Translations under genes and position numbers: made by a program | Notes under the pieces: model-generated | The model's input: only the letters and a program-made list of their open reading frames with translations | Told to the model about the DNA's origin: nothing | Databases searched by the model: none | Part shown: one piece after another, positions 1 through 64,000 of the stretch | How the letters are laid out: each line of letters opens with the position of its first letter | Numbering within the stretch: position 1 is the stretch's first letter | NCBI GenBank assembly: GCA_963820825.1 | Contig: CAWGBN010000006.1 | Span: forward strand, 576,001 to 640,000 | Source: Vulcanimicrobiota bacterium | GTDB taxonomy: Bacteria; Vulcanimicrobiota; Vulcanimicrobiia; Vulcanimicrobiales; Vulcanimicrobiaceae | Reading direction: 5' to 3' | DNA: 64,000 nt

Positions 1-909
1 GCATCGGCATTCGTTCTCACTGCGACGCTCGCGGGCGCCGGCTGCGGCGGCAGCCTCGGACCAGCGAATCCGTCCGCGCAAACTGCCTCTTCGAGCGGAT
101 GGATCGACGCCGGGGGGACCGTCTACCACCGGCCGCATTACGCGCCGAATCGCGAAATGGCTCTGCGCCTTCCGCCCGGACGCGACTACGTGCCCTATCT
201 GGGCGGCGCCGTCATTCTCAATCCGAAGATTTACTTCGACTTTTGGGGATTCAAGAAATACGGCGACCCCGACCATATCCGGCCGCTGCTCCTCGCTTAC
301 GCTAAGGCCATGGGCGGGAGCGGTCACAACAACATCGAGACGCAGTACTATCAGGAACTATCCGGCAGCACGAAAGAATACATTACCAACGGCGCAGATC
401 AGTTCGGCGGCAGCTGGATCGACCCCGCGGCGGTTCCAAAGACGCCGAACGATCCGCAGATTGCGGCCGAGGCGATCAAGGCCGTCGACCACTTCGGCTA
501 CGATTCGAACGGCGTCTACTTCGTCGTGACACCGCACGGTCGGAGCGAGGCGAACTTCCCCGATCACTGGTGCTCCTATCACGGCACAACCGTCGAGAAG
601 AAGAAAAACGTGGCCTACGTCTACTTTCCGTACGTGCCCGACGGCGGCACGAGCTGCGGGGCGAACAGCATCGATCCGCCGCCCGGCGAGAGCGCGGCGG
701 ATGAAGGCGTGACGATCATCGCCGGGCACGAGATCGGCGAAGCGATTACCGATCCGCAGCCCTCGACGGCGTGGGATGGCCCGGGCGGCGAGATCGCCGA
801 CGTCTGTGCGTTTTTCAATATCGCGAACGACACGTTCGGCAAGAGGAAATTCACGATGCAGGCGATGGTCAGCGACGCGACGGCAAGCTGCGTCCAAACC
901 TATCCGTAG
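1..909 (+). CDS. Secreted lipoprotein, Phi-1/EXORDIUM-like domain (5' end outside window)
   Basis: Frame is open from base 1 with a lipobox-like LAGAGC; motifs CSYHG, HEIGEAITDP and GEIADVC. Confidence 0.6.
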   Translation, partial: ASAFVLTATLAGAGCGGSLGPANPSAQTASSSGWIDAGGTVYHRPHYAPNREMALRLPPGRDYVPYLGGAVILNPKIYFDFWGFKKYGDPDHIRPLLLAYAKAMGGSGHNNIETQYYQELSGSTKEYITNGADQFGGSWIDPAAVPKTPNDPQIAAEAIKAVDHFGYDSNGVYFVVTPHGRSEANFPDHWCSYHGTTVEKKKNVAYVYFPYVPDGGTSCGANSIDPPPGESAADEGVTIIAGHEIGEAITDPQPSTAWDGPGGEIADVCAFFNIANDTFGKRKFTMQAMVSDATASCVQTYP

Positions 910-1514
910 CGCGCGCGTCGCTCGGCGAGGCGTAAGAGCGCGTCGGCGGCGATCGCCAGCGTCGACACGGCGAGGCTGCCCGCGACGATCATCTGCGGCT
1001 GATGGAGCGTTAGGCCGTTGAAGATCAGCACGCCGAGTCCCACCCCGCCGACGTAACCGCCGAGCGTCCCGATAGCGATCATCGCGATCGCCGCGATCCG
1101 CACGCCGCCGATGAGCACCGGCAAGGCCTGCGGAAACTCGACGCGCCAGAGAATTTGCCGTGCCGACATGCCGAGGCCGCGCGCCGCGTCGACTTGCGCG
1201 CGGTCGACGGCGGCGATGCCCGCGGCGACGTTGCGTGCGAGCATGAACTGCGCGTATAGAACGAGCGCGACGAAGATCGGCGTGAAGCCGAGCCCAAAGG
1301 CTTCGACGAAGACGGCGAGCATCGCTAAGCTCGGAATGGTGTAGATCGCCCCGAGCGTCCCGAGCAGCCACGGGGCGAGGCGCGGCCGGCGGACCGCGAC
1401 GAGGCCGAGCGGAACGGCGAAGAGGAGCGCGACCGCGAGCGCGACTGCGACCAGCTCGACGTGCGTGGCGGTCAGCGATGCAACTCGCCACGGATGCGCG
1501 ACGATATAGTTCAT
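900..1514 (-). CDS. Osmoprotectant (glycine betaine/choline) ABC transporter permease
   Basis: Start MNYIVAHPW; TIPSLA and EAA-like DAARGLGMS motifs; in ABC operon. Confidence 0.85.
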   Translation of the reverse strand: MNYIVAHPWRVASLTATHVELVAVALAVALLFAVPLGLVAVRRPRLAPWLLGTLGAIYTIPSLAMLAVFVEAFGLGFTPIFVALVLYAQFMLARNVAAGIAAVDRAQVDAARGLGMSARQILWRVEFPQALPVLIGGVRIAAIAMIAIGTLGGYVGGVGLGVLIFNGLTLHQPQMIVAGSLAVSTLAIAADALLRLAERRARYG

Positions 1515-2302
1515 CGCGATCGCAAGAGCTCGCGCCCGCGCATGAAATACTCGCGATAGACGTTGTCGCCGGCGTGGACGAGCTCGCGAACGTATGGCGT
1601 GGCGGGCTGCTCGAAGAGCTCGAACGGTTCGCCGGCCTGTTCGACACCGCCATCGCGAACCACGACGATCCGGTCGGCCAAGCGGAAGGCCTCCTCGACG
1701 TCGTGCGTTACGAAGAGCGTCGTCGTCTGCAGCTCGGCGACGATGCGGATCAGCTCGCGCTGCAGGGCGGTGCGGACGACGACGTCGACGGCGCCGAAGG
1801 GCTCGTCCATCAACAGTGCTCGCGGTCGCGCCGCGATCGCTCGCGCGACGCCGACGCGCTGCGCCTCGCCGCCCGATAGTTCGCTGGGACGCCGGCTTCG
1901 ATAGCGGGCCGGATCGAGACCGACGAGTTGGAGCAACGCGTCGACGCGCGCTCCGATCTCGGTTCGGCTCCAGCCGAGCAGCGACGGAACGATCGCGACG
2001 TTCTGCGCCACGGTCATGTTCGTGAAGAGACCGACCGCTTGAATTACGTATCCGATGTTGCGGCGCAGCTCGACGGGTTCGAGTTCGCCGATGTCGGTCC
2101 CGTCGACGAGGACGCGCCCGGCGTCGCACGGGACGAGCCGGTTGACGGTGCGCAAGAGCGTCGATTTGCCGCTTCCCGAGGGCCCGAGCAGAACGACGAG
2201 TTCGCCGCCGCGCACGTCGAGCGAGACGCGCTCGACCGCGTAGCGATCCGAACCCGGATATCGCACGGAGACGTCGTCGAAGCGTATTGCCGCGGGATTC
2301 AT
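1511..2302 (-). CDS. Osmoprotectant ABC transporter ATP-binding protein
   Basis: Walker A GPSGSGKS, signature LSGGEAQRV, LMDEPF, FVTHD. Confidence 0.9.
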   Translation of the reverse strand: MNPAAIRFDDVSVRYPGSDRYAVERVSLDVRGGELVVLLGPSGSGKSTLLRTVNRLVPCDAGRVLVDGTDIGELEPVELRRNIGYVIQAVGLFTNMTVAQNVAIVPSLLGWSRTEIGARVDALLQLVGLDPARYRSRRPSELSGGEAQRVGVARAIAARPRALLMDEPFGAVDVVVRTALQRELIRIVAELQTTTLFVTHDVEEAFRLADRIVVVRDGGVEQAGEPFELFEQPATPYVRELVHAGDNVYREYFMRGRELLRSR

Positions 2303-3168
2303 CGGCGCAGAAACTCTGCCGCGACGTCGGCGGGATCCGCTTGATCGTTCTCGACGGCGGCGTTCATCGCTTGCGCTGCCGCGTCGGTTATTCTCGGCGA
2401 GACGGCGTCGAGCACCACCGCGATCTTCGGACGTGCGGCCACCGTCGCTGCACGGACGACCGGCGCGACGTTGTATGCCGACCAAAAATGACGGTCGTCG
2501 CGCAGCACCAGCAGTCTGTCGGCGGCAATCGCACCATCGGTGGAGAAAGCGCTGGCGACGTCGGCCTTTCCTTCGAGCAGCGCGCGATACTTCAATGCAA
2601 TGTCGTAGGTACGCACTTCGCGAAACGCAAATCCGCCGTAGAATCGCTGCAGGCCGGGCAGGCCGTCGGGGCGCGCGAGAAACTCTTGAATCGTGGCCAA
2701 GCGCAGCGAGGGTGCTTCGCGCGCGACGTCGGAGAGCGTCGCGATCCGGTAACGTGCGGCGATCGCTCGCGTCGTCGCGAGCGCCTGCGAATCGTTCATC
2801 GGCGAGGGGCTTAGCCAAACGATGCCGTAGCGCTTGGCGAAGGCGTCTGCGACCACCGCGTAGGCGGTGCGCGGGTTATTGATCGGCGGGAGATGGAGCA
2901 CGTCGATCAACGCCGTTCCCGTATACTCCGGATAGAGGTCGATGTTGCCGCGCTGCATCGCGGCGATCGCGATCTGCGTCGAGCCGAGATTGAAGAGCCG
3001 CTCGACCCGCATGCCCGCCTTTTCGAGCGATTGCGCGTAGATCTCGGCAATGACGAACGACTCGGTGAAGTTCTTCGAGCCGACTCGGATCGCCGACGGA
3101 TCGAACGCGCAGCCTGTCGCGAGCGGGGCCGCTGCGGCCAAGGCCAGCGCGCGCGCGCGCGAAATCAC
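2299..3168 (-). CDS. Glycine betaine ABC transporter substrate-binding lipoprotein (OpuAC-like)
   Basis: GTG start overlaps the upstream stop; lipobox LATGC; VGSKNFTE and YPEYTGT motifs. Confidence 0.88.
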   Translation of the reverse strand: MISRARALALAAAAPLATGCAFDPSAIRVGSKNFTESFVIAEIYAQSLEKAGMRVERLFNLGSTQIAIAAMQRGNIDLYPEYTGTALIDVLHLPPINNPRTAYAVVADAFAKRYGIVWLSPSPMNDSQALATTRAIAARYRIATLSDVAREAPSLRLATIQEFLARPDGLPGLQRFYGGFAFREVRTYDIALKYRALLEGKADVASAFSTDGAIAADRLLVLRDDRHFWSAYNVAPVVRAATVAARPKIAVVLDAVSPRITDAAAQAMNAAVENDQADPADVAAEFLRR

Positions 3169-3749
3169 GCGCACCGTGCGGCGAGTCCCAGCAAGAGGTC
3201 GGCACCGAGCGCGAGCACCGCGACGGTGGCCGCACCTTCGAAGAGGAGCACGGGGTCGTCGGTCTGCAGACCGCGGACGATCTCGTCGCCGAGCCCGCCG
3301 GCGCCGATGAACGTTGCGAGCGTTGCGCTCGCTATCGTCTCGGTCGTTGCCGTGCGCAGACCCGCGAACGAGATCGGCAGGGCGAAGGGTACGACGACGC
3401 GCGCGAAGCGCTGCATTTGCGTCATTCCCATGCCGGTCGCCGCGTCGAGCATCGCGCTTGGCACGCCGCGGATGCCGAGATCGACCGCGATGACGATCGG
3501 CGGGATCGCGAGCAGTGCGAGCGCGATGATCGCCGGCGCCGCGCCGACGCCAAGCCACGGGAGCAGCAGCATGAGGACGGCGAGGCTCGGAAGGGTGCGT
3601 CCGATTCCTGCGAGCGCCAGCACCGCGCCGCGCAGCCGTGCCGACTCGGCGGCGAGGATGCCCAGCGGGAGCCCGGCCGAGAGCGCGAGCGCGAGGGCCG
3701 AGAGGGCGAGGACGAGGTGCTCGGTGACGTGCGCGGTGAAATCGGCCAT
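3165..3749 (-). CDS. Osmoprotectant ABC transporter permease
   Basis: RTLPSLA, DAATGMGMT, GAGGLG motifs. Confidence 0.85.
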   Translation of the reverse strand: MADFTAHVTEHLVLALSALALALSAGLPLGILAAESARLRGAVLALAGIGRTLPSLAVLMLLLPWLGVGAAPAIIALALLAIPPIVIAVDLGIRGVPSAMLDAATGMGMTQMQRFARVVVPFALPISFAGLRTATTETIASATLATFIGAGGLGDEIVRGLQTDDPVLLFEGAATVAVLALGADLLLGLAARCA

Positions 3750-3818
3750 TCACGCAAGTTTTTTGCCGCTCGGGAGGCGAAACCCGGCACGTACCGCTAA
3801 GCAAAGCTAAAGAGATTC

Positions 3819-5930
3819 ATGATTACCCAGCCGCATCCGAAGCAGGCAACGGTTCCCGTTGCGTCGCTCGACGATCCTTCGCTCTACATCAGTCGCGAAT
3901 TATCGTGGGTCGAGTTCAACGACCGCGTCCTCGAGGAGGCCCTCGACGCGCGAAACCCGCTGCTCGAGCGGCTGAAGTTCGTGGCTATCTACGGAACGAA
4001 TCTCGACGAGTTCTTCATGATTCGCGTCGCCGCGATCAAGCAGCAGATCGAGGCGCAAGTCGTGCGCCGCTCGGAAGACGGGCGAACGCCGACCGAGCAC
4101 CTTGCGGCGATCTCGGACCGGCTGCGCGCCTCGTTGCCGCAACAGATGCACCTGCTCAACGACGACCTGCTGCCTGCGCTCGAGCGCGAAGGCGTCCGGC
4201 TGATGCGCGTCAGCGAGCTCGACGAGGAGACGCAGAGCGCGCTCGAACGCACTTTCGACGAGAGCGTCTTCCCCGTGTTGACGCCGCTCGCCGTCGATAG
4301 CGGGCATCCGTTTCCGTACATTTCGAATTTGTCGCTCTCGCTCGCGGTCGAACTCGAGGAGACGACGCGCGAGGGCGTCGAGCTGCACTTCGCGCGCGTC
4401 AAGATTCCGCCGACGCTCCCGCGTTTCGTGCCCGTCGAAGGAGCCGCGGCGAACGAGCGCCGTTTCGTGCTGCTCGACGATCTCATCGCGCATCATCTCG
4501 ACGTGCTCTTTCCCGGCATGCACGTGCGCGACTCGTATCTCTTTCGGGTAACGCGCGACGCCGATCTCGACTTGCAGGAAGACGAAGCCGACGACCTCTT
4601 GCGCGCGATCGAGTCGGAGCTGCGGCGGCGCCGCTTCGGCGAGCCGGTGCGGCTCGAGATCGAGCGCGGCATGCCCGAGTACATGCGGGATTTTCTCTGC
4701 ACCTCGCTCGAGCTCGAAGCGGTAGACTGCTACGAGATCGACGGGCTGATGGCGCTGAGCGATCTCTGGCAGATCGTAAATTTACCCGATTACGAGAACG
4801 TCCGCGACAAGCCGTTCATGCCCGCGATTCCGCGCCGGCTCGTCGGCGTTACCGACATCTTCGCGCAGATTCGCGAAGGCGACATCCTGCTCCATCATCC
4901 GTACGAGTCGTTCGATCCGGTCATCCAATTCCTCGGCCAGGCTGCCGAAGATCCGAAGGTTCTGGCGATCAAAGCGACGCTCTATCGCACCTCGGGGAAG
5001 AACTCGCCGATCGTGCGCGCTCTGCTCACGGCCGCCGAAAACGAGAAGCAAGTCGCGGTCGTCATCGAGCTCAAGGCGCGATTCGACGAAGAGAACAACA
5101 TCGAATGGGCAAAACGCCTGGAGCGCGCCGGGGCGCACGTGGTCTACGGCTTCGCCAATCAAAAGGTTCACGCGAAGACGCTATTGGTCGTGCGCGAGGA
5201 CGAGGACGGATTGCGGCGCTACATGCACTTCGGAACCGGCAACTATAACGAAAAGAGCGCGCTGCTCTATACCGACTTGAGTCTCTTCACCTGCCGCCCG
5301 GAGCTGGGAACCGACGACGCTCAGGTCTTCAACGCGCTGACCGGATTCTCGAAGGTCACCGACTACGAAGATCTCTGGGTCGCGCCGGTGACCTTCCATC
5401 GCGAGTTGATCGCGCGGATCGAGCGCGAGACCGAGCACGCTCGCGCGGGACGGGCCGCCGGCATCCGCGCGAAGATCAACGCGTTAACGGAAATTCAAGT
5501 CGTGCGCGCGCTCTATAAGGCCTCGCAAGCCGGCGTTCCGATCGATCTGCTCGTGCGCGGCATGTGCGTGCTCCGCCCGGGCGTTCCGGGCGTGAGCGAG
5601 AACATTCGCGTGCGCAGCATCGTCGGGCGTTTCCTCGAGCACTCCCGCATCTACGTATTCGAGAACGGCGGCGAGCGCGAAGCGTTTATCGCGAGCGCCG
5701 ATTGGATGGGTCGCAATCTCGACCGCCGCGTCGAGCTCGCCGTTCCGGTGCTCGACCCGGTCATCGCCGAGACGATTGCCTCGCACCTGATGACGGTGCT
5801 GCTCGCCGACAACGTGAAGAGCCGCGAGCTCCAAGAGGACGGCAGTTACCGCCGGCTCTCACCGGGGCCCGGCGAGATGCCGATCGACGCTCAGCGGGTC
5901 TTTCTCACTCAAGCGCAGGCGCTCGGCTAG
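3819..5930 (+). CDS. ppk1: Polyphosphate kinase 1
   Basis: RELSWVEFN, NLDEFFMIRVA, LHHPYESF, ELKARFDEENN, GTGNYN, RFLEHSR, SADWMGRNLDRRVE. Confidence 0.97.
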   Translation: MITQPHPKQATVPVASLDDPSLYISRELSWVEFNDRVLEEALDARNPLLERLKFVAIYGTNLDEFFMIRVAAIKQQIEAQVVRRSEDGRTPTEHLAAISDRLRASLPQQMHLLNDDLLPALEREGVRLMRVSELDEETQSALERTFDESVFPVLTPLAVDSGHPFPYISNLSLSLAVELEETTREGVELHFARVKIPPTLPRFVPVEGAAANERRFVLLDDLIAHHLDVLFPGMHVRDSYLFRVTRDADLDLQEDEADDLLRAIESELRRRRFGEPVRLEIERGMPEYMRDFLCTSLELEAVDCYEIDGLMALSDLWQIVNLPDYENVRDKPFMPAIPRRLVGVTDIFAQIREGDILLHHPYESFDPVIQFLGQAAEDPKVLAIKATLYRTSGKNSPIVRALLTAAENEKQVAVVIELKARFDEENNIEWAKRLERAGAHVVYGFANQKVHAKTLLVVREDEDGLRRYMHFGTGNYNEKSALLYTDLSLFTCRPELGTDDAQVFNALTGFSKVTDYEDLWVAPVTFHRELIARIERETEHARAGRAAGIRAKINALTEIQVVRALYKASQAGVPIDLLVRGMCVLRPGVPGVSENIRVRSIVGRFLEHSRIYVFENGGEREAFIASADWMGRNLDRRVELAVPVLDPVIAETIASHLMTVLLADNVKSRELQEDGSYRRLSPGPGEMPIDAQRVFLTQAQALG

Positions 5931-6378
5931 CGAGCTCGAGCACGATCTTCCATTCGTGCGGCATTACCGGCTGCACGGAGAGGCGTTGTCCGCGACGCAG
6001 CAGCGGCATTCCGACGAGCCGCGGTTCGGCGCGCATGCTCGCCAAGGTTACCGGGTGCTCGAGCGCTTCGTCGTACTCGACGTCGACCATGAACCAGATC
6101 GGCTTACCTTGCTTTGCGCGCAGGTCGAAGTATTCGCCGCTCCGGTCGAACTGGGTGAAGTCGGGATAGGCTTCGCGGACGACCTTGCAGATGCCGACGG
6201 CCGCCGGCTCGGCGATGCTCGAATGATAGAAGAGCGCGAGATCGCCCAGGCGCATCTCCATCATATTGTTGCGCGCCTGGAAGTTGCGTACGCCCGTCCA
6301 TGGCGTCGTGCCGTCGCTGCGAAGTTGCTCGAAGGAATAGGCGCTCGGCTCGGTCTTGAGCAGCCAGTAGCGAGCCAT
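5905..6378 (-). CDS. EVE domain protein
   Basis: YWLLKTEP, WTGVRNFQARN, FYHS, RLSVQPV. Confidence 0.92.
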   Translation of the reverse strand: MARYWLLKTEPSAYSFEQLRSDGTTPWTGVRNFQARNNMMEMRLGDLALFYHSSIAEPAAVGICKVVREAYPDFTQFDRSGEYFDLRAKQGKPIWFMVDVEYDEALEHPVTLASMRAEPRLVGMPLLRRGQRLSVQPVMPHEWKIVLELASRAPALE

Positions 6379-6453
6379 TAGCGAGCGCCGTTAGGGTCCT
6401 GTCCGGACAAATCCTGGCGTTGGGCTATCGCCATATGTTATCTTGATGCGGAA

Positions 6454-6936
6454 ATGTCGAGAGGCGTCGTCCGCGCTACGCGTGACGGTTGGGATGGTAT
6501 CGAGCCGGCCGGCTATTCGCCGGATGCCCCAGGCACCGGCGTCATCCGGCACACGATCGTCGGCAGCCGGAAGAACGACCCGAGCGACCCGGGGCCGAAG
6601 ATGGAGCTGCGCTACTTCGAGGTGCAGCCCGGGGCGGCGTCGCGGCTCGAAAAGCACGAGCACGAGCACTACGTCATCGTCCGTCACGGGTTCGGATACG
6701 CCGTCATCGGCGATACCGCAACCGAAATTGGGCCCGACGACGTCATTTACGTCGCGCCGCTCGAACTCCATCAGTTCGTCAATCGCGGACCGACGCCGTT
6801 TGGATTCTTCTGCTTCGTCGACACGTGCCGCGACTTTTCGCAAGCGCCGACTCCCGAAGAGCTCGACCGTCTCGAAGCCTCACCCGCCGGCGCGGTCGCA
6901 AAACCCAACGCCGTTCCGCCTCCAGCAAAACGCTAA
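6454..6936 (+). CDS. Cupin domain protein
   Basis: LRYFEV..EKHEHEH..HQFVN cupin metal motifs. Confidence 0.8.
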   Translation: MSRGVVRATRDGWDGIEPAGYSPDAPGTGVIRHTIVGSRKNDPSDPGPKMELRYFEVQPGAASRLEKHEHEHYVIVRHGFGYAVIGDTATEIGPDDVIYVAPLELHQFVNRGPTPFGFFCFVDTCRDFSQAPTPEELDRLEASPAGAVAKPNAVPPPAKR

Positions 6937-7280
6937 GTCGTTCAAAATCGCTCGGGGTCTTGCTCGCGGAACCGCTCGTCGGCGACGTCCTGTCGCCTCC
7001 TGCTTTAGCGCTCGCGCGGGCGAGCAAGCTCTGAGCGAAGTGCACCTCCTGTGCCGGCCCGCGCTCGTCGCAAATTCCGCTGAGCAAGATCCCGAGCGGC
7101 TTTGTGCACGACACGAAGCACGCGGCGCGGTTGGCTCTCGTTTCGGGCCGGCCATGGATGGCCGCTTTAAAAGCTTCGGCGCGCTCTCCGTCAGGGCGGC
7201 CCGAAAAAGCGGCGGAGCAGGAGCGCGCAGGAAGCGCGCGACGAGCGTCTTCGCGCGAGCGCTCGGACAACCGCACTACG
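6937..7280. repeat. Multi-hairpin palindromic intergenic element (REP/MITE-like or structured RNA)
   Basis: Imperfect inverted repeat 6937-6971/7075-7112; second nested hairpin ~7121-7280; four short stems with (A/T)GGA loops. Confidence 0.6.
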
Positions 7281-8126
7281 CTACTCGCCGGTTGCAATTG
7301 GGCGCGAGGGGTCGGAGACCCACTCGCTCCACGAGCCGTTGTAGAGACGCGACCCTTCGAGGCCGGCGTACTGCATCGCGAAGTGTCCGGCCGCCGCGGA
7401 GACGCCGGAGCCGCATTGATGCACGATGCGCGTGGGATCGAGGCCCCTGCGCTCGAACTCCGCGCGTAGCTCGGCGCGTGACTTCAGTCGTCCGTCGGGC
7501 GCGAAGTTCTCCTTGAACCAGCGGTTGAGCGCACCCGGAATGTGTCCCGCGACGGGATCGATCGGCTCCGTTTCGCCGCTGTAGCGCTCTTTTGCGCGCG
7601 CGTCGAGCAGTTGCATCGCCGGATCGTTGAGATGTTCGCGCACGTAGGCGGCGTCGACCAGATACTCGGGATGCAGGCGGAGCGCAAGATCGCCCGCGCG
7701 CACGGGCTGCGGCGGCGCGGTGCTGACGGGATGACCGGTGAGATTCCACGCGGTGAATCCGCCGTCGAGTACCGCAACCGCATCGTGACCGATCCAGCGC
7801 GTGAGAAACCAGAAGCGCGGCGCGAACATGTCGCCACCTCCATCGTAGGCGACGATCTGCGTTGCGTTACCGACGCCGCACGCGCGCAAGAAGTCCGCGA
7901 ACACCTCCGGTTGCGGTAACGGATGGCGCCCGTTGCTCCCGGTCTTCGTTCCCGCTAAGTCGTGCTCGAGGTCGGCGAAGAATGCGCCGGGAACGTGCGA
8001 CTCCTCGTAGAGCCGCCGGCCGAGTGCGAAATCGGCGAGCGAGTGGCGGCAATCGAAGACGACGAGATCCGGCGCGCCGAGCCGCTCGTAGAGGTCCTCG
8101 GCCGAGATGATCGTCGTAAAGCTCAC
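7281..8126 (-). CDS. sseA: Thiosulfate/3-mercaptopyruvate sulfurtransferase (tandem rhodanese)
   Basis: HVPGA, GRHPLP, GHIPGA, CGSGVSA, LYNGSWSEW. Confidence 0.9.
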   Translation of the reverse strand: MSFTTIISAEDLYERLGAPDLVVFDCRHSLADFALGRRLYEESHVPGAFFADLEHDLAGTKTGSNGRHPLPQPEVFADFLRACGVGNATQIVAYDGGGDMFAPRFWFLTRWIGHDAVAVLDGGFTAWNLTGHPVSTAPPQPVRAGDLALRLHPEYLVDAAYVREHLNDPAMQLLDARAKERYSGETEPIDPVAGHIPGALNRWFKENFAPDGRLKSRAELRAEFERRGLDPTRIVHQCGSGVSAAAGHFAMQYAGLEGSRLYNGSWSEWVSDPSRPIATGE

Positions 8127-8512
8127 CGGAGGTTGATGATGGTTTTCGCGCCGTCCTTCGACTCCGCGCCTTCGGCGCTACGCTCGGGATGACTCGAATC
8201 GCCGAACGCTTCTTGTAGCGTGGTTTGCAGTTCGCCGCTCTCGGCCATCGGGCCGAGAATGTCGGTATCGCCGTAGAAGGAGCCTTTGATGAAGACCTTC
8301 GGCAGCGTCGGCCAGTTCGTCATCGCGGCGAGCGCTTCGCGCTTGGGCATGTTCTCCAGCACGTCGACGACTTCGAACGGATAGCCGAAACGATTGAAAA
8401 ACTCGATCGTCTCGAGCGTGAAGCCGCAGCGCGGCGCGGTCTTGGTGCCCTTTCCGTAGACGAGAATCGTGTTCTCGGCGATTTCGCGCTCGATCTCTTC
8501 TTGAAAATCCAT
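8123..8512 (-). CDS. grxD: Monothiol glutaredoxin (Grx4 family) with repeat-derived C-terminal insert
   Basis: KGT..PRCGFT and WPTLPKVFI; adjacent to bolA. Confidence 0.85.
   Translation of the reverse strand: MDFQEEIEREIAENTILVYGKGTKTAPRCGFTLETIEFFNRFGYPFEVVDVLENMPKREALAAMTNWPTLPKVFIKGSFYGDTDILGPMAESGELQTTLQEAFGDSSHPERSAEGAESKDGAKTIINLR
8153..8193. repeat. Short palindromic repeat inside grxD 3' end
   Basis: GTCCTTCGACTCCGCGCCTTCGGCGCTACGCTCGGGATGAC with a GCGCC-TTC-GGCGC hairpin; encodes SHPERSAEGAESKD. Confidence 0.55.
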
Positions 8513-8516
8513 TTCG

Positions 8517-8753
8517 TTAGCCCTCCGCAACGATTGTTTTGAGTTCGACGGCGTGAACGCGGCCGTCTTTGAGTGCCTCTTTGAGCGCGCCGTAGACCAG
8601 CTGGTGCTGCTCGATCAGACTCTTCCCCCGAAATTGCTTAGAACGTACCGTCACATTGAAATGGTCCATCGTTCCGGTGCGATCGACGATGCGGACCTCC
8701 GCATCCGGAAGACCGGCCCGGATCAAGTCGGTGAGCGCCGCATCTCCGATCAC
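8517..8753 (-). CDS. BolA/IbaG family protein
   Basis: DHFNVTVRS..F.GKSLIEQHQLVY..VHAVELKT. Confidence 0.88.
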   Translation of the reverse strand: MIGDAALTDLIRAGLPDAEVRIVDRTGTMDHFNVTVRSKQFRGKSLIEQHQLVYGALKEALKDGRVHAVELKTIVAEG

Positions 8754-9004
8754 GAACGCAGCCGGGGCGAACCGGCCTTGAGCGCCTCGGCCAGACCGCG
8801 CGCTTCGCCGAGCGTCTCGGGAAGGCGAGTCGCGCCGCGAGAGAGCGCCGCCGTGACCCCGCTTGCGAGGACGACGCCGGTAACGCCGAGCAAGACCGCG
8901 GGAATTCCGCTGGCCTTTAACGGTCCGATCTCGATCGTGAAGGTGCGCTGTACGCGCGCGAGACCGCGAAAGAACGCGCGCAGGGAACGGCCGGGGGTAT
9001 TCAT
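8750..9004 (-). CDS. Small hypothetical membrane protein
   Basis: ATG start, one hydrophobic segment, 4-bp overlap with bolA. Confidence 0.55.
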   Translation of the reverse strand: MNTPGRSLRAFFRGLARVQRTFTIEIGPLKASGIPAVLLGVTGVVLASGVTAALSRGATRLPETLGEARGLAEALKAGSPRLRS

Positions 9005-9136
9005 CGTCCGCGTTCTTACGTCGCGGCCTTGGGGAAGGCCTGGCCCGAGCCGCACTGAAGCGAGCCGCCACCAACCCGCTGTTTTGGCGCGCTCTCGCGA
9101 GGCGCGGGAGCCGAAAGGCCCGAATGCGCGCATGAA

Positions 9137-10144
9137 GTGACCGGCGTTTCTCGTTCGCTCCTCGCATTGGTAATCGCGGCGGCCGCGGCCGCGGCCGTGG
9201 TCGCGCACGGGACGATCGACGTTATCGCCGATTTTTTGGTCGCGCACGCAAGCTACGACGACGTTTCCAGCCACGACTCGCGCGGGCTGGTCGTTACGAT
9301 CGCCGCTCTGTTCGCCGGTGTCGTTGCCTTGCATGGCCTGCGGCTCTGCTGCGACGTGGCGGCCAATCGAACGCTTGCGTCGATGCGGGCGCCGAGCTGG
9401 CGGAGCGCACCCTTCTTCGTCGGTGCGACGATGCTGCTCGCATCGGTGATCGTCCCTTTGATGGAGGTATTCGACTCGCGATTGGCCGGTACGACGGTGA
9501 CGGACCTCGACGACGCGTTCGGCGGATCCGTGCTCCTCGGCCTGGTCACGACGCTCGCATGCGCAGCCGTCACCGCGATCGCAGTGTTCGCATTGGCGCG
9601 CTGGATTCTCTCGCATCGAGAGCGTATCATAGCCGCGATCGCCGGGATTACTCGCTCCCGTTCGCAAGCGCTTACCGGCCTTCGGCGCTCGCGCACCCTC
9701 GCCGATGCTCCAATCTGCCCGCGCAGGCTTTCCGCACTGCGGCGCGGTAAGCGCGCCCCTCCCCGTCAAGCCCTTCGCCACCCACAAACACTCGATACAC
9801 ATTGCGAGGGCAGATATGCTTCCTATGCTTATTGCGGCGTGCTGCATGATCGGCGGCACGGTCCAGACGCCCGGCGGCGCGCCGATTGCTCACGCGCAGC
9901 TCTCGCTGCGCGGTCCGGCCACCACCCAGACGACGACCGACGACAAAGGCGAGTTCTCGGTTCAGATTCCTCCGGGGCGATACGATCTCGCCGTCGTCGC
10001 GCGCGGATACTTGACGGTGACCGTCAACACCGGCGAGGTCACCGACGGTTCGCGAATCCGGGTCGTGCTCGAGCCGAGCGATACGCCGAAGCTGCGTACC
10101 ATCGGACAAGTCACGGTGAACGGCGGATTTACGCTCGATCGTAA
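9137..10144 (+). CDS. Membrane leader protein with RAPP motif (real coding part probably 9137-~9770)
   Basis: About four hydrophobic segments with His/Cys residues, then RRGKRAPP at 9740-9763; the frame runs on into the receptor gene. Confidence 0.6.
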   Translation: MTGVSRSLLALVIAAAAAAAVVAHGTIDVIADFLVAHASYDDVSSHDSRGLVVTIAALFAGVVALHGLRLCCDVAANRTLASMRAPSWRSAPFFVGATMLLASVIVPLMEVFDSRLAGTTVTDLDDAFGGSVLLGLVTTLACAAVTAIAVFALARWILSHRERIIAAIAGITRSRSQALTGLRRSRTLADAPICPRRLSALRRGKRAPPRQALRHPQTLDTHCEGRYASYAYCGVLHDRRHGPDARRRADCSRAALAARSGHHPDDDRRQRRVLGSDSSGAIRSRRRRARILDGDRQHRRGHRRFANPGRARAERYAEAAYHRTSHGERRIYARS

Positions 10145-12248
10145 CGTGATCCCGGAGATGGACGTCTCACGCGCGCAGATGGATGCGCTCGGATACACGC
10201 AAGTGCTCGAGGCACTCCAGCAAGTGCCGTCGGTGGTCATTCAGCGGCCCGATGCGGGTGCGCCGACGACGCCCGCGGTCGTCTCGCTGCGTGGGCCCGA
10301 TCCGTCGGAGGCAATGGTCACGCTCGACGGCCAGCAGCTCAACGACGGAAATACCGGCGATATCGATCTCTCGCAGTTTGCGGTGCCGGCATTCAATAGC
10401 GTCAACGTCACCGAGGGTCTCGGGCCAACCGACTTGGAGGGAAGCAATACGTTCGGCGGCGCGGTCAACTTCGTCTCGCTGCGTCCGACGCAAGAGGATC
10501 ACTTCAGCTTATCCACCTCGGCGGGCTCCTACGGAGCGACCCAGACTTGGCTCAACGCGACCGGCGCGATCGGAAAGCTCGGCTACGCCATCGCCGGCGA
10601 CAACTTCCAGCAGATCGGCCAAGTAAACGAGTACGATTGGATCGTTCCTTCGAACAATTTGCCGACCTACTGCGGCCCGCAGACCAAGACGAAGACGCCG
10701 AACTGTCCCTTCCAAGCGCACCTCGGTTCGACGATTTCGGCGCGACTGGGACTCGTCAACCTCGATTACAATTTCTCCCAGCGCTCGGACGTCGGTTTTC
10801 GCGTCTTCACGCTCGGGGACAATCGCGACGAATCGAGCGCATTGAACGGAATCGCCGGGAATCCGACCTGCGTCTTTAGCGGACCGGGGCCGGGCTGCGC
10901 CTTCGGACCGTCGGGATCGGGGTCGCAGAACGAGGTGGCAAATCCCGCCTACGGCGACCACATCGGCCAGGGCAGCGCGAACTTCGCGCAGAGCATCCGC
11001 GCCTACGACGGCTACTCGCGAACGCCGTTGGGCTCCGGCATTCTTCTAGCCGACTTTTTTGCGACCGACAACAACATCGATTTCCAAGGCGGTGCGATTT
11101 CGCCGTACGACGTCTCGCACGTCGACACGCGCTACAGCGAGGGACTTTCGTGGGGCAGGACGTTCGATGGAGGCGAGTTCGCATTCGGCGGATATCTGCG
11201 CCAAGAGTCGCTCGCCGGGCTGGGCATCACCGAGACGCTCGGGCAGGGCATTCAATCGTACTTCTTCCGCGGCGCTCAACAGTTCGGAAACGTCAGGCTC
11301 TCCGGCGGACTCTACGATTCGCAGTACTCGACCTTCGGCAACACGCTGAACTGGCGGTTGGGATTGAGCGACGATCTCGGCTCCTCGAGCGTGGTGCGCT
11401 TCTCGGCCGGGACCGGCTTTCGGGCGCCGTTGCTCGCCGAACGCTACTTCTTCCCGCCCGTTACCGTAAACGGAAAGACCCAGCCGAATCCCGCGCTCGG
11501 GCCGCCCGATCAGAACTGCGTCGTTCCCAACGGAAATCCCGACGAACTGCCGGAGCACGCGACCGAGTACGAGCTCAGCTTCTCGCATCTCTTCTCGAGC
11601 CGTTCGAGTCTCGACGTGTCGATCTATCGCTCGAACCTGCGCGATACGATCGAGAACTATTACCCGGGCGGCGGCGCGCAGAGCTTCTGCGGAACCGCGC
11701 TCGGCTTTGCTTACGAGATTCCGATCAACATCGGCAACGCCGTCTACGAAGGCGCCGAAGCGCGATACAAGCAGACGTTTCCGAGCTTGAACCTCACGAC
11801 GACGCTCTCGTACGGGCTCAACGTCGCCTATCCGTACGCGCTCGGCCCGTGGGTGTCCAACCCCACGTCGGGCGGCACGCTCGTCGACAACCAGCAGTTC
11901 CTCGGCGTACCGCAACAGCAAGGTTCGGCCGTCTTCACCTGGGCGGAGAACGGCTGGCACGCATCCACCGCGTTTACGTTTGCGGGTAGAAATAACACGC
12001 TCTCGCAGCCGCCCTATACGCTCATCGACGGCGCCATCGGCAGGAACTTCGGCCGGCTCGACTTCACGATCGCGGCGACGAACATCTTTAACGCCGCCTC
12101 GGGTCCGTTCACGCTCTACGATGCCGGAGTTCCCTATCGCGGGCTCTACTCCGGCCCGAACAACACGTCGTACCTGGCCAATACGCCGACCGACGCGCTC
12201 TTCATCGAGCCGGCTTCGGTCAAGTTCATCGTAACCTTCCACCAGTGA
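9816..12248 (+). CDS. TonB-dependent receptor with N-terminal carboxypeptidase-regulatory-like domain
   Basis: TTTDDKGEF..PPGRY domain, plug motif SLRG..GGAVNF, GTGFRAP, ATNIFN; SD GAGGG before ATG 9816. Confidence 0.88.
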   Translation: MLPMLIAACCMIGGTVQTPGGAPIAHAQLSLRGPATTQTTTDDKGEFSVQIPPGRYDLAVVARGYLTVTVNTGEVTDGSRIRVVLEPSDTPKLRTIGQVTVNGGFTLDRNVIPEMDVSRAQMDALGYTQVLEALQQVPSVVIQRPDAGAPTTPAVVSLRGPDPSEAMVTLDGQQLNDGNTGDIDLSQFAVPAFNSVNVTEGLGPTDLEGSNTFGGAVNFVSLRPTQEDHFSLSTSAGSYGATQTWLNATGAIGKLGYAIAGDNFQQIGQVNEYDWIVPSNNLPTYCGPQTKTKTPNCPFQAHLGSTISARLGLVNLDYNFSQRSDVGFRVFTLGDNRDESSALNGIAGNPTCVFSGPGPGCAFGPSGSGSQNEVANPAYGDHIGQGSANFAQSIRAYDGYSRTPLGSGILLADFFATDNNIDFQGGAISPYDVSHVDTRYSEGLSWGRTFDGGEFAFGGYLRQESLAGLGITETLGQGIQSYFFRGAQQFGNVRLSGGLYDSQYSTFGNTLNWRLGLSDDLGSSSVVRFSAGTGFRAPLLAERYFFPPVTVNGKTQPNPALGPPDQNCVVPNGNPDELPEHATEYELSFSHLFSSRSSLDVSIYRSNLRDTIENYYPGGGAQSFCGTALGFAYEIPINIGNAVYEGAEARYKQTFPSLNLTTTLSYGLNVAYPYALGPWVSNPTSGGTLVDNQQFLGVPQQQGSAVFTWAENGWHASTAFTFAGRNNTLSQPPYTLIDGAIGRNFGRLDFTIAATNIFNAASGPFTLYDAGVPYRGLYSGPNNTSYLANTPTDALFIEPASVKFIVTFHQ

Positions 12249-13258
12249 CGGAGGTGATGCGGGCCCTTCGTCTCCACGAGATCGGCGGCCCCGCAAACCT
12301 TCGCGTCGATGCGGTCGGCATTCCCGAGATTCGCGCCGACGAAGCGCTGGTGCGGGTGCGGGCAGCCGCGCTCAATCGCCGCGATCTCTTCATCACGCAA
12401 GGGCTATATCCGAAGATCCGCCTGCCGGTCACCCTTGGATCCGACGGCGCGGGTGAAGTCGCCGCGCTCGGCTCGGTCGTCGCCGATCTCGAAGTCGGCG
12501 ACGAGGTCGTGATCGATCCGATGCTGGGGTGGGGCGACGACCCGCGCGTCTGGGATGCGGGCAACGCGACGATTCTCGGCATGCCGCGCGAGGGAACCTT
12601 TGCTCAGTACGTCGCGGTGCCGCTCGACAACGTCTATCGTAAGCCGAAGCCGCTCTCGATGGAGGAGGCCGCGGCTATACCGCTCGCCGGCTTGACGGCG
12701 TACCGCGCGCTCTTCACCCGCGGCGCGGTGAAGCCGGGGGAGACGGTGCTCGTCACCGGTGTCGGCGGCGGCGTTCAGACCTTCGTGCTGCTCTTCGCCA
12801 AGCACGCAGGCGCACGCGCGATCGTTACCTCGAGCAGCGATGCAAAACTCGAGCGCGCGCGCGCACTCGGGGCCGACCTCGCGATCAACTATGCGACGAA
12901 CCCTGAGTGGACGACGCTGCTGCGCTCGACCGGACCGGTCGACCTCGTCGTCGACTCGTCGGGCGGCGAGACGTTACGCAAGGCGCTCGACATCGTACGT
13001 CCCGGCGGACGGATCGTCGTCTACGGCGGCACGAACGGCGACGCCACGATCAAACCCTTTCCGCTCTTCTGGAAACACGTAACGATCCTCGGCACGTCGA
13101 TGGGGAGTCCGCAAGACTTCGCCGCGATGCTCGAGCTATTCGAGGATGGGCTGCGGCCGGCCGTCGACCACGTCTTTGCGCTCGACGATTCCGTTGCCGC
13201 GTTCGAGCGTTTGGCCGCGGCGGATCAGTTCGGGAAGATCGTCGTTCGGACCGGCTAG
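12245..13258 (+). CDS. Zinc-binding dehydrogenase/NADPH:quinone oxidoreductase (MDR family)
   Basis: AAALNRRD, LGSDGAGEV, VLVTGVGGGV, QFGKIVV. Confidence 0.88.
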   Translation: MTEVMRALRLHEIGGPANLRVDAVGIPEIRADEALVRVRAAALNRRDLFITQGLYPKIRLPVTLGSDGAGEVAALGSVVADLEVGDEVVIDPMLGWGDDPRVWDAGNATILGMPREGTFAQYVAVPLDNVYRKPKPLSMEEAAAIPLAGLTAYRALFTRGAVKPGETVLVTGVGGGVQTFVLLFAKHAGARAIVTSSSDAKLERARALGADLAINYATNPEWTTLLRSTGPVDLVVDSSGGETLRKALDIVRPGGRIVVYGGTNGDATIKPFPLFWKHVTILGTSMGSPQDFAAMLELFEDGLRPAVDHVFALDDSVAAFERLAAADQFGKIVVRTG

Positions 13259-13866
13259 CGCTCCGGTTTGCCGTCGCAGCTTCCGTCGGGCGGCGGCGCG
13301 TCGCGATAGATCGGCCCGGCGTGCGCGACCGGCATTCCGTCGCGCGGCCAAAGCACGACCGGCACTGCGCCCCCCGGCGTCAGCTTTCGTTCGCACGCGA
13401 TTACCGCGTGCGATTTCGACTTCGCCGTCCCGCCGATCCAGAGATCGAACCAGAGCTTGTGACAACCTTGGCTGCCGCTGCCGCTCTTAGGCCCCGACGC
13501 GGCGCAGAGATCCTCGCGAATGAAGTACTGCTTGATGAACGGCACGTAGATCTTGGTGCCATAGGGAATCGTCTTACTGTTCGCGCGTTCCGTTGCAAAG
13601 GTCGTCGGATTGCAGTACGTGCCGTCCCCGCCTGCGCGCCGGTGAATCACCGGGTGGGCGATTTGATCTCCCGGCGGCGAGTTGTCGGGCCAGCCGTAAA
13701 AGGTAATCGTCGCGCGAACGCGCGCCGGATCTTGCTTCACGACGTAGCATGACTGCGGTCGTACCGCAGTGGAGTGCGAGGTAGGAGGCGCCGGGTTCGT
13801 TATCGCTTGCGGTCCGCACGCCGCAAGCGATACGATGCCGAGCAGAGCCGCGAGCCGGCCGTTCAT
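13255..13866 (-). CDS. Cys-rich lipoprotein, possibly 3D/double-psi-barrel domain
   Basis: Lipobox LAAC; TFYG, IPYGTKIYV, EDLC and FDLWI resemble 3D-domain spacing. Confidence 0.5.
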   Translation of the reverse strand: MNGRLAALLGIVSLAACGPQAITNPAPPTSHSTAVRPQSCYVVKQDPARVRATITFYGWPDNSPPGDQIAHPVIHRRAGGDGTYCNPTTFATERANSKTIPYGTKIYVPFIKQYFIREDLCAASGPKSGSGSQGCHKLWFDLWIGGTAKSKSHAVIACERKLTPGGAVPVVLWPRDGMPVAHAGPIYRDAPPPDGSCDGKPER

Positions 13867-14771
13867 AACGAGTATGAGTTCAGCGACTCCAGCCGCAGTT
13901 CCGTTCCGAGCTCGGCGACGATGAAGGCGGCCTCGTCGGGTCCGACCATCTCCTCGATGCGCGGGTTGAGGATCGTCGCTTCGTCGGCGGTCATCGCCCG
14001 GTCGAGCGGCCGCGAGACGACGCGACCCTCGTTCTCGAGTGCGATAAGGTGCGCGAGAATCTGACGCGCCATCGCGGGCCAGAGCACCTGGCGCTGCGGC
14101 GAGTAGATGCGCTTCACGAGATCGGGAATCGTCAAGGCTCCGTCACGCAGCGCGTCGAGAATCTGCTGCTCGCGCATCTGGCGGTGTTCGATGTACTCCT
14201 CGATCTTGGCCGCGGGATCGGTGACGGCCGGTCCGTGTCCGCCGTAAATAGTGCGCGCTTCGCCGAACTCGTCGGCGAGGCGCCGCAGGGTCTGTTGATA
14301 GGGGCGCATCGCACCACCGGGCGGAGCGATTACCGTCGTGCCTTCACCGAGAATCGTATCGCCGGTGAAGAGCGCGCCTTCGTCACGCAGATAGAAAATC
14401 GCGTGGTCGAACGTATGTCCTGGCGCGTCGATCGTGCGCAGCGCCAGGTCGCCGGCGCGCAGATCGCCTTCGAGCGGAAGATCCGCGTCGTGCGGAATCT
14501 TACTCTTTGGGTGCGCGTAGAGCACCGCTTGCGTTGCGGCGATCAGTTTCGGCGCGCCGAGCCAGTGATCGGGATGGCCGTGCGTGATCGCGATCGTGCG
14601 GATCGCCAAGCCGCGACCCGAGGCGGCTTGCACGATCGCATCGATGTGGGCGTCGATCGGGGGCCCGGGATCGATCACCAGCGCTTCGCCGTTTCCGCAA
14701 TCGAGCACGTAGGCATTCGTGCCTTGCAGCGTCATCGCCGATGCATTGGGGGCGCGAACCGGCGTTACCAT
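13863..14771 (-). CDS. MBL-fold metallo-hydrolase (LACTB2-like)
   Basis: GTNAY, VIDPG, THGHPDH, PGHTFDH, FTGD, GHG. Confidence 0.88.
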   Translation of the reverse strand: MVTPVRAPNASAMTLQGTNAYVLDCGNGEALVIDPGPPIDAHIDAIVQAASGRGLAIRTIAITHGHPDHWLGAPKLIAATQAVLYAHPKSKIPHDADLPLEGDLRAGDLALRTIDAPGHTFDHAIFYLRDEGALFTGDTILGEGTTVIAPPGGAMRPYQQTLRRLADEFGEARTIYGGHGPAVTDPAAKIEEYIEHRQMREQQILDALRDGALTIPDLVKRIYSPQRQVLWPAMARQILAHLIALENEGRVVSRPLDRAMTADEATILNPRIEEMVGPDEAAFIVAELGTELRLESLNSYSL

Positions 14772-15565
14772 GCGTTCTCGAGTGCCGCCGGTATCGCGAA
14801 GTCGTCGCCCGCATCGGCCGGGACGATCGTCAGCACGGGTTTGCTGCGCGCGAACTCGAGCGCCGCATCGACCGAGTCGAAGGCGGCGAGGCGCGCGAGA
14901 TGTTTGATCGTCGGATAGACGAGGTGCATCGTCCCGGCGCGCCCGCGATCGAGTGCCGCGGCCGGTGAGATCCAGATGCCGTCGTGCGTTTCGAATGCGT
15001 CCGCAAGCGGATCCTGGCCCGGCGGCGCGACGGCGAAGAAGAAGTGCGTGTTGTAGCGCCGCGGTTCGCTCGGCGGCGTGATCCAATGCGAGAAGAGCGA
15101 GAGCGCCTCGGCGTCGGCGTACCAATCGTGCGCCGTAAGAAAGTCGGCGAAGGCAAGCCTCTCGTCGCGCACCGCGACGCGCTCGCCGGCCGCGCGCTCC
15201 CACTCGTCGCCGGATGCGTCGATCGGCAACCCGCCGGTTGTACGTGCCAAGAGCACGCCGGTCTCTTCGAAGAGCTCGCGCAGCGCGGCGACGGTCAGGG
15301 CCCGCGCCGACTCGCGATCGACCGGCGGCTCGTCGCAGGCCAGCGCTTCGGGAAGTGCGGCGCGAAACTCGCGGTCGAGACGGTCAGCTTGCAGCCCGAG
15401 CGTGCGCGCGCGTACCGCCTCGGAGCGATCCTGGTCGGCGATGGTACCGCCGGGAAAGACGAATGCGTCCGGCGCGAAGGCGCTGCTCGCGCTGCGACGC
15501 GTCAGATAGACTTCAAATGGCGGCCGCGCCAAGATCACCGTCGCCGCCAACCGCACCCTGCTCAC
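14765..15565 (-). CDS. NUDIX hydrolase (NUDT19-like)
   Basis: VFPGG..AALRELFEETG Nudix box; WITP..RRYNTHFF. Confidence 0.85.
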   Translation of the reverse strand: MSRVRLAATVILARPPFEVYLTRRSASSAFAPDAFVFPGGTIADQDRSEAVRARTLGLQADRLDREFRAALPEALACDEPPVDRESARALTVAALRELFEETGVLLARTTGGLPIDASGDEWERAAGERVAVRDERLAFADFLTAHDWYADAEALSLFSHWITPPSEPRRYNTHFFFAVAPPGQDPLADAFETHDGIWISPAAALDRGRAGTMHLVYPTIKHLARLAAFDSVDAALEFARSKPVLTIVPADAGDDFAIPAALENAW

Positions 15566-15606
15566 GAACGGCTAGTCTGCCCGCGCGGCCCGGCGAATAC
15601 CTTTCC

Positions 15607-16041
15607 ATGCGAATAGCGCTCGGCAGCGACATGGCGGGAGAGCTCCCGGAGGCAATCGACTTATGGTTGCGCGCGCACGGCCACGAGGTGGCGCGGTTCG
15701 GCGCGCTCGCGCCGGGCGAAGAAGAGGCATGGCCCTCGGTCGGCCGTGCGGTCGCGCAATCCGTCGCCCGCGGTGAGTCGGAGTACGGCGTGCTCTGCTG
15801 TTGGACCGGCACCGGCGTGAGCATCGCCGCAAACAAGGTTACCGGCGCTCGAGCCGCGCTCTGCGCCGACGCCGCGACCGCGGGCGGCGCGCGCGAATGG
15901 AACGACGCGAACCTGCTCTGTATGAGCCTGCGAGCGACCTCGATTCCCGTAGCCCAAGAGATGCTCGAAGCCTGGTTCGCCGGCACGCCGACGCGCGACC
16001 CGGCCTACCGCGCAATGATCGACGCCGTCCGCAACAGCTAG
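15607..16041 (+). CDS. RpiB/LacA/LacB family sugar-phosphate isomerase (variant)
   Basis: MRIALGSD, CCWTGTGVSIAANKV.GARAA, WNDANLLC. Confidence 0.82.
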   Translation: MRIALGSDMAGELPEAIDLWLRAHGHEVARFGALAPGEEEAWPSVGRAVAQSVARGESEYGVLCCWTGTGVSIAANKVTGARAALCADAATAGGAREWNDANLLCMSLRATSIPVAQEMLEAWFAGTPTRDPAYRAMIDAVRNS

Positions 16042-16045
16042 AGCG

Positions 16046-16084
16046 AAAGAAAAAGCAGAGGGGCGGGGCACTCGCCCCACCCCC
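16046..16084 (-). terminator. Intrinsic terminator
   Basis: GGGGCGGGGC-ACTC-GCCCCACCCC hairpin preceded by an A-tract on + (U-tract on -). Confidence 0.7.
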
Positions 16085-16178
16085 AGAATCTGCCGTTCAC
16101 CGGAGCGTAGAACTCACGCTACGAATCCGGCCCTCTCTCTCGGCGGTCGCGACGACGAGTCGCCGTCCAAACCCGAGA
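16046..16178 (-). ncRNA. Candidate unannotated small RNA
   Basis: Minus-strand TTGAAT-N18-TAGAAT promoter with extended TG, three hairpins, and a GC stem plus U-tract terminator. Confidence 0.4.
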
Positions 16179-16195
16179 GGCCGATTCTAACAAAA

Positions 16196-16600
16196 TCAGG
16201 TGCCCCGATTCAATACGTCTGGAAGAAATAACCAACCGCCGAGAAGGAGCAAGCACCAGTTTATTGCGTGCGAGGTCCAGCAGAACGGGCACGCCCGGCG
16301 GGTCACGAAGATCAGCGAGTAGCCCAGATAGAGCGATGACGCCGCCGCCAAGAGCATCGCTGCCAGGAAAACGAGCTCGGCGGCCGCTCCGCGTACGAGC
16401 CAGACTGCGACGGCGACGGCCGGATAGTAGATCGTTCCGACCATCGAGTTAGGAAGACCGAAAAGGTGCGCCCTGGGCGTTTTTACCACGCTGGGACCTT
16501 CAATCTCGCCTCGTGCAGCTCGCCGGCTCTTATTCAGCATGAAAAGCGAGGCGTAGAGCCCAACTCCGCACAATAACGTGATGATCCCCTTGACAACCAC
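16196..16600 (-). CDS. Vitamin K epoxide reductase (VKOR) family protein
   Basis: Four TM segments, LFGLPNS.VG..YY, CPFC..SHAIN. Confidence 0.8.
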   Translation of the reverse strand: MVVKGIITLLCGVGLYASLFMLNKSRRAARGEIEGPSVVKTPRAHLFGLPNSMVGTIYYPAVAVAVWLVRGAAAELVFLAAMLLAAASSLYLGYSLIFVTRRACPFCWTSHAINWCLLLLGGWLFLPDVLNRGT

Positions 16601-16603
16601 CGC

Positions 16604-17254
16604 TTGAATCGCCTCCTTCGCAAGGGTGCGGCCCTCGCGCTGCTCGCCGCTTCGTTTTTGCTGGCATATCTGGTCATCCGCGATCAACCGCGCGTTGCGC
16701 ACGAGATTCGGACGATCGGCCCCTTCGCCTACCCGCTCGCCGTTGCAGTCTTTGTGGTGGTCGCCTCGGCGCCGTTTTCGGTGACCGACGCGCTCGCGAT
16801 CATGAACGGCGCGATCTTCGGCCCGGTCAAGGGAACCCTCGTCGACATCTTCGGTCTCATCGGAGCGGCGCTGCTGGGATATTGGATCAATCGTCACGCG
16901 ACGCGCCTTTGGCGTCTCGAAGAGTACTTGCACCGGCTCCCCGCCTGGGTCAAGCGCTTCCCGGTCGGCTCGCCCGCGTTCTTGCTCGCAGTGCGCGTCA
17001 TTCCCGGTTTCGGCGGAACGGTCGCCACCGCGAGCGCGGCCGCGTTTCGCGTCCCCGTCTGGGTACACGTTTGGACGATGTGCGCGATCGCCATTCCCAT
17101 CTGTGCCCTGCTGACGATCTTCGGCGACCGGGTTACGGTTGCGCTGCACGGATACGAGGCGCGCGCGCGGCACTACGCTCGCCATTACTGCGAAACGCAC
17201 CGCTGCCCGCACTTTCACTTCCGCCGTTTCGAAACGGCCTCGCCGGCGCCGTGA
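16604..17254 (+). CDS. DedA/VTT (TVP38/TMEM64) family membrane protein
   Basis: GAIFGPVKG, GAALLGYWI, RVIPG; TTG start uncertain. Confidence 0.75.
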   Translation: MNRLLRKGAALALLAASFLLAYLVIRDQPRVAHEIRTIGPFAYPLAVAVFVVVASAPFSVTDALAIMNGAIFGPVKGTLVDIFGLIGAALLGYWINRHATRLWRLEEYLHRLPAWVKRFPVGSPAFLLAVRVIPGFGGTVATASAAAFRVPVWVHVWTMCAIAIPICALLTIFGDRVTVALHGYEARARHYARHYCETHRCPHFHFRRFETASPAP

Positions 17255-18438
17255 CGACGCCGCAGATCGTTACCGAGACGAGCGGCTTCGAGCGGCTCTG
17301 CAAGCGCGTAAGCGAGGCGGAACGCGTCGGGATCGATACGGAGTTTCACGCCGAGCGAACCTACTCGCCACGGCTCATGGTGGTGCAGCTTGCCTTCGAC
17401 GACGGCGCCGCAATCGTCGACGCGCTCGCGCTCTCCAATCTGCGCCCGCTCGCGCTCGCGCTGACGCATACGACGGTGGTCGGCCACGCGCTCTCGGCCG
17501 ACTTGAAAATTCTCGCGGATCGATTCGATCTCGTGGCGCCGCGCGTCTTCGACACGCAGATCGCCGCGGCGTTTCTCGGCTACGGCATGCAGGTTTCGCT
17601 CGCCGACTTGGTGCGCGGCGTATGCGGCGTGCGGCTCGCAAAATCGCAGACGGTCAGCGATTGGTCGGCGCGCCCGCTCTCCGACCGTCAGATCGAGTAT
17701 CTCGTCGGCGACGTCGCCTACCTCTTGCCGCTCTACGATGCGTTGCGTGCGCGCCTGGAGGAGAACGGGCGCTACGAGTGGGTCTACGAGGAGTGCGCCG
17801 AGCTGGGCGATATCGAACGCTATCGCACCGACGAGCGGCGTGCCTATCTACGAATTCCGGGCGCGACGCGCATGAGCCGCCGCGAGCTCGGCATCCTCAA
17901 CGAGTTGGTGAAGCTGCGCGATGGAATTGCGCGCGATCGCGATATTCCGGTTCGGTACGTGCTGCCCGACGACGTCGTTGCCGGTCTAACGACACTCAAG
18001 CCTACGTCGATCGAGGAGCTCGGCCAACTCCGGCGGCTCGATGCCGGGATGAAACGTCAGCTCGGCAACGCGATTCTGCAAGCCGTTGCGCGGGGGCAGG
18101 CGCTCGACGAAGCCGATCTCCCGCAACGTCCGTCGCGGCCGGCCGCGCCCGCGCGCGACGCGCTCGTTTCGCTGCTCGGCGCGGCGGTTGCGGAGATCGC
18201 GCGGGACGCCAGCCTGCCGCCGAGTCTGCTCGTACCGCGCGCGGCGATCGAGCGCCTCGCGCGCGAGGTGCCGCAAGACCGAACCGCTTTCGAGCGCGTA
18301 CTCGCGCTGCAACCCTGGCGCCTATCGCTGGTCGCCGATCCGCTCTGGCGTCTGCTCACCGGCGGGGCATCGCTCAAGATCGAAGGCTACGCGCACGGCG
18401 ACCCAAAAGTACGGCTATCCGATGAATCACCCCAATAG
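17251..18438 (+). CDS. rnd: Ribonuclease D
   Basis: [32 protein letters not shown] domain. Confidence 0.9.
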
Positions 18439-21184
18439 CTTCAAAGCGCTCGATACGCTGCGCGCCGGAGATCGCACGTATCGATATTTTCGTCTCGACG
18501 CGCTCGAGCGAGCCGGCATCACCACGCTTGCGCGGCTCCCCTTCTCGCTCAAAATCTTGCTCGAGAATCTCCTGCGTTTCGAAGACGGACGGGTCGTCAA
18601 ACGCGACGACATCGAAGCGTTGGCGCGCGGCGGGCGAGCGCGCCACGAACGGGAGATTGCGTTCACCCCGGCGCGGGTGCTCTTGCAAGATTTCACCGGC
18701 GTCCCCTGCGTCGTCGATTTGGCGGCGATGCGCGACGCGATGTCCGCCATGGGCGGCGATCCGAAGGCGATCAACCCGCTTCAACCCGTCGAGCTGGTCA
18801 TCGATCATTCGGTGCAGGCCGATTACTTCGGCACGGCCGACGCGCTGGCGAAGAATACCGATCTCGAGTTCGAGCGCAACCGCGAGCGCTACGCATTCCT
18901 CAAGTGGGGCCAATCGGTGCTCTCCGGCTTTCGCGTCGTACCGCCGGGAACGGGAATCGTCCACCAGGTCAACATCGAGTATCTCGCACGCGTCGTCTTC
19001 GCATCTCCCTTCGACAAGCTCAAGGCAAGCTCGGCTCGGGCTGAGACGGATGCGCCGCCTCTTGCCTATCCCGATACGGCGGTCGGCACCGATTCGCACA
19101 CGACGATGGTCAACGGCCTCGGCGTTCTAGCCTGGGGCGTCGGCGGAATCGAAGCGGAAGCGGCGATGCTCGGGCAGCCGGTGACGATGCTCATTCCCGA
19201 GGTAGTCGGTTTTCGCTTGGATGGTGCGCTGCGCGAAGGCGTGACCGCGACCGATCTCGTGCTTACCGTTGCGGAGATGCTTCGGCGCAAAGGCGTCGTC
19301 GGAAAGTTCGTCGAGTTTTACGGCGCGGGCCTATCGGCATTACCGGTCGTCGATCGTACCACGATCAGCAACATGTCGCCGGAGTTCGGCTCGACGGTCG
19401 CGATCTTTCCCATCGACGATCGCACGCTGGAGTACCTGCGTTTGACCGGACGATCGGCCGAGCAGATCGCACTGGTCGAAGCCTACGCGAAGGCGCAAAG
19501 CCTCTTTAGAACCGATGCAACGCCCGATCCCGAGTTCGCCGATTCGCTGGCGCTCGATCTCGGCGACGTCGAGCCGTGCCTCGCCGGACCGCGCCGTCCG
19601 CAGGACCGCGTTCCGCTCGCCCGCGTGAAAGACTCCTTCGAAAGCGCGTTCAACGAATGGGTCGCCCAACGCGAACGCCCCAACGGCGCAGTCTCGCGCT
19701 TCGAAGATGAAGGCGGCGGTGGAACCGCGACGGTCGTGCAGACGCTCGACGAAGTCGACGACGGATCCGTCGTGATCGCCGCGATCACCAGCTGCACGAA
19801 CACCTCGAACCCCTCGGTCTTGATCGGCGCGGGCCTGCTCGCGCGCAACGCCGTCGAGCGCGGTCTCGAAACGAAAACGTGGGTCAAGACCTCGCTCGCT
19901 CCCGGATCGAAAGTCGTCACCGATTACTTGGAGAAGGCCGGATTGCAAGAGTATCTCGATCGCCTCGGCTTCAACCTCGTCGGATACGGCTGCACCACGT
20001 GCATAGGAAACTCTGGACCGCTGCCGAGCGACGTAGCCGAAGCCGTCGCCGACGGCGACCTCGTCGTCGCCGCGGTGCTCTCGGGCAATCGCAACTTCGA
20101 AGGGCGCATCCATCCGCAGGTTCGTGCGAACTATCTCGCCTCGCCGCCGCTCGTCGTTGCCTTCGCGCTCGCCGGACGCATCGATATTGACTTAACGACC
20201 GAGCCGGTCGGGAGAGGAAGCGACGGCAAACCGGTCTTTCTCCACGAGATCTGGCCGAGCAACGACGCGATCGCGGCAACGATGGCGCAGTGCATCAGCG
20301 AGGAGATGTTCGAGCGCGAGTATGCCGACGTTTTTAAAGGCGACGCAAACTGGAACGGATTGAACGTGGCCGCGAGCGAGCGGTATGCGTGGGATCCGCA
20401 CTCGGAGTACGTCAAGCAGCCGCCCTATTTCGAGGGCATGCCCGCGCAGCCCGCGCCCGTTCGCGACGTTCTCGGCGCGCGCGCGATCGCGGTGCTCGGC
20501 GATTCGGTGACGACCGATCACATCTCGCCGGCGGGGAGCATCGCCCGCCATAGTCCCGCGGGAGCCTATCTCACCGAACGGGGCATCGAGCCGCGCGATT
20601 TCAACTCGTACGGCGCGCGCCGCGGCAATCACGAGGTGATGGTGCGCGGAACCTTCGCCAACGTGCGGCTGCGTAACGCGCTCGTCCCCGGCGTCGAGGG
20701 CGGGTTCACGCGATATTTGCCGGCCAACGAGGAGCTCTCGATCTTCGACGCATCGCGCAAGTACGCCGACGACGGCACGCCGCTCATCGTGCTCGCCGGC
20801 AAGGAGTACGGTTCCGGATCGTCGCGCGACTGGGCGGCGAAGGGCCCGTATCTGCTCGGCATCAAGGCGGTGATCGCCGAGTCATTCGAGCGAATCCACC
20901 GCAGCAATCTCATCGGAATGGGCGTGCTGCCGCTGGAGTATCTCGACGGCGCCGACCGATCGACGTACGGACTCGAGGGCGAGGAGATCTACGACATCAC
21001 CGGACCAGCGGCGGGAATTCAGCCGCGCATGAAACTTCACGTGAAGGCGACCGATCCGCGCACCAAACGGGCGATCGAGTTCGACGTTCGCCTGCGCATC
21101 GATACGCCGAACGAGACCGAATACTACCGCAACGGCGGTATTCTGCAGTACGTGCTGCGCCAACTGCTCGCCGCGTCGCGGTAA
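18422..21184 (+). CDS. acnA: Aconitate hydratase A
   Basis: [62 protein letters not shown]. Confidence 0.97.
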
Positions 21185-21201
21185 GCAACGCGCCTACGCT
21201 C

Positions 21202-21579
21202 CTAGGGCGCTTTGCGCTGATGGATCGCAAAGTTGTTCCCTTCGGAGTCTTCGCACCACGCGACGCGGCAGTTCGGCGTATCGAGCACTCCATCGGTGAA
21301 GAAGCGGACGCCCGCCTCGCGTAACCGCTGCGCCATTTCGTCGATCTCCGAAACGGCGAACATCACGCCGCCGCACGGGTACCAGCTGCCGTCGGGCATG
21401 GCGAAGATCCCGAACGTGCTGCCGTCCTCGAGCGCGTATTCGCTGCCGTGATCCCATCCTGCGGCGATCGGCCGTAGGCCGAGCAAATCCTGATAGAACT
21501 CCGTGGCGCGAGCTAAGTCTTTCGCGAGGTAGTGGTGCGCGTCGATCCCCGCGGCGCGCGTGGTCTCCGTTGCCTTCAC
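21202..21579 (-). CDS. VOC (glyoxalase/bleomycin resistance) family protein
   Basis: FYQDLLGL, GVMFAV, DSEGN. Confidence 0.85.
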   Translation of the reverse strand: MKATETTRAAGIDAHHYLAKDLARATEFYQDLLGLRPIAAGWDHGSEYALEDGSTFGIFAMPDGSWYPCGGVMFAVSEIDEMAQRLREAGVRFFTDGVLDTPNCRVAWCEDSEGNNFAIHQRKAP

Positions 21580-21633
21580 GATTCCCCCTCATATTTTACG
21601 GTCGAAACTCCCTACGAGCATAAGCGCCATAGT

Positions 21634-21648
21634 TGACAGAATCTGTCA
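21634..21648. promoter_or_regulatory. Palindromic operator TGACA-N5-TGTCA (site 1)
   Basis: TGACAGAATCTGTCA; on the minus strand followed by N11 and TATGCT, upstream of VOC gene. Confidence 0.65.
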
Positions 21649-21671
21649 TATTTGCGTAGTTTGATGGAACC

Positions 21672-22616
21672 GTGAAGGCCGACCGGCTCATCTCGCTGCT
21701 CCTGCTGCTGCAATCGCGCCGCCAGTCTTCGGCGCGCGTTCTCGCCGAGCGGCTCGAGGTTTCGGAGCGGACGATCTATCGCGACGTGGATGCGCTCTGC
21801 GCGGCGGGCGTGCCGGTCTACGCCGAGCGCGGCGTCGGCGGAGGCATCGTCTTGGCCGACGGCTACCGTCGCGCGCTGACGCACTTTAACGAGGAAGAGA
21901 TACGCGCGCTCTTCATCTCGGGAGCGAGCGCGCTTGCCGATCTCGGGCTCGACGCGGGCTTCAAACGCGCGCTCGAAAAACTTCACGGCGGACTCGCCGA
22001 CGTCGCGCAGCGTGCGGCGGAGAAGTCGCGCTCGCGCATCCACCTCGACGCGCGCCGCTGGAATCAGGCCGAGCCGCCGCGCGCCTTGCTCTCGGCCTTG
22101 CGCCACGCCGTTTGGGACGATCGCCGCGTTCGCATTCGCTACGAAGGTCGCAACCGCGCGCCGTCCACGCGCACGATCGATCCGCTCGGCTTGGTTTCGA
22201 AGGCCGGCGTCTGGTATTTGGTCGCGCGCTACGACGGCGAGCTGCGGAGTTTTCGCATCGAACGAATCCGTTCCGTCGACGAGCTCGTGGAGCGCTTCGC
22301 CCGTCCCGAGGACTTCGATCTCGAGCGATACTGGAGCGAATCGTCGGCGCGTTTCGCCGAGGCTTCACGCAGCAGCGATTGCGTCGTCACGCTTCGCGTA
22401 CGCAATGACGCCCTCGAGCGCGTTACGGCGTATTGGCCGGCCGAGATCGTCACCCGGCGCGCGCGCGACGCGGTCGTGCGCGTGACGTTTCCGGGTCCCG
22501 AGATAGCGATATTTCAAGCGGTCGCATGGGCGGAGGGTGCGGAGCTGATCGAGCCCGCCGGACTGCGCAGCGAGATCGCTGCGCGCGTGCGGCGAGCCCT
22601 CCGGCGGTACGCTTAG
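21672..22616 (+). CDS. HTH-WYL-WCX transcriptional regulator (YafY/DriD-like)
   Basis: LAERLEVSERTIYRD wHTH; RTIDPLGLV..WYLVA..FRIERI. Confidence 0.92.
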   Translation: MKADRLISLLLLLQSRRQSSARVLAERLEVSERTIYRDVDALCAAGVPVYAERGVGGGIVLADGYRRALTHFNEEEIRALFISGASALADLGLDAGFKRALEKLHGGLADVAQRAAEKSRSRIHLDARRWNQAEPPRALLSALRHAVWDDRRVRIRYEGRNRAPSTRTIDPLGLVSKAGVWYLVARYDGELRSFRIERIRSVDELVERFARPEDFDLERYWSESSARFAEASRSSDCVVTLRVRNDALERVTAYWPAEIVTRRARDAVVRVTFPGPEIAIFQAVAWAEGAELIEPAGLRSEIAARVRRALRRYA

Positions 22617-22957
22617 CTCTTGCGCTGATGGATGATGATCCCGTTACCTTCGGGGTCCTGGCCGAAGGCCATGAAGCAGACGGGCGATTCCATCACGTCG
22701 CTCAACTGCAGTCCCTTCGCGCGATAGTGCTCGACCGCACCCTTCGCGTCGTCGACGGCGAACATGACCGCGCCGCCCGTCTCGCCGTCCTCGGGCTTCC
22801 AGACGCCGAAGGTCGAGCCGTCGGCAAGCGTAAACTCAGCGCCGCGTCCCTGATCGTCGATCTCGGTCGGCTGCATCCCCAGCACGTCGCGGTAGAAAGC
22901 GATCGCGGCTTGCGGATCCTTTACCAGATAGGCCGCGATGTCGATGCCTTTAATCAT
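22613..22957 (-). CDS. VOC family protein (paralog of 21202-21579)
   Basis: FYRDVLG, DGSTFG, VMFAV, DPEGN. Confidence 0.87.
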   Translation of the reverse strand: MIKGIDIAAYLVKDPQAAIAFYRDVLGMQPTEIDDQGRGAEFTLADGSTFGVWKPEDGETGGAVMFAVDDAKGAVEHYRAKGLQLSDVMESPVCFMAFGQDPEGNGIIIHQRKS

Positions 22958-23020
22958 GAATCTGCCTCTCCTGTCGGTCGTTGCCTGTGTGCTATTGCCA
23001 AGAGGGTAGCAGGCTAAACA

Positions 23021-23035
23021 TGACACTTACTGTCA
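23021..23035. promoter_or_regulatory. Palindromic operator TGACA-N5-TGTCA (site 2)
   Basis: TGACACTTACTGTCA with the same TATTT flank as site 1; on the minus strand followed by N12 and TACCCT. Confidence 0.65.
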
Positions 23036-23057
23036 TATTTAAAGCCGCCGCGCGGCG

Positions 23058-24620
23058 TTAGAGCATCACGCGCCGGAAGTCGGCCAAGAGCTCGGCGATG
23101 TAGACGAGGAAGCGCGCGGCCCCGGCGCCATCGATCGCGCGGTGATCGTAGCTCACGCTGATCGGCAGCATCAGGCGCGGGACGAAGCTCTTGCCGTCCC
23201 AGACGGGTTTGGTCGACGTCCGGGTCGCGCCGAGGATTGCGACCTCCGGCGCGTTGACGATCTGTGTAAAGGCCGTGCCGCCAATTCCTCCGATCGATGA
23301 GATGGTAAAGCTGCCGCCCTGCATCTGCGCGAGCGTGAGCTTCCCCTCGCGCGCTTTGCCGGCGAGCTCCTGCGCCTCGCGCGCGATCTCGATCAATCCC
23401 TTGGAATCGGCCTCCTTGATCACCGGAACGATGAGTCCGCCGGGCGTGTCGGCGGCGAATCCAATGTTGTAGTACTGCTTGAGTATCAGCTCGTCGCCGT
23501 CGAGCGACGAGTTGAACTCGGGGAAGCGTTGGAGCGCCGCGACCGAGGCGCGAATCAAGAACGCGAGCATCGTCAACTTCGGGCCGCCGGATTTCACCTG
23601 CTCGGCGTTGACCTCGTGCCGAAGCTCCTCGATCGAGGTAACGTCGGCCTCGTCGTAGTTGGTAATGTGCGGCACCTGCACCCAATTGCGATGCAGGTTT
23701 GGACCGGAGAGCTTCTTGATGCGCGAGAGCGGACGGCGCTCGACCGCGCCGTACTGCGCGAAATCGAGTTTCGGCCACGCCGGCAGTCCCGGGAACGGCG
23801 ATCCGGTCGCCGACGAGCGGCTCTGCAGCGCGCTCTTGACGAAGCCTTGCACGTCCTCGCGCGTGATGCGTCCGTTCGGGCCGCTGCCGCGCAGACCACG
23901 AAGATCGACGCCGAGCTCGCGCGCAAAACGGCGAACCGCCGGGCCGGCGTGCACCATTGCGTCGCTCGCGCTCGAAGGCGCAGCGACCGGTGCTTGCGGT
24001 TGCGGGGGCGATGATGCCGGCGGTTCTTTCGCCGCGCGAGCGGTGCTCTTGGGAGCGGCGGGCGTCGCAGGCTGCGACGCGGAGCTGAGAACCGCAATCG
24101 TCGAGCCTTGCGAGACTCTATCGCCGACCTTGACTTTGACGTCGGTAACGACGCCGTCGACTTCGGCCGGCACTTCCATCGAGGCTTTCTCGCTCTCGAG
24201 CGTGATCAGCGAGTCGTTCGTCTTGACGCGATCTCCGGGTTTGACCAAGACTTCGATCACCGGCACGTCTTTGAAGTCACCGATATCGGGGACGCGAACC
24301 TCGACCGCCGCTGCCGGAGCCGCGCTCGGCGCTGCGGCGGACTCCTTCGCGCTCGTCGCCGCGGCTTTGGGGACTTCCGCGCCGTCCGAGCTCAAGACGA
24401 GGATCGTCGAACCTTGCGAAACTCTATCGCCGACCTTGACTTTGACGTCGGCAACGACGCCGTCGGCTTCGGCCGGCACCTCCATCGAGGCCTTCTCGCT
24501 CTCGAGCGTGATCAGCGAGTCGTTCTTCTTGACGCGATCTCCGGGTTTGACCAAGACTTCGATCACCGGCACGTCTTTGAAGTCACCGATATCGGGGACG
24601 CGAACTTCGATCTGACTCAT
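23058..24620 (-). CDS. aceF: Pyruvate dehydrogenase E2, two lipoyl domains
   Basis: Two LESEKASMEVP lipoyl domains, GSGPNGRIT E3-binding motif, SYDHRAIDG. Confidence 0.95.
   Translation of the reverse strand: MSQIEVRVPDIGDFKDVPVIEVLVKPGDRVKKNDSLITLESEKASMEVPAEADGVVADVKVKVGDRVSQGSTILVLSSDGAEVPKAAATSAKESAAAPSAAPAAAVEVRVPDIGDFKDVPVIEVLVKPGDRVKTNDSLITLESEKASMEVPAEVDGVVTDVKVKVGDRVSQGSTIAVLSSASQPATPAAPKSTARAAKEPPASSPPQPQAPVAAPSSASDAMVHAGPAVRRFARELGVDLRGLRGSGPNGRITREDVQGFVKSALQSRSSATGSPFPGLPAWPKLDFAQYGAVERRPLSRIKKLSGPNLHRNWVQVPHITNYDEADVTSIEELRHEVNAEQVKSGGPKLTMLAFLIRASVAALQRFPEFNSSLDGDELILKQYYNIGFAADTPGGLIVPVIKEADSKGLIEIAREAQELAGKAREGKLTLAQMQGGSFTISSIGGIGGTAFTQIVNAPEVAILGATRTSTKPVWDGKSFVPRLMLPISVSYDHRAIDGAGAARFLVYIAELLADFRRVML
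24097..24610. repeat. Near-identical ~208-bp direct repeat (lipoyl domains), offset 306 bp
   Basis: 24097-24304 vs 24403-24610 differ at only a handful of positions. Confidence 0.85.
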
Positions 24621-24631
24621 GTGCGAGATGC

Positions 24632-27316
24632 CTATACCGTAATCGGGTTGGGCTTGTTGGGATCGATATTATACTTCTCGAGCGCCTTGCGCACCGTCGC
24701 GCGTTCGATCGTGCCTTCGTCGGCGAGGGCGACGAGCGCCGCGACGGTGACGAAATGCCGGCCGACTTCGAAGAACTCGCGCAGCTTGCGCCGGAAATCG
24801 CTGCGGCCGTAACCATCGGTGCCAAGCGCGACGTAGCGGCGTCCAATGAAGGGATGAATCTGCTCGGCGAAGGTGCGGATGTAATCGGTCGCTGCGATCC
24901 CCGGACCGGGGCGTCCATCCAGAGACTCCTCGACGTACGAACGGCGCGGCGGCTCTTCGGGATGGAGCATGTTCCACCGCCGCGCGGCGACGCCGTCGCG
25001 CTGGAGCTGGTTGAAGCTCGTCACGGCCCATACGTCGGCCTTTACGTTCCACTCGTCGGCAAGCAGATCGGCGGCGGCCTCGACTTCGCGCAGGATCGCG
25101 CCGGAGCCGAAGAGCTGCACCCGCGGCGCTTTGTTCTTGCTCGAACCCGCATCGCGAAGGAGATACATCCCGCGCAGAATGCCCTCGCGCGCGCCGGACG
25201 GCATCGCCGGGTGCTGGTAGTTCTCGTTCATCAGCGTGATGTAGTAGTAAACGTCTTCCTGCTCGGCGAGCATTCGCCGGACGCCGTCTTGGATGATCAC
25301 GGCGACTTCGTAGGCGTAGGTGGGGTCGAAGCTCATGCAGTTCGGAACGAACGAGGCGGCGACCTGACTGCTCCCGTCTTCGTGCTGCAGCCCTTCGCCG
25401 TTGAGCGTCGTACGCCCCGAGGTTGCGCCGAGAAGAAAACCGCGCGTCCGGCTGTCGCCGGCCGCCCACGTGAGATCGCCGACGCGTTGAAAGCCGAACA
25501 TCGAGTAAAAGATGTAAAACGGAATCATCGGCAGGTTGTGGTTCGTGTACGAGGTGCCGGCGGCGATCCACGACGAGAGCGCGCCCGCCTCGTTGATTCC
25601 CTCCTGCAGAATCTGTCCGAGCTTATCCTCGCGGTACCACATGAGCTGTTCGGCATCTTGCGGGTGATAGAGCTGGCCGACCGACGAGTAGATGCCGAGC
25701 TGGCGGAACATGCCTTCCATGCCGAATGTGCGCGATTCGTCGGCGACGATCGGCACGACGCGCGGACCGATCTCGCGGTCGCGCGCGATCGCGTTGAGGA
25801 CGCGAACGAAGGCCATGGTGGTCGAGATGTGACGATCGCCCGTGCTCTGCAACTGCGCGTCGAAGGTGGAGAGCTCGGGCACCGTCAGCGCGACCGACTT
25901 GCGGCGGCGCTGCGGAACGCTGCCGAGCGCGGCGATTCGTTCGCGCAGGTAGCGCATCTCCGGTGCGTCCTCCGGTGGCCGGTAGAACGGGATCTTCTCA
26001 CCGGCGATTGCCGCATCGGAGATCGGCAGCGTAAAGCGATCGCGAAAGACGCGCATCGCCTCGACTTCCATTTTCTTCGCTTGGTGGGCGATGTTCTGTG
26101 CCTCGCCGGCCTCGCCCATGCCGTATCCTTTGATCGTCTTGGCGAGCACGACCGTCGGCTGGCCGCGATGTTCGAAGGCGGCCTTATATGCGGCGTAGAC
26201 CTTGATCGTGTCGTGGCCGCCTCGCCGCAGATCCCAAATTTCGTCGTCGGTCCAGTCCTCGACGAGCGACTTCGTCTCGGGATAGCGTCCGAAGAACTCG
26301 TCGCGCACGTACTTGCCGTTGCGTGACTTGAACGTCTGATAATCTCCGTCGACGCACTCGGTCATCAGTTGGACGAGGCGCCCCGTCTTGTCGGCGGCGA
26401 GCAGCGGGTCCCAGTTGCTTCCCCAGATGACCTTGATGACGTTCCATCCCGCGCCTTTGAAGACGCCCTCGAGCTCTTGGATGATCTTGCCGTTGCCGCG
26501 CACGGGTCCGTCGAGGCGCTGCAGGTTGCAATTGACGACCCAGATGAGATCGTCGAGCTTCTCGCGTCCGGCCAGCGAGATCGCGCCGAGCGATTCGGGT
26601 TCGTCCGTCTCGCCGTCACCGACGAATGCCCAGACTTTCCGGCCGGAGGTGTCGAGCAGCCCGCGGTCGTGGAGATAGCGCATGAAACGCGCCTGATAGA
26701 TCGACATGATCGGTCCCAGGCCCATCGAGACCGTCGGGAACTGCCAGAAGTTCGGCATCAGCCAGGGATGCGGATACGAGGAGAGGCCCTTGCCGTCGAC
26801 CTCCTGACGAAAATACTCGAGCTGCTCTTCGGTGATCCGCCCTTCGAGAAAGGCGCGCGCGTAGACGCCAGGCGACGAGTGCCCTTGGAAGAAGACGAGG
26901 TCTCCGCCGAACGACTCGCTCGGCGCGCGGAAGAAGTGATTGAAGCCGACGTCGTAGAGCGTCGCCGCCGATGCGAAGCTTGCGACGTGGCCGCCGAGTT
27001 CCGAGCTGACTTTGTTCGCGCGAACTACCATCGCGAGCGCGTTCCAACGCTCGTAGTGGCGCAAGCGCGCTTCGAGCTCGCGATCGCCGGGAACCGGCGG
27101 TTGGCGATCGGCGGGAATCGTGTTGACGTAGGGCGTCGTGAATCCGAGCGAAATATGCGCGCCACCGCTCTGCGCCTCGTCGACGAGGCTCGCGATGAGC
27201 TGACGCGCGCGTTCGTGGCCTTCGACGGCGAGCACGCCGCGCATCGCTTCGAGCCATTCGCGCGTCTCTTGCGGATCGGGATCGGGAGAGAGAGTCGACA
27301 TTACCGCAAGGCTCAT
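24632..27316 (-). CDS. aceE: Pyruvate dehydrogenase E1, homodimeric type
   Basis: DPDPQETREW, GGHVASFAS, QFPTVSMGLGP, GDGETDEPES, EGLQHEDG. Confidence 0.97.
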   Translation of the reverse strand: MSLAVMSTLSPDPDPQETREWLEAMRGVLAVEGHERARQLIASLVDEAQSGGAHISLGFTTPYVNTIPADRQPPVPGDRELEARLRHYERWNALAMVVRANKVSSELGGHVASFASAATLYDVGFNHFFRAPSESFGGDLVFFQGHSSPGVYARAFLEGRITEEQLEYFRQEVDGKGLSSYPHPWLMPNFWQFPTVSMGLGPIMSIYQARFMRYLHDRGLLDTSGRKVWAFVGDGETDEPESLGAISLAGREKLDDLIWVVNCNLQRLDGPVRGNGKIIQELEGVFKGAGWNVIKVIWGSNWDPLLAADKTGRLVQLMTECVDGDYQTFKSRNGKYVRDEFFGRYPETKSLVEDWTDDEIWDLRRGGHDTIKVYAAYKAAFEHRGQPTVVLAKTIKGYGMGEAGEAQNIAHQAKKMEVEAMRVFRDRFTLPISDAAIAGEKIPFYRPPEDAPEMRYLRERIAALGSVPQRRRKSVALTVPELSTFDAQLQSTGDRHISTTMAFVRVLNAIARDREIGPRVVPIVADESRTFGMEGMFRQLGIYSSVGQLYHPQDAEQLMWYREDKLGQILQEGINEAGALSSWIAAGTSYTNHNLPMIPFYIFYSMFGFQRVGDLTWAAGDSRTRGFLLGATSGRTTLNGEGLQHEDGSSQVAASFVPNCMSFDPTYAYEVAVIIQDGVRRMLAEQEDVYYYITLMNENYQHPAMPSGAREGILRGMYLLRDAGSSKNKAPRVQLFGSGAILREVEAAADLLADEWNVKADVWAVTSFNQLQRDGVAARRWNMLHPEEPPRRSYVEESLDGRPGPGIAATDYIRTFAEQIHPFIGRRYVALGTDGYGRSDFRRKLREFFEVGRHFVTVAALVALADEGTIERATVRKALEKYNIDPNKPNPITV

Positions 27317-27419
27317 TTGAGCCGGAAGAGCTCATCTCTTCCCAATGGCCTCCTCCAATCGGTAGGCTGGCTGGTTCCGCTTGGACGGAGGGCGTGGCCT
27401 CGACGGAGGGTAAAATCGC

Positions 27420-29177
<1,758 letters not shown>

Positions 29178-29256
29178 AGCGCTCGCGCTGCTGCTCGCAT
29201 GCACCGGCGCGACCGCAGCGACGCATCCGTCCTGGCAAACGCCCGGTACGCCCGCA

Positions 29257-30222
29257 GTGCTCTCGCAGCCGGTGGTCTTCGAAAATGCAGGTGCGGTTCT
29301 GCACGGGACGCTCTATCGGCCCTCCGCGTTGCATCCCGTTGCCGCGGTCGTCGCCTTCCATAGCGCCGGGGTCGGCCGCGCGGGCGCGGCGCTCTTCGTC
29401 CATCTGCGTCAGGGCCTGCCGGCGGTTGGGATCGCGGTGCTCGTCTACGACCGCCGCGGCAGCGGCGCGTCGACCGGAACCGCAAACGTGAGTTACGAAA
29501 CGTTGGCCGACGACGGAATCGCCGGCGCTCGCGCCATCGCTCGGCTCTCCGCGATCGATCCAAGGCGGATCGGCTACTGGGGATTGAGCCAAGGCGGGTG
29601 GCTTGCGGTCTTCGCGGCCGAACGCGATCCCCGTGCCGCGTTTGCGGTTTCGGTCTCGGCGCCGCTCGTAACGCCGGAGGCGCAGATGGAGTTTGCGATG
29701 GCCAACCGGCTGCGCGTCAACGGATACTCGCAGTCGGACGTCAACGCGATGCTCGCGGCCCGCACGGCGTGGACCGGCTACCTGCGCGGCGACGTGCCGC
29801 GCGCGAGGGCCGTCGCGGCGCTTTCGAAGATCGACACGAAGCCATGGTTCGATCTCATGTACATGCCGTCGGCCAAGGAGTTGACGACGAACCCCACCGC
29901 TTCGTCGTGGCGCGCGCAGATGGACGACGATCCGCTCGCGGCGCTCGAACGCGTGCGCGTTCCGGCGCTCTTCATCTACGGCGGCAGCGACCCGTGGATA
30001 CCGGTTGCCACCACGATCGACCGGCTGCGCGCGCTGGCGAGAACCAGATCGAACGTCGAGTATGCGGTGATCGCGGAGGCCGATCACGCAATGCGGTTCG
30101 TGCCGCGCGAAACGATGGATGTGAGTCCGGCCGCGTTGGAGCTAGACGTGCCCCAAGCGCCGGCCTATTTCATGCTGCTTGCGTCGTGGTTGACGCGACG
30201 GCTCGCAGGAGAAGAACGCTGA
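29257..30222 (+). CDS. Secreted alpha/beta hydrolase (start uncertain)
   Basis: YDRRG.G.STG, GLSQGG nucleophile elbow, GGSDP, ADH. Confidence 0.82.
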   Translation: MLSQPVVFENAGAVLHGTLYRPSALHPVAAVVAFHSAGVGRAGAALFVHLRQGLPAVGIAVLVYDRRGSGASTGTANVSYETLADDGIAGARAIARLSAIDPRRIGYWGLSQGGWLAVFAAERDPRAAFAVSVSAPLVTPEAQMEFAMANRLRVNGYSQSDVNAMLAARTAWTGYLRGDVPRARAVAALSKIDTKPWFDLMYMPSAKELTTNPTASSWRAQMDDDPLAALERVRVPALFIYGGSDPWIPVATTIDRLRALARTRSNVEYAVIAEADHAMRFVPRETMDVSPAALELDVPQAPAYFMLLASWLTRRLAGEER

Positions 30223-30224
30223 CC

Positions 30225-30707
30225 GTGCGGCGACCCTGCGCGGTGCTCTTCGATCGCGACGAGACGATCGTCGTCGACGTGCCGTTCAACGGCGATCCGG
30301 ATAGAGTCGAGCCGGCGCACAACGCGCGCGCGCTGCTCGACCGCTTACGTGCGGCGGGACTCCCGCTTGCCGTCGTCAGCAATCAGAGCGGCGTCGGACG
30401 CGGATACATCACCGCCGCCCAGGTCGATGCGGTCAATCGCCGGATCGACGAGCTGCTCGGGCCGTTCGCGGGGTTCTTCGTCTGTCCGCACTCGCCGCAG
30501 GATGCCTGCGAGTGCCGGAAGCCCAAGCCGAAGCTCATCTTCGATGCGGCGCGAGCGCTCGGCGTCGATCCGGCCTGTTGTGTCGTCGTCGGCGATCGCG
30601 AGAGCGACGTTGAGGCGGCGCGCAACGCCGGCGCGATTCCGCTCAAAGTCGACGGATCCGACGGGCTGGAGGCGGCCGTCGACGCTATCCTGGGCGCGCT
30701 CGAATAG
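30225..30707 (+). CDS. HAD-IIIA phosphatase (GmhB/HisB-N-like)
   Basis: FDRDET, SNQSG, CPH..CECRKPKP, VGDRESD. Confidence 0.87.
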   Translation: MRRPCAVLFDRDETIVVDVPFNGDPDRVEPAHNARALLDRLRAAGLPLAVVSNQSGVGRGYITAAQVDAVNRRIDELLGPFAGFFVCPHSPQDACECRKPKPKLIFDAARALGVDPACCVVVGDRESDVEAARNAGAIPLKVDGSDGLEAAVDAILGALE

Positions 30708-31355
30708 TTATTGCTGGGTGTTGGCGTCGAGCCAGTAGTCGACGTCGAGACCGTGCGCGGGCAGCACGATGAAGGCCGTCGCCGGCAGATGGACGCTTCG
30801 CGCCAGCCGCTCCCACGTCGAAAGAACGCGGACCACGTAGGCCTGCGTTTCGTCGTAGGGCGGAATGCCGCCGTACTCGCTGACGGCGTGCGGGCCGGCG
30901 TTGTAGGCCGCGAAGACTAAGTTGTAGTTCTTCCGTCCGAAGCGCTGGATGAGCCCGCGCAGATAGCGCGCGGCTCCCGAGAGGTTCTGCTTGGGATCGC
31001 GCGGGTTCACACCGAGCAGCGCCGCGGTTCCGGGCATGAGCTGGCCGAGTCCGATCGCCCCCGCCGACGAGACCGCGTGCGTATGCCAGCGCGACTCGAC
31101 GGTGACGATCGCCACCAGCATGTTGGCGTCGATCCGCCAGCGTTCGGCGTTGACGAGCACCCGCCGGGCCAGATCGCGGCTCTCCCAACCGGGGAGTTGC
31201 GGATTGATGTGACGCAGCACTTTGGCATAGACGGCGATCGCCGCAGGGGTCGCCGCGACGGGAGGGTGGGACGCGAGCGCCGGCGTGGTGCTCAGCGCGA
31301 GCAAGCCACATACGAACGAGGCTCCCGCCAGGAAGCTGGCGATGGTCCTTCGCAT
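30708..31355 (-). CDS. Lytic transglycosylase (SLT domain)
   Basis: Signal peptide; [25 protein letters not shown]. Confidence 0.9.
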
Positions 31356-31562
31356 ATGGGGCCCGTGGGTTCGCGCCATCCCTCAGAGCCGCCTTCCGAG
31401 GCGGCGCCGCCTGGGGCACCTCGGTATCGCTGGCGAGCGCTGGCGATCGTCATCGGCCTCTTGGTCGTATTGTGCGCGATGATTGCGTGGTCGCAATGGT
31501 ACGCAATTCACGTCAACGTTCCGCGATATCAAGCGCAGCACGTACACACGGCAACGCATTGA
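31356..31562 (+). CDS. Small single-pass membrane protein
   Basis: Pro-rich N-terminus and [20 protein letters not shown]. Confidence 0.5.
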
Positions 31563-31642
31563 GGCGCTGCTTTGATAGTTCTTTGATTGAAGTTGCGAAG
31601 GAGTCCCGGCTGCCCCGCCGCTAGAGCAAATCGAGGAGGTTT

Positions 31643-34600
31643 TTGGAGTTGATCGCCCACGCACTTTTATTTACGCTCGTCGCCGCCGCGCCGACCGCGT
31701 CGCCGGCACCGCCCTCTCCCTTGCCGCCCAAGCCGGTCGTTACGGCGTCGCCCTCGCCGACGCCGAGTCCGGGTCCGGCGTTCGGCAACATGCGCTGGCG
31801 CGCAATCGGTCCGGCCGCGGCCGGCGGACGCGTCGCGGCGGTCGCCGGCTCGGCGACCGACCCAAAACTCTACTACCTCGGAGCCGCCGGCGGCGGCGTC
31901 TGGAAATCTTCGAACGGCGCGCAGACGTGGGATCCCGTCTTCGAAAAGGAAGGCGTGGCTGCGATCGGCGCCGTGACCATCGATCCGACCGATAATAAGA
32001 CGGTTTGGGTCGGAACGGGTGAAACGAATCCGCGCAACGACGTGAGCTACGGAGACGGCGTCTACAAGAGCACCGACGGCGGCGACACTTGGGAGAACGT
32101 CGGCCTCAAAGGGAGCCGGTACATCTCTCGAATTCTCGTCGACCCGCGCAACCATAACCACGTCGTCGTCGGCGCGCTCGGCGACGTCTTCGCCGACAGC
32201 ACGGAACGCGGCGTCTACGTTACCGACGATGGCGGCAAGACCTGGAAGCAGACGCTCTCGGTTGGGCCGGAGAGCGGCGCCTCGGACCTGGCGATGAACG
32301 CGCAGAACCCCAGCGTCATCTACGCCGGCATTTGGAAGTTCCAGCGCCGCCCGTGGACCTTCGTCAGCGGCGGCGATGAAGACGGTCTTTACCGCTCGAC
32401 CGACGGCGGAGAGAGCTGGACGAAGCTGGAGGGTCACGGCCTGCCGGCGGCGCCGATGGGGCGTATCGGGCTTGCGGTCGCACCGAGTGACGGCAATCGC
32501 GTCTACGCGTTGATCGAATCGAAGGAAGGCTTGCTCTGGCGTTCGGACGACGGCGGCGCGAACTGGTCGATGGTCAGCAAGGATACGCGGATCAACGCGC
32601 GTCCGTTCTACTTCTCGCACGTCGAAGTCGATCCCAAAGACTCCAACAAGGTTTACGCGATCTCGTTCGAAGTGATGCTCAGTCACGACGGCGGTAAGAC
32701 CTTCAAAGCGATCGCCGAGGACGTCCATTCGGATTTTCACTCGATCTGGATCGCATCGAACGACCCCGCTCGAATCATGCTTGGCGAGGACGGCGGTTAC
32801 GTTCTGACGCTCGACGGCGGCGATAACTGGTTCTTCTCGGCAAACCTACCGATTGGGCAGATCTATCGCGTCGGACTTGGGAACGATAATCCGTACACCG
32901 TCTGCGTCGGGTTGCAGGACAATAACGGCTGGTGCGGTCCCTCGAATTCCCTCGATCCTTCCGGAATTCAAAACAAGTATTGGATCGTAACGGTCGGCGG
33001 CGACGGCCAATGGGGAATTCCCGAACCGGACGATCCGAATTGGATTTGGTCGGATTCGCAGGACGGGTCGCTCATCGTCTCCAACCGCGTCACCAAAGAC
33101 GGCTGGTTTGCGGCACCCTACGTACAGACCTCAAAAGAATCGTGGCTGCCCGCCTCGAGCAAGTACCGCTTCAACTGGGAATCGCCGATCGCGTTCGCGC
33201 CGTGGCGCTCGACTGACGGCAAGGTCATCGGCTGGTATGGCGGCAACGTCGTCTTTCAGACGACCGACCGCGGCCGCTCCTGGACGCCGATCAGTCCCGA
33301 TCTGACGCGCAACGTCAAGGAACATCAGCAGACGGCCGGCGGTCCGATCACCAACGACGTTTCGGGTGCGGAGTACCACGACACGATCCTCGACATCGAG
33401 GGTTCGGCGCTTCGCAAGGGTGAGATCTGGGTCGGTACCGACGACGGCCTCGTCCAGCTCACCCGCGACGGCGGAAAGCATTGGACGAACGTAACGCCGC
33501 AGGGCGCTCCACAGTTCGGACGGTTCGCGACGGTCGCACCCTCGACGCTCGTCGCCGGAACCGCATACGCCACGTCAGACGCACACTATATGGGCGACAA
33601 CGCGCCGTACGTCTTCGTGACCCACGACTTCGGACGCACCTGGACGAAGATCGTCAACGCTCTTCCGGCAAACGAGTGGGCGCGCTCGATTCGTCCCGAC
33701 ATTCACAATCGCGAGCTCGTCTATCTCGGCACCGAAGAGGGTATCTGGATCTCCTTCGACGGCGGCACCACCTGGCAATCGTTCAAGAACGACCTGCCCT
33801 CGGTCTCGGTCCGCGACATTCGGATGCAGCCGCAGTACGACGATCTCGTCATCGCAACGCACGGCCGCTCGGCCTATATTATGGACGACATGTCTCCGGT
33901 CCAGCAGTTGGCGCAGGCCGTCGCGCGCGGGAGCTGGCTCTTTACGCCGCGCCAGGCGTACCAATGGTCGCTCCAAGAGAACGACGAGGGAACGTACACG
34001 AACTACGCCGCCGACAATCCGCCCAACGGCGTGACGATCACATTCTACCAAAACGCGAAGCAGAAGGACGCACCGGCGCTCGATATTCTCGACGCGCGCG
34101 GCCGCGTGATCCGCAGCGTTTCGGGAACGCATAAGGTCGGCGGTAAGGACCTTCCCTACATCTCCAACAAAGTCGGGCTGAACCGCTACACGTGGGACTT
34201 CAGCGTCAACGGTCCGGTGCGATGGAACGCCGGAAACGACTTCTCGAAGGGGCCCGAGAACGGCCCCGGCGTGGTGCCCGGCGATTACTCGGTGCGCATG
34301 ACGCTTGGCGGACACACCTACGTGCAGCACTTCAAAGTGCTGCCCGACCCGCGCTCGCACTTCACGCAGGCCGATTACCAGCGCATCTACGATAACGCGA
34401 TGCGCCAGATGGGTTACCTCTCGCAGGTCGATGCGATGCTCAACAGCCTCGACGATCTTCAAAAAGCGCTCGACACCGCGCTCGCATCGGCGAAACAGGC
34501 GAACAATGCGACGCTGACGAGCAAGCTCCAGGATGCTTCGACCGCGCGCCAGACGCTCTTCGATTCGCTTGCCGTGAACATTCGCGGCGAAGGAACCGAG

Positions 34601-34825
34601 GATGAAGGCCGGCTGCACGAGGATATGCTCGGCGCGTTCGGAACCGCGCAGGCGCCCGTCACGCCGGCGCTCACCGAATTCGTGACGCGCGTCCACGCCG
34701 AGTATCGCGACGGGATCGCTCGCTATAACGCGTTTGTGACCGGCGTGCTCCCGGGCGCGAACGCGGCCTTGCAGAAGGCTGGAATGAAGGCGCTTCCAAG
34801 CGTCAAAACCGTCAATGCGTTATGA
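31643..34825 (+). CDS. VPS10/sortilin-like BNR-repeat protein (putative glycosyl hydrolase) 1
   Basis: Repeated Asp-box S.DGG.TW, GP..GGRV, YRFNWESP, ATHGR. Confidence 0.85.
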   Translation: MELIAHALLFTLVAAAPTASPAPPSPLPPKPVVTASPSPTPSPGPAFGNMRWRAIGPAAAGGRVAAVAGSATDPKLYYLGAAGGGVWKSSNGAQTWDPVFEKEGVAAIGAVTIDPTDNKTVWVGTGETNPRNDVSYGDGVYKSTDGGDTWENVGLKGSRYISRILVDPRNHNHVVVGALGDVFADSTERGVYVTDDGGKTWKQTLSVGPESGASDLAMNAQNPSVIYAGIWKFQRRPWTFVSGGDEDGLYRSTDGGESWTKLEGHGLPAAPMGRIGLAVAPSDGNRVYALIESKEGLLWRSDDGGANWSMVSKDTRINARPFYFSHVEVDPKDSNKVYAISFEVMLSHDGGKTFKAIAEDVHSDFHSIWIASNDPARIMLGEDGGYVLTLDGGDNWFFSANLPIGQIYRVGLGNDNPYTVCVGLQDNNGWCGPSNSLDPSGIQNKYWIVTVGGDGQWGIPEPDDPNWIWSDSQDGSLIVSNRVTKDGWFAAPYVQTSKESWLPASSKYRFNWESPIAFAPWRSTDGKVIGWYGGNVVFQTTDRGRSWTPISPDLTRNVKEHQQTAGGPITNDVSGAEYHDTILDIEGSALRKGEIWVGTDDGLVQLTRDGGKHWTNVTPQGAPQFGRFATVAPSTLVAGTAYATSDAHYMGDNAPYVFVTHDFGRTWTKIVNALPANEWARSIRPDIHNRELVYLGTEEGIWISFDGGTTWQSFKNDLPSVSVRDIRMQPQYDDLVIATHGRSAYIMDDMSPVQQLAQAVARGSWLFTPRQAYQWSLQENDEGTYTNYAADNPPNGVTITFYQNAKQKDAPALDILDARGRVIRSVSGTHKVGGKDLPYISNKVGLNRYTWDFSVNGPVRWNAGNDFSKGPENGPGVVPGDYSVRMTLGGHTYVQHFKVLPDPRSHFTQADYQRIYDNAMRQMGYLSQVDAMLNSLDDLQKALDTALASAKQANNATLTSKLQDASTARQTLFDSLAVNIRGEGTEDEGRLHEDMLGAFGTAQAPVTPALTEFVTRVHAEYRDGIARYNAFVTGVLPGANAALQKAGMKALPSVKTVNAL

Positions 34826-37800
34826 TCTTCGCTTCGACGGTTCTGCTGGCGGCCGCGGCTTATGCTAACCTCTCATGGCGCTCGATCGGGCCGGCGGTCG
34901 CCGGCGGCCGCGTAGCGGCAGTTTCGGGAACGCCGCAGGACGATCAACTCTACTACCTCGGCACGGCGGGCGGAGGCGTCTGGCGATCGATCAACGGCGG
35001 CGCCACGTGGGAGCCGGTCTTCGAGAAACAATCGGTCGGCGCAATCGGCGCGGTTGCAATCGATCCGCGCGACGAGCGCGTCGTCTGGGCGGGAACCGGG
35101 GAAGCGAATCCGCGCAACGACGTCAGCTATGGAAACGGTCTCTATAAGACCAGCGACGGCGGCAAAGACTGGACGCGGGTCGGACTCGCCGGCGTCTGGA
35201 GCATCTCGCGCATCGCGATCGATCCGAACGACTCGCGTCACGTCGTCGTCGGCGCGTTCGGCGATCCGTTCAAAGATTCGGCCGATCGCGGCGTCTACGT
35301 AACCTTCGACGGCGGCCGGACGTGGAGTAAGTCACTCTACCTCGGCCCATCGAGCGGCGCGAGCGACCTCGCGATGAATCCGGCCGATCCCAACGTCGTC
35401 TACGCGGGCATGTGGCACTTTCGCCGCGTGCCATGGACCTTTACCAGCGGCGGCGCCGACGACGGCCTCTACAAATCGACCGATGGCGGCCGAACCTGGA
35501 AGCGGCTGACCGGAAACGGATTGCCGAGCGGTTACACCGGACGAATCGGATTGGCGATCGCGCCGAGCCGCCCCAATCGGGTCTTTGCCCTGATCGAGGC
35601 AAAGGGCGGCATTCTTTGGCGCTCCGACGACGCCGGCGCGCATTGGACGATGACCAGCAACGATACGCTGGTCGACCAGCGTCCGTTTTACTTTACTCAC
35701 ATCGCCGTCGACCCGAAGAATCCCAATAGAGTCTACGCCGTCTCGGAGATGCTCTCCGAGAGTAAAGACGGCGGCAAGAAGTTTACCGAGATCGCGAAGG
35801 GCGTTCACGTCGATTACCACGCGATTTGGATCGATCCCGCCAATCCCAAGCGCATCATCGTCGGTGAGGATGGCGGCTACGCGTTAACCAGCGATCTCGA
35901 GCACTGGTCGTTCTCTCGCAACCTGGCTATCGGACAGGTCTATCACGTCGGACTCTCCGACGAGAATCCATACCTCGTCTGCGCGCCGTTTCAAGATAAC
36001 GGCGGTTTCTGCGGACCCGAGAACTCGCTCGACGGCGAGGGGATTCTCGACCGTCACTGGACCGATGTGATCGGCGGCGACGGCATGTGGGCCGTCCCCG
36101 ACCCGATCGATCCGCGCTACGTCTGGTCTGATCTCGAAGACGGTGCGGTTACGATCTTCGACCGCAAGACCGAGGTCAGCCGGTTCATTCGCCCGTACGA
36201 TGCCTTCCCCGGAAGTTTTCTCGGCCCGTTCGATTTGAGCAGCGTGCCCTACCGCTTCAACTGGGATTCGCCGATCGCATTCGCTCCTTGGGAAGGACAC
36301 GTCGGGTGGTTTGGCGGGAACGTGCTCTTTCAAACGACCGATCGCGGCGAGACCTGGACGACGATCAGTCCCGATCTCACCCGAAACATCAAAGCGCACC
36401 AAGTTCCCTCGGGCGGTCCGCTCGCCAAAGACGTATCCGGAGCCGAGTACTCCGATACGCTCCTCTATATCGAAGGATCGGCGATCGATCGCGGTGAGAT
36501 CTGGGTCGGAACCGACGACGGTTACGTGCAGATGACGCGCGATGGCGGCGCACATTGGAGCAACGTGACGCCGCCCGGCACGCCCGAGTTCGCGCGCATC
36601 GAGACGACGGCGCCGTCGCCGCTCGTCGCCGGCACGGCCTACGCCATCGCCGACAACCACCGCATGGGCGATTACGCACCCTACGTTTTTGTGACGCACG
36701 ACTACGGTGCGACCTGGACGAAGATCGTCGAGGGGCTGCCGTCCGATCAATACGTGCGCACCGTTCGCCCCGACACGCGTAACCCGTACCTGCTCTATGC
36801 GGGGACCGAGAACGGCATGTGGGTCTCGTTCGACGCGGGCCGCCACTGGCAAGATTTTCGCATCAACCTGCCTGCCGTCTCCGTTCGCGACATTCGCATC
36901 CAGCCGCAGTTCGACGACCTGGTCATCGCGACGCACGGACGCGATGCGTGGATCCTCGACGATCTCGGCTCGATTCAGCAGCTCGGAAGCGCCGCGAGCG
37001 CCGGCAGCACGCTCTTTCCGCCGCGCGTCGCTTACGAGTATCACTATCACTCCAACGATCTCGGAATCTACACGCGCTTTGCCGGCGAGAATCCGCCGAA
37101 GGGCGCGATTCTCGATTTCTATCAGAGCGCGCCGCAGAAGAGCGCGCCGAGCTTAGAGGTTCTCGACGCTTCGGGCCGGGTGATTCGGACCGTCAAGGGC
37201 ACGCACAAAGTAAAGGGCAAAGAGGAACCGTACGTTCCGAATAAGGCGGGCATCAATCGCTACGTCTGGGATTTCACCGAGGATCCGCCGGCGAAATGGT
37301 TGGGTGCGGCCCGCGAGGAGTACCAAGGCCCGAAGACCGGACCGGCCGTCGTTCCCGGAACCTATACCGTACGGCTGGTGCTCGGCGGCCAATCGCTGCA
37401 ACAATCGGTCGTCGTCAAACCCGATCCGCGCGACGATTGGACGCCCGCGCAGTATCAAGCCGGCTTCGAGTACGCGCAGAAGTACTCGGCGATCTACGGC
37501 AAGATTGACGTAGCGCTCAACAACCTCGACTCGATCAAGAAGGGTCTGGAGAGCGCGTCGGGTGTGGCAAAGAGCGACCCGGCGCTCGCGCAGCAGATCG
37601 CCGACGCGCGGCAGCGCCGCGAGCCGGTCTTCTCCGCCTTTACCGCCGATTACAAGAACGACGAAGACTCGATTCAACGTGGAGGCTCGCTGCGCGAGTC
37701 CGTGCCGCGGACCGGCTTTGGCGGGCCGCAGCTTCCGCCGACTGCCGCCCAACTCGACTACGCGAAACGCTTCGACGCCGCGTACGCTGCCGCGATCGGC

Positions 37801-37899
37801 GGCTACAACGCGTACGTCGCTTCGCTCGCCCCGTTGCAGGCCGCGCTCAAGAAGGCCGGCATGAAGCCGCTCGACGGAGTGACGCCGCTAACGCCGTAA
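34822..37899 (+). CDS. VPS10/sortilin-like BNR-repeat protein 2
   Basis: Full-length paralog of the upstream gene; 4-bp overlap. Confidence 0.85.
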   Translation: MIFASTVLLAAAAYANLSWRSIGPAVAGGRVAAVSGTPQDDQLYYLGTAGGGVWRSINGGATWEPVFEKQSVGAIGAVAIDPRDERVVWAGTGEANPRNDVSYGNGLYKTSDGGKDWTRVGLAGVWSISRIAIDPNDSRHVVVGAFGDPFKDSADRGVYVTFDGGRTWSKSLYLGPSSGASDLAMNPADPNVVYAGMWHFRRVPWTFTSGGADDGLYKSTDGGRTWKRLTGNGLPSGYTGRIGLAIAPSRPNRVFALIEAKGGILWRSDDAGAHWTMTSNDTLVDQRPFYFTHIAVDPKNPNRVYAVSEMLSESKDGGKKFTEIAKGVHVDYHAIWIDPANPKRIIVGEDGGYALTSDLEHWSFSRNLAIGQVYHVGLSDENPYLVCAPFQDNGGFCGPENSLDGEGILDRHWTDVIGGDGMWAVPDPIDPRYVWSDLEDGAVTIFDRKTEVSRFIRPYDAFPGSFLGPFDLSSVPYRFNWDSPIAFAPWEGHVGWFGGNVLFQTTDRGETWTTISPDLTRNIKAHQVPSGGPLAKDVSGAEYSDTLLYIEGSAIDRGEIWVGTDDGYVQMTRDGGAHWSNVTPPGTPEFARIETTAPSPLVAGTAYAIADNHRMGDYAPYVFVTHDYGATWTKIVEGLPSDQYVRTVRPDTRNPYLLYAGTENGMWVSFDAGRHWQDFRINLPAVSVRDIRIQPQFDDLVIATHGRDAWILDDLGSIQQLGSAASAGSTLFPPRVAYEYHYHSNDLGIYTRFAGENPPKGAILDFYQSAPQKSAPSLEVLDASGRVIRTVKGTHKVKGKEEPYVPNKAGINRYVWDFTEDPPAKWLGAAREEYQGPKTGPAVVPGTYTVRLVLGGQSLQQSVVVKPDPRDDWTPAQYQAGFEYAQKYSAIYGKIDVALNNLDSIKKGLESASGVAKSDPALAQQIADARQRREPVFSAFTADYKNDEDSIQRGGSLRESVPRTGFGGPQLPPTAAQLDYAKRFDAAYAAAIGGYNAYVASLAPLQAALKKAGMKPLDGVTPLTP

Positions 37900-37908
37900 C
37901 CCGCAGGG

Positions 37909-39297
37909 CTACTCGTAATCCGGCGCGGTGTAGTCGTTGGGGAAAGGATGCATGAAAAACTTGGGCGGATGCGGCGCCGCGATCGGCACGAACGGACGCG
38001 GCTGCTGCGCGAAGTCGAAGCAGTCGACGGCCGGCGAGGCCGCGCGCTTGTCGGCTTTGGCGAGCTGCGGAAGGCCCCAAAGATCTTCGGCAAACCGGAG
38101 CACGCTCGCCGTTTCGTACTGAACGTGTGAGACGTAATCGGGCTTGGCATATGCCGAGAGCACGATCAGCGGAACTCGGAAACCGAGGCCGTCGCGGTCG
38201 AGGTACGGCGGCGGAACGTGATCGTAGAGACCACCCCAATCATCCCATTGAATGAAGATCGCCGTCGAGTCCCAGAACTTGCTCTTGCCCACGGTGTTCA
38301 CGAGCGCTGCGACCCACGACGGTCCGTATCCGCCGGGGCAGTTGACGTGATCGGAGTCGTCGCAGACCGGCGTGATCCACGTGAAGTTCGCGAGCTTACC
38401 GGCACGTACGTCTTTGATGAACTTCCAGTTCGGCGAGATGACGTCTTTGGCCCAATCGGGGCCGTCGCGAATGTGCTTGACGGCTTGGTACCCCGACCAT
38501 TCTGCACCCGCGTCGCTCGACGGACTGCCGTAGGTTGCCGCGTAGAAGCGCCACGAAAGTTTGGCATGGTCGAGGTCGTCGCCCAGCGTTTGATAATCGT
38601 AGCAGGGCTTGATCTCCGGTCCGTAAGGGCTGCGCGTCTCCGTGATCGTCGCGACCTTGTCGTAACTGCCGCCGCCGCAGCCCCAGGTGCCACCCGGCAG
38701 ATCGACGCTCCAATCCGCCTGCGCGGCGATGACGTACTGGTGCGCGACGAAGCTCTCGTCGAGCTGCGACTGAAACATCCGGTCGGCTAAGACCCCTTCG
38801 TGCGCCATGTCGAAGTACGGCTTCGATTCGTTGTGGGGCACGTAGACGTACTCGGGATTTTGTGGACCGCCGCCCGATGCTTCCTGATCGAAGCCGTCCA
38901 TGCGGCAATCGGTACCGGGCAGCTTTCCGGTTCCGCGGCAGGCGGCAAACATCGCCTCGGCCGAGTGGTCGATAACGTACCACGCGGAGAGACTCTCGGG
39001 TTTCAGTTTGATCGTCTCGCCTTTTGAGTTCTTGCCGCTCGAATGCGTGTCCGCATGCGGATAACCCTGAAAGAGATTGTCGAAGCTGCGGTTCTCCTGA
39101 ACGATATAGACGATGTGCCTGATCTTTCCCGCACCCGTGCCGCTGAGCGCGTGCAACACCGATGCACTCTGCATGTATGGCACGACACCAGTCTCACCCT
39201 GATTCTGTCGAAGGGGCGAGCCGAGCGAGCACCCGGCGAGAGCGAGCGACAGAATTGCTATAAACGGCAGAGTCGAGAAGCGCTTCATGAAGCGCAC
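37909..39297 (-). CDS. Phosphoesterase family (phospholipase C/acid phosphatase) lipoprotein
   Basis: LAGC lipobox; IRHIV..QENRSFDN, WDDWGG.YDHV.PP, GFRVP. Confidence 0.87.
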   Translation of the reverse strand: MRFMKRFSTLPFIAILSLALAGCSLGSPLRQNQGETGVVPYMQSASVLHALSGTGAGKIRHIVYIVQENRSFDNLFQGYPHADTHSSGKNSKGETIKLKPESLSAWYVIDHSAEAMFAACRGTGKLPGTDCRMDGFDQEASGGGPQNPEYVYVPHNESKPYFDMAHEGVLADRMFQSQLDESFVAHQYVIAAQADWSVDLPGGTWGCGGGSYDKVATITETRSPYGPEIKPCYDYQTLGDDLDHAKLSWRFYAATYGSPSSDAGAEWSGYQAVKHIRDGPDWAKDVISPNWKFIKDVRAGKLANFTWITPVCDDSDHVNCPGGYGPSWVAALVNTVGKSKFWDSTAIFIQWDDWGGLYDHVPPPYLDRDGLGFRVPLIVLSAYAKPDYVSHVQYETASVLRFAEDLWGLPQLAKADKRAASPAVDCFDFAQQPRPFVPIAAPHPPKFFMHPFPNDYTAPDYE

Positions 39298-39334
39298 TAT
39301 GCCGCGCGCGCGGGGGCTTCCTTCCGCACGTTGA

Positions 39335-40171
39335 CTAGCTGAAAAGCCGCTTCAGAAAGGCGTCGTGGCGATAAGACGAGCTCTTGCCGAAGTGCACGGC
39401 CGCCAAGCCGAGCGAGGGCACGAGATAGAGTGCTTGTCCTGCAGAGCCGCTCGCATAGACGAGATCGCGCGGGGCCCACGGGGCACCGAGCCACCACGCC
39501 AGTCCGTAGCGGGCGTTGACCGCCGAGCCTTCGAAGCAGGGCGCCAGTTCGCGCCGATGCGCCAGAACGAAGCGTCCGTATGCCAGCCAGTCGCTGGGGC
39601 AGAGCGACGCGCCCGTCGGCAGGGGATTCGTTCCGTCGCTCAAGGTGCGCCAGGCCGCGATCCGCACGCCGGCGCCATCGAGAACGCGGTCGCGCACGTA
39701 CGCGTGCGGCGTCTCATTCCGATTCTCGAGTTTGCGCGCGAGAACCGCGCCGAAGACCTGCAAGGGAATGCCGCCGTAAACGAATCGCGTTCCGGGCTCG
39801 TCGCGCAACGGCATCGCCAGCGCGCGGTCGTACGTCGGGACGCTCGCGCCCAAGCCGCCGAAGGCGAAGCCCGCCGTCAACGAGAGCAGCATCCGAATTG
39901 TGACGCGCCGCTTCCACGGGTCGTCCTGCCACGATGCGATCGTCTCGGCGACGGTTTCGTCGAGCGCGAGCAGCCCGTCGGCGCTCGCGTAGAGCGCCGC
40001 CACGCCCCAAAAGCTCTTCGTCCCGCTGTAGAGCGGGTGCGGCGTCTCCGGCCCGAAGCCGGGTCCGAACTCTTGGCGCACGAGCTCGCCGCCGCGAGCG
40101 ATCGCGAGCGCGTGCAGGCCGTGACGACGCGCGTACTCGAGCGCGGCCTCCACGTTGAGTGCATGCTCCAT
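39335..40171 (-). CDS. Serine hydrolase, beta-lactamase-like family
   Basis: SGTK (SxxK), LLSLTAG, PGTRFVY, YGLAWW. Confidence 0.8.
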   Translation of the reverse strand: MEHALNVEAALEYARRHGLHALAIARGGELVRQEFGPGFGPETPHPLYSGTKSFWGVAALYASADGLLALDETVAETIASWQDDPWKRRVTIRMLLSLTAGFAFGGLGASVPTYDRALAMPLRDEPGTRFVYGGIPLQVFGAVLARKLENRNETPHAYVRDRVLDGAGVRIAAWRTLSDGTNPLPTGASLCPSDWLAYGRFVLAHRRELAPCFEGSAVNARYGLAWWLGAPWAPRDLVYASGSAGQALYLVPSLGLAAVHFGKSSSYRHDAFLKRLFS

Positions 40172-40209
40172 TGGAGGAGCGTTCGCTTGCGGCTCGCAAA
40201 AGCGCCTTC

Positions 40210-41532
40210 ATGCGGGCGTACGTTTTGTTGGTGGCGTCGGTCGCCGCGCTCGGAGGCTTGCTCTTCGGCTACGATACGGGCGTCATCTCCGGCGCGATCC
40301 TGTTCATCACCAGGGATTTCGATCTCGCGACGCGCCTCCAGGCGTTCACCATCAGCGTCGTTCTCATCGGTTGCATGGCGGGCGCGGCCGTCGCGGGCGG
40401 CGTGGCCGATCGCATCGGTCGCCGGAGCACCCTGCTCGTTGCGGGGCTGATCTTCTTTGCCGGCGCAATCGTCTCGGCGCTGACCCCCAACGAGACGGTA
40501 CTGCTCGCCGGCCGTTTCGTCGTCGGCATCGGCATCGGATTCAGCTCGGTCGTCGCGCCGCTCTACATTTCGGAAGTCGCGCCGGCGTCATCGCGCGGTG
40601 CGCTCGTCTCGCTCTACCAGTTCGCGATTACCGTCGGCATCTTGGCCGCCTACGTCATCGACTTTGCGCTCGCCTCCGGCGGTCAGTGGCGTTGGATGCT
40701 CGGCCTCGCGGTCGTGCCGTCGCTCGTGCTGATCGGCGGAATGCTGGTGATGCCGGAGAGTCCGCGCTATCTTTTCAAGATCGCGCTGGGCGATCGTGCG
40801 CGCGCCGAACTGCAGCGGATCTACGACAATCCGGGCGAGAGCGCCCGCGAAGAGCAATCGATCGTCGAGAGTCTGCGAACGAAGAGCGCGGGCCTCGAAG
40901 CATTTCGGCAGCCGGCGGTGCGGCTCGCACTCTTCATCGGCATCTCGCTCGCGGTTTTGCAGCAGATCACCGGCATCAATACGGTGATCTACTACGGCCC
41001 GCAGATCTTTCAAATGGCGGGAATCGCCTCGGCCTCGGCCTCGATTCTGGCCCAATCGCTCGTCGGCACGGTCAACTGCGTCATGACGCTCGTCGCGATC
41101 TTCTTCGTCGATCGCATCGGCCGCAAGCCGCTCCTCTATATCGGTCTTGCCGGCATGTTCGTCGCGCTCGCGACGCTGGCGATCTCCTTTGCGCGTCCAA
41201 CGCTCGCCGGATCTCAAGGAACGATTGCGCTGGTGAGCATGATGGTTTACGTCGGCTGCTTTGCGTTTAGTCTCGGCCCGATCGTCTGGCTCCTGATCTC
41301 GGAGATCTTTCCGCTTCCGGTGCGCGGTCTAGGCATGTCGCTCTCGACGCTGGCAAACTGGGTTGGAAACTTTCTCGTCTCGCAGTTCTTTCTCACGATG
41401 ATCGCTCGTTTGGGGCGGCCGGTCACCTTTTGGATCTACGCGCTGCTCTGCATCGTCACCATACTCTTCGTCCGCTCGATGGTTCCCGAGACGAAGCAGG
41501 AGCTGCTCGAAGACATACACGTCACTGCGTGA
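40210..41532 (+). CDS. Sugar porter family MFS transporter
   Basis: GGLLFGYDTGVISG, DRIGRR, PESPR, QQITGIN, PETK. Confidence 0.93.
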   Translation: MRAYVLLVASVAALGGLLFGYDTGVISGAILFITRDFDLATRLQAFTISVVLIGCMAGAAVAGGVADRIGRRSTLLVAGLIFFAGAIVSALTPNETVLLAGRFVVGIGIGFSSVVAPLYISEVAPASSRGALVSLYQFAITVGILAAYVIDFALASGGQWRWMLGLAVVPSLVLIGGMLVMPESPRYLFKIALGDRARAELQRIYDNPGESAREEQSIVESLRTKSAGLEAFRQPAVRLALFIGISLAVLQQITGINTVIYYGPQIFQMAGIASASASILAQSLVGTVNCVMTLVAIFFVDRIGRKPLLYIGLAGMFVALATLAISFARPTLAGSQGTIALVSMMVYVGCFAFSLGPIVWLLISEIFPLPVRGLGMSLSTLANWVGNFLVSQFFLTMIARLGRPVTFWIYALLCIVTILFVRSMVPETKQELLEDIHVTA

Positions 41533-43079
41533 CGCCGCAACTTAGCCTCGTCATTCCTGTCTTCAATAACTGGTGGCTGACGCAGCGGTGCCTGCGCGAG
41601 CTCGACGGCCTGCGCGGCGCGGGTTCCGTCGCATTCGAGACGATCGTCGTCGACAACGGATCGAGCGACGAAACGCCGCAAGCGATCGCGGATTTTCCCT
41701 GGGTGCGATACCTGCGGCACGAGACCAACCGCAACTTCGCCGGCGCCTGCAACGCCGGGGCGCGCCTCGCGGAGGCACCGCTGACGCTCTTGCTCAACAA
41801 CGACGCCTATCCGCTCGGCGATGCCTTTACGCCGCTCGTCCGCGCCTTCGAACGTGACGAAGTCGCGATCGCGGGCGGCGCGCTCTTCTTTGAAGACGGC
41901 GTTACCCAAGCCGCAGGTCTCGTCGTTCTGAGCAACGCGCACTGGCATTATTATTGCCGCAATCTACCCGGCGAGCTCGAAACGGTCGGCGATTCGCGCG
42001 ATGCGCTCGGTGTCTCCGGTGCCGCGATGGCCTTTCGCACCGCGTGGTTTCTCGAAAATGGTGCCTTCGACGAGTCGTTCGTCAACGGATTCGAGGACGT
42101 CGATCTCTGCCTGCGCGCGCGAGAGCGCGGAGGCGTCATCGCATACGTTGCCGGCGCGCGCTTTGCGCATTACGAAGCGGCTTCGGCGGGCCGTTTCGAT
42201 CGCGAGGCCGAGAACGAACGGCGCTTCTTCGCGCGTTGGTCGGGTGCGATGGCGTCCTTGCCGCGCACCGCGCGCGGCAGCGTGGGTGCGATCGCCGTTA
42301 GCGCCGCTCGCGATGAATCGCCGCTCCTTGCCGCAGCGCGTGCCGAGCTCGAAGCGGCGCTGCGATCGTTCGGGCATCCGCTCGTGCATCGGGCCGTTGC
42401 GCCATGGCAACGCCTCGACCGCCGGTTTCGGGAGGCCGCGTCGCTCGCGTGGTTCGCCGACGAAGCCGAATCGCCGGGCATCGTGATCGAGCGCGGTGCG
42501 AGCGCAATGACGTCGATTCGAACGCGCGGCGCCGTCGAGCTTGCGGTGGCGTGGCTGCCCTGCGCGTCGCCGCAGCGTCTCGAGCAGCTCGTCGTCCGCG
42601 GCTCGGACGACGCTTCGTGCACGCTCGTCGGAGTCGCCGGCGACGAACGCGGTGAGGCGGCCGCGTTGATTGCATCGCTCGGATATCGTCCGATCGCTCT
42701 CACCGCTGAACGGCTGCTCGGTCGCGAGCACGCCGAGCTCGCGTGCGTCGTGCACGCCGGTCTCACCGACGACGCATCGTTTGGGAACGTCTTGCTCGCG
42801 CAAGCGGGCCTGCCCGCCGTGGTGCTTGCCACGGGTGAGCTGCGACGGCTCTTCGCTCCCGACGTCGCGATCGTTTGCGAACGAGATGCGCTCGGCGATT
42901 CGATTGCGCGGATGGTTAGCGATACCGCGCTACGCCGTCGCTACGGCAGCCTCGTCGCCGCCGACTCGCGTCGGCGGTTCTCGCCGCGCCGCAGCGCGAT
43001 TCGCGTCGTCGATCTGCTGTGCGCCGCGCGCTTCGGGCTCGAGCGTCCCGGCGCCGTGCGCAGCAACACGCCGCTTTAG
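41529..43079 (+). CDS. Glycosyltransferase family 2 with extra C-terminal domain
   Basis: LVIPVFN, VVDNGSSD, NFAGACN, LLNND, FEDVDLC. Confidence 0.85.
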   Translation: MTPQLSLVIPVFNNWWLTQRCLRELDGLRGAGSVAFETIVVDNGSSDETPQAIADFPWVRYLRHETNRNFAGACNAGARLAEAPLTLLLNNDAYPLGDAFTPLVRAFERDEVAIAGGALFFEDGVTQAAGLVVLSNAHWHYYCRNLPGELETVGDSRDALGVSGAAMAFRTAWFLENGAFDESFVNGFEDVDLCLRARERGGVIAYVAGARFAHYEAASAGRFDREAENERRFFARWSGAMASLPRTARGSVGAIAVSAARDESPLLAAARAELEAALRSFGHPLVHRAVAPWQRLDRRFREAASLAWFADEAESPGIVIERGASAMTSIRTRGAVELAVAWLPCASPQRLEQLVVRGSDDASCTLVGVAGDERGEAAALIASLGYRPIALTAERLLGREHAELACVVHAGLTDDASFGNVLLAQAGLPAVVLATGELRRLFAPDVAIVCERDALGDSIARMVSDTALRRRYGSLVAADSRRRFSPRRSAIRVVDLLCAARFGLERPGAVRSNTPL

Positions 43080-43118
43080 GAATCGCGCGCTTAGAAGGCA
43101 GGCTATTCAGTGATTAAC

Positions 43119-43930
43119 TGACGTGAGGTGAGAAAACGGCTCAAGTTGAAACTGTGAGTTCCGGGCCTCTGGCCCTAGGAGACTCACGTGAAGAAAACCC
43201 GCTTCACCGAAGCCCAGATCGTCGCGATCCTCAAGGAGCTCGACGCGGGCACGACCGCGACGGAGCTTGGCCGCCGGCACGGAATTCATGCCAATACGAT
43301 CCGCCTGTGGCGCGATAAGTACGGCGGCCTGGAAACCAGCGATCTGACCCGGCTCAAGCAGCTCGAAGCCGAGAGTGCGCGAAAAGACCGCGTGATTGCG
43401 CGGCTCACGATGGAAGTCGATGCGGTTCGCGAGCTGATCGCAAAAAACGGCTGGGGCCCTCGCACCGAAAAGAAGCTGTGAGGGCGCTTGAAGATCATGG
43501 TCTTTCCCGGGTACGAGCTTGTACGATCATCGGGCAGCCCCGCCGCACACTGTATTATCGGCGCAAGCCTAAACCGCACGACACGGCGCTCATCGAGCGC
43601 ACCAAAGAGCTTGCGCAAGAACGACAGCGTTTCGGTTGGCGGCGGCTGATCATCATGGTGCGTCGCGACTTGGTTGGCGTCGGAGAATCGCGATTCCGCC
43701 GGATTTATCGCGACCTTGGGCTGCAAGTCCACCCGAGAAAAAAGCGTAAGGTTCGGTACGTGCGTGGGAACACGATTGCTGCGGTAGCTCGACCGGACGA
43801 GCGTTGGTCGATCGACTTCATGCACGATCGGCTCGCGACCGGCCGAACAATCCGAACGATGAACGTGGTTGACGACTACACGCGAGAGTGCTTAGCAATC
43901 GATGTCGCTTTCTCGTTTGGGAGCCACGAC
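43119..43930 (+). mobile_element. IS3-family element 1, truncated at 3' end
   Basis: orfA 43188-43481 (MKKTRFTEAQI), A6C slippery site 43443-43449, orfB from 43478 with WSIDF..VVDDYTRECL, broken off after FGSHD. Confidence 0.88.
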
Positions 43931-44400
43931 AGTCTGGGCGTTGGAGCTGATGTACAAAGAGAAGCTGCATCCGGCGATGTTCCACGAACTGCAGGACGGG
44001 ATCGTGCGGCTCGATCCCGAATTTGACGGGACTCCTCGCTTCGGTGCTCATGCCGAAGTTCCGGAAGGCCGCGCTAGAGCTCGCGAATGACTACGCCAAG
44101 GAGCTCCGCCGGATTACCGTGCCGCGTCGGCTGGTTCGGGAAGGTCCGAAGCCGATCGCGGAGCGGCGGGGATCGTGGGAACGCTCGGCGTGCGGGTATT
44201 GCAAAAAGCCGCTGCCCCGCAAAGGGCTGAAATACTGCGGACGCGATTGCTATCTGCGCTATAGCATCGAGGTGGCGAAGCCGATCGCAAAGGCGCATGC
44301 GCGTCTCGCGGAAATGCGCGCAATCGGCCTCAGGCCGGGGCACGGGGGCGAAGCCGCGCGGAAGCGAGGCGCGATACTTGCGGAGAATAATCGCCGCGGG
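43931..44400 (+). pseudogene. Probable C-terminal remnant of a solo Cas1 (casposase-like) gene with Zn-finger
   Basis: Across one frameshift (~44022): WALEL..FHELQDGIVRLDPE-LTGLLA..CGYC..YCGRDC..GHGGEAARKRG; resemblance from memory only. Confidence 0.45.
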
Positions 44401-44401
44401 A

Positions 44402-45415
44402 TCACCGGGCGAAAAGCCGCCCTTTTGCAGGGCTGACAACCGCACCCTGGGCGTCGTCGAGTCCGTCTGTAATTTTTATTAAAGCTCTGCCGCCAGCCGG
44501 ATAATCGTAGAGCAAGGCATCGGACATGGCCTGCCTCTTGATGTAGATATTAGGCGCGATAATTACGTCATTTTGAATCCAGAACTGCTTAACGTATCTT
44601 GCACCACTCTTAAGCTGGGTGATACCGACGCCGTTCCCGTTGTATCCGCTGATTGCGAATTCGTAGACGCTATTCAATTGGTCGCCGATCGCGAGGTATT
44701 TGCCATCCCACTGGACTCCGCCGGGAAATCCAATATATTCATCCACCGTAATATTATTGAGTGACCTCTTGCCTTTGCCTAGCTCTGCCAGCCCGAAGTG
44801 TCCGCTTCCCGGTGCAGTTATGCCGTCGACAAAGAGGTCTCCAACGTTATCGTACCCGCAAAAGTAAAACTGATAGAACGCCGAATCTCCGTAGGTGGTC
44901 GGTCTTCCACGAGCAGATTGATAAATTTCAACTGTCGGCGACGAGCCAAAGCCCTCGCTTCCAACGGCCAAATTACCAGTTGTCGGGTCGACCGCACAGC
45001 CGACTGGATCCTTGGTTGGGCTAGCAAGTGTATTTAGGCGTATCTTGCCACCGTGTGCGTATTCAAAGATCTTTCCATAACCGATATCTACAATAAACAC
45101 ATTACCGCTCTTGTCGACGCACATACCAGTTGCAAGATAAAAATGCTTGAGAGTGCCCACAAGCTTACCGTGAGGGTACGAGTAGATCCGAACAGTTTTA
45201 CCGTTTGATATATAGAGCAAATTTTGCGATTTCGCCCCGGGCAAAATCCACGATGCCCCATTTTTACGCGCTGCTGAAAGGTAGCTGCCCGCAGAACTCG
45301 TAGAAATATCTAAATCGTGCGCCGTCATGACGGGAGCTGCTGGCAAGCCGCAAGCAGCAAGTGCAGCGGCCGCGCCGAGAGCTAATACGCAGCGGCCGTT
45401 ATACCGACTTATCAT
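44402..45415 (-). CDS. Lipoprotein with NHL-like beta-propeller repeats
   Basis: LAAC lipobox; SWILPGAKSQNLLYIS, CVDKSGNVFI, CAVDPTTGNLAV, GGVQWDG; AT-richer than flanks. Confidence 0.75.
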   Translation of the reverse strand: MISRYNGRCVLALGAAAALAACGLPAAPVMTAHDLDISTSSAGSYLSAARKNGASWILPGAKSQNLLYISNGKTVRIYSYPHGKLVGTLKHFYLATGMCVDKSGNVFIVDIGYGKIFEYAHGGKIRLNTLASPTKDPVGCAVDPTTGNLAVGSEGFGSSPTVEIYQSARGRPTTYGDSAFYQFYFCGYDNVGDLFVDGITAPGSGHFGLAELGKGKRSLNNITVDEYIGFPGGVQWDGKYLAIGDQLNSVYEFAISGYNGNGVGITQLKSGARYVKQFWIQNDVIIAPNIYIKRQAMSDALLYDYPAGGRALIKITDGLDDAQGAVVSPAKGRLFAR

Positions 45416-46050
45416 TTAGTCTCTCCCCTCGCTAGAACTGACGAGGAGTCCATTCTACTTCACGAAGCAGCCCTCATTTGCAGAATCTTCAAAACTAAAG
45501 ATATTCCGGTAACCTTGTATACGAGGCGAGCAGCCCGCGCTGTAGCCGGTTCCTAATGACTCGTTTCGCGAGCCAGCGCTGCAGTTATTGACGGGTACCC
45601 ACTTACGCCATCGAAGATAGGTGGAGAGTTTTCGTAGTTGGAGGTCTCCCCGTTTTTACTCCGCGGCCTCTCCAGAAATGACGGCGAGCTGAGTGATGTT
45701 CTTCGCGCGCCGGGCGTACTCTTCCGGTGAGAGATTTCCCAGCGAGCTGTGCGGGTGATTGGCGTTGTAATCGCGGCGCCACGCCGTGGCCTGCACGCGG
45801 GCATCCGCAAGCGATCGGAACCAATTCGGGTTGAGCAGTTCCTGTCGCACGCGGTTGTTGAACGATTCGCAAAAAGCGTTATCTGACGGGCGCCCGGGCC
45901 GCGAGAAGTCGAGCTTCACCCGATTCCAGTAGGCCCACTGATCCAGCTGCAAAGATACGAACTCTGGGCCGTGATACATACAAGACGGGGCGCTGCCCCC
46001 ATGGCGAACGGAGGTGTATCTGACTCATCTCCGCTGGAGGCAACGACCCT

Positions 46051-47313
46051 ATGGCAAAGTTCCGTGCTGCTCCAACGACGCCCGCCTGGCTCGCAATCGA
46101 CGTCGCCAAAAACCGACACGTGGCGCTGCTGGAGGACGAGGCCGGCATTCGCCGGCGTTTGACAGTTCCAAACACGCAAGAAGGTTTCGACGAGTTGGCA
46201 GGGATTCTGGCGCCGCATCTTCCCTGCGAGGTCGCGCTGGAACCAACCGGAGACTATCACCGACCCCTGGCGAACTTCTTGCTCCGGCGAGGCCACCGCG
46301 TTCATTTCGTATCGTCGATCGCTACAAATCGGACGAGAGAAGCGCTGTTCAACTCGTGGGATAAAAACGATCCGAAGGATGCGCAGGTGATTCTGCATTT
46401 GCTCAAGAGCGGTACAACGCAGGTGTTCGCCGATCCACTGCAACGTGGCAACCAAGATCTTCAGGAACTGCTCGGTACCTATCGGCAGATCACCGACCGA
46501 AAGACGCGAGCCTACCATTCGCTGATGACGCACTATTTGCCGCTGTACTTCCCGGAAGCAGAGCCCTTCCTGAGCAATCCGCGCGGCGAGTGGTTCTTGG
46601 AGGTCATGCGCATAGCGCCATGCCCTTCCACGGTCCTTCAATATACCAAAAGGACATTCGTCAAAAGGTTTACTGCAGCGGGAGGGCATTTTACATCTCG
46701 GCAAAGTCTCGTCGCCAGCTACTACGAAATTGCCAAGGAAAGCGTGGGAATTCCAGTGGCGGCGGATTCGCAGGCCGCCCAGATGTTCCAACTCGCGATT
46801 GAGCAGTACATCGGCCTCATGAAGCTTCGACGGCAGCTTCAGGAGCTCATTGACGCACAACTCGAGAACAACATCGATTATCAGCGCCTGCGCTCTATCC
46901 CTGGAATCGGCCCTATTGTTGCTCTAACGGTTCTCGCTGAAGGCGGAGATTTACGCCGCTTCAGCCACCATCGCAAATTTCTTAACTACTGTGGCCTTTC
47001 TTTGTCGACGATGCAATCCGGAACGTCACGCGGCCGACCGCAGCTCTCCAAACGCGGCAATGCTCGACTGCGATGGGCCTTCTGGATGGCAGCCAATGCT
47101 GCCATCAATCAGCGCCGAAACTCGTTTCGGAAAAAGTACGACGACTACGTTCGTCGCGATCCACTGGATGCCGATCTCAAAAGAAGAGCGTATGTCGCCG
47201 TAGCAGCGAAGATTGCGCGCGTCGCTTACGGCTTGATCAAATCTGGAAAAGAGTACCGCCACTATTTCGAAGCGGCGGTGCACGACGGGAGAATCCCTTC
47301 GCTGGGCCGTTGA
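46051..47313 (+). CDS. IS110-family DEDD recombinase/transposase
   Basis: LAIDVAK, ALEPTG, KNDPKDA (DEDD); IPGIGP, QSG, SKRGNARLR. Confidence 0.93.
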   Translation: MAKFRAAPTTPAWLAIDVAKNRHVALLEDEAGIRRRLTVPNTQEGFDELAGILAPHLPCEVALEPTGDYHRPLANFLLRRGHRVHFVSSIATNRTREALFNSWDKNDPKDAQVILHLLKSGTTQVFADPLQRGNQDLQELLGTYRQITDRKTRAYHSLMTHYLPLYFPEAEPFLSNPRGEWFLEVMRIAPCPSTVLQYTKRTFVKRFTAAGGHFTSRQSLVASYYEIAKESVGIPVAADSQAAQMFQLAIEQYIGLMKLRRQLQELIDAQLENNIDYQRLRSIPGIGPIVALTVLAEGGDLRRFSHHRKFLNYCGLSLSTMQSGTSRGRPQLSKRGNARLRWAFWMAANAAINQRRNSFRKKYDDYVRRDPLDADLKRRAYVAVAAKIARVAYGLIKSGKEYRHYFEAAVHDGRIPSLGR

Positions 47314-47430
47314 GGCGACTACGACCTCGTAGATAATGCTCGGATCTCCCGATCGGCAGCAAACTCCGTTTTGAGCTCGGTGAAGGCTCGTTTCCGAGAC
47401 CTTGTGTCATCATGGTTGGAGCTATTGCGT
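47283..47430 (+). ncRNA. Predicted bridge/seek RNA (copy A)
   Basis: Two stem-enclosed internal loops matching the target (CTGGGCCGTT, GATAATG) and the donor junction (AGCTCG, ATCATG); boundaries approximate. Confidence 0.7.
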
Positions 47431-48414
47431 CGTCGAGGGGCATCTCGGCAAGGGTGTGCAAGCTCGGCTTTGCTGTCGACGGGCATCGTTATGCCTACTA
47501 GTGGGGTTGACTTTCGTACTTAGCTCGTTATCGCAGTGGATCCGTTGCGGTGATCCACGCTCGGCAACGAGGCGGCGAAGTACCTCGACGACGTCGGTCG
47601 ATTTGAACCCCGAGGCCACCTCGAGGGCAAGGCTCTCGCGAGTAAATGAATCGACTATGGTTAAAAGGCGAATCTTGGTGCCGTCAGCGAGCACGTCGTG
47701 CATGAAGTCCATGGCCCAGCTCTGATTTGGCGCGCTGGGTACGACCCGTTCTGTCCGCACGACTGCGGCGCGCCGGCGTTTGGGTGTTTTCGTACGGATT
47801 GCGAGGTTTTCTTCGCGATAGATCCGCCGCACGCGCTTGCGATTGACCTGCCAGCCTTCACGCCGCAACAGGATCGTGATCCGTTCGTAGCCGTAGCGAA
47901 TGCGCGTGTGAGCGATCTCCTTGATCCGAGCGCGCAGAATGGGATCGTCGCGCTTGACGGGGCAGTAGTGCACCATCTTGCGATTGATGTCGAGTACGAC
48001 ACACGCCCGCCGTTCGCTCAAGCGCCAGGCCTCGCGCACCTTTGGCAGCATGACTGTGCGGCGCACCTGCCTCACCACTTTTTTTTAACGACGTCCTGCA
48101 AGACCTGACGATCCAGCGTCAGATCTGCAACGAGTCGCTTAAGGCGCGCGTTTTCGTCACGTAGCTGACGCAACTCGCGGATCTCCGGCGTTCCCAAACT
48201 GCCAAAACGCTTGCGCCAGGCATAAAACGTTGCCTCGGAGATTCCCAACTTGCGGGTGATATCGGCGATCGGCGTGCCGGCTTCGGCTTGGCGCAGGGCT
48301 GCGGCGATCTGCTCGTCGGAGTAGCGGGACTTGCGCACGGGCGAACCTCCTGTCGGTCGGTGTTCGCCGCCATTTTCTAGTTATCCGTGGCGTAAAATCT
48401 TGGGAGAAGACCCC

Positions 48415-48900
48415 GGTCCCTACGGCGTCCGTGTCATAGGTGCAGCTTGCAACAACTCCCTCTTTTTCAGTGGAGGCGCTGGCGGAGAATTTCTGACGCC
48501 GACGCAGCAGTACGGCATCTACGTCGAATCCGCCACGCAGGAAAACCTATTCATTCATAATTGCGATCTCACCGGCAATCTGAGCGCGGCGGTGTCGGCC
48601 GCAAGCCCTCCGACAAACCTGCAAATTACGGGGTGCGCTGGCTATAACGACCAAGGCGTCGTGGTCCGGAACGTTATCCCGCCGACGGCCACCACCTTTT
48701 TCAGCTACAGCTTTACCACACCGTATTACGGCCCCGTCGAGTTTTACGTCAGCGGGGTCTCGGGAGCAATCTCGCAAATCAGCATCGACGGGCACGCAAC
48801 GCCGCTGAAATCAGGGAGCTTCTTTCTCGCCCCTGGCGAGAACGCCGAGATAACGTGGTCGGGAGTGTCCTTCCCGATTTTCCTGATGATCGGGAAGTGA
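48415..48900 (+). pseudogene. C-terminal fragment of a beta-helix (pectin-lyase-like) protein truncated by IS3
   Basis: QQYGIYV, NLFIHNCDLTGN, LQITGCAGYN; the frame has no native start. Confidence 0.5.
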
Positions 48901-49143
48901 CTAGCGATCTCTAAACGGCAGAGCGTGCACTCTAAATGTGCTGAGGCGCCGGGCGAGTGGCAACTGCTGAGACCGACTGACGCGTAACCTCGGTCGCTGG
49001 TCAAAACCGGAACTGCGCGGGCTCTTCTGTAGTATCCCATGGGATTTGCCGCGGGAGGTCACCCTGAGCCTTTGGCAGCATCCACGATCCGCCGCGCTCG
49101 GCTACACCCTTCGCGATAGTTTTTAGGTCTTGGAGAAAATCGA

Positions 49144-49335
49144 ATGGCATCTGCAGCGCTCCGCCATCAGTCGCTAAGTATAAGCGCTGCCGCGACATTG
49201 CTCGCGGGGTGCAGTGGATCACAGTCGCCGATCGGCGCGGACGGTGCATCGGCCGCAAGAACGGCCTTCTTACTCGCCGTGGGGAAGGTCCTGGAGACCA
49301 TGCTCGACGAGTTGCGTACTATTACAACGATCTAA
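49144..49335 (+). pseudogene. Lipoprotein N-terminal remnant
   Basis: LSISAAATLLAGCSGSQSPIGA signal and lipobox with no mature domain. Confidence 0.45.
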
Positions 49336-49348
49336 CCAGAGGTGCCCC

Positions 49349-49804
49349 TTGAACGAGCTGGGAGCGAACGAAGACCTACGCGAAGCGCGGCAAAGTTACT
49401 TCGAGCAATACGCGTTTCCGCTTTTTAGCCACATCGACTTTCGCGTGAGCAATGCGCAGGCCGTCCGGCCTTTTTACGACGCACTCATGGCGCTGTTTGG
49501 CACCGACCCCACGACCGTACGCGTTGCGCGCTACGGATATACTCGGCGCTACGGATCAGTCCGTGCTGATTTCTTCAACGTTTTCGAAGATCCACAGGCA
49601 CGCCCAACGCCAACGCGCATCGCTTTTGCGGCGCCGAGTAGAGCTTTCGTAGACGAGGTCGCGCGCGTCGTCCGCGAACACGATGCTAGGGATGTCGAAG
49701 GTCCCGCCTATTTCGAGCAGCACCACCCAACGTTCTACGCGGTCTTCTTCGAAGACCCGTTGGGCAACCGCTTCGAGGTTTGCCATCACCGGATGGATAG
49801 ATAG
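49349..49804 (+). CDS. VOC family protein
   Basis: SHIDFRV, RIAFAA.SR..VD, YAVFFEDPLGNRFEV; TTG start after GAGGT. Confidence 0.78.
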   Translation: MNELGANEDLREARQSYFEQYAFPLFSHIDFRVSNAQAVRPFYDALMALFGTDPTTVRVARYGYTRRYGSVRADFFNVFEDPQARPTPTRIAFAAPSRAFVDEVARVVREHDARDVEGPAYFEQHHPTFYAVFFEDPLGNRFEVCHHRMDR

Positions 49805-49871
49805 GCAGCGACAGTATCGACGCCGACGAAGCTCGCAAAACCTCGCATATTGGCGGAAACGGCGTGATATC

Positions 49872-50282
49872 TCAACTCATTGGATTAGCATTCGGCGCCT
49901 TTGAACGTCGCAGATTCCATAACCCTTGCGCTGAGAGGATAGCGGAGAAGACCGAGGTCACGGCGAGCGCGAGGAGAGTCCAAACGAAGAAGAACGCTCC
50001 ACTGGACTCAGCGAGCGTGCCGGCCGGCAGTCCTCCTGCTCTGCTCACGTGAACAGTGAAAACTACCATGCCCGCGACCGATCCGAGGAGCATGATCGCG
50101 TGCCCCGATCGCCGCTCAGCGAGCACCAGCGCCCCGTATAGCCAGATGACGAGGACAGCGATCGCCACGACGTTTGAGGCCGGTGACCTATCGGTCCCAT
50201 AGACGATATCATCCGTCAAGTGAAGCGAGAGGAGGGTGATCGAGAGCAGAGACATGATGGTTAAGACATTGTTGCGCTTCAT
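49872..50282 (-). CDS. Hypothetical four-TM membrane protein
   Basis: Hydrophobic helices, HLTDD motif. Confidence 0.6.
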   Translation of the reverse strand: MKRNNVLTIMSLLSITLLSLHLTDDIVYGTDRSPASNVVAIAVLVIWLYGALVLAERRSGHAIMLLGSVAGMVVFTVHVSRAGGLPAGTLAESSGAFFFVWTLLALAVTSVFSAILSAQGLWNLRRSKAPNANPMS

Positions 50283-50537
50283 ATGGGATAAGTTTACTAC
50301 ATAACGGCCTTCAAACTTCCGGTCGGGGCCCACCGCGGTCTTTCGGGGACATTTTCGCCCGCCGTTGTCATAGATAACTACATTGGTTAGAAGTGAATAG
50401 TTGGCCGACCTTAAGCACTCTCGTTTGTCTTCGAGCGAAACAAGAGCGTCGAGCTCAGTGGCGTTGGGATAGGTTTCTCGGAGCGGAAACTGGAGGCCAG
50501 AATGCCGTGCGCTTGGCGCTTCTCGGCCATCGCGCCA

Positions 50538-51026
50538 TCAAAGATCCTGAGCCTGGACAAGATTACAGGAAAATGCAAGGGTTTTACTCTTGTTGTAGAC
50601 CGCCAAGGCGACTAAGCCGACGGTATCAGCATACGCCGTCACAGACGTGGTCCCAGTCCTGTCGTTCGTGTCGGCATATATCTGAACTGCGTAACGACCC
50701 GACGGTACCGTGATTGTTGAACTGCCGCTCCACGTCCGGACGTTAGTCGATCCGTCGGGTTGCGTCAGCCGTAACTCAAATGATCGCGATGGCCGGAAAG
50801 GAACGGCAATTGGCGTCGTCGGGAAGGAACGTAGTGAGCCATCGGAGTTGAACACACCTACGAACAAGATGTCATGTGCGCCATCGTACGCCTGTAAAGT
50901 GGTATCGGATAAAGTCGACGGGAAACCGTTATACGTCTCGGTAACCGTAAAGTAGGGGCCATCATCGCCATAGCGGTGAATTTGCATTGTATAGTGGCGC
51001 CCCGATCTGAATCGGCTCTTTCGCAT
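50538..51026 (-). CDS. Chimeric ORF: IS3 orfA start fused to a beta-rich protein fragment
   Basis: Begins MRKSRF like the IS3 orfAs; remainder unrelated. Confidence 0.4.
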   Translation of the reverse strand: MRKSRFRSGRHYTMQIHRYGDDGPYFTVTETYNGFPSTLSDTTLQAYDGAHDILFVGVFNSDGSLRSFPTTPIAVPFRPSRSFELRLTQPDGSTNVRTWSGSSTITVPSGRYAVQIYADTNDRTGTTSVTAYADTVGLVALAVYNKSKTLAFSCNLVQAQDL

Positions 51027-51100
51027 GTGAGTCTCCTAGCCGGGCTGTACGCCCGAGAACTCACAGTCTCCGTCTGTCCCGAATCCGCGCCTACCGGTCA
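51008..51100 (-). mobile_element. IS3-family left-end remnant (element 4)
   Basis: ACTGTGAGTT..CTAGGAGACTCAC-start matches the left end of element 1. Confidence 0.7.
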
Positions 51101-52103
51101 GGACCCAGATCACTGGAAATCGCGGGGTTTGAGCCCCGGAATCTAGTCCAATGGGAATTGTGGGTTTCCGGCCAAGATGGCCTGCAAAGGAGACCCGCAT
51201 GCGCAAGCGACGCTACACCGAAGCGCAAATCGTCGCGATCCTTCAAGAGCTCGACGCCGGCCGATCCGCAGCTGAGCTCGCTCGCAAACACGGCGTTCAC
51301 GTCAACACGCTGCGACTGTGGCGAAGCAAATACGCCGGGCTCGACATCAGCGATCTCACCCGTCTGAAAGAGCTCGAATCCGAAAACTCGCAGATGGAGC
51401 GCATCATCGCGCGTCAAGCCCTCGAGATCCGCGCGATGTCCGAGGTGATTCGAAAAAACGGGTGGGGCCCTCAGCGCGCAAGGAAGCGGTGAGGGCGTTA
51501 GAGGCCGAGGGGATGAGCCAGCGGCAAGCGTGCCGCCTCGCGACCTGCCCCCGACCGACCGTACGATACAAACCACGCAAACGCCCCGGCGACGAGCACG
51601 TCCGCGATCGGTTGCGTTGCATTGCGCAAGAGCGGCCGAGATTCGGATGGCGCCGGCTTAAGATCCTGCTCAAGCGTGAAGGCCTCGTGATGAACCACAA
51701 ACGCCTGCGCCGCCTGTATTGCGATGAGCGATTGCAGGTGCGACCGCGCAAGAAGCGACGCGTGCGATTGGTGCGCGGCAACGTTTCACCGGCTCCGACA
51801 AAGCTCAATGAAGAATGGGGACTGGATTTCATGCACGAAATCCTCATGACCAAGCGCAAAGTGCGGTTGCTGACGATCGAGGACCGCTTCAGCCGCGAAG
51901 GTCTCGCGGTCGACCCAGACTTTTCGATCACCAGCCGCCGCGTAATTCGAACGCTCGATGACATTGCCGAGATCCGCGGTTATCCCACGCGCCTTCGCGT
52001 TGATAACGAGCTAAGTACGAAAGTCAACCCCACTAGTAGGCATAACGATGCCCGTCGACAGCAAAGCCGAGCTTGCACACCCTTGCCGAGATGCCCCTCG
52101 ACG

Positions 52104-52251
52104 ACGCAATAGCTCCAACCATGATGACACAAGGTCTCGGAAACGAGCCTTCACCGAGCTCAAAACGGAGTTTGCTGCCGATCGGGAGATCCGAGCATTA
52201 TCTACGAGGTCGTAGTCGCCTCAACGGCCCAGCGAAGGGATTCTCCCGTCG
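52104..52251 (-). ncRNA. Predicted bridge/seek RNA (copy B)
   Basis: Same sequence as the copy A region. Confidence 0.68.
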
Positions 52252-53481
52252 TGCACCGCCGCTTCGAAATAGTGGCGGTACTCTTTTCCAGATTTGATCA
52301 AGCCGTAAGCGACGCGCGCAATCTTCGCTGCTACGGCGACATACGCTCTTCTTTTGAGATCGGCATCCAGTGGATCGCGACGAACGTAGTCGTCGTACTT
52401 TTCCCGAAACGAGTTTCGGCGCTGATTGATGGCAGCATTGGCTGCATCCAGAAGGCCCATCGCAGTCGAGCATTGCCGCGTTTGGAGAGCTGCGGTCGGC
52501 CGCGTGACGTTCCGGATTGCATCGTCGACAAAGAAAGGCCACAGTAGTTAAGAAATTTGCGATGGTGGCTGAAGCGGCGTAAATCTCCGCCTTCAGCGAG
52601 AACCGTTAGAGCAACAATAGGGCCGATTCCAGGGATAGAGCGCAGGCGCTGATAATCGATGTTGTTCTCGAGTTGTGCGTCAATGAGCTCCTGAAGCTGC
52701 CGTCGAAGCTTCATGAGGCCGATGTACTGCTCAATCGCGAGTTGGAACATCTGGGCGGCCTGCGAATCCGCCGCCACTGGAATTCCCACGCTTTCCTTGG
52801 CAATTTCGTAGTAGCTGGCGACGAGACTTTGCCGAGATGTGAAGATGCCCTCCGCTGCAGTAAACCTTTTGACGAATGTCCTTTTGGTATATTGAAGGAC
52901 CGTGGAAGGGCATGGCGCTATGCGCATGACCTCCAAGAACCACTCGCCGCGCGGATTGCTCAGGAAGGGCTCTGCTTCCGGGAAGTACAGCGGCGATTTC
53001 TGAGTCATCAGCGAATGGTAGGCTCGCGTCTTTCGGTCGGTGATCTGCCGATAGGTACCCGGCACTTTGCTGAAGATCTTGGTTGCCACGTTGCAGTGGA
53101 TCGGCGAACGCCTGCGTTGTACCGCTCTTGAGCAAATGCAGAATCACCTGCGCATCCTTCGGATCGTTTTTATCCCACGAGTTGAACAGCGCTTCTCTCG
53201 TCCGATTTGTAGCGATCGACGATACGAAATGAACGCGGTGGCCTCGCCGGAGCAGAAGTTCGCCAGGGGTCGGTGATAGTCTCCGGTTGGTTCCAGCGCG
53301 ACCTCGCAGGGAAGATGCGGCGCCAGAATCCCTGCCAACTCGTCGAAACCTTCTTGCGTGTTTGGAACTGTCAAACGCCGGCAACCCAGGCCTCGTCCTC
53401 CAGCAGCGCCACGTGTCGGTTTTTGGCGACGTCGATTGCGAGCCAGGCGGGCGTCGTTGGAGCAGCACGGAACTTTGCCAT
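52221..53481 (-). pseudogene. IS110 recombinase, frameshifted copy
   Basis: Split over several ORFs; multiple indels relative to copy A. Confidence 0.8.
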
Positions 53482-53880
53482 AGGGTCGTTGCCTCCAGCG
53501 GAGATGAGTCAGATACACCTCCGTTCGCCATGGGGGCAGCGCCCCGTCTTGTATGTATCACGGTCCGGAAAACGTCGCCGGCGCGATGCTGCAGTGGTCG
53601 ATCGATCACAATGTTCTGCTGCACTTCATTGATCCGGGAAACCCGCACAGAACGCCTGGATCGAGTCCTTCAACGCTCGCGTGCGCGACGAGTTCCTCAA
53701 CGTGCAAGTCTTCAGGACTCTCCTGCAGATCCGCGAAGAGGCCGATGCATGGCTCGTGGATTACAACGAGGTTCGGCCGCACTCGTCGCTAAACTATCTT
53801 ACGCCCAAGGAGTTCATCAAAACTTTTCTACACCAATCCCACAATCGCCGGTGGACTAAGAAATGGGCTCAAACCCCCGC

Positions 53881-54234
53881 TAAATGTAGGTTTGCCGGAA
53901 CGCAACTAGCGCGGATCGCCAACACCGCGGCATCGAGTTCGCCGAGCCGCACTATTCCTGCGTAGTGGACGTGCCCGGGATCAGACATCAGAAGGACGCG
54001 CGGATGCGGATCGTTTGCTACGACGTGTTTGTTGGTCAGTAGAAAGCCGTAACCACGCTGTGACTCGATGCAAAATGCGGTACCAAAGCCAAAGCGCTTT
54101 CCCACCCCTGCCGCAACTAGCGCCAGAGATGGTTTGATCTGCGCGTAGGTCGAAACGTCATCAGCGAGCGCCGCGTCGTGCATAACGAGTGCAGTCAGTA
54201 TCGCGGAGAGCGCCGATAGCCGTCGAAAACTCAT
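53881..54234 (-). pseudogene. Trypsin-like serine protease N-terminal fragment, disrupted by IS3
   Basis: Signal peptide, GTAFCI, LTNKHVV, LDAAVL; catalytic Ser motif absent. Confidence 0.7.
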
Positions 54235-54296
54235 ACCCTGCCGGAAAGGCGTTGGTGCGTTGCTATGGGGCATCGTATCACTCGTTTAGCGAACGT

Positions 54297-55880
54297 TCAA
54301 TGGTCCGCGTCGGGCGGGCCGTAACCGCCGCCGCCCGGGGTCTGAATCGTTAGCACGTCCCCCGGTTCGAACTCGAAGGTCGTCTTTGCCGGCAGCGGCG
54401 TCTCGACTCCGTCGCGCGTCAGCGAGTGCCGGCCGCACGCGCCGGAGCCGCCGCCTTGCGCGCCGGGCGCGCCGCGCACGTGACGATCGGCGAGCAGCGT
54501 GGCACGAGCCGAAGCTTCGACGAGCTCGATCGAGCGAATCAAACCGTTGCCGCCACGGTAACGTCCCGCACCGCCCGTGCCATCGGCGATTTCGTAGCGC
54601 ACGACGCGCAGCGGGTACTCCCGCTCGATCGCTTCGATCGGCGTGTTGAGCGTATTGGTCATGTGGCAGTGAATCGCGTCGATCCCGTCGCTGGTCGGTC
54701 GCGCTCCCATTCCGCAGCCGTTGGTCTCGTAAAAGGCCCAGGTCGCGCCATCGCCGCGCGTTCCGCCGAGCATGACGTTGCTCATCGTTCCGCCGCTGCT
54801 CGCCGGAACGCGATGCGGTACCGCACGGGCGAGCGCCTGCAGGACGACGTCGGCGTTGCGCATGCTCGTCTCGACGTTTCCGCCTGAGACCGGGGCGGGG
54901 CGTCGCGGATTGAGCAGCGATCCTTCGGGCGCGTAGACCTCGACCGGACGAAAGCAGCCGTCGTTCATCGGAATCGTCGGATCGGTGACCGCGCGCAGCG
55001 CGTAGTGCACGCCCGAGAGCGTAACGCCGAAGACCGCATTGAGCGGTGAGGCAAGCTGCGCGCTCGTACCGGTATAGTCGAGACGCGCGCGTCCATCGTG
55101 CAGCTCGAGCCGCACCGCAATGCGAATGCTCGGAACGCCGTCGTCGTCTTCGAGGTAATCTTCGGCGAGGAAGACGCCGTCGCCGATCGAGCGCAACGCG
55201 GCACGCATGCGCAGTTCGCTTTCGTCGAGTATTCGCGCCGTCGACGCTTCGAGCATCTCGGTTCCGTAACGCTCGCAGAGTTCGAGCAGACGCCGCTCGC
55301 CGGTATAGTTGCCGGCGACCTGCGCGCGCAGATCGCCGCTGCGCGCGTCGGGCGTTCGCGAGTTCGCGCGGAAAAGCCCGACGGTTTCGCCGAGAACGCG
55401 ATTCTCTCGAACGAGGCGCAGCGGTGCGACGACGAATCCTTCCGCGAAGAGATCGGCAGCTTGCGCCGGCATCGAGCCGGGCACCGAGCCTCCGACGTCG
55501 GCATGATGCGCTTTATTTGCGGCATAACCGATGAGGCTGCCGCGGTGAAAGACGGGGCGCACGAGCGTGACGTCGTTGAGGTGCGTGCCGGCGATATAGG
55601 GATCGTTGGCAACCCACATCTCGCCCTCGCGCACTCCGCCGTACTCGCGCTCGACGATCTCCAACATTCGCTGCAGACCCCACGGCAGCGAGCCGAGGTG
55701 CACCGGAATGTGCTCCGCCTGCGCGATCAATCGTCCGAAGCGGTCGAAGAGCGCGCACGAATGATCGAGCCGCTCCTTGATATTCGGCGAATACGCGGCG
55801 TTGCGCACCGCAATGCCCATCTCTTCGGCCGCGTAGACGAGCGCGTTCTTGATCACCTCGCTCGTGATCGGATCGGTCAC
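54297..55880 (-). CDS. Hydantoinase B/oxoprolinase family
   Basis: AYSPNIKERLDHSCA, HIPVHLG, NDPY..GTHLND, HHADVGG, TNTLNTP, TPGGGG. Confidence 0.92.
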   Translation of the reverse strand: MTDPITSEVIKNALVYAAEEMGIAVRNAAYSPNIKERLDHSCALFDRFGRLIAQAEHIPVHLGSLPWGLQRMLEIVEREYGGVREGEMWVANDPYIAGTHLNDVTLVRPVFHRGSLIGYAANKAHHADVGGSVPGSMPAQAADLFAEGFVVAPLRLVRENRVLGETVGLFRANSRTPDARSGDLRAQVAGNYTGERRLLELCERYGTEMLEASTARILDESELRMRAALRSIGDGVFLAEDYLEDDDGVPSIRIAVRLELHDGRARLDYTGTSAQLASPLNAVFGVTLSGVHYALRAVTDPTIPMNDGCFRPVEVYAPEGSLLNPRRPAPVSGGNVETSMRNADVVLQALARAVPHRVPASSGGTMSNVMLGGTRGDGATWAFYETNGCGMGARPTSDGIDAIHCHMTNTLNTPIEAIEREYPLRVVRYEIADGTGGAGRYRGGNGLIRSIELVEASARATLLADRHVRGAPGAQGGGSGACGRHSLTRDGVETPLPAKTTFEFEPGDVLTIQTPGGGGYGPPDADH

Positions 55881-57970
55881 CGTGCTCCTCGTTGCAGCGC
55901 CAAGAGATCGCCGTCGACACTCAGCTCCCATCCCGGCGCGACGTAGGTGGTGCTGTCGTACGCTTCGACGATCGCCGGTCCGTCGATCCTGATCTGTGCC
56001 GCCAAGTCGGTACGCGCAAAGACCGGTGCCTCGACGAACGCGCCGGCGATCCATAGCTTTCGTCGCACCGGCTGCTCGCGTTCGGCGGGATCGCGTTCGC
56101 GGGAGACGCCGCGCAACGGCGCCTCGTCGTTTGATGCGACTTGCCCGTTCGCGGTCGACCGCGCACCGACGATCTCGACGCGCTCGCGGGGCGCGTCGTA
56201 TCCGTAGCGGGCGCGATGCGCGGCATGAAAGCGGCGTTCGACCTCGGCCGGTTCCCGGTCGTAGGCGATCGTCAGCTCGAAGCTCTGCCCGCGATAGCGC
56301 GCGTCGTACTCGCGGCGAAAGGCGATCGTCGACGGCACCGCGCCCTGCTGCTCGAGCGAACGCTGCGCGCGCGTCTCGCAATCGCCAAAGGCTCGTTCCA
56401 CCGCGGCGGCGTCGATTTCGTCCGCGGCGGCGAGCACCGAGCGGACCTCGCTGGTTCCGAGCTGCGCGTTCAACAACCCGCAGGCGGAAAAGATCCCCGG
56501 ATGCGCCGGGACGATCGCGCGCTCGATTCCGAGCTCTTCGGCGAGCGCGCAGACGTGGAGCGGACCGCCGCCGCCAAAGGCCACCAGCGTGAAGTCGCGC
56601 GGATCTAAGCCGCGTTCGATCGTTACGATTCGCAGTACTCTCGCCATCGCGTCGTCGACGAGTCGCACGATGCCCGCAGCCGTCTCTTCGACGCTCATTG
56701 CCAGCGTCTGCGCCAACACTTCGATCGCGCGACGCGAGCGCGACCCGTCGATCGCGAATGCGCCGCCGAGGAGATGCTTCGGATTGAGCCGGCCGAGGAC
56801 GAGATTCGCATCGGTAACCGTCGCGCGCTCGGACTCTCCATAGCAGGCCGGTCCCGGGTCGGCGCCCGCCGAGAGAGGACCGACGCGCAGCGCACCGCCC
56901 TCGTCAATCCACGCGATCGTGCCGCCGCCGGCGCTGACCTCCGCCAGATCGACGAACGGAAAGCGTACCGGATAGCCGCTGCCCTTGACCGCGCGCCCAC
57001 TATGCGTTCTTCCGGCGGCTTCGAACTCGGCGGCGACTTGCGCGACACCGTCGACGATCGCGCCGGCCTTGGCCGTCGTGCCGCCCATGTCGAACGAGAG
57101 CAGCCGGTTCGCGCCGAGACGCGATCCCAGCGCGGCCGCCGCAATCGCACCGCTCGCCGGACCGCTCTCTACGATCGCGGCGGGCCGGTCGATAATTTGC
57201 GGCGCGGCGGCCATCGCACCGTCGCTGCGCATGACGTAGAGCGGCGCAACGATTCGGCGCTCGCGCAGTTCGAGCGTGAGTTGCTCGAGGTAACGTTCGA
57301 CGATCGGCGCGAGCACCGCGTTGACGATCGTCGTCGACGTGCGTTCGTACTCGCGATACTCCGGGTCGACCTCCGACGAGCGGGTCACCCGCAGGCCGGG
57401 GATCGCAGCGAGCGCTTGCGCGAGGCGCCGTTCGTGCGTATCGTTGACGTACGCGTGCAGCAGGCAGATCGCGACCGCGGCAACGTCGCGACGGGCAACC
57501 TCTTGGCAGAGGCCGGCGATCGCGGCGTCGTCGAGTGGAACGAGGATCTCGCCGCGATAGTCGATTCGTTCGCGAACGGTCAGGCGGTCGGCGCGGGCGA
57601 CCAGCGGGCGCGGGCGTTCGACAAAGAGGTTATAGACTTCGCTGCGGTTCTGGCGACCGATCTCGATGACGTCGCGGAAACCGTGCGTCGTGACGAGGGC
57701 GACGCGCGGGAGCTCGAGTCCGATCTGTCCGAGCAGCGCATTGGTGGCAATCGTCGTGGCATGACCGAGAAACTCGATCGCCGGCGGCGATTCGTAGCGA
57801 GCCGTCAGCGCGGCGAGGGCGTCGATGACGGCGCGGTGCGGCTCCCGCGGCGTGCTCGCCACCTTTTGCACGACGAGCCTTCCGCTCCACGATTCAAGCG
57901 CGGCGAGGTCGGTGAAGGTCCCACCGACGTCGATTCCCACGCGTAAAGCGCGCCGCTCCATGGCCGTCAC
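55877..57970 (-). CDS. Hydantoinase A/oxoprolinase family
   Basis: GIDVGGTFTD, REYERT, ESGPA, DMGGTT, SAGADPGPACY. Confidence 0.92.
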   Translation of the reverse strand: MTAMERRALRVGIDVGGTFTDLAALESWSGRLVVQKVASTPREPHRAVIDALAALTARYESPPAIEFLGHATTIATNALLGQIGLELPRVALVTTHGFRDVIEIGRQNRSEVYNLFVERPRPLVARADRLTVRERIDYRGEILVPLDDAAIAGLCQEVARRDVAAVAICLLHAYVNDTHERRLAQALAAIPGLRVTRSSEVDPEYREYERTSTTIVNAVLAPIVERYLEQLTLELRERRIVAPLYVMRSDGAMAAAPQIIDRPAAIVESGPASGAIAAAALGSRLGANRLLSFDMGGTTAKAGAIVDGVAQVAAEFEAAGRTHSGRAVKGSGYPVRFPFVDLAEVSAGGGTIAWIDEGGALRVGPLSAGADPGPACYGESERATVTDANLVLGRLNPKHLLGGAFAIDGSRSRRAIEVLAQTLAMSVEETAAGIVRLVDDAMARVLRIVTIERGLDPRDFTLVAFGGGGPLHVCALAEELGIERAIVPAHPGIFSACGLLNAQLGTSEVRSVLAAADEIDAAAVERAFGDCETRAQRSLEQQGAVPSTIAFRREYDARYRGQSFELTIAYDREPAEVERRFHAAHRARYGYDAPRERVEIVGARSTANGQVASNDEAPLRGVSRERDPAEREQPVRRKLWIAGAFVEAPVFARTDLAAQIRIDGPAIVEAYDSTTYVAPGWELSVDGDLLALQRGAR

Positions 57971-58000
57971 TTCGACGGCGCGCGTACATCTGCTTGGTGG

Positions 58001-58411
58001 TTAGAACGTTACGCTATAGGTGCCGTTATTCGGGTTGCAGTTCGAGCCCCGCCGCATATCCATACGGAAATGGGCCGTCGTGCTGCCGTTTCCGGCCTGA
58101 TTCGATCGCGTCCAATCGTAGCCGAAGGTATAGGATTGTCCCGGCGCAAGCGGCGGAATGCCGCGATCGTCATGCTTGACTTGATCGACGTAGACGTCGA
58201 CGAACTGCAGAGTGTCCGACGGTTGCCGCTGACTTCCAAGATTGGTCACCGTGCCGGTTATGTGGTAGATGCTGACCGAACCATTGCTGGTAACGTTTTT
58301 GACGACGACCGAGGTGATCGCGGGATTCGCTCCCGTACAAGTTCCTGCCCGCGTTGCCGTCGGCAAAAGCGCGCATAGGACGAGAGCGATCGACGAGGAA
58401 CGAACGATCAC
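58001..58411 (-). CDS. Secreted CARDB/Ig-like protein (paralog 3)
   Basis: Signal peptide; C.GANPA.TSV, GTVTNLG, GIPPLAPG. Confidence 0.7.
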   Translation of the reverse strand: MIVRSSSIALVLCALLPTATRAGTCTGANPAITSVVVKNVTSNGSVSIYHITGTVTNLGSQRQPSDTLQFVDVYVDQVKHDDRGIPPLAPGQSYTFGYDWTRSNQAGNGSTTAHFRMDMRRGSNCNPNNGTYSVTF

Positions 58412-58427
58412 GAGGAGCTCCTTTCCG

Positions 58428-58843
58428 TTACACCGTAATGCCGGCGCTTGCTTTTCTCGCCGCGCAACCGCTCGACGCCGACGCCGTTACCGGTCGTACG
58501 CGAAAGTCGAGCGGCGACGTTAAGGTGCCCGCATCGGCCGAGCGTGGCCAGATGTAATCGATGGTGTAAGATGCTCCGGCGGCGAGCGGAGGTATACCGT
58601 GGTCGTCGAGACGCCCACCGTATTGCACGACGTCGATGAACTGCAACGCGTCTCCCGGCTGGGATGCGCTTCCAGGTTCGTTACGGTCGCCGTAACGTGA
58701 TACAAATTCAGGTGTGCGGTGTGGTGAACCGTGCGAAGAGCCACGGACGTAACGGCCGGACTCGCTCCATCACACATCCCGGCGGGGGCGCTAACCGGCG
58801 CCGCCGCTAACGTGAGCGCCAGCGCAACCGCAATTCGATTCAT
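58428..58843 (-). pseudogene. Secreted CARDB/Ig-like protein (paralog 2), frameshifted
   Basis: Adding one G at ~58673 restores TNLGSASQPGDALQFIDV. Confidence 0.65.
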
Positions 58844-58901
58844 CGGCGACCTCCCTCAAAGCCCGAGTTTTGGTTTCGCCCCTATACCCGGCGCGCGCGC
58901 C

Positions 58902-59309
58902 CTAAAACGTCAGGTTGTAGTCGGCATTGCCCGGATTGCAGTTCTCGCCTTGCTGGAGGACGATCCGGAAGAGCAACGTCGTCGAGCCGCTCGCCGAATC
59001 GACCGAGCGCGGCCAGTCGTACGTAAAGGTGTGGGTTCCTCCGGCCGGCAGCGGCGGCACGCCACGCGAATCGAGTTTCTGTCCGTCGTACATGATGTCG
59101 ACGGATTGCAGAACGTTCGCGGGCTGGCCCGACCCGCCCAGATTCGTCACGGTCCCGACCAGGTGATAATGATTCAGCCGTCCGTCGCTCGTGTGGGATT
59201 TTACGACGACCGAGGTGACCGCGGGATTCGCTCCCGCGCAGGTTGCTGCAGCCGCGGCGGCGGGCGCCAGCGCGACGATAAGAAGAGCGGAGATGAGCGT
59301 TCGAAGCAC
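58902..59309 (-). CDS. Secreted CARDB/Ig-like protein (paralog 1)
   Basis: Same motifs as the two downstream genes. Confidence 0.7.
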   Translation of the reverse strand: MLRTLISALLIVALAPAAAAAATCAGANPAVTSVVVKSHTSDGRLNHYHLVGTVTNLGGSGQPANVLQSVDIMYDGQKLDSRGVPPLPAGGTHTFTYDWPRSVDSASGSTTLLFRIVLQQGENCNPGNADYNLTF

Positions 59310-59361
59310 CTTGGAGCTCCTTTTGGCCGCTAGACTGTAGTGCTAGCGCTGCCTTGCCCGA

Positions 59362-61167
59362 TTATACCCCCGGCGGCGGCGAGGTGAAACCAACCGAGGC
59401 ACCCGCGATGCGTTCGCGCAGCGTTGCGAGTTCGCGCGCCTGGCGCTCCGCGATCTTCCGCCAGCGTCCGGCGTCGCGTTCCACCCGCGCCGTCTCCAAG
59501 TGATCGAAAGCAACCCCGGCGGCGACGCCCATCGCCTCGAGCGAGGCCGCCTCATCGGGATCGATGTCCTCGCCGTTGGTATGCGCGCCGTAAACGACGA
59601 TCGCGTCGAGCCGCGCGCGCACGAAGATCGGCACGGCGAGCGCGGGATCGCCATCGTGCAATCGCAGGCTATGGCGGCGGCCTTGAAGCTCCAGTTGGAT
59701 GCCCCGCTCGAGCGGCGTTCCGTTGCGGAGAAAGTCTCCCGACGGCTCGCGCGTGAAGAGCTCGGCCGAAACGAGCGCAAAGGCCTGGATCGGCTCGGTG
59801 AGCAGCGCGGTCTCCACGGCGTCGCGGCTTTCGGCATAGGGAAGCCCCGCGGTAATCGCGGCGATTCGGCGTTCGGCCAGACGACGCCGGCGAAAGAGCG
59901 TGCGTTCGACGATGTCTTCGGCGCGGCGATAGAGCGCGTCGAGCGAAAACGCGACGCCGATTGCGGCGAGCGCAACCAACGCGATCGCAACGCCGCTCTG
60001 CTCGAGGACGTGTCCGGCAAACCATTCGATCAAGGCGAAAATACCGAAGACGATCGCGCTCACGCTCGTATAGACGAGCGTGCGGCTAACGACGAACGAG
60101 ATATCGAAGACGCGCTGCCGGACGACGGCGTACGCGATCGCAAACGGCGCGCAGGCATAGAGCACGGCCATCGCCCACACCAAGGCATCGGCACTCGCCA
60201 GCCAGTACGCGTCCGGCCAATACCGCGCCCAACTCGACGCGTAGCTCAAGAGCGTCAGCAGCACGCCGCCCAAGGCCCACTGGAATCGTTGACGCTGCGA
60301 GGGCGCCGCGATGAAGTAGCCCGCGAAGAGGGCTGCGCTGCCGACGATGATCAGTGCGAGCGCTCCGAAGACCGAGCCGTAGGTCATCCACGCCGCCGGA
60401 CTCTCGCCGGCGAAGAGCGAGCGAACATCCCACGCAAGGTTCGGTATGGCGAGCAGCGCGCCGACCGGGAGCGCCAGCCGGTCGATCCAGATGCGCCATC
60501 CCGTCGGGCGATCGTCGGGGAAACGTGCGGCGAAGATGAGCAGACCGATCGGTCCGGCGACGTCGAGCAGATCGGATCCGAGCTGAGCGAAGGGAAAGAG
60601 ATAATCCGGAAAACGATAGAGTGAGACGTCCGTCGCGGAGATGAGATAGAAGAAGAGCCCCAGCGTCATGCGGTTCGGCCGCCGCAGTAGAATGATCACT
60701 GCGATCGCGATGTAGGCAAAGCCGGCCAGGCGTATGAACGGCGCGATCGGCGAGGAGATCGCGTGAAGCGAAGCCGGGCCGCCGAGCAGCGCCGCGCGCA
60801 GCGTCACGGCGCGCGAACTCGTTGCGGCGCGGGCGCGCTCCGCCGGCGCAACCGTGAGATGTACGGGTTCGCCGGGGAGTGCCGGTTGATAGAGCAATCC
60901 GACGATGCGGTCGTGCACCTTTGATTCCGTAAAATCGAGATAGTCGCCGGCGCTGATGCCGGCACGCGCCGCCGGCGTCTCGGGATCGACCGCCGCAACT
61001 TCGAAGCCCTTGGTGTAGATCAGCCGGTAGCCGAGCGTGGTCTGCGGCGTAAAGAGCGCAACGGCGGCCGCAACGTTGAGCGCGAGCGCAACGCTTGCCG
61101 CGAGGAGCGCCGCAAAGCGCTCCCACGAACGCAAAGGATGGCTGCGCTCAACGATCTCCGGCCGCAT
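59362..61167 (-). CDS. Membrane protein: PDZ-like domain, multiple TMs, degenerate GAF-like region
   Basis: VDPETPAARAGISAGD PDZ motif; YAVVRQRVFDI; LAVPIFVRARLDAIVVYG. Confidence 0.65.
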   Translation of the reverse strand: MRPEIVERSHPLRSWERFAALLAASVALALNVAAAVALFTPQTTLGYRLIYTKGFEVAAVDPETPAARAGISAGDYLDFTESKVHDRIVGLLYQPALPGEPVHLTVAPAERARAATSSRAVTLRAALLGGPASLHAISSPIAPFIRLAGFAYIAIAVIILLRRPNRMTLGLFFYLISATDVSLYRFPDYLFPFAQLGSDLLDVAGPIGLLIFAARFPDDRPTGWRIWIDRLALPVGALLAIPNLAWDVRSLFAGESPAAWMTYGSVFGALALIIVGSAALFAGYFIAAPSQRQRFQWALGGVLLTLLSYASSWARYWPDAYWLASADALVWAMAVLYACAPFAIAYAVVRQRVFDISFVVSRTLVYTSVSAIVFGIFALIEWFAGHVLEQSGVAIALVALAAIGVAFSLDALYRRAEDIVERTLFRRRRLAERRIAAITAGLPYAESRDAVETALLTEPIQAFALVSAELFTREPSGDFLRNGTPLERGIQLELQGRRHSLRLHDGDPALAVPIFVRARLDAIVVYGAHTNGEDIDPDEAASLEAMGVAAGVAFDHLETARVERDAGRWRKIAERQARELATLRERIAGASVGFTSPPPGV

Positions 61168-61266
61168 CCGAGGCGATTCTTCGAGGTCGCGGGTAGGCCC
61201 CTTGAGTGCAACCCGCGTACCCACGGAGCCGCTCTAAGGCGTACACACACGGGTAAGGAGAGGGAT

Positions 61267-61929
61267 ATGAAGATCGGTATTATTGGTGCGGGCAACATCG
61301 GCGGAACGCTCACGCGGCGCTTTCGCGCGCTCGGTCACGAGGTATATGTGGCGAATTCGCGCGGCCCCGAGACGCTCGCCGATTTGGCGGCGGAGACGGG
61401 CGCGACGGCGGTAACGGCGCAGGAGGCGGCAGGGCGCGGTGAGGTGGTCGTGGTCACGATCCCGGAGGGCAAGATCCCGGAACTGCCGCGCGACCTCTTC
61501 GCAGATGCGGCGCCCGGCGTCGTCGTGGTCGATACGGGGAACTACTATCCGCAACGTGACGGCCGCATCGATGCAATTGAAGCCGGAATGCCGGAGAGCC
61601 GCTGGGTCGAGAGTCTACTCGGACGCCCCGTTATCAAGGCCTTCAACAACATTTACGCACGGCATCTCCTCGAGCGCGGAAAACCGAAAGGAACGCCCGG
61701 TCGAATCGCCTTGCCGGTCGCCGGTGACGACCCGCCGGCCAAAGCGACCGTGATGCAGCTCGTCGACGAGCTCGGATTCGATCCGGTCGACGCCGGCGGA
61801 CTCGACGAATCGTGGCGCCAGCAGCCGGGTAAACCGGTCTACGCCGACGACTTCGATGCCGGCGGCGTACGCCGCGCGCTTGCGCAAGCGCGCAACGAGC
61901 GGACGCCCGAGTGGCGGGCCGCAGTATGA
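61267..61929 (+). CDS. NADPH-dependent F420 reductase-like oxidoreductase
   Basis: MKIGIIGAGNIG, NSRGP, VDTGNY, IKAFN, AGDD. Confidence 0.87.
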   Translation: MKIGIIGAGNIGGTLTRRFRALGHEVYVANSRGPETLADLAAETGATAVTAQEAAGRGEVVVVTIPEGKIPELPRDLFADAAPGVVVVDTGNYYPQRDGRIDAIEAGMPESRWVESLLGRPVIKAFNNIYARHLLERGKPKGTPGRIALPVAGDDPPAKATVMQLVDELGFDPVDAGGLDESWRQQPGKPVYADDFDAGGVRRALAQARNERTPEWRAAV

Positions 61930-62732
61930 CCACGCCGTACGAACGCTTTCGAGAGCTGCACGAGCGACGCGAAGCGTTCGTCATGCCGAACGCCTGGGAC
62001 GCGGCGTCGGCAGTGCTGCTCAAGCGCGCGGGATTCGAAGCGCTGGGCAGCACGTCGCTCGGTCTCGCGTTCTCGCTCGGCCGGCAAGACGGACGCCACG
62101 CGGTCTCACGTGAGGAGGCGATCGCGCACGCCGCGCTGCTCGCGCGAACGAGCGATCTTCCGGTCAACGGCGATCTCGAAGATGGATTCGGTGCGTCGCC
62201 GGAGGAATGCGCCGCGACGGTGCGAGCGGCGATCGCGGGGGGACTCGCCGGACTCGGCATTGAGGATACGACGGCCGATCCGGCCCGGCCAATTCACGAG
62301 TTCGACGAGGCGGTCGCGCGCGTGCGCGCGGCCGCACAGACGGCGAACGGACGCATCGTACTTACCGGCCGCACCGACAACTATCTCAACGGCAGACCCG
62401 ACCTCGACGATACGATTCGCCGGCTGGTGGCGTTTGCGGAAGCCGGCGCCGACGTGCTTTATGCGCCCTGCTTGCCGACGATGGAGGCGATCGTTGCGGT
62501 GGTGCGTGCCGTCGCTCCCAAGCCCGTTAACGTGCTCATCGGGCCCGACGATGGAGCGGTTCCGCTCGAGCGGCTTTCGGCCGCCGGCGTGCGCCGCGTC
62601 AGCGTTGGCGGCGCGCTCTATCGCGTCGCGATGAGCGCGGTGGTCGCAACCGCCGGCGCGTTGCGCCGGGGCGACCTGGCCGCGGTAACGGGCGCAATCG
62701 GGGGCGGCGAGATCGCCGCGCTCTTGCCGTAG
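61926..62732 (+). CDS. Isocitrate lyase/PEP mutase family protein
   Basis: PNAWD..SA, DLEDGFG, IED, GRTD, AGADVLY, PVNV. Confidence 0.88.
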   Translation: MTTPYERFRELHERREAFVMPNAWDAASAVLLKRAGFEALGSTSLGLAFSLGRQDGRHAVSREEAIAHAALLARTSDLPVNGDLEDGFGASPEECAATVRAAIAGGLAGLGIEDTTADPARPIHEFDEAVARVRAAAQTANGRIVLTGRTDNYLNGRPDLDDTIRRLVAFAEAGADVLYAPCLPTMEAIVAVVRAVAPKPVNVLIGPDDGAVPLERLSAAGVRRVSVGGALYRVAMSAVVATAGALRRGDLAAVTGAIGGGEIAALLP

Positions 62733-62746
62733 CCGTAGCAATCGCG

Positions 62747-64000
62747 TTGCTCCAGCGCATTCGCCGGTTCTTTGCCAACCTCGGACCCGGCCTGATTACC
62801 GGTGCCGCAGACGACGATCCATCGGGCATTTCGACGTATTCGGTCGCGGGAGCGGCCACCGGATACTCGATGCTTTGGCTGGCGCTGATCTCGACGCCGA
62901 TGATGGCGGTGATTCAAGGGATGTGCGCGCGCATCTCGATGGTCAGCGGCGAAGGGCTGGCGGCGATCATGCGCAAGCGGTTGCCAACGCCGCTTGCGTA
63001 CGCGCTTGCCGGATTGGTGGTGATCGCAAACACGTTTAACGTCGGCGCCGACATCGGGGGCATGGCCGCCGCCGCCCGTCTGGTCGTTCCGATTCCGGTC
63101 GACGCGCTCGTCTTTTTCTTCGGCATCGGCCTCATCGCGTTGCAGATCTGGCTCGCTTACGCGACCATTGCCAAGGTCTTCAAATGGCTGACGCTCGCAC
63201 TCTTCGCCTACGTCGTCACGGCATTCGTCGTCCGGCCTCCGTGGGCGCAGGTGCTGCTCTCGTTCGCGGTTCCCCACCTCAGATTCGATTCGCAGTCGCT
63301 CTCGACGATGGTCGGCGTGCTCGGAACGACGATCACGCCGTACCTCTTTTATTGGCAATCGTCGCTGATGGTCGAGGAGGAGAAGGAGACCGGCAAATCG
63401 TCGATCGCCGCGCGACGCGGCACCGATGCGAAGTCGGTGACGAAGATGCATGCCGACGTCAACACCGGGATGATCTATTCGAATCTCGTCGCCTTCTTCA
63501 TCATCGTCACGACGGCGGCGACGCTCGGCGCGCATGGCCAGACGAATATCGCGACCGCGCAGGATGCGGCGCGCGCCCTGCGTCCGCTGGCCGGACAATT
63601 CGCCGAGCTACTCTTCGCGCTGGGCATGGTCGGCACGGGAATCCTGGCCGTGCCCGTGCTCGCAACATCCTCGGCGTACGTCGCCGCGCAGACCTTTCGC
63701 TTCCGCGAGGGGTTGGGCGAGCCGCTCCAGCGCGCTCCGCACTTTTACGCAACGATTGCGGCCGGCATCTTTATCGGGATCGCGATGAATCTTCTGCGGG
63801 TCGACGCCATCAAGGCGCTCTTCTGGTCGGCGGTGCTCAACGGCGTCGCCGCGGTGCCGCTCATCGCCGTCGTCGTCTTCCTGGCATCGAATCGCTCGCT
63901 GATGGGTGACTGGAGGAGCTCGCCGCTCGCTCGCGGATGGGGGTGGAGTACGGTCGCGCTGATGGGCGCTGCAACGGCCGGGATGTTCTACTTCATGGCG
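62747..64000 (+). CDS. NRAMP family divalent metal transporter (runs off window end)
   Basis: Read directly, absent from the ORF track: LGPGLITGAADDDPSGISTYS, GTTITPYLFYWQS. Confidence 0.9.
   Translation, partial: MLQRIRRFFANLGPGLITGAADDDPSGISTYSVAGAATGYSMLWLALISTPMMAVIQGMCARISMVSGEGLAAIMRKRLPTPLAYALAGLVVIANTFNVGADIGGMAAAARLVVPIPVDALVFFFGIGLIALQIWLAYATIAKVFKWLTLALFAYVVTAFVVRPPWAQVLLSFAVPHLRFDSQSLSTMVGVLGTTITPYLFYWQSSLMVEEEKETGKSSIAARRGTDAKSVTKMHADVNTGMIYSNLVAFFIIVTTAATLGAHGQTNIATAQDAARALRPLAGQFAELLFALGMVGTGILAVPVLATSSAYVAAQTFRFREGLGEPLQRAPHFYATIAAGIFIGIAMNLLRVDAIKALFWSAVLNGVAAVPLIAVVVFLASNRSLMGDWRSSPLARGWGWSTVALMGAATAGMFYFMA

Follow-up and report, generated by a model that had tools for sequence, protein, structure and literature searches.

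A putative four-helix RAPP/RGPP arrest leader upstream of TonB-dependent receptor genes in Eremiobacterota

In the arrest-peptide systems MifM-yidC2 of Bacillus subtilis and SecM-secA of Escherichia coli, translation of a membrane or secretory protein halts near the C-terminus of the nascent chain, and a stem-loop sequestering the Shine-Dalgarno sequence of the next gene is melted by the stalled ribosome. More recently, RAPP and RGPP were both experimentally proven to be arrest cores, and leaders carrying them were described upstream of genes for TonB-dependent receptors (EMBO J 2025, PMC12992588). These receptors constitute the commonest downstream class in a table of that source (5450 RAPP versus 722 AAPP upstream open reading frames [uORFs]), which also describes four-transmembrane RAPP/RGPP arrest peptides with conserved His/Met sites from Streptomyces lividans. 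Such peptides were proposed to regulate far beyond the secretion machinery, and the discussion of the same paper asks what ends the arrest where Sec/YidC is not involved (PMC12992588). Within the parts of these sources covered here, CruR is the only such leader of a TonB-dependent transporter to have been elucidated (PMC9426467).

Here, we describe a predicted leader located upstream of a TonB-dependent receptor gene in the window (i.e., the whole 64,000-nt stretch of DNA that was analyzed). The features of the locus are as follows (positions in the window; the kind of evidence is given in parentheses).

9137-10144, + strand: leader ORF, full frame, 335 aa (GTG start)
9137-9763, + strand: leader/sensor ORF up to the putative arrest site, 209 aa (GC3 coding signal, relatives, invariant residues)
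9143-9613, + strand: four predicted transmembrane helices, residues 3-35, 49-76, 88-116, and 132-159 (AlphaFold2)
9749-9763, + strand: putative K-R-A-P-P arrest motif, with RAPP at 9752-9763 (motif conservation)
9764-10144, + strand: unconserved read-through tail of the leader frame, 126 codons (falling GC3, no protein conservation)
9765-9778, + strand: 5' arm of the predicted hairpin (anti-Shine-Dalgarno), GTC..GCCCT.TCGC (minimum-free-energy fold, clade conservation)
9779-9803, + strand: loop of the predicted hairpin, C/A-rich and nearly G-free (composition of 24 sequences)
9804-9815, + strand: 3' arm of the predicted hairpin, i.e., GCGAGGGC with the Shine-Dalgarno sequence GAGGG, plus the start-adjacent GAT (minimum-free-energy fold, pair cells)
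9816-12248, + strand: TonB-dependent receptor, 810 aa (CarboxypepD_reg, Plug, and beta-barrel domains)

An earlier note on this DNA had placed the ORF, RAPP, the hairpin arms, and the receptor ATG at positions that are all correct. As it also stated, the leader contains no CXXC (none in the 335-aa ORF, whose Cys residues are C70, C71, C142, and C194) and no stop directly after RAPP; the first in-frame stop is at 10142-10144, and about 330 nt are shared with the receptor ORF, which the tail overlaps in a different frame. The third-position GC content of the leader frame is 0.77 to 0.87 from 9140 to about 9620 and 0.47 to 0.67 thereafter, where that of the receptor frame rises. Since the coding signal of the leader frame stops close to RAPP, the 126-codon tail is free of protein selection. 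With its 335 aa, the window's leader exceeds 300 aa, and a read-through tail of 126 codons after the motif is atypical for arrest peptides.

The leader family is small (233 clusters among 1.84 billion representatives) and almost exclusively found in Eremiobacterota; we collected 215 relatives (70 + 145). The 335-aa ORF matched no Pfam family at an E value of ≤0.01, residues 1 to 209 matched no NCBIfam family, and the clusters retrieved with the leader from the ESM Atlas are all unnamed and have no Pfam family. Foldseek comparison of the AlphaFold2 model (m7acab12c9fed; mean pLDDT, 73.8) with the PDB gave nothing at an E value of ≤0.001, the hits being generic helical bundles. The N-terminal domain is well conserved in the family (64% mean column identity, 37 invariant columns, 19 sequences). 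The invariant residues are H24, D28, D32, Y40, D41, H46, S48, R49, C71, P107, M109, E110, D113, F128, G129, G130, S131, G135, C142, W156, R161, I164, R206, P208, and P209; among the Cys residues, those conserved are C71 and C142.

The motif R[AG]PP was detected by regular expression at the same place in 197 of the 215 relatives (RAPP in 106 and RGPP in 91). Four further relatives show it by eye, and the other 14, without the motif, look fragment- or chimera-like by eye. The conservation of RAPP among homologs, proposed as a check in the earlier note, is therefore borne out. Among 23 sequences with identities as low as 30%, R206, P208, and P209 never vary, and position 207 is occupied by either A or G; K/R-R-[AG]-P-P is invariant across 19 genomic loci. 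In a rough genome-wide count over 1687 putative coding ORFs, RAPP occurred 12 times and RGPP 3 times versus 33 for AAPP and 14 for AGPP, and judged from these sequence comparisons, the presence of RAPP at the leader end exceeds chance. An ORF with R[AG]PP elsewhere in the same genome (C2:139104-139529) was dropped as an apparently noncoding frame with no downstream gene.

The spacing around the motif is equally constant. The start codon lies 205 to 210 aa from PP in the 19 loci, and the invariant GGS lies 76 to 79 residues from the Arg of the motif in 192 of the 197 motif-bearing relatives. Immediately past PP, protein conservation disappears. The tail after PP comprises 3 to 5 residues in 77 of these 197 relatives and ≤11 in 127, and among the relatives, the stop lies anywhere from 1 to 125 residues beyond PP. 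The leader stop is found ≤10 codons after PP in 44 of 60 loci; long tails occur in the window's clade, in which the nearby stop has been lost (tails of 79 to 126 codons), and in a few others. Because conservation ends at PP and the stop drifts, the residues after PP are not part of the functional end of the protein. Since the loci are related to one another, these and the following counts across loci overstate the independent support.

The leader is predicted to consist of a four-helix membrane domain followed by an Arg-rich cytoplasmic tail that ends in K-R-A-P-P; the multiple transmembrane segments noticed earlier reappear in the AlphaFold2 model and in the charge pattern. On average over 19 sequences, the K+R and D+E counts are 0.0 and 2.6 for loop 1, 3.2 and 1.6 for loop 2, 1.2 and 4.2 for loop 3, and 12.2 and 2.8 for the C-terminal tail. 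On the basis of this positive-inside pattern, we predict that the acidic loops 1 and 3 are periplasmic and that the basic loop 2 and C-terminal tail are cytoplasmic. The invariant acidic, His, and Met positions would thus sit within or beside the periplasmic loops, and the arrest tail would be in the cytoplasm. Helix 4 begins at a constant distance of 76 to 79 residues ahead of the motif and ends about 50 residues before the peptidyl-transferase center. In force-profile work on SecM fusions, the usual insertion-force peaks reportedly come earlier than such a distance. Since helix 4 ends beyond these peaks, a simple release by insertion pull does not seem obviously timed right.

The protein encoded downstream has the plug and 22-strand barrel domains of TonB-dependent receptors, with matches to PF13620 (CarboxypepD_reg, N-terminal; 3.1e-13), PF07715 (8.3e-11), and PF00593 (1.4e-19). 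Its NCBIfam matches are generic TonB receptor models, all far below the equivalog cutoffs, and a PDB sequence search gave weak plug-domain matches only (best, 2.6e-08, an unnamed TonB-linked receptor; CntO and FoxA, near 1e-4); no specific substrate or receptor subfamily could be assigned from the PDB and NCBIfam searches. The assignment to TonB receptors, made in the earlier note for the window, extends to the neighbors of the relatives: all of the downstream ORFs tested (18/18 and 19/19, i.e., 37/37), like the window's own, encode CarboxypepD_reg-plus-Plug receptors. The distance from PP to the receptor start is 52 nt in the window, 48 to 60 nt in 54 of 60 unique loci, and 68 to 103 nt in the remaining six. 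The receptors of the window's clade are unusually short at the N-terminus (MLP.L.AACC), and their CarboxypepD_reg domain starts at residue 12 versus about residue 36 elsewhere. A His/Asp tract with at least four His residues occurs just past the signal peptide in 6 of the 60 downstream receptors (L010, L015, L034, L043, L068, and L069), and shorter HD tracts were seen by eye in five more; the window's own receptor has no His tract. Such tracts in some receptor sequences may be a hint of metal. The receptors behind these leaders are paralogous, often with two or more per genome. The gene listing around the second copy (G000:C6:517-533 kb) contains nothing evidently metal related.

A scan of positions 8500 to 12600 revealed no promoter-like sites and two terminator-like sites, both within the receptor gene and in a number within chance expectation. 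No terminator-like hairpin lies between 9763 and 9816, and no attenuator is therefore evident. We also considered a leader-receptor fusion by +1 frameshifting at CCC-C (9761-9764), with the receptor frame open as far upstream as 9705. This was rejected because loci L002 and L003 have CCG as the second Pro codon and because the receptor starts in the +1 frame in L001 (the window's locus) to L007 (gap of 52) but in the +2 frame in L066 (gap of 53). Earlier receptor starts (ATG at 9705; ATT/ATA near 9795 to 9803) were rejected as lacking a preceding Shine-Dalgarno sequence and being unconserved in the clade.

The minimum-free-energy fold at the window's locus is a hairpin (GCCCT/AGGGC, a bulged T, CGC/GCG, and outer GTC/GAT) that joins GCCCTTCGC (9770-9778) with GCGAGGGC (9804-9811); GAGGG sits 5 nt ahead of the receptor ATG at 9816. 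The 3' edge of the footprint of a stalled ribosome lies at +15/16 from the first P-site base. With the stall at RAP|P, a geometry adopted from the cryo-EM structures of ApdA/ApdP (PMC10951233), bases 9770 to 9775 fall inside this expected edge. The 5' arm is 93% conserved in 24 sequences of the clade despite the unconstrained protein frame (arms, 93 to 96%; loop columns, 83%), although the conservation of the 3' arm could stem from the Shine-Dalgarno sequence alone. The loop contains 235 C, 212 A, 131 T, and 23 G among 601 bases (24 sequences). Of 264 pair cells, 94.3% are standard pairs, versus 34 to 51% with the partner columns slid. There is little variation in the clade: a single pair has changes in both partners, and the covariation score was reached in 119 of the 500 shuffles.

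Across the loci, the Shine-Dalgarno sequence has its predicted partner between -21 and +12, counted from the end of PP, with a mean probability of 0.78 versus 0.20 for dinucleotide shuffles; this footprint-specific pairing is at least 0.7 in 43 of 60 loci and <0.7 in 17. The overall probability that the Shine-Dalgarno sequence is paired is already 0.78 in the shuffles, so that only the location of the partner is discriminating. This location varies by clade: it is the Pro codons themselves in many clades and lies at +3 to +7 or, as in the window, at +8 to +12 in others. The first Pro codon of the motif is CCT in 37 of 60 loci versus 6.2% of 1925 Pro codons in flanking genes, and this tenfold enrichment of a rare codon fits selection for CCUCC in the sequence. 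Opening the stretch from the Shine-Dalgarno sequence to the start costs, on average, 10.9 kcal/mol in the native sequences, 8.0 with the upstream part shuffled, and 7.0 with the footprint masked, and the native cost exceeds the shuffled mean plus 2 standard deviations in just 22 of 60 loci. When the footprint was masked in silico, the Shine-Dalgarno sequence was still paired (mean probability, 0.75), with a drop of at least 0.5 in no locus. The predicted energy effect of the hairpin is thus moderate. From the control by a Shine-Dalgarno-hiding hairpin proposed in the earlier note, the specific pairing with bases of the stall footprint stands, including among homologs; in turn, the hairpin barely covaries in the window's clade, the energy gain is moderate, and weaker partners take over after masking.

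With some confidence, we favor the interpretation that the leader is an arrest peptide that unmasks the ribosome-binding site of the receptor and that its release is set by the four-helix domain; the arrest, the unmasking, the direction of control, and the ligand are what we infer. ORF 9137-9763 would encode a polytopic inner-membrane leader or sensor protein. When no ribosome occupies the site, the Shine-Dalgarno sequence (9807-9811) and the bases up to the start codon would pair with 9765-9778, and receptor translation would be held down. A ribosome stalled at 9758-9763 would cover or unwind the 5' arm, the ribosome-binding site would then open at a lower cost, and the TonB-dependent receptor would be translated. 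The arrest would end according to the state of the four-helix domain, which is expected to be fully outside the ribosome at that point. The signal that we favor is a ligand, probably a metal ion, binding to the periplasm-facing cluster of invariant His, Asp, Glu, and Met residues; metal as the ligand is a guess. Folding driven by the ligand would pull on the nascent chain, translation would resume, and the hairpin would re-form, resulting in negative feedback on uptake.

A more elaborate version, which we regard as unlikely, combines a cotranslational, periplasm-facing metal sensor with the use of the arrested complex as a membrane tether in the window's clade. In this case, H24, D28, D32, D41, H46, M109, E110, and D113 would bind the metal on the ribosome-bound chain, and the resulting pull would release a long-lived RAPP arrest. 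In the window's clade, with its lost nearby stop and minimal receptor signal sequence, the arrested complex would place the receptor ribosome-binding site beside the translocon, and unreleased complexes would be cleared by ribosome rescue. If true, this would be the first polytopic membrane protein shown to relay an extracytoplasmic ligand signal mechanically to the peptidyl-transferase center.

The same RAPP arrest might instead act on transcription, with the stalled ribosome blocking Rho and its release exposing a Rho-loading site, so that termination occurs before the receptor. A C-rich, G-poor composition is typical of Rho-loading sites, and the 25 nt of the hairpin loop are rich in C with hardly any G (23 G among the 601 bases of 24 sequences), but Rho usually needs about 70 to 80 nt, and the C-rich stretch is far below that length. 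CruR acts in this way and, according to the parts of the source covered, is the only RAPP leader before a TonB-dependent transporter that has been examined by experiment; however, its spacer in Bordetella pertussis measures 162 bp, compared with the 52 nt found here and 48 to 60 nt in 54 of 60 loci (PMC9426467). Furthermore, the pairing between the Shine-Dalgarno sequence and the stall site and the CCT bias are explained by translational unmasking and not by Rho. We consider the Rho-type explanation quite unlikely, and the two mechanisms are not mutually exclusive. An equally low probability is given to arrest and unmasking in which the leader is a monitoring substrate released by the Sec/YidC- or proton-motive-force-dependent insertion of helix 3, the acidic loop, and helix 4, which would tune receptor synthesis to membrane insertion capacity or energization. 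Loop 3 is strongly acidic (4.2 D+E on average), the start of helix 4 is fixed at 76 to 79 residues from the motif, and TonB-dependent uptake needs the proton-motive force. The classical arrest peptides SecM, MifM, VemP, ApdA/ApdP, and CliM are, moreover, released via Sec/YidC engagement (PMC12992588). The receptor, however, is a substrate of the export machinery and not a component of it, leaving no obvious feedback logic, and the invariant His, Asp, Glu, Met, and Cys residues outnumber what an insertion signal needs. The known monitoring substrates are also poorly conserved N-terminally, the secDF leader SLIV_07330 being described without a conserved motif in the part of the source considered (PMC12992588).

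It is decidedly improbable that the pause is constitutive and unregulated, coupling the receptor to leader translation and anchoring the mRNA at the membrane via the inserted four-helix chain. The leader may then be a working inner-membrane partner of the receptor (e.g., a metal-binding or transport protein), and its N-terminal domain is indeed conserved like a functional protein (the 64% identity and 37 invariant columns of the 19 sequences). A membrane-tethered mRNA could also help the receptors of the window's clade, where lost stops coincide with short receptor N-termini, but such a short N-terminus is not known to impair export. A hairpin hiding the Shine-Dalgarno sequence is sensible only if the occupancy of the stall site varies, and RAPP/RGPP is reported to be strongly avoided in proteomes unless regulatory (PMC12992588). 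The least probable explanation, to which we assign very little weight, dispenses with programmed arrest: the leader would be an ordinary four-helix membrane protein, KR[AG]PP would have a binding or sorting role, and the hairpin would be incidental GC-rich structure. Stalling does depend on the species, since ApdA and several peptides from Streptomyces arrest certain ribosomes and not those of E. coli (PMC12992588, PMC10951233); shuffled controls, too, already yield substantial Shine-Dalgarno pairing. Against this explanation, conservation ends exactly at PP, with stops scattered from 1 to 125 residues beyond it, and the receptor start lies at a fixed distance. Furthermore, the Shine-Dalgarno sequence has the stall site as its partner, the rare CCT codon is tenfold enriched at the first Pro, and 37 of the 37 tested neighbors are receptors.

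The gene family, the invariance of the motif, the constant spacings, the link to receptors, and the location-specific predicted pairing are observations of the present analysis. The new sensor type suggested in the earlier note holds with respect to the protein (no Pfam match, no CXXC, polytopic) and not with respect to the kind of switch, since RAPP/RGPP leaders of TonB receptors and four-helix leaders are already described in PMC12992588; judged from sequence, the leader most likely represents a new family of an already described kind of switch. A literature search on the names of the phylum found no publication combining Eremiobacterota with arrest peptides, and the name "Eremiobacterota" was not found in the searched part of the supplementary text of PMC12992588. 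Within the literature searched, this is the first such regulatory element found for this uncultured soil and peat phylum. The leaders would mark a paralogous set of receptors as conditionally expressed and probably metal related. The family also offers a compact test case, with a conserved polytopic domain, candidate ligand residues, a rigid motif spacing, and a short spacer in which the stall site itself is the predicted anti-Shine-Dalgarno sequence.

The leaders resemble the peptides described in PMC12992588 in having a C-terminal RAPP/RGPP, in being membrane targeted and <300 aa, and in lying on the same strand just upstream of the gene to be regulated; the window's ORF falls outside the <300-aa filter of that study because its 335 aa include the 126-codon tail. 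With some of the Streptomyces members, they share four transmembrane segments, the His/Met sites of those members being proposed to bind metal. This likeness is one of description, and the genes behind the four-helix peptides of Streptomyces are for copper resistance, thioredoxin, or sigma factors rather than receptors (PMC12992588). Almost all products of the TonB-class uORFs tabulated in that source have a signal sequence, whereas the Eremiobacterota family is polytopic (PMC12992588).

Like CruR (Bp2923, DUF2946/PF11162; the leader of bfrG in B. pertussis), the leader is a RAPP-ending upstream ORF that would control a TonB-dependent transporter, and CruR provides a precedent for metal-released RAPP arrest, matching the ligand-relieved arrest proposed here (PMC9426467). 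In both, a sensing element or its candidate lies at a fixed distance from RAPP: the CXXC of CruR at 45 ± 2 residues (PMC9426467), and here, GGS at 76 to 79 residues and W156/R161/I164 at about 45. Since the leader has no Pfam match (PF11162 included) and no CXXC, it is not a member of the CruR/DUF2946 family. It also differs in having four predicted helices versus one export signal, 209 aa versus 145, and a 52-nt spacer versus 162 bp; its predicted structure hides the Shine-Dalgarno sequence, whereas CruR uses Rho-dependent termination (PMC9426467). CruR is mostly proteobacterial, while our searches placed the leader family almost exclusively in Eremiobacterota. CutF of Rhodobacter capsulatus is an exported protein that, as a nascent chain, likewise reports extracytoplasmic copper by stalling during translation, but it regulates a copper-handling operon and not a TonB receptor (PMC9973294).

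The RAPP core is identical to that of ApdA and ApdP (PMC7897499, PMC10951233), which precede secDF-type genes and have no sequence relationship to the leader outside the motif. The arrest core of MifM differs from RAPP. Unlike SecM, MifM, and VemP, the leader precedes a gene for a TonB-dependent receptor and not for a Sec or YidC component, and unlike MifM and SecM, it is a conserved polytopic domain and not a single signal or transmembrane segment. In its proposed logic, nevertheless, it resembles MifM and SecM: a membrane or secretory nascent chain would act on a stem-loop, predicted here, that hides the Shine-Dalgarno sequence of the gene downstream.

The leader in the window and the TonB-dependent receptor downstream of it appear, from sequence comparisons, to constitute a real, conserved regulatory module, which represents a variant of the RAPP/RGPP arrest leaders that is new and confined to one lineage. 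Comparison among relatives strongly supports the combination of an arrest motif, a putative stall-site anti-Shine-Dalgarno, and a receptor; the switch that these would form, with its direction and ligand, is putative. The earlier note had proposed that a ribosome stalled at RAPP masks the anti-Shine-Dalgarno and switches the receptor on; its coordinates for the ORF, RAPP, hairpin arms, and ATG 9816 were all exact when the sequence was reread.

Features of the locus and of the divergent genes (window coordinates)
9137 to 10144, plus strand: leader ORF, start GTG 9137, first in-frame stop codon 10142 to 10144 (ORF reading)
9749 to 9763, plus strand: K-R-A-P-P codons (sequence)
9770 to 9778, plus strand: 5' element of the hairpin, GCCCTTCGC (sequence)
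9804 to 9811, plus strand: 3' element of the hairpin, GCGAGGGC, containing GAGGG, 5 nt before ATG 9816 (sequence)
9816 to 12248, plus strand: TonB-dependent receptor with CarboxypepD_reg, Plug, and barrel domains (Pfam)
about 8520 to 8801, minus strand: BolA-like gene (NCBIfam BolA, 1e-06, below the family cut-off)
8123 to 8530, minus strand: glutaredoxin with a CGFT site (domain search)
7281 to 8126, minus strand: two-domain rhodanese (domain search)

The leader frame has no stop codon between RAPP and 10142 to 10144, as claimed previously. Since high-G+C genomes commonly bear long spurious ORFs (the G+C content of the window is 64%), the coding signal of the leader was checked. In the leader frame, G+C at third positions is 0.77 to 0.87 over 9140 to about 9620 and 0.47 to 0.67 thereafter, and the receptor frame takes over the signal where that of the leader decays. 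Thus, the leader ORF is a genuine gene up to about the RAPP site, the 126-codon tail being excluded. At the other end of the receptor, a zinc-type alcohol dehydrogenase/quinone oxidoreductase gene (window 12245 to 13258) starts 4 nt before the receptor stop codon and, because of this overlap, may be cotranscribed with the receptor. The BolA-like, glutaredoxin, and rhodanese genes (window 7281 to 8801) are divergent from the leader; BolA and a monothiol glutaredoxin are a classical iron-sulfur/iron-sensing pair.

The leader matched no family in Pfam or NCBIfam, and its own family is small (i.e., 70 relatives of 170 to 334 aa in a search of a 5.8-billion-protein index, and 233 clusters at an E value of ≤0.001 when a profile of 19 genomic copies was searched against 1.84 billion representatives). 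When 23 sequences with identities as low as 30% were aligned, R206, P208, and P209 never varied, K205 hardly did, and either A or G occupied position 207; downstream of the Pro-Pro codons, protein conservation is gone and the stop position wanders. The motif is kept among homologs, a point that the earlier note had left to be checked: a regular expression found R[AG]PP in 197 of 215 collected proteins (RAPP, 106; RGPP, 91), and 4 of the 18 misses (P0087, P0185, P0210, and P0215) show it by eye, the other 14 lacking it and resembling, by eye, fragments or chimeras. The invariant GGS lies 76 to 79 residues before the motif in 192 of the 197 motif-bearing relatives, whose tails beyond the Pro-Pro codons are 3 to 5 residues in 77 and ≤11 in 127; the distance from the start codon to the Pro-Pro codons is 205 to 210 aa (19 loci). 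RAPP and RGPP are experimentally established, EF-P-resistant arrest cores that are avoided in proteomes, according to PMC12992588. The conserved A-L (GCGCU) and K-R (AGCGC) codons before the Pro codons are complementary (window 9741 to 9757 and the equivalent in other clades) and pair as a small hairpin in the majority of the predicted folds; the amino acid conservation at this point could be partly RNA level.

A single-protein query matched 23 of the 24 other genomes of the genus, often twice each. The profile matched 107 of 301 genomes of the phylum; by family, matches occurred in 104 of 206 genomes of the window's family, 2 of 22 of a second family, and 0 of 72 across 19 further sampled families. 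Named records are MAGs labeled Candidatus Cybelea, Eremiobacteraeota, Vulcanimicrobiota, Baltobacteraceae, or Tumulicola, and the few labeled otherwise (i.e., Acidoferrum, Verrucomicrobiia, Acidiferrales, and Acidimicrobiaceae) presumably reflect the labeling of soil MAGs. The window's own genome carries a second copy outside the window, which spans G000:C6:576001-640000 (module L051, G000:C6:524878-528144; leader, C6:524878-525501), with its own receptor; this leader is 42% identical, has a tail of 5 codons after KRGPP, and has Pro codons that pair with AGGAG of the receptor. Several genomes have leader-receptor-leader-receptor arrays, in which the modules share a strand and are separated by about 3.3 kb (tandem copies on genome:contig G001:C97, G003:C69, G006:C11, G008:C27, G023:C46, and G024:C2). 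At one locus, L019 (G024:C2:69443-72943), the frame can be aligned only to about residue 172, and R[AG]PP is missing; frameshifting or decay of this copy is probable. Another, partial leader copy lies 3 kb downstream.

Leaving out 8 exact duplicates, L019 (motif missing, frame apparently disrupted), and L057 (missed by the pattern), 60 unique loci of 70 were compared. The end of the Pro-Pro codons is 48 to 60 nt from the next start codon with a Shine-Dalgarno in 54 of them, the other six gaps being 68, 74, 84, 91, 101, and 103 nt. CarboxypepD_reg and Plug were present in all 37 downstream ORFs scanned with Pfam (18/18 and 19/19 in two sets), as was a barrel whenever the locus extended far enough; the N termini of the ORFs at L026 to L050, outside that scan, look alike. 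The window's clade (L001, the window locus, to L007, and L066) is peculiar twice: the stop codon that would follow the motif has been lost, and the receptor N terminus is short. Its leader tails are among the longest (79 to 126 codons; long tails occur in other clades too). Its receptors begin MLP.L.AACC, with CarboxypepD_reg from residue 12 (window 9816 to 9860), while in all other clades this domain starts at about residue 31 to 50 behind a normal signal peptide whose N-region is basic; the N terminus of the window's receptor is about 25 residues shorter than those of paralogs. L[IV]AAC in these receptors is lipobox-like, but its Cys has just 8 residues ahead of it.

The segment folded at each of the 60 loci began 30 nt upstream of the R codon and ended 12 nt beyond the receptor start codon. 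Mean Shine-Dalgarno pairing probability was 0.92, versus 0.78 with the upstream sequence dinucleotide shuffled, a level at which overall pairing means little alone. Pairing within the interval from -21 to +12 relative to the end of the Pro-Pro codons, roughly the stretch covered by a ribosome whose P site holds the first Pro codon, averaged 0.78 versus 0.20 in shuffles and was ≥0.7 in 43 of the 60 loci, which are kin, so that counts overstate independent support. The discriminating feature is therefore the location of the Shine-Dalgarno's partner, not pairing itself. That location varies: the Pro-Pro codons themselves in many RGPP clades (CCUCCU, -1 to -5), +3 to +7 in others, and +8 to +12 in the window's clade. 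Pairing at +8 to +12 corresponds to the hairpin of the earlier note. At 37 of the 60 loci, CCT encodes the first Pro, compared with a 6.2% share of CCT among 1925 Pro codons in flanking genes, in line with RNA-level selection.

Among 24 distinct sequences of the window's clade (genomes and metagenome contigs), conservation is 93% and 96% in the arms, 83% in the loop, and 53% in the three bases after the Pro-Pro codons; the 5' arm is conserved despite an unconstrained protein frame. Standard pairs fill 94.3% of pair cells versus 34 to 51% with partners slid. Covariation was essentially absent from these 24 sequences (one double change), and the clade data therefore represent conservation, not proof of structure. 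The loop (9779 to 9803) is nearly G free (23 of 601 bases, in a 64% G+C genome), being either kept unstructured or a short Rho-loading-like patch. With the presumed footprint masked (positions -13 to +15, the first P-site base being the reference), mean pairing fell from 0.92 to 0.75, and none of the 60 loci showed a drop of ≥0.5. Opening the Shine-Dalgarno-to-start region had an ensemble cost of 10.9 kcal/mol for the native sequence, 8.0 kcal/mol after upstream shuffling, and 7.0 kcal/mol after masking; the native cost exceeded the shuffled mean by more than 2 sd at 22 of the 60 loci, and the native-minus-masked difference was ≥5 kcal/mol at 19. A difference of 3 to 4 kcal/mol is biologically meaningful, yet the effect is modest and model dependent and gives no clean on/off prediction.

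AlphaFold2 (19-sequence alignment; mean pLDDT, 73.8) placed four long leader helices at 3 to 35, 49 to 76, 88 to 116, and 132 to 159, with a further helix at 161 to 179 and a disordered tail. Loops 1 and 3 are acidic, and loop 2 and the tail are basic (tail, 12.2 K+R); the predicted N-in/C-in topology fits the positive-inside rule. Among solved structures, the model resembled none beyond generic bundles. Invariant residues are as follows.

Helix 1, outer half (polar): H24, D28, D32
Loop 1 (polar): Y40, D41, H46, S48, R49
Helix 3, outer end: P107, M109, E110, D113
Helix 4, start: F128, G129, G130, S131

C71 and C142 are likewise invariant. From the positions along the helices, we infer that the invariant residues may form a single site. 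A metal is a candidate ligand of the leader. The His/Asp/Glu/Met signature of the invariant residues points to this, as do the CruR precedent (PMC9426467) and His/Asp-rich tracts right behind the signal peptide of some paralogous receptors. The tracts resemble HDDHDRDH, with as many as 7 His among the first 60 residues of the receptor. They have ≥4 His in 6 of 60 loci (L010, L015, L034, L043, L068, and L069), are shorter, by eye, in L029, L032, L037, L039, and L044, and suggest metal handling by those receptors; however, the window's own receptor has no such tract and matched no receptor subfamily. That the leader instead monitors membrane insertion or energization is a serious alternative. 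At arrest, roughly the last 35 to 40 residues occupy the exit tunnel, so all four helices would be out and able to sit in the membrane.

A full-text literature search found no paper joining Eremiobacterota or Vulcanimicrobiota with arrest peptides, and the name Eremiobacterota was absent from the searched parts of the PMC12992588 supplement; since only parts were covered, the leader family may be within that list, unnoticed. PMC12992588 reports, for 52,895 genomes, strong enrichment of RAPP/RGPP uORFs ahead of TonB-dependent receptors (5450 RAPP versus 722 AAPP in its table for this class), a signal sequence in nearly all TonB-class products, and stalling of four-transmembrane RAPP/RGPP peptides of S. 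lividans. The family described here is polytopic instead of being of that signal-sequence type. It also differs from CruR/DUF2946 in lacking a Pfam match and, as was recognized earlier, CXXC. The suggestion of a new sensor type is borne out only in part: the family is new, lineage restricted, and not CruR, but RAPP/RGPP leaders before TonB receptors, and four-helix ones, are already published (PMC12992588). The constancy of the GGS-to-RAPP distance is reminiscent of CruR, in which the distance from CXXC to RAPP is likewise fixed and its lengthening by five residues impaired regulation (PMC9426467). CruR uses Rho-dependent termination, whereas the short spacer and the stall-site anti-Shine-Dalgarno argue here for translational unmasking (with some room left for Rho, given the G-poor loop), which would be like that of MifM and SecM.

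Follow-up and report, generated by a model that had tools for sequence, protein, structure and literature searches.

Insertion of an IS110-family element into the second catalytic aspartate codons of IS3 transposases, and a predicted guide RNA at its 3′ end

A 1,556-bp IS110-family element occurs in four copies in the genome of a soil bacterium of the Eremiobacterota, two of them in the window (the whole 64,000-nt stretch of DNA analysed here), and all four lie antisense in an IS3 orfB at the codons Asp-Asn|Gly; the three IS3 types concerned show little DNA similarity to one another, or none. We consider it very probable that this is an active insertion sequence whose DEDD recombinase is guided to the Asn|Gly codons by an RNA from the element's own 3′ end. 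The specificity for the codons of the second catalytic aspartate, which the first-pass annotation had proposed as a habit of the element, is supported by the four genomic copies, by 52 of 80 relatives, and by RNA segments that match each of the target's two strands.

The element, its insertion site and its IS3 hosts

Copy 1 occupies positions 45970–47528 on the + strand including the CGT at each junction (body 45973–47525; net insertion 1,556 bp), and copy 2 lies at 52006–53562 on the − strand, inverted relative to copy 1. Copy 1 carries an intact recombinase gene of 420 aa (46051–47313, + strand), an open reading frame with an N-terminal DEDD_Tnp_IS110 match (PF01548; E 7.6e-21, 74.9 bits, cut-off 29) and a C-terminal Transposase_20 match (PF02371; E 8.8e-28, 97 bits, cut-off 21.3), and these DEDD/RuvC-like and Transposase_20 domains assign it at the sequence level to the IS110 family. 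The copies across the genome are 98.7–100% identical. Three are 99.87–100% identical with an intact reading frame, the frames of the two copies outside the window (C2 and C5) being the same, which suggests recent movement. Copy 2 is decayed, with 98.65% identity to copy 1, a frameshift, several indels, a longest reading frame of at most 276 aa, and oddly clustered differences.

The non-coding ends of the element measure 81 nt on the left and 213–216 nt on the right, the long non-coding region downstream of the recombinase gene being a feature of the IS1111 group. The subterminal inverted repeats of 11–13 bp of that group are absent from the window's element; neither it nor its closest relatives have a clear inverted repeat, its best one being 6 nt and out of register, whereas about 15 of 50 distinct relatives carry in-register inverted repeats of 9–16 nt. 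Near the right end, TTGACT (47507–47512, + strand) is a candidate −35 box that would stand 17 nt before the left-end start if the element ends were joined, and TTGAC is kept in many relatives at this place. By analogy with ISEc21 and ISEc11, it may complete a promoter across a circle junction.

The first host, IS3 element 2, is split into orfA plus orfB up to Asp-Asn (47529–48400, − strand, outer end approximate) and the 3′ part of orfB, starting with the Gly codon (45639–45969, − strand; rve_3 E 2.8e-27; public contigs match from 45639). The second, IS3 element 3, comprises orfA plus orfB up to Asp-Asn (51125–52005, + strand) and a 3′ part of orfB (53563–53877, + strand) with a frameshift downstream of the insertion point. 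HTH_Tnp_1 in orfA and HTH_21, rve and rve_3 in orfB, with the DDE core in rve, identify both hosts as IS3-family elements. Aligned to retroviral integrase cores, orfB matches at both D motifs, and the target Asp falls on the D-N motif, which agrees with its earlier identification as the second D of the IS3 DDE triad. The split at Asp-Asn|Gly would be expected to inactivate orfB.

The reconstructed targets are GAT AAC GGC CCA GAG in element 2 and GAT AAC GGT CCG GAA in element 3. Both junctions of each copy show a 3-nt CGT (ACG on the IS3 strand), the only shared sequence, and all four copies lie at the same site, so that insertion is site-specific and without the target duplication of DDE-type elements. 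In these particulars, namely two copies of about 1.55 kb, the same site in two divergent IS3 elements, the exact targets, the ACG core and the antisense orientation, the first-pass annotation was accurate. Three uninterrupted paralogous sites are present in the same genome, and contigs from four of four public runs (four studies) join 45969 to 47526, skipping exactly 1556 bp with three ambiguous letters.

A predicted guide RNA at the 3′ end

A predicted bridge/seekRNA spans 47293–47440 on the + strand, starting inside the last codons of the recombinase gene, with helices H0, hpT, H1, H2 and hpD around two loops, one for the target and one for the donor. The RNA is kept in 59 distinct relatives, in which 81.2% of the cells are paired compared with 70.3% after shuffling, with a covariation score of 0.420 against 0.220 for shuffled alignments (none of 500 shuffles reached the observed value) and at most 0.241 when the structure was slid along the alignment. 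Both sides vary in 28 of the 32 helix pairs. The paired fraction reaches 99.1% in hpT, 94.6% in hpD and 89.1% in H1, but only 69.8% in H0 and 58.1% in H2 in the MAFFT alignment; H0, H1 and H2 were tested through a hand-written structure, RNAalifold on that alignment having missed them. An Rfam scan of positions 43000–54500 with E up to 1 gave no match.

In the target loop, the left-target guide CUGGGCCGU (47302–47310, + strand) has the same sense as the recombinase-gene (top) strand, overlaps the codons Leu-Gly-Arg just before the stop, and can pair with the IS3 coding strand at ACGGCCCAG. Its sequence equals that of the left flank and core in both copy 1 and the C2 copy, and it pairs with the target of copy 2 and the C5 copy through two wobble pairs. 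The right-target guide GAUAAUG (47332–47338, + strand) is complementary to the top-strand CGTTATC/CGTTGTC of the Asp-Asn codons; GTAGATAATG is nearly invariant among relatives. Together the two segments flank a covarying hairpin, and all three local target variants are paired if G·U wobble is allowed. Two other candidates for a target guide were rejected: a CGTTAT hairpin near 47460–47475 lies in a region not conserved in relatives, and the bases just after GAUAAUG proved to be one strand of helix H0.

In the donor loop, the left-donor guide GAGCUCGGUGA (47373–47383, + strand) runs in the same sense as the right end TTAGCTCGT and covaries with the right-end hexamer, as GCTC/GCUC, GTAC/GUAC, GGAC/GGAC and GCCC/GCCC. 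The right-donor guide AUCAUGG (47409–47415, + strand) is complementary to CC-GT-GAT at the left junction, and it covaries, through five different triplets, with the left end's first three bases.

The left-target guides of relatives agree with their own targets at 189 positions, compared with 174.4±6.6 for permuted targets, a value reached in 38 of 2000 permutations; at variable positions the guide-target covariation is modest, and many individual loci show mismatches. A wobble-tolerant 13-mer finds seven intact sites in the genome, four of them in ordinary genes, with about nine expected from composition. Given these intact sites in ordinary genes, the modelled base pairing alone does not explain why only IS3 is occupied. 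Occupancy is four of seven IS3 sites versus none of four host-gene sites, counts too small for a test.

We propose a guide RNA that starts within the recombinase gene's last three codons and extends about 150 nt into the non-coding right end; it would be made, bound by the recombinase and folded into the two guide loops. CUGGGCCGU would pair with the IS3 coding strand over the Gly-Pro codons and the core, and GAUAAUG with the opposite strand over the Asp-Asn codons, so that the two target guides would jointly specify about 13 nt, GAYAAC|GGNCCR, with G·U wobble absorbing synonymous third-base differences between targets. The donor loop, one segment of which matches the right end and one the left end, would hold a presumed circular excised form, and recombination at the shared CGT, with cleavage points placed there by the model, would insert the element between the codons for Asn and Gly, in antisense orientation every time. 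Insertion would thus adjoin the second catalytic Asp of an rve-type DDE transposase and cut the host transposase in two. Protein function keeps the motif conserved, and so it recurs across many divergent IS3 elements (and, for the relatives, in IS481-like and Mu-like elements) and would offer a multi-copy, non-essential landing site. The term "safe harbour" given to it earlier is an interpretation.

Relatives across phyla and known systems

One scan of species-representative genomes found 583 relatives, from soil, freshwater and marine bacteria and from plasmids of cultured Alphaproteobacteria, of which 80 with 45–78% identity from many phyla were kept for analysis. Antisense IS3 orfB flanks were present in 52 of the 80 (40 on both flanks and 12 on one), with an additional same-strand orfB match at a single one of these 52 loci (L016). 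The tblastn breakpoints fell exactly at Asn or Gly in 48 of the 80, and the antisense frame of the left flank read G-x-E-x in 62 of 74. Of the others, some lie within rve transposases of IS481-like or Mu-like type and a few within ordinary genes. Tabulating the flanks thus upheld the earlier claim for this genome, where every copy occupies the same site, and in the main for the relatives, for which IS3 orfB is the chief target; what did not stand is IS3 as such, the target being a short sequence. Half of the relatives (33 of 66) have CC|AT instead of CC|GT at the left junction, which a simple model of identical cores leaves unexplained.

Among 60 genomes from the same genus, order and class, a homologue at E up to 1e-30 turned up in only one, on a contig that ends within the left end and with a non-IS3 gene at the right flank. 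The element belongs to a large clade that includes the ISYps2-family elements. On plasmid pGDT4 of Yersinia pseudotuberculosis (NC_011759.1), an ISYps2-family transposase shows 44% identity (E 3e-107); this copy has the same 3′ RNA motifs and a GATAAC|GG site, but unlike the window's element lies in a non-IS3 gene. In a search of 5426 E. coli genomes, an ISYps2 DNA probe matched just twice, each time in part.

The search for precedent that the first-pass annotation had recommended led to ISEc21, an IS110-family element of E. coli whose seekRNA was shown to target the codons for the second D in IS3 members (Siddiquee et al. 2024, Nat Commun, PMC11187229). That paper reports insertion without target duplication and a circle with a junction promoter. 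By that description the two elements share the second-D codons of IS3-family transposases as target and a short RNA with segments matching both strands, the bottom-strand match 5′ of the top-strand match. They differ in that the RNA lies upstream of the recombinase gene in ISEc21, whereas here it lies downstream and overlaps the stop codon, and in that the ISEc21 hosts are a few enterobacterial IS3 members, compared with many phyla and IS481-like and Mu-like hosts here; ISEc21 entered this comparison by its description only. A Klebsiella IS110 element considered as a stand-in for it was not flanked by IS3 and was set aside.

Within the family, IS110 and IS1111 elements have been shown experimentally to use bridge/seekRNAs (PMC11187229, PMC11208160). 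In having its long non-coding region and its guide RNA on the downstream side of the recombinase gene, the element resembles the IS1111-group elements ISEc11, ISKpn4, ISPa11 and ISPst6, and part of the clade also shares their subterminal or terminal inverted repeats. Unlike those elements, which target REP or attC sites, the present one targets a coding motif, and its guide order is reversed, with the bottom-strand complement (47302–47310) 5′ of the top-strand complement (47332–47338), if the published "top" denotes the recombinase-gene strand. Compared with the IS621 bridge RNA as outlined in Durrant et al. 2024 (PMC11208160), the arrangement of target and donor loops whose left and right guides each overlap a short core is alike, whereas the IS621 RNA lies in the left end, its target is REP-like and its core is 2 nt, against the 3-nt CGT shared here and, for half of the relatives, a left junction with CAT. 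Insertion into other mobile elements is likewise known for the IS110-family elements IS4321/IS5075 and IS1383, as cited in PMC11208160. Target 8-mers searched in the supplements of Durrant et al. gave chance matches only (oligo pools, unrelated alignments), and a literature search of titles and abstracts returned, besides PMC11187229, no work suggesting that the 3′-RNA clade or its target had been described.

Alternative readings and meaning

The element may instead be kept for host benefit, disabling DDE transposons as a natural suppressor and not merely using them as a neutral landing pad. Every inspected IS3 copy with the site in this genome is interrupted or independently decayed, and the clade is spread over many phyla; against this, IS3 decay is common anyway and relatives also interrupt ordinary genes. 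We judge this rather unlikely, and it is compatible with RNA-guided insertion without replacing it; insertion may affect the fitness of the host or of the IS3 element.

It is improbable that the recombinase protein itself reads the sequence or shape of the D-N-G DNA, the 3′ RNA serving mRNA stability, translation control or termination. With lengths of 9 and 7 nt, the matches between RNA and target are short, and most of the positions they cover are invariant, which is why the covariation evidence from the target loop is modest, and the unoccupied matching sites in host genes fit this reading as well. However, the donor-loop segments covary with the element ends through at least five different triplets, the two-loop build is that of published bridge/seekRNAs, and in tested family members, including one with the same target, the RNA is described as required and reprogrammable (PMC11187229).

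A single ancestral insertion of IS110 into IS3, multiplied by mobilisation in trans or by duplication with no true target specificity, would account for one pair of copies at most. The hosts of copy 2 and the C5 copy are the same IS3 type at different loci, 99.2% identical over 1202 nt, and the IS3 ends around the insertion are intact, so that mobilisation of this composite in trans is conceivable and the pair could be one insertion carried along by IS3. The window's two hosts, in turn, share no similarity detectable by blastn, which excludes a common ancestral insertion for copies 1 and 2. The copy 1 host has no blastn similarity to any of the other hosts, and the C2 host matches the copy 2 host type at only about 75% identity, and along just part of its length; set against IS110 copies 98.7–100% identical, such divergent hosts require at least three independent insertions. 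With the same codons interrupted in relatives from other phyla, this reading is very improbable and, as a general explanation, already refuted. An assembly artefact from mis-joined repeats is a negligible prospect even in a nine-contig metagenome bin that is 85% complete and holds the oddly clustered differences of copy 2, since three contigs show the same junctions, as do 52 further assemblies from other projects and complete plasmids from cultured bacteria, and public contigs contain the exact empty site. Neither the shared ancestry nor the misassembly named at first pass as grounds for doubt was therefore borne out.

The idea itself is not new, targeting of the IS3 second D by a seekRNA being known from ISEc21, with mechanism and target class both published, and nothing is overturned. 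What this analysis adds is that the same habit is common to a large, widespread and differently built group with a 3′ RNA. A wider proposal, on which we lean slightly towards doubt, is that second-Asp targeting has arisen or been kept in two IS110 lineages, ISEc21 with its 5′ RNA and a cross-phylum clade whose 3′ RNA overlaps the stop codon, the latter being a general hyperparasite of DDE transposons (IS3, IS481-like, Mu-like) with wobble-tolerant guides fitted to a protein-constrained motif, by which one class of mobile elements would check the abundance of another. Together, the conserved RNA, its four guides and the dozens of target variants that occur in nature form a comparative data set usable for mismatch and wobble tolerance of bridge/seekRNAs, which is relevant to genome-editing tools. 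The habit of ISEc21 is no enterobacterial curiosity: the members of a large clade reside mainly within catalytic codons of other transposons, which offers a natural example of a mobile element that disables another.

Insertions of one IS110 element at the Asp-Asn|Gly codons of IS3 transposases

A repeat search of the window returned a single long inverted pair with five collinear arms (45963-47532 and 52002-53569), which corresponds to the two IS110 copies described in the first-pass annotation. Copy 1 (45970-47528, forward strand) contained an intact 420-aa recombinase ORF (46051-47313, forward strand) with two Pfam domains typical of IS110-family recombinases, and copy 2 (52006-53562, reverse strand) was 98.65% identical to it, with a reading frame broken by clustered substitutions and indels. 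Upon alignment of the flanked copies, identity began and ended abruptly, leaving a common body of 1,553 bp with CGT at every junction. The differences between the copies, substitutions and indels alike, were unevenly distributed and bunched in five or six short clusters, a pattern that may stem from errors of local assembly or polishing, or else from patchy conversion.

Both flanks of each window copy comprised the two halves of an IS3 orfB on the opposite strand (HTH_21 and rve, then rve_3 by Pfam), preceded in both cases by an orfA with HTH_Tnp_1. With the element taken out, the IS3 strand read GAT AAC GGC CCA GAG at copy 1 and GAT AAC GGT CCG GAA at copy 2, letter for letter the targets reconstructed earlier, and the common junction core and antisense orientation to orfB were likewise as first described (target-site sequences GATAACGGCCCAGAG, GATAACGGTCCGGAA and GACAACGGCCCAGAG). 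The orfB fragment of an uninterrupted IS3 copy on contig C8 aligned with retroviral integrase catalytic cores, best with MMTV integrase (E 1.3e-4); its first D motif was placed on the D motif of the integrase and its C-D-N-G-P-E-F stretch on the D-N motif. In this family the two residues are established as catalytic Asp 1 and Asp 2 of the D,D,E triad, the target Asp being the second D, as first noted. Measured on the 102-position rve profile of Pfam, the N-terminal halves of IS3 and IS481-like hosts both stopped at position 72-74.

By blastn, the genome containing the window (2.98 Mb, 9 contigs) had four copies of the element: besides the two window copies, contigs C2 and C5 carried one each (100% and 99.87% identical, respectively). 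All four had identical junctions at the common site and none lay at an unrelated one; the C2 copy interrupted a third IS3 at GAC AAC | GGC CCA GAG. The copy 1 host had no blastn-detectable similarity to the remaining hosts, and the C2 host resembled the copy 2 host along only part of its length, at about 75% identity, arguing against descent from one ancestral insertion. As the copy 2 and C5 hosts were the only alike pair (99.2% over 1202 nt), at least three independent insertions are needed.

The same genome also had uninterrupted sites, of the copy 1 type on C8 and of the copy 2 type on C2 and C9. The copy 1-type IS3 was also found in contigs from all four public soil or wood-decay runs, drawn from four studies, with 9 differences from the window in 331 letters on the left side. 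In these contigs 45969 is followed immediately by 47526, a skip of 1556 bp with 3 ambiguous letters; they therefore represent a natural empty site that fixes the element boundaries. Each of the three empty-site IS3 copies in the genome was decayed by frameshifts or truncations, and the only orfB found to read through intact, after reconstruction, was the one interrupted by the C5 copy.

The region at 44000-54000, probably a mobile and foreign DNA island, had 56-59% G+C, against 62-69% elsewhere in the window; in it lie three IS3 elements and two IS110 copies, together with ORFs that have no Pfam match. A third IS3-family element at 43110-43935 carried orfA and a partial orfB with rve, truncated by unrelated sequence before the D-N-G site. 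A 108-nt direct repeat, 70% identical, occurred at 58281-58388 and 59182-59289 with a spacing of 901 nt.

Flanks and hosts of relatives

One scan of species-representative genomes yielded 583 encoded relatives, and the best 80 of the 583 (45-78% identity) span Eremiobacterota, Acidobacteriota, Nitrospirota, Planctomycetota, Alpha- and Betaproteobacteria, Bdellovibrionota, Fibrobacteria and others. Using four local orfB queries in tblastn, we found orfB matches at 52 of these 80 loci, at both flanks in 40 and at one flank in 12, with an additional same-strand orfB match at one locus only (L016). The N-terminal match ended at Asn or the C-terminal match began at Gly at 48 of the 80 loci, and both held at 23. 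A left-end motif search blind to the flanks located the junction in 75 of 82 loci, and 62 of the 74 left flanks long enough for translation read G-x-E-x in the antisense frame, most commonly GPEF (21), GSEF (15) and GTEF (8). A like arrangement occurred on complete plasmids of cultured bacteria, namely Sulfitobacter sp. W074, Sphingobium sp. WTD-1 and the Methylorubrum extorquens AM1 megaplasmid. Among plasmid matches, identity dropped from 44-51% directly to 28%, and by this sequence criterion the clade is sharply delimited and includes the ISYps2 family.

Sixteen loci with at least 300 nt on both sides gave no orfB match with the four queries, and their flanks, together with those of partly matched loci (29 fragments), were scanned with Pfam. 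IS481-like transposases flanked L020, L021, L027, L046 and L063, a Mu-like transposase flanked L051, and other rve proteins flanked L050, L062 and L067; two hosts, at L042 a pyridine-nucleotide disulphide oxidoreductase and at L084 a HAD hydrolase, were clearly not transposases, and several further flanks of the 29 fragments matched no Pfam domain. The sole same-genus homologue lay inside a long non-IS3 ORF whose junction end reads ...F-D-N, and an ISYps2-family copy on the Yersinia pseudotuberculosis plasmid pGDT4 lay at GATAAC|GGATCT in a non-IS3 gene. The target is therefore not IS3 as such; it is a short stretch of sequence that happens to be conserved among rve transposases.

A predicted guide RNA at the 3′ end

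The element has a longer non-coding end on the right (213 nt) than on the left (81 nt), and the first ~115 nt of the right end were much better conserved than the coding region (73% at the DNA level) between the window element and its 77%-identical same-genus relative; across relatives, the conserved block starts within the end of the recombinase gene. The RNA predicted here, on the forward strand, opens with the 5′ strand of helix H0 (47293-47296), followed by the left-target guide CUGGGCCGU (47302-47310), which occupies the codons Leu-Gly-Arg directly before the stop, a hairpin hpT (GAGG...CCUC), the segment GUAGAUAAUG containing the right-target guide GAUAAUG (47332-47338), and the H0 3′ strand. 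The 5′ strands of H1 and H2, the left-donor segment GAGCUCGGUGA (47373-47383), a hairpin hpD, the right-donor segment AUCAUGG (47409-47415) and the 3′ strands of H2 and H1 would then follow, to about 47440.

RNAalifold found hpT and hpD with compensatory changes, and we scored a hand-written structure of 32 pairs on 59 distinct sequences. Paired cells amounted to 81.2% versus 70.3% in shuffled alignments, two-sided changes occurred in 28 of 32 pairs, and the covariation score was 0.420 versus 0.220 shuffled, with no shuffle among the 500 reaching it and a maximum of 0.241 with partners slid. Pairing reached 99.1% in hpT, 94.6% in hpD and 89.1% in H1, and was weaker in H0 (69.8%) and H2 (58.1%), partly because the alignment was not structure-aware. 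A CCACYUGG motif followed both H1 strands with parallel changes at both (alignment A2, columns 89-96 and 220-227); its 3′ occurrence and the H1 3′ strand could form an alternative small hairpin, a possible switch. A public soil contig from run X2, whose loose ends match the Acidobacteria-type elements L057 and L070 and which derives from a distant relative, still gave a match of at least 90% to window positions 47304-47338, over the target-guide core, indicating strong conservation of this segment.

At copy 1 and the C2 copy, the left flank and core read exactly as CUGGGCCGU on the top strand, so that this guide can pair with the coding strand of IS3. With the copy 2/C5 target, 7 Watson-Crick pairs are retained alongside 2 wobble pairs, the wobbles falling exactly on the third base of the Pro codon and of the Gly codon. 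GAUAAUG complements CGTTATC of the top strand apart from a single wobble, at the middle core base; the C2 site CGTTGTC adds a second. The two target guides address opposite strands and overlap at CGT, like the core overlap of published bridge-RNA guides. Among all relatives GUAGAUAAUG was nearly invariant, as was the Asp-Asn target, and the left-target segment varied (…GGGCCGU, …GUGCCGU, …GAGCCGU). In 66 distinct guide-target pairs, left-target guides shared 189 identities with their own targets at positions -5 to -12, compared with 174.4±6.6 for permuted pairs (38 of 2000 permutations reached 189), a sequence comparison suggesting that the segment modestly tracks its own target.

The 5′ segment of the donor loop runs in the sense of the right end, and the two covary (GCUC/TAGCTC, GUAC/TAGTAC, GGAC/TAGGAC, GCCC/TAGCCC), and the 3′ segment NNNAUGG is complementary to CC-RT-NNN of the left junction, covarying via at least five triplets (AUC/GAT, ACC/GGT, ACU/AGT, GCU/AGC, GUU/AAC). 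The left junction read CC|AT in 33 of the 66 distinct pairs and CC|GT in the other half, the right-junction motif used reading C|GTT throughout; a guide U that can pair with either faces the variable base (loci L009-L090), and on this split the middle core base may be inherited from the donor. A TTGAC(T/A) box near the right end is suitably spaced from a TATA-like hexamer of the left end upon joining of the ends, and would form a putative junction promoter of a kind reported for ISEc11 and ISEc21 (PMC11187229).

In the genome, a wobble-tolerant 13-mer built from both guides matched seven intact sites, of which IS3 copies contained three and ordinary genes four, against about nine expected by base composition. 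All four occupied sites fit the pattern and lie in IS3, so that occupancy was 4 of 7 IS3 sites versus 0 of 4 host-gene sites, counts too small for a statistical test. IS3-only occupancy fits selection against insertion in useful genes, or some extra requirement. One unoccupied site that fits both guides lies in a sulfatase-like gene (contig C6, 246331; L097) encoding ...S-T-D-N-G-P-E-N....

Relation to ISEc21 and IS1111 elements

The insertion pattern described in the first-pass annotation is confirmed and its interpretation supported, but its central idea is not new. In Siddiquee et al. 2024 (PMC11187229), ISEc21 is aimed at the second-D codons of IS3 transposases, and its seekRNA derives from the upstream non-coding region, co-purifies with the transposase, is needed for movement and is reprogrammable; the idea was therefore already in print, and that study is the decisive precedent. 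By its published description, the ISEc21 guide RNA lies upstream of the gene, whereas the RNA predicted for the window element lies downstream and overlaps the stop codon. The order of the two target matches is that of the ISEc21 report and unlike that reported for IS1111 members, and the window element has no subterminal inverted repeats of the IS1111 type, although about 15 of 50 distinct relatives carry repeats of 9-16 nt in register. Literature searches, with ISfinder target notes outside their scope, gave no candidate description of the 3′-RNA clade or its target besides PMC11187229. Beyond this precedent, our analysis adds a clade-wide view of the target habit, a host range that extends past IS3, and a detailed, covariation-backed model in which a 3′ bridge/seekRNA would carry its first guide inside the last codons of the recombinase.

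Follow-up and report, generated by a model that had tools for sequence, protein, structure and literature searches.

A probable bridge RNA overlapping the recombinase stop codon of an IS110-family element inserted in an IS3-family transposase gene

Results and Discussion

We analysed a 64-kb stretch of Vulcanimicrobiota DNA (64,000 nucleotides, the window) and conclude that its positions 47283-47428 on the plus strand very probably encode the bridge RNA (seekRNA) of a 1,556-bp IS110-family element, a reading that takes in the fold, the guides, the proposed mechanism, the target and the likely transcription. The RNA occupies the 3' part of the element, within a conserved block at 47275-47452, and begins inside the recombinase gene. 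Its two loops match the target site and the element's own ends, respectively, and the fold covaries among homologous elements.

Boundaries and genomic copies of the element

The complete insertion sequence spans 45973-47528 (plus strand), with the right-hand copy of the shared CGT included in its 1,556 bp. It splits an IS3-family orfB on the minus strand, of which the N-terminal part (HTH_21 and rve, ending ...RIHCD) lies at 47529-48078 and the C-terminal part (rve_3, starting GPEFVS...) at 45656-45970. On the left, the target half CTGGGC and the shared CGT (45964-45972; on the minus strand the codons (A)AC GGC CCA G of the interrupted rve gene) are followed by the 78-nt left end of the element (45973-46050), whose first bases, GAT, form the right-donor half. 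The right end closes with AGCT and CGT, the left-donor half and core (47522-47528). The flanks read CTGGGC-CGT|GATAC (45964-45977) and TTAGCT-CGT|TATC (47520-47532), the target sequence around the insertion is ...GAACTCTGGGCCGTTATCGCAG..., and the expected circle junction is TTAGCTCGT joined to GATACAT. The initial annotation had deduced these flanks, and they were confirmed by an unoccupied site in the same genome (L088), where 100 of 100 nt are identical both to the left and to the right of the insertion point, from which the insert of 1,556 bp follows. The comparison also showed that the insertion was precise: nothing other than the shared CGT is duplicated.

The genome holds four copies of the element with a mutual identity of 99-100%. 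Two are 100% identical over 1,556 bp, a third carries one substitution and one deleted base, and the recombinase ORF is intact in three of the four. The frameshifted one is a second copy in the window (52006-53559, minus strand, 1,554 bp), located inside another rve gene at ...RVD|N|GPEN; a break at codon 37 disrupts its reading frame, and it carries an identical bridge RNA (52082-52259). A covariance model of the RNA matched exactly the RNAs of the four copies in this genome, with 140-147 bits. Each of the four copies interrupts an rve gene within D|N|GPE, and three different IS3-family genes are hit in all. No fewer than three compatible rve sites elsewhere in the genome remain unoccupied. 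The insertions read CTGGGCCGT|TATC, CTGGGCCGT|TGTC and, twice, CCGGACCGT|TATC, and all three positions that vary among them are compatible with the guides as U:G or G:T pairs.

The recombinase ORF (46051-47313, plus strand) encodes 420 aa with a DEDD (RuvC-like) and a Transposase_20 domain (PF01548, DEDD_Tnp_IS110, 7.6e-21; PF02371, 8.8e-28), and scored 221 bits, against a cut-off of 140, on the NCBIfam model NF033542, 'IS110 family RNA-guided transposase'. Alignment to the IS621 recombinase (chain 8wt6_A, E 4.1e-19) brought the motif blocks into register, placing D17, E64, D107, D110 and S323 at the IS621 blocks GID, IEATG, KTDTVDA and ESG. The catalytic residues named for IS621 are D11, E60, D102, D105 and S241 (PMC11208158). 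The aligned blocks are taken to hold these residues; with the numbering of the PDB chain offset by about 2, the residue-by-residue correspondence is a presumed one.

Covariation of the two-loop fold

The RNA is organised in two stems, each enclosing a large internal loop with a hairpin, all on the plus strand. The 5' strand of stem 1 (47283-47296) lies inside the ORF and comprises CGGGAGAATCC at 47286-47296 together with a 3-bp outer extension (47283-47285) that was added in our analysis; its 3' strand (47342-47355) includes GGATCTCCCG at 47342-47351. Within the target-binding loop so formed, a hairpin GAGG-CG-acua-CG-a-CCUC is located at 47312-47328. Stem 2 pairs GCAA..CTCC (47359-47367) with GGAG..TTGC (47418-47428), and the donor-binding loop that it encloses carries the hairpin AAGG-CUCG-uuuc-CGAG-a-CCUU (47383-47403). 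The sequence strings quoted in the initial annotation were all found in place, and its pairs were verified base by base.

To evaluate the fold we aligned 66 distinct homologous 3' ends with a protein identity of 45-78%, drawn from the best 80 of at least 583 relatives. Of 72 distinct 3' ends, L003 and L010 were left out as near-duplicates and L012, L059, L068 and L082 for an RNA interrupted inside the donor loop. Across the 66 homologs 85.9% of 2,305 cells were paired, as compared to 36.0-53.7% in slid controls where the pairing partners were shifted by 1-3 columns. Compensatory changes, on both sides of a pair, occurred in 30 of 35 pairs, and none of 500 shuffles reached the covariation score. 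Stem 1 (13 pairs, 10 with changes on both sides, 88.3% of cells paired), the target-loop hairpin (6 pairs, 5 compensatory, 99.0%) and the donor-loop hairpin (8 pairs, 7 compensatory, 90.3%) all contributed, as did the inner helix of stem 2, where CUCC is well supported (93.9% paired, compensatory changes in 4 of 4 pairs). RNAalifold, with no structure supplied, recovered stem 1, both loop hairpins, the target-loop hairpin among them, and inner stem 2, with compensatory changes in 30 of 34 pairs.

The two-loop architecture that had been read from the letters of the window holds across the 66 homologs except for the outer half of stem 2 (GCAA/TTGC), where 41.7% of cells were paired and the register was not conserved; this outer GCAA is specific to the element's own subgroup. 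Folding and covariation, which the initial annotation had proposed as a check, gave different answers. The minimum free energy fold of 47283-47430 alone produced another structure (z = -0.74), and 50 of 200 shuffles were as stable, whereas the stems covary in the homologs. A single-sequence fold is uninformative here because the RNA has large internal loops. A match to the bridge-RNA layout beyond chance is thereby supported by comparative evidence rather than by single-sequence folding. Scanning 45800-47700 against the 4,227 models of Rfam 15 gave no match at E up to 1.

Donor guides vary together with the ends of the element

In IS621 the first internal loop reads the target and the second the donor, with the 3' side complementing the top strand, according to passages of Durrant et al. 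2024 (PMC11208160). The same assignment had been proposed for this element, loop 1 for the target and loop 2 for the circle junction, and it was upheld both by the sequence matches and by covariation of the donor guides with the ends. Junctions were callable in all but 17-23 of the 66 loci, the remainder being due in part to short contigs and to mismatches between guide and end.

The left donor guide (LDG), AGCUCG(GU) at 47374-47381, matches the right end AGCTCGT, and we take the match to be 6 contiguous nt, or 7 nt with base 47379 bulged. In 53 of 57 loci with junctions called independently of the guide, the right end had the same four bases as the LDG has ahead of the core C, and the variants AGCT, AGTA, AGGA and AGCC were each paired with their own end. 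The right donor guide (RDG), AUCAUG at 47409-47414, is complementary to CGTGAT, made up of the core and the opening bases of the left end; one of the pairs is U:G. In 37 of the 43 loci whose junction was called from the target motif alone, the three RDG bases beyond the core agreed with the beginning of the left end, and five variants were represented. These results support the reading that loop 2 recognises the element's own joined ends.

Target guides and the target site

The left target guide (LTG), CUGGGCCGU at 47302-47310, is identical to the target's top strand and therefore pairs with the bottom strand. The initial annotation had given this guide 10 nt, CTGGGCCGTT (47302-47311), a 10-mer that occurs twice in the 64-kb window, once per RNA copy, as compared to 0.13 expected. 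Positions 47302-47310 stand as guide; the tenth base, 47311, varies freely among homologs. The LTG also overlaps codons 418-420 of the recombinase, an overlap with the ORF end that was noticed at the outset and is both real and typical of the clade. The right target guide (RTG), GAUAAUG at 47332-47338, has the top-strand sequence C(G/A)TT(A/G)TC as its complement and itself spells the sense codons GAU-AAU-G.

GATAATG was found in 62 of 66 homologs, and the right flanks read TGTC in 30 loci, TATC in 16 and TGTA in one, so that T(A/G)TC was present in 46 of 47. Pairing by the LTG is possible at the core and at position -1 in no fewer than 98% of loci; for positions -2 to -4 the share is 62-77%, and many natural insertions contain 1-3 unpairable bases at positions -2 to -5. 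The variable part of the LTG tracked its own flank only weakly across the family (2.19 vs. 1.99 matches of 5; 559 of 20,000 permutations equal). Both guides together support that loop 1 reads the target, on both strands.

Among the best-matching homologs examined, sequence comparison places the target of the clade at a single fixed site in rve (IS3-type) transposase genes, the Asp-Asn-Gly(-Pro) codons at and around the second catalytic Asp, with the element in antisense orientation. In the Asp, Asn, Gly and Pro codons the third position is faced by a U or G of the guides, supplied by the left guide for Gly, Pro and Asn, and synonymous transition variants of the motif therefore stay pairable. 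Since the target guides are nearly invariant, the clade's natural use of programmability appears slight. In five host genomes we found 9 unoccupied CCATT(A/G)TC sites vs. 1 for a reversed control, and 4 of 8 translated sites lay in DDE transposase genes; a search for the empty sites of three particular 'CAT' insertions found none. Pairing of the target loop with donor bases, as in the handshake of IS621, was sought by eye and not found consistently. The GG at 47414-47415, after the RDG, could pair with the CC of the target.

Core bases may record an asymmetric exchange

The initial annotation gave the core as CGT; it is better read as a (G/A)T core after a shared C, and it is probably (G/A)T that is exchanged. 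At the left junction the first core base, which is target-derived, was split evenly over the 48 loci, with 24 A and 24 G. At the right junction, where it is donor-derived, it was G in all 47 loci, and no locus showed the reverse combination (18 to 0). Such an asymmetry is predicted by transfer of the top strand only and not by full double-strand exchange of a mismatched core. It lends natural-history support to the top-strand insertion route put forward in the abstract of a 2025 preprint.

Alternative explanations

Conservation of the block as DNA would offer a different account of these data, with right-end inverted repeats that bind the recombinase, or the tail of its coding sequence, being maintained and the guide matches arising as by-products of end recognition by the protein. 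The first 31 nt of the RNA are indeed coding, overlapping codons 411-420 and the stop, the overlap in homologs has a median of 52 nt, most of their ORFs reading further into the block than here, and the unremarkable single-sequence fold would also fit. Yet the ORF reached past the 3' strand of stem 1 in none of the 66 loci, while loop 2, hairpin included, is just as conserved and also covaries. Moreover, G:U pairs outnumbered A:C pairs by 132 to 37 among 2,041 paired cells, a strand-specific, RNA-like bias that fits a plus-strand RNA and not a DNA cruciform, and the layout matches the experimentally proven bridge RNA of IS621. We therefore consider conservation as DNA extremely improbable. An IS1111-group element with a seekRNA of the IS1111 type is a further candidate that we rejected as improbable, although the RNA lies where that group would have it: 215 nt separate the stop (47313) from the right end (47528), as compared to 78 nt upstream, passages of PMC11187229 place the seekRNA downstream of the gene for the transposase in nearly all IS1111 members, and passages of PMC11208160 report a bridge RNA predicted in the right end of 93% of IS1111 elements. 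Against it, the subterminal inverted repeats of that group (7-17 bp) had no counterpart beyond chance when the left end was compared with the last 100 nt (best 8 nt with one mismatch, equalled in 179 of 200 shuffles). The 420-aa recombinase falls outside the 330-350 aa of IS1111 and within the 395-455 aa of the IS110 subgroup, as given in passages of PMC11187229. The same passages describe the bottom-strand match as 5' and the top-strand match as 3' in IS110, ISEc21 and IS621, and the reverse in IS1111 seekRNAs; here the bottom-strand match (LTG) is 5' and the top-strand match (RTG) 3', the order of IS621. An IS110-type rather than an IS1111-type element is what these comparisons support.

The bridge RNA could also be a genuine RNA gene in an element that, in this genome, is a dead and immobile relic. 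The frameshifted recombinase gene of the copy at 52006-53559 and the compatible rve sites, three or more, that have stayed empty are what one would expect of a relic. Opposed to this are the two copies without a single difference and the near-identical third, all three with intact ORFs, and the spread of copies over three different IS3-family genes, which together argue for recent transposition. We find it unlikely that the element is a relic, and favour the reading of a bridge RNA belonging to a recently mobile IS110-type element.

Expression and proposed mechanism

A -35-like TTGACT is located at 47507-47512 (plus strand), 16 nt from the right end and facing outward. Of the 49 homologs in which the right junction was called, 23 have a TTGAC at a distance of 15-16 nt from the end. 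Following the concept of a circle-junction promoter, described in passages of PMC11187229, the TTGACT is presumed to be one half of a promoter formed when the ends are joined in the circle, with the left end (45973-46050) as the likely source of the -10 element. Scanning 45900-47600 gave no promoter-like site before the RNA and no plus-strand terminator after it; one promoter-like site inside loop 1 was at chance level. The RNA would most likely be the 3' part of the recombinase transcript, started at the end-joining promoter and then trimmed, with a 5' end predicted within the ORF at about 47275-47283.

For transcription, processing, protein binding and catalysis of this element, we infer a course analogous to that of IS621. 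Recombinase dimers on the two loops would bring the circular element and the target together, and strand exchange may take place just 3' of the (G/A)T core, the expected outcome being a precise, oriented insertion with no target duplication.

A clade that may prey on other insertion sequences

Homologs came from Eremiobacterota, Acidobacteriota, Nitrospirota, Alphaproteobacteria, Legionella, Planctomycetota and others. Tentatively, and short of even confidence, we suggest an IS110-type clade in many phyla with a 3' guide RNA overlapping the recombinase stop and hard-wired to a protein motif instead of a single DNA sequence, a parasite and inactivator of insertion sequences whose junctions record top-strand transfer. 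If true, the clade would be dedicated to parasitising and inactivating other insertion sequences. An aim at the catalytic-Asp codons of transposase genes throughout the clade would be a clear case of insertion sequences preying on insertion sequences, and the placement of guide G and U bases at synonymous positions hints at a way for an RNA guide to keep tracking a protein motif as codons drift.

The element adds a new example to a guide-RNA system first described in 2024, and its bridge RNA could be read correctly from raw sequence. It is well delimited, with a 3' RNA, the IS110-type order of guides, an intact recombinase and a defined donor and target, and as it comes from a poorly studied lineage it may serve as a useful further orthologue for bridge-recombinase engineering.

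Comparison with known systems

A close parallel in design is IS621 (Durrant et al. 2024; Hiraizumi et al. 2024), which likewise has two internal loops, the target loop first and the donor loop second. The two elements also share an invariant T as second core base, alignable blocks holding the DEDD and serine active-site residues, and precise insertion without duplication. The IS621 RNA, however, is located in the 5' left end, whereas here it sits on the 3' side of the recombinase gene, whose last codons it overlaps. Furthermore, the IS621 recombinase, with 326 aa vs. 420 aa, is only distantly similar, its core is CT instead of (G/A)T, and the nearly constant target guides of the present clade set it apart. 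With the IS1111 seekRNAs (ISEc11, ISPa11 and ISKpn4) the element has in common an RNA downstream of the transposase gene that is probably co-transcribed from a circle-junction promoter, and IS1111-group elements similarly aim at conserved features of other repeats and mobile elements. It differs from that group in the absence of subterminal inverted repeats, the longer recombinase and the opposite order of strand matches.

ISEc21, an IS110-type element, is reported to target the same region of transposase genes (Siddiquee et al. 2024). In contrast to the elements described here, its non-coding region lies upstream, and its insertions, at HSD|R.G, are oriented like the IS3 gene, while those of the present clade are antisense and fall at D|N|G; the two recombinases are only 23% identical over 113 aa (E 0.11). 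As both the orientation and the site of insertion differ and the recombinases are this divergent, the habit of targeting IS3 genes looks independently acquired in ISEc21 and in the present clade. Since an unrelated IS110-type element was reported in 2024 to target the same region, this strategy seems to have arisen more than once.

The element and its recombinase

The insertion sits within a minus-strand orfB of the IS3 family and splits the gene into two halves, recognized by domain matches to HTH_21 and rve (47529-48078, minus strand) and to rve_3 (45656-45970, minus strand), with orfA of the interrupted element at 48072-48338. The same genome also has an empty copy of this very gene, and since the occupied and empty sites show 100% identity across the 100 nt to the left and the 100 nt to the right of the insertion, the element could be delimited to 45973-47528 (plus strand, 1,556 bp). 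This comparison showed a precise insertion with nothing duplicated beyond the CGT common to target and element. The genome holds four copies: two are identical from end to end, a third differs by a single substitution and a one-base deletion, and the fourth, also in the window (52006-53559, minus strand, 1,554 bp), contains several indels that come with a broken ORF. In this last copy, which interrupts a different rve gene at ...RLRVD/N/GPENVA, clustered substitutions and indels disrupt the recombinase frame at codon 37, and these differences could reflect genuine decay or noise in the assembly; the bridge RNA of this copy (52082-52259) is the same as that of the first. Just upstream of the element a further rve/HTH_21-like transposase fragment was found (43478-44026, plus strand, ORF of 182 aa, ...WSIDFMHDRLATGRTIRTMNVVDDYTRECLAIDVAFSFGSHD...), and the window is crowded with IS3-family remnants.

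The recombinase ORF (46051-47313, plus strand, 420 aa) contains both IS110 transposase domains (PF01548, 7.6e-21; PF02371, 8.8e-28) and reaches 221 bits (cut-off 140) against the NCBIfam model NF033542, "IS110 family RNA-guided transposase". Comparison with solved structures gave the IS621 transposase (E 4.1e-19) and ISCro4 (4e-18) as top matches, and the IS621 motif blocks GID, IEATG, KTDTVDA and ESG align with D17, E64, D107/D110 and S323.

Structure and proposed transcription of the bridge RNA

A two-loop bridge RNA starting inside the recombinase ORF had been proposed in the initial annotation, and all the strings that it quoted are present at the coordinates given for them. When folded alone, 47283-47430 adopted another structure of ordinary stability (z = -0.74), and Rfam gave no match to the RNA region. 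The structure was then examined by comparison with relatives: one genome per species was searched, giving at least 583 loci, of which the best 80 were kept; these comprised 72 distinct 3' ends, and 66 were aligned after omission of two near-duplicates and four with the RNA interrupted inside the second loop. The structure tested consisted of the proposed pairs plus a 3-bp outer extension of stem 1. The 35 proposed base pairs were checked individually. Across the 66 homologous ends 85.9% of 2,305 cells are paired, as compared to 36.0-53.7% in slid controls with partners shifted by 1-3 columns. Both sides had changed in 30 of the 35 pairs, a covariation reached by none of 500 shuffles. Without any structure supplied, RNAalifold recovered stem 1, the hairpin of each loop and the inner portion of stem 2; 30/34 of its pairs were compensatory. 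G:U outnumbered A:C (132 vs. 37, among 2,041 cells), an asymmetry that fits a plus-strand RNA and not a DNA cruciform. The one part that did not hold family-wide was the proposed outer half of stem 2, GCAA/TTGC (41.7% paired); close relatives do possess an outer stem, formed in different registers. When the alignment was turned into a covariance model, this found exactly the four genomic copies (140-147 bits) and no orphan RNA. We regard the RNA structure (47283-47428, plus strand) as settled by comparative sequence evidence rather than by single-sequence folding.

The proposed RNA starts at codon 411 of the recombinase ORF, so that 31 nt of it are also coding. This overlap is seen in 65/66 homologs (median 52 nt), and in none of the 66 does the ORF run past the 3' strand of stem 1. 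A promoter scan found no promoter-like site upstream of the RNA. At a distance of 16 nt from its tip the right end carries an outward-facing -35-like TTGACT, and 23/49 homologs have TTGAC at 15-16 nt, in keeping with the circle-junction promoter known from the family (PMC11187229). From such a promoter the recombinase gene and the RNA would be transcribed together, in which case the RNA 5' end would have to arise by processing inside the ORF.

Most homologs have a third conserved motif, e.g. GGTGGAAGCCACTTGG, approximately 10-25 nt past stem 2 (alignment columns ~222-240), in which both strands of stem 1 are repeated back to back. It varies with stem 1, being GCGGAAGCCGCTTG where stem 1 is GCGGAAG...CTTCCGC, and may serve as an alternative partner for pairing or as a second site for protein. 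In the window this place is taken by a small hairpin of another kind, CGAG-gggcau-CUCG (47432-47450). In four of the 72 distinct 3' ends (homologous loci L012, L059, L068 and L082) the RNA is broken off inside the donor loop just past the left donor guide, followed by unrelated sequence, which in L012 codes for the C-terminus of an IS3-like transposase. Secondary insertion into the donor loop, or scars left there by recombination, may account for these cases.

Guides, element ends and target

As proposed, the left donor guide AGCUCG (47374-47379) is identical to the right end AGCT-CG, and the right donor guide AUCAUG (47409-47414) is complementary to CGT-GAT with one U:G pair. Homolog junctions were called without use of the guides. 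The right junction, a unique CGTT(A/G)TC, was obtained in 57/66 loci, and the four bases preceding it equal the left donor guide in 53 of these, in four variants (AGCT, AGTA, AGGA, AGCC) each paired with its own element end. The left junction, called by the target motif alone, was obtained in 43/66 loci, and in 37 of the 43 the first three bases of the element are the reverse complement of the right donor guide (five variants). The donor guides covary with the element ends.

The target guides also match their site in the window: the left one, CUGGGCCGU (47302-47310), is identical to the left target plus CGT, and the right one, GAUAAUG (47332-47338), is complementary to CGTTATC with one U:G pair. 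The right guide is GAUAAUG in 62/66 homologs, and the last bases of the left are GCCGU, with GCCAU instead in 3 loci. Right flanks read TGTC (30), TATC (16) or TGTA (1), and left flanks GAAYTC-NNNN-C-C(G/A)T, the antisense of Asp-Asn-Gly-x-Glu-Phe. The left guide is pairable at the core, the short sequence common to target and donor, and at -1 in at least 98% of loci, at -2 to -4 in 62-77%, and at background level beyond -5; its effective footprint is short. Its variable bases track their own flank weakly (2.19 vs. 1.99 of 5; 559 of 20,000 permutations as good). In nature, the clade holds to one target without reprogramming.

All four copies in the genome interrupt rve genes, three different ones, at ...D/N/GPE.... 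The insertion sites are CTGGGCCGT/TATC, CTGGGCCGT/TGTC and, twice, CCGGACCGT/TATC, and all three variant positions are pairable as U:G or G:T. Read as codons, the right guide is GAU-AAU-G, with its two U bases facing the last base of the Asp and Asn codons, which is always C or T; in the left guide, G faces the third base of the Asn and Gly codons, and U that of the Pro codon. From these bases facing third codon positions we infer that the guides would tolerate synonymous transitions of the target motif.

Four more sites in the genome, all empty, fit CYGGRCCRTTRTC (reversed control, 0), three within rve genes and the fourth within an unrelated gene whose product contains ...STDNGPEND.... One empty guide-compatible site, L087 (G000:C6:246331-246343, own genome), CCGGACCGTTGTC, falls outside transposase genes, in a gene whose product contains ...MYSTDNGPENDTWPDG..., and could serve as an off-target. 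In another genome, an empty CCATTATC site (L101, G001:C1:1250767-1250783) lies in a gene encoding ...TFDNGSEF..., which we take to be typical of IS30-type DDE transposases, and the motif targeted by the clade may thus extend beyond IS3-family genes.

Junction asymmetry and proposed strand exchange

In IS621, the second core base, T, is described as nearly invariant and the first as free, with exchange of the top strands after cleavage immediately 3' of the core T (PMC11208158). The present clade likewise has a near-invariant second T and a free first base, and the same cut and exchange would apply here by analogy. Of 48 left junctions, 24 have G and 24 have A before the core T; at the right junction this base is G in 47/47. 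With both junctions called (n=37), 19 loci are CGT/CGT, 18 CAT/CGT and none CGT/CAT, and CATT(A/G)TC was found at the right end in 0/66 loci. The left base differs between near-identical elements (e.g. L009 vs. L011, L058 vs. L060), and host genomes contain empty CCATT(A/G)TC sites (five genomes gave 9 matches; 8 of the matches were read, and 4 fall in DDE transposase genes). This is best explained by a left base derived from the target (Asn codon AAT or AAC) and a right base derived from the donor, as predicted for inheritance from the exchanged top strand. With moderate confidence, we consider the asymmetry consistent with inheritance from that strand only; predominantly top-strand insertion has been proposed in a 2025 preprint.

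Relation to known systems

The initial annotation was correct in what it observed, and the sequence comparisons support its interpretation. Two-loop bridge RNAs of IS110-family recombinases are already published (PMC11208160); what is new is a cleanly delimited element belonging to this known system. According to the account by Siddiquee et al. (PMC11187229), IS1111 elements have subterminal inverted repeats, transposases of 330-350 aa and a downstream non-coding region with the top-strand match 5' of the bottom-strand match, whereas in IS110-type elements this region is mostly upstream, with some exceptions, and the guide order is reversed. The present element resembles IS1111 in its downstream RNA, but differs in its 420-aa protein and its lack of subterminal inverted repeats, none being found in its ends, and its guide order is that of IS110/IS621. 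For these reasons we file it, on sequence grounds, as IS110-type with a 3' bridge RNA. An IS110-type RNA at the 3' end and overlapping the ORF is an unusual layout, although one with precedent.

The element has its fixed target in the transposase genes of other elements. This habit is already known from ISEc21, reported to target IS3-family genes at the codons that surround the second D of DDE (PMC11187229), and at the ISEc21 locus that we inspected the insertion was in sense orientation at HSD/R.G. ISEc21 and the present recombinase share 23% identity across 113 aa only (E 0.11), and the present lineage appears to have acquired the habit separately.
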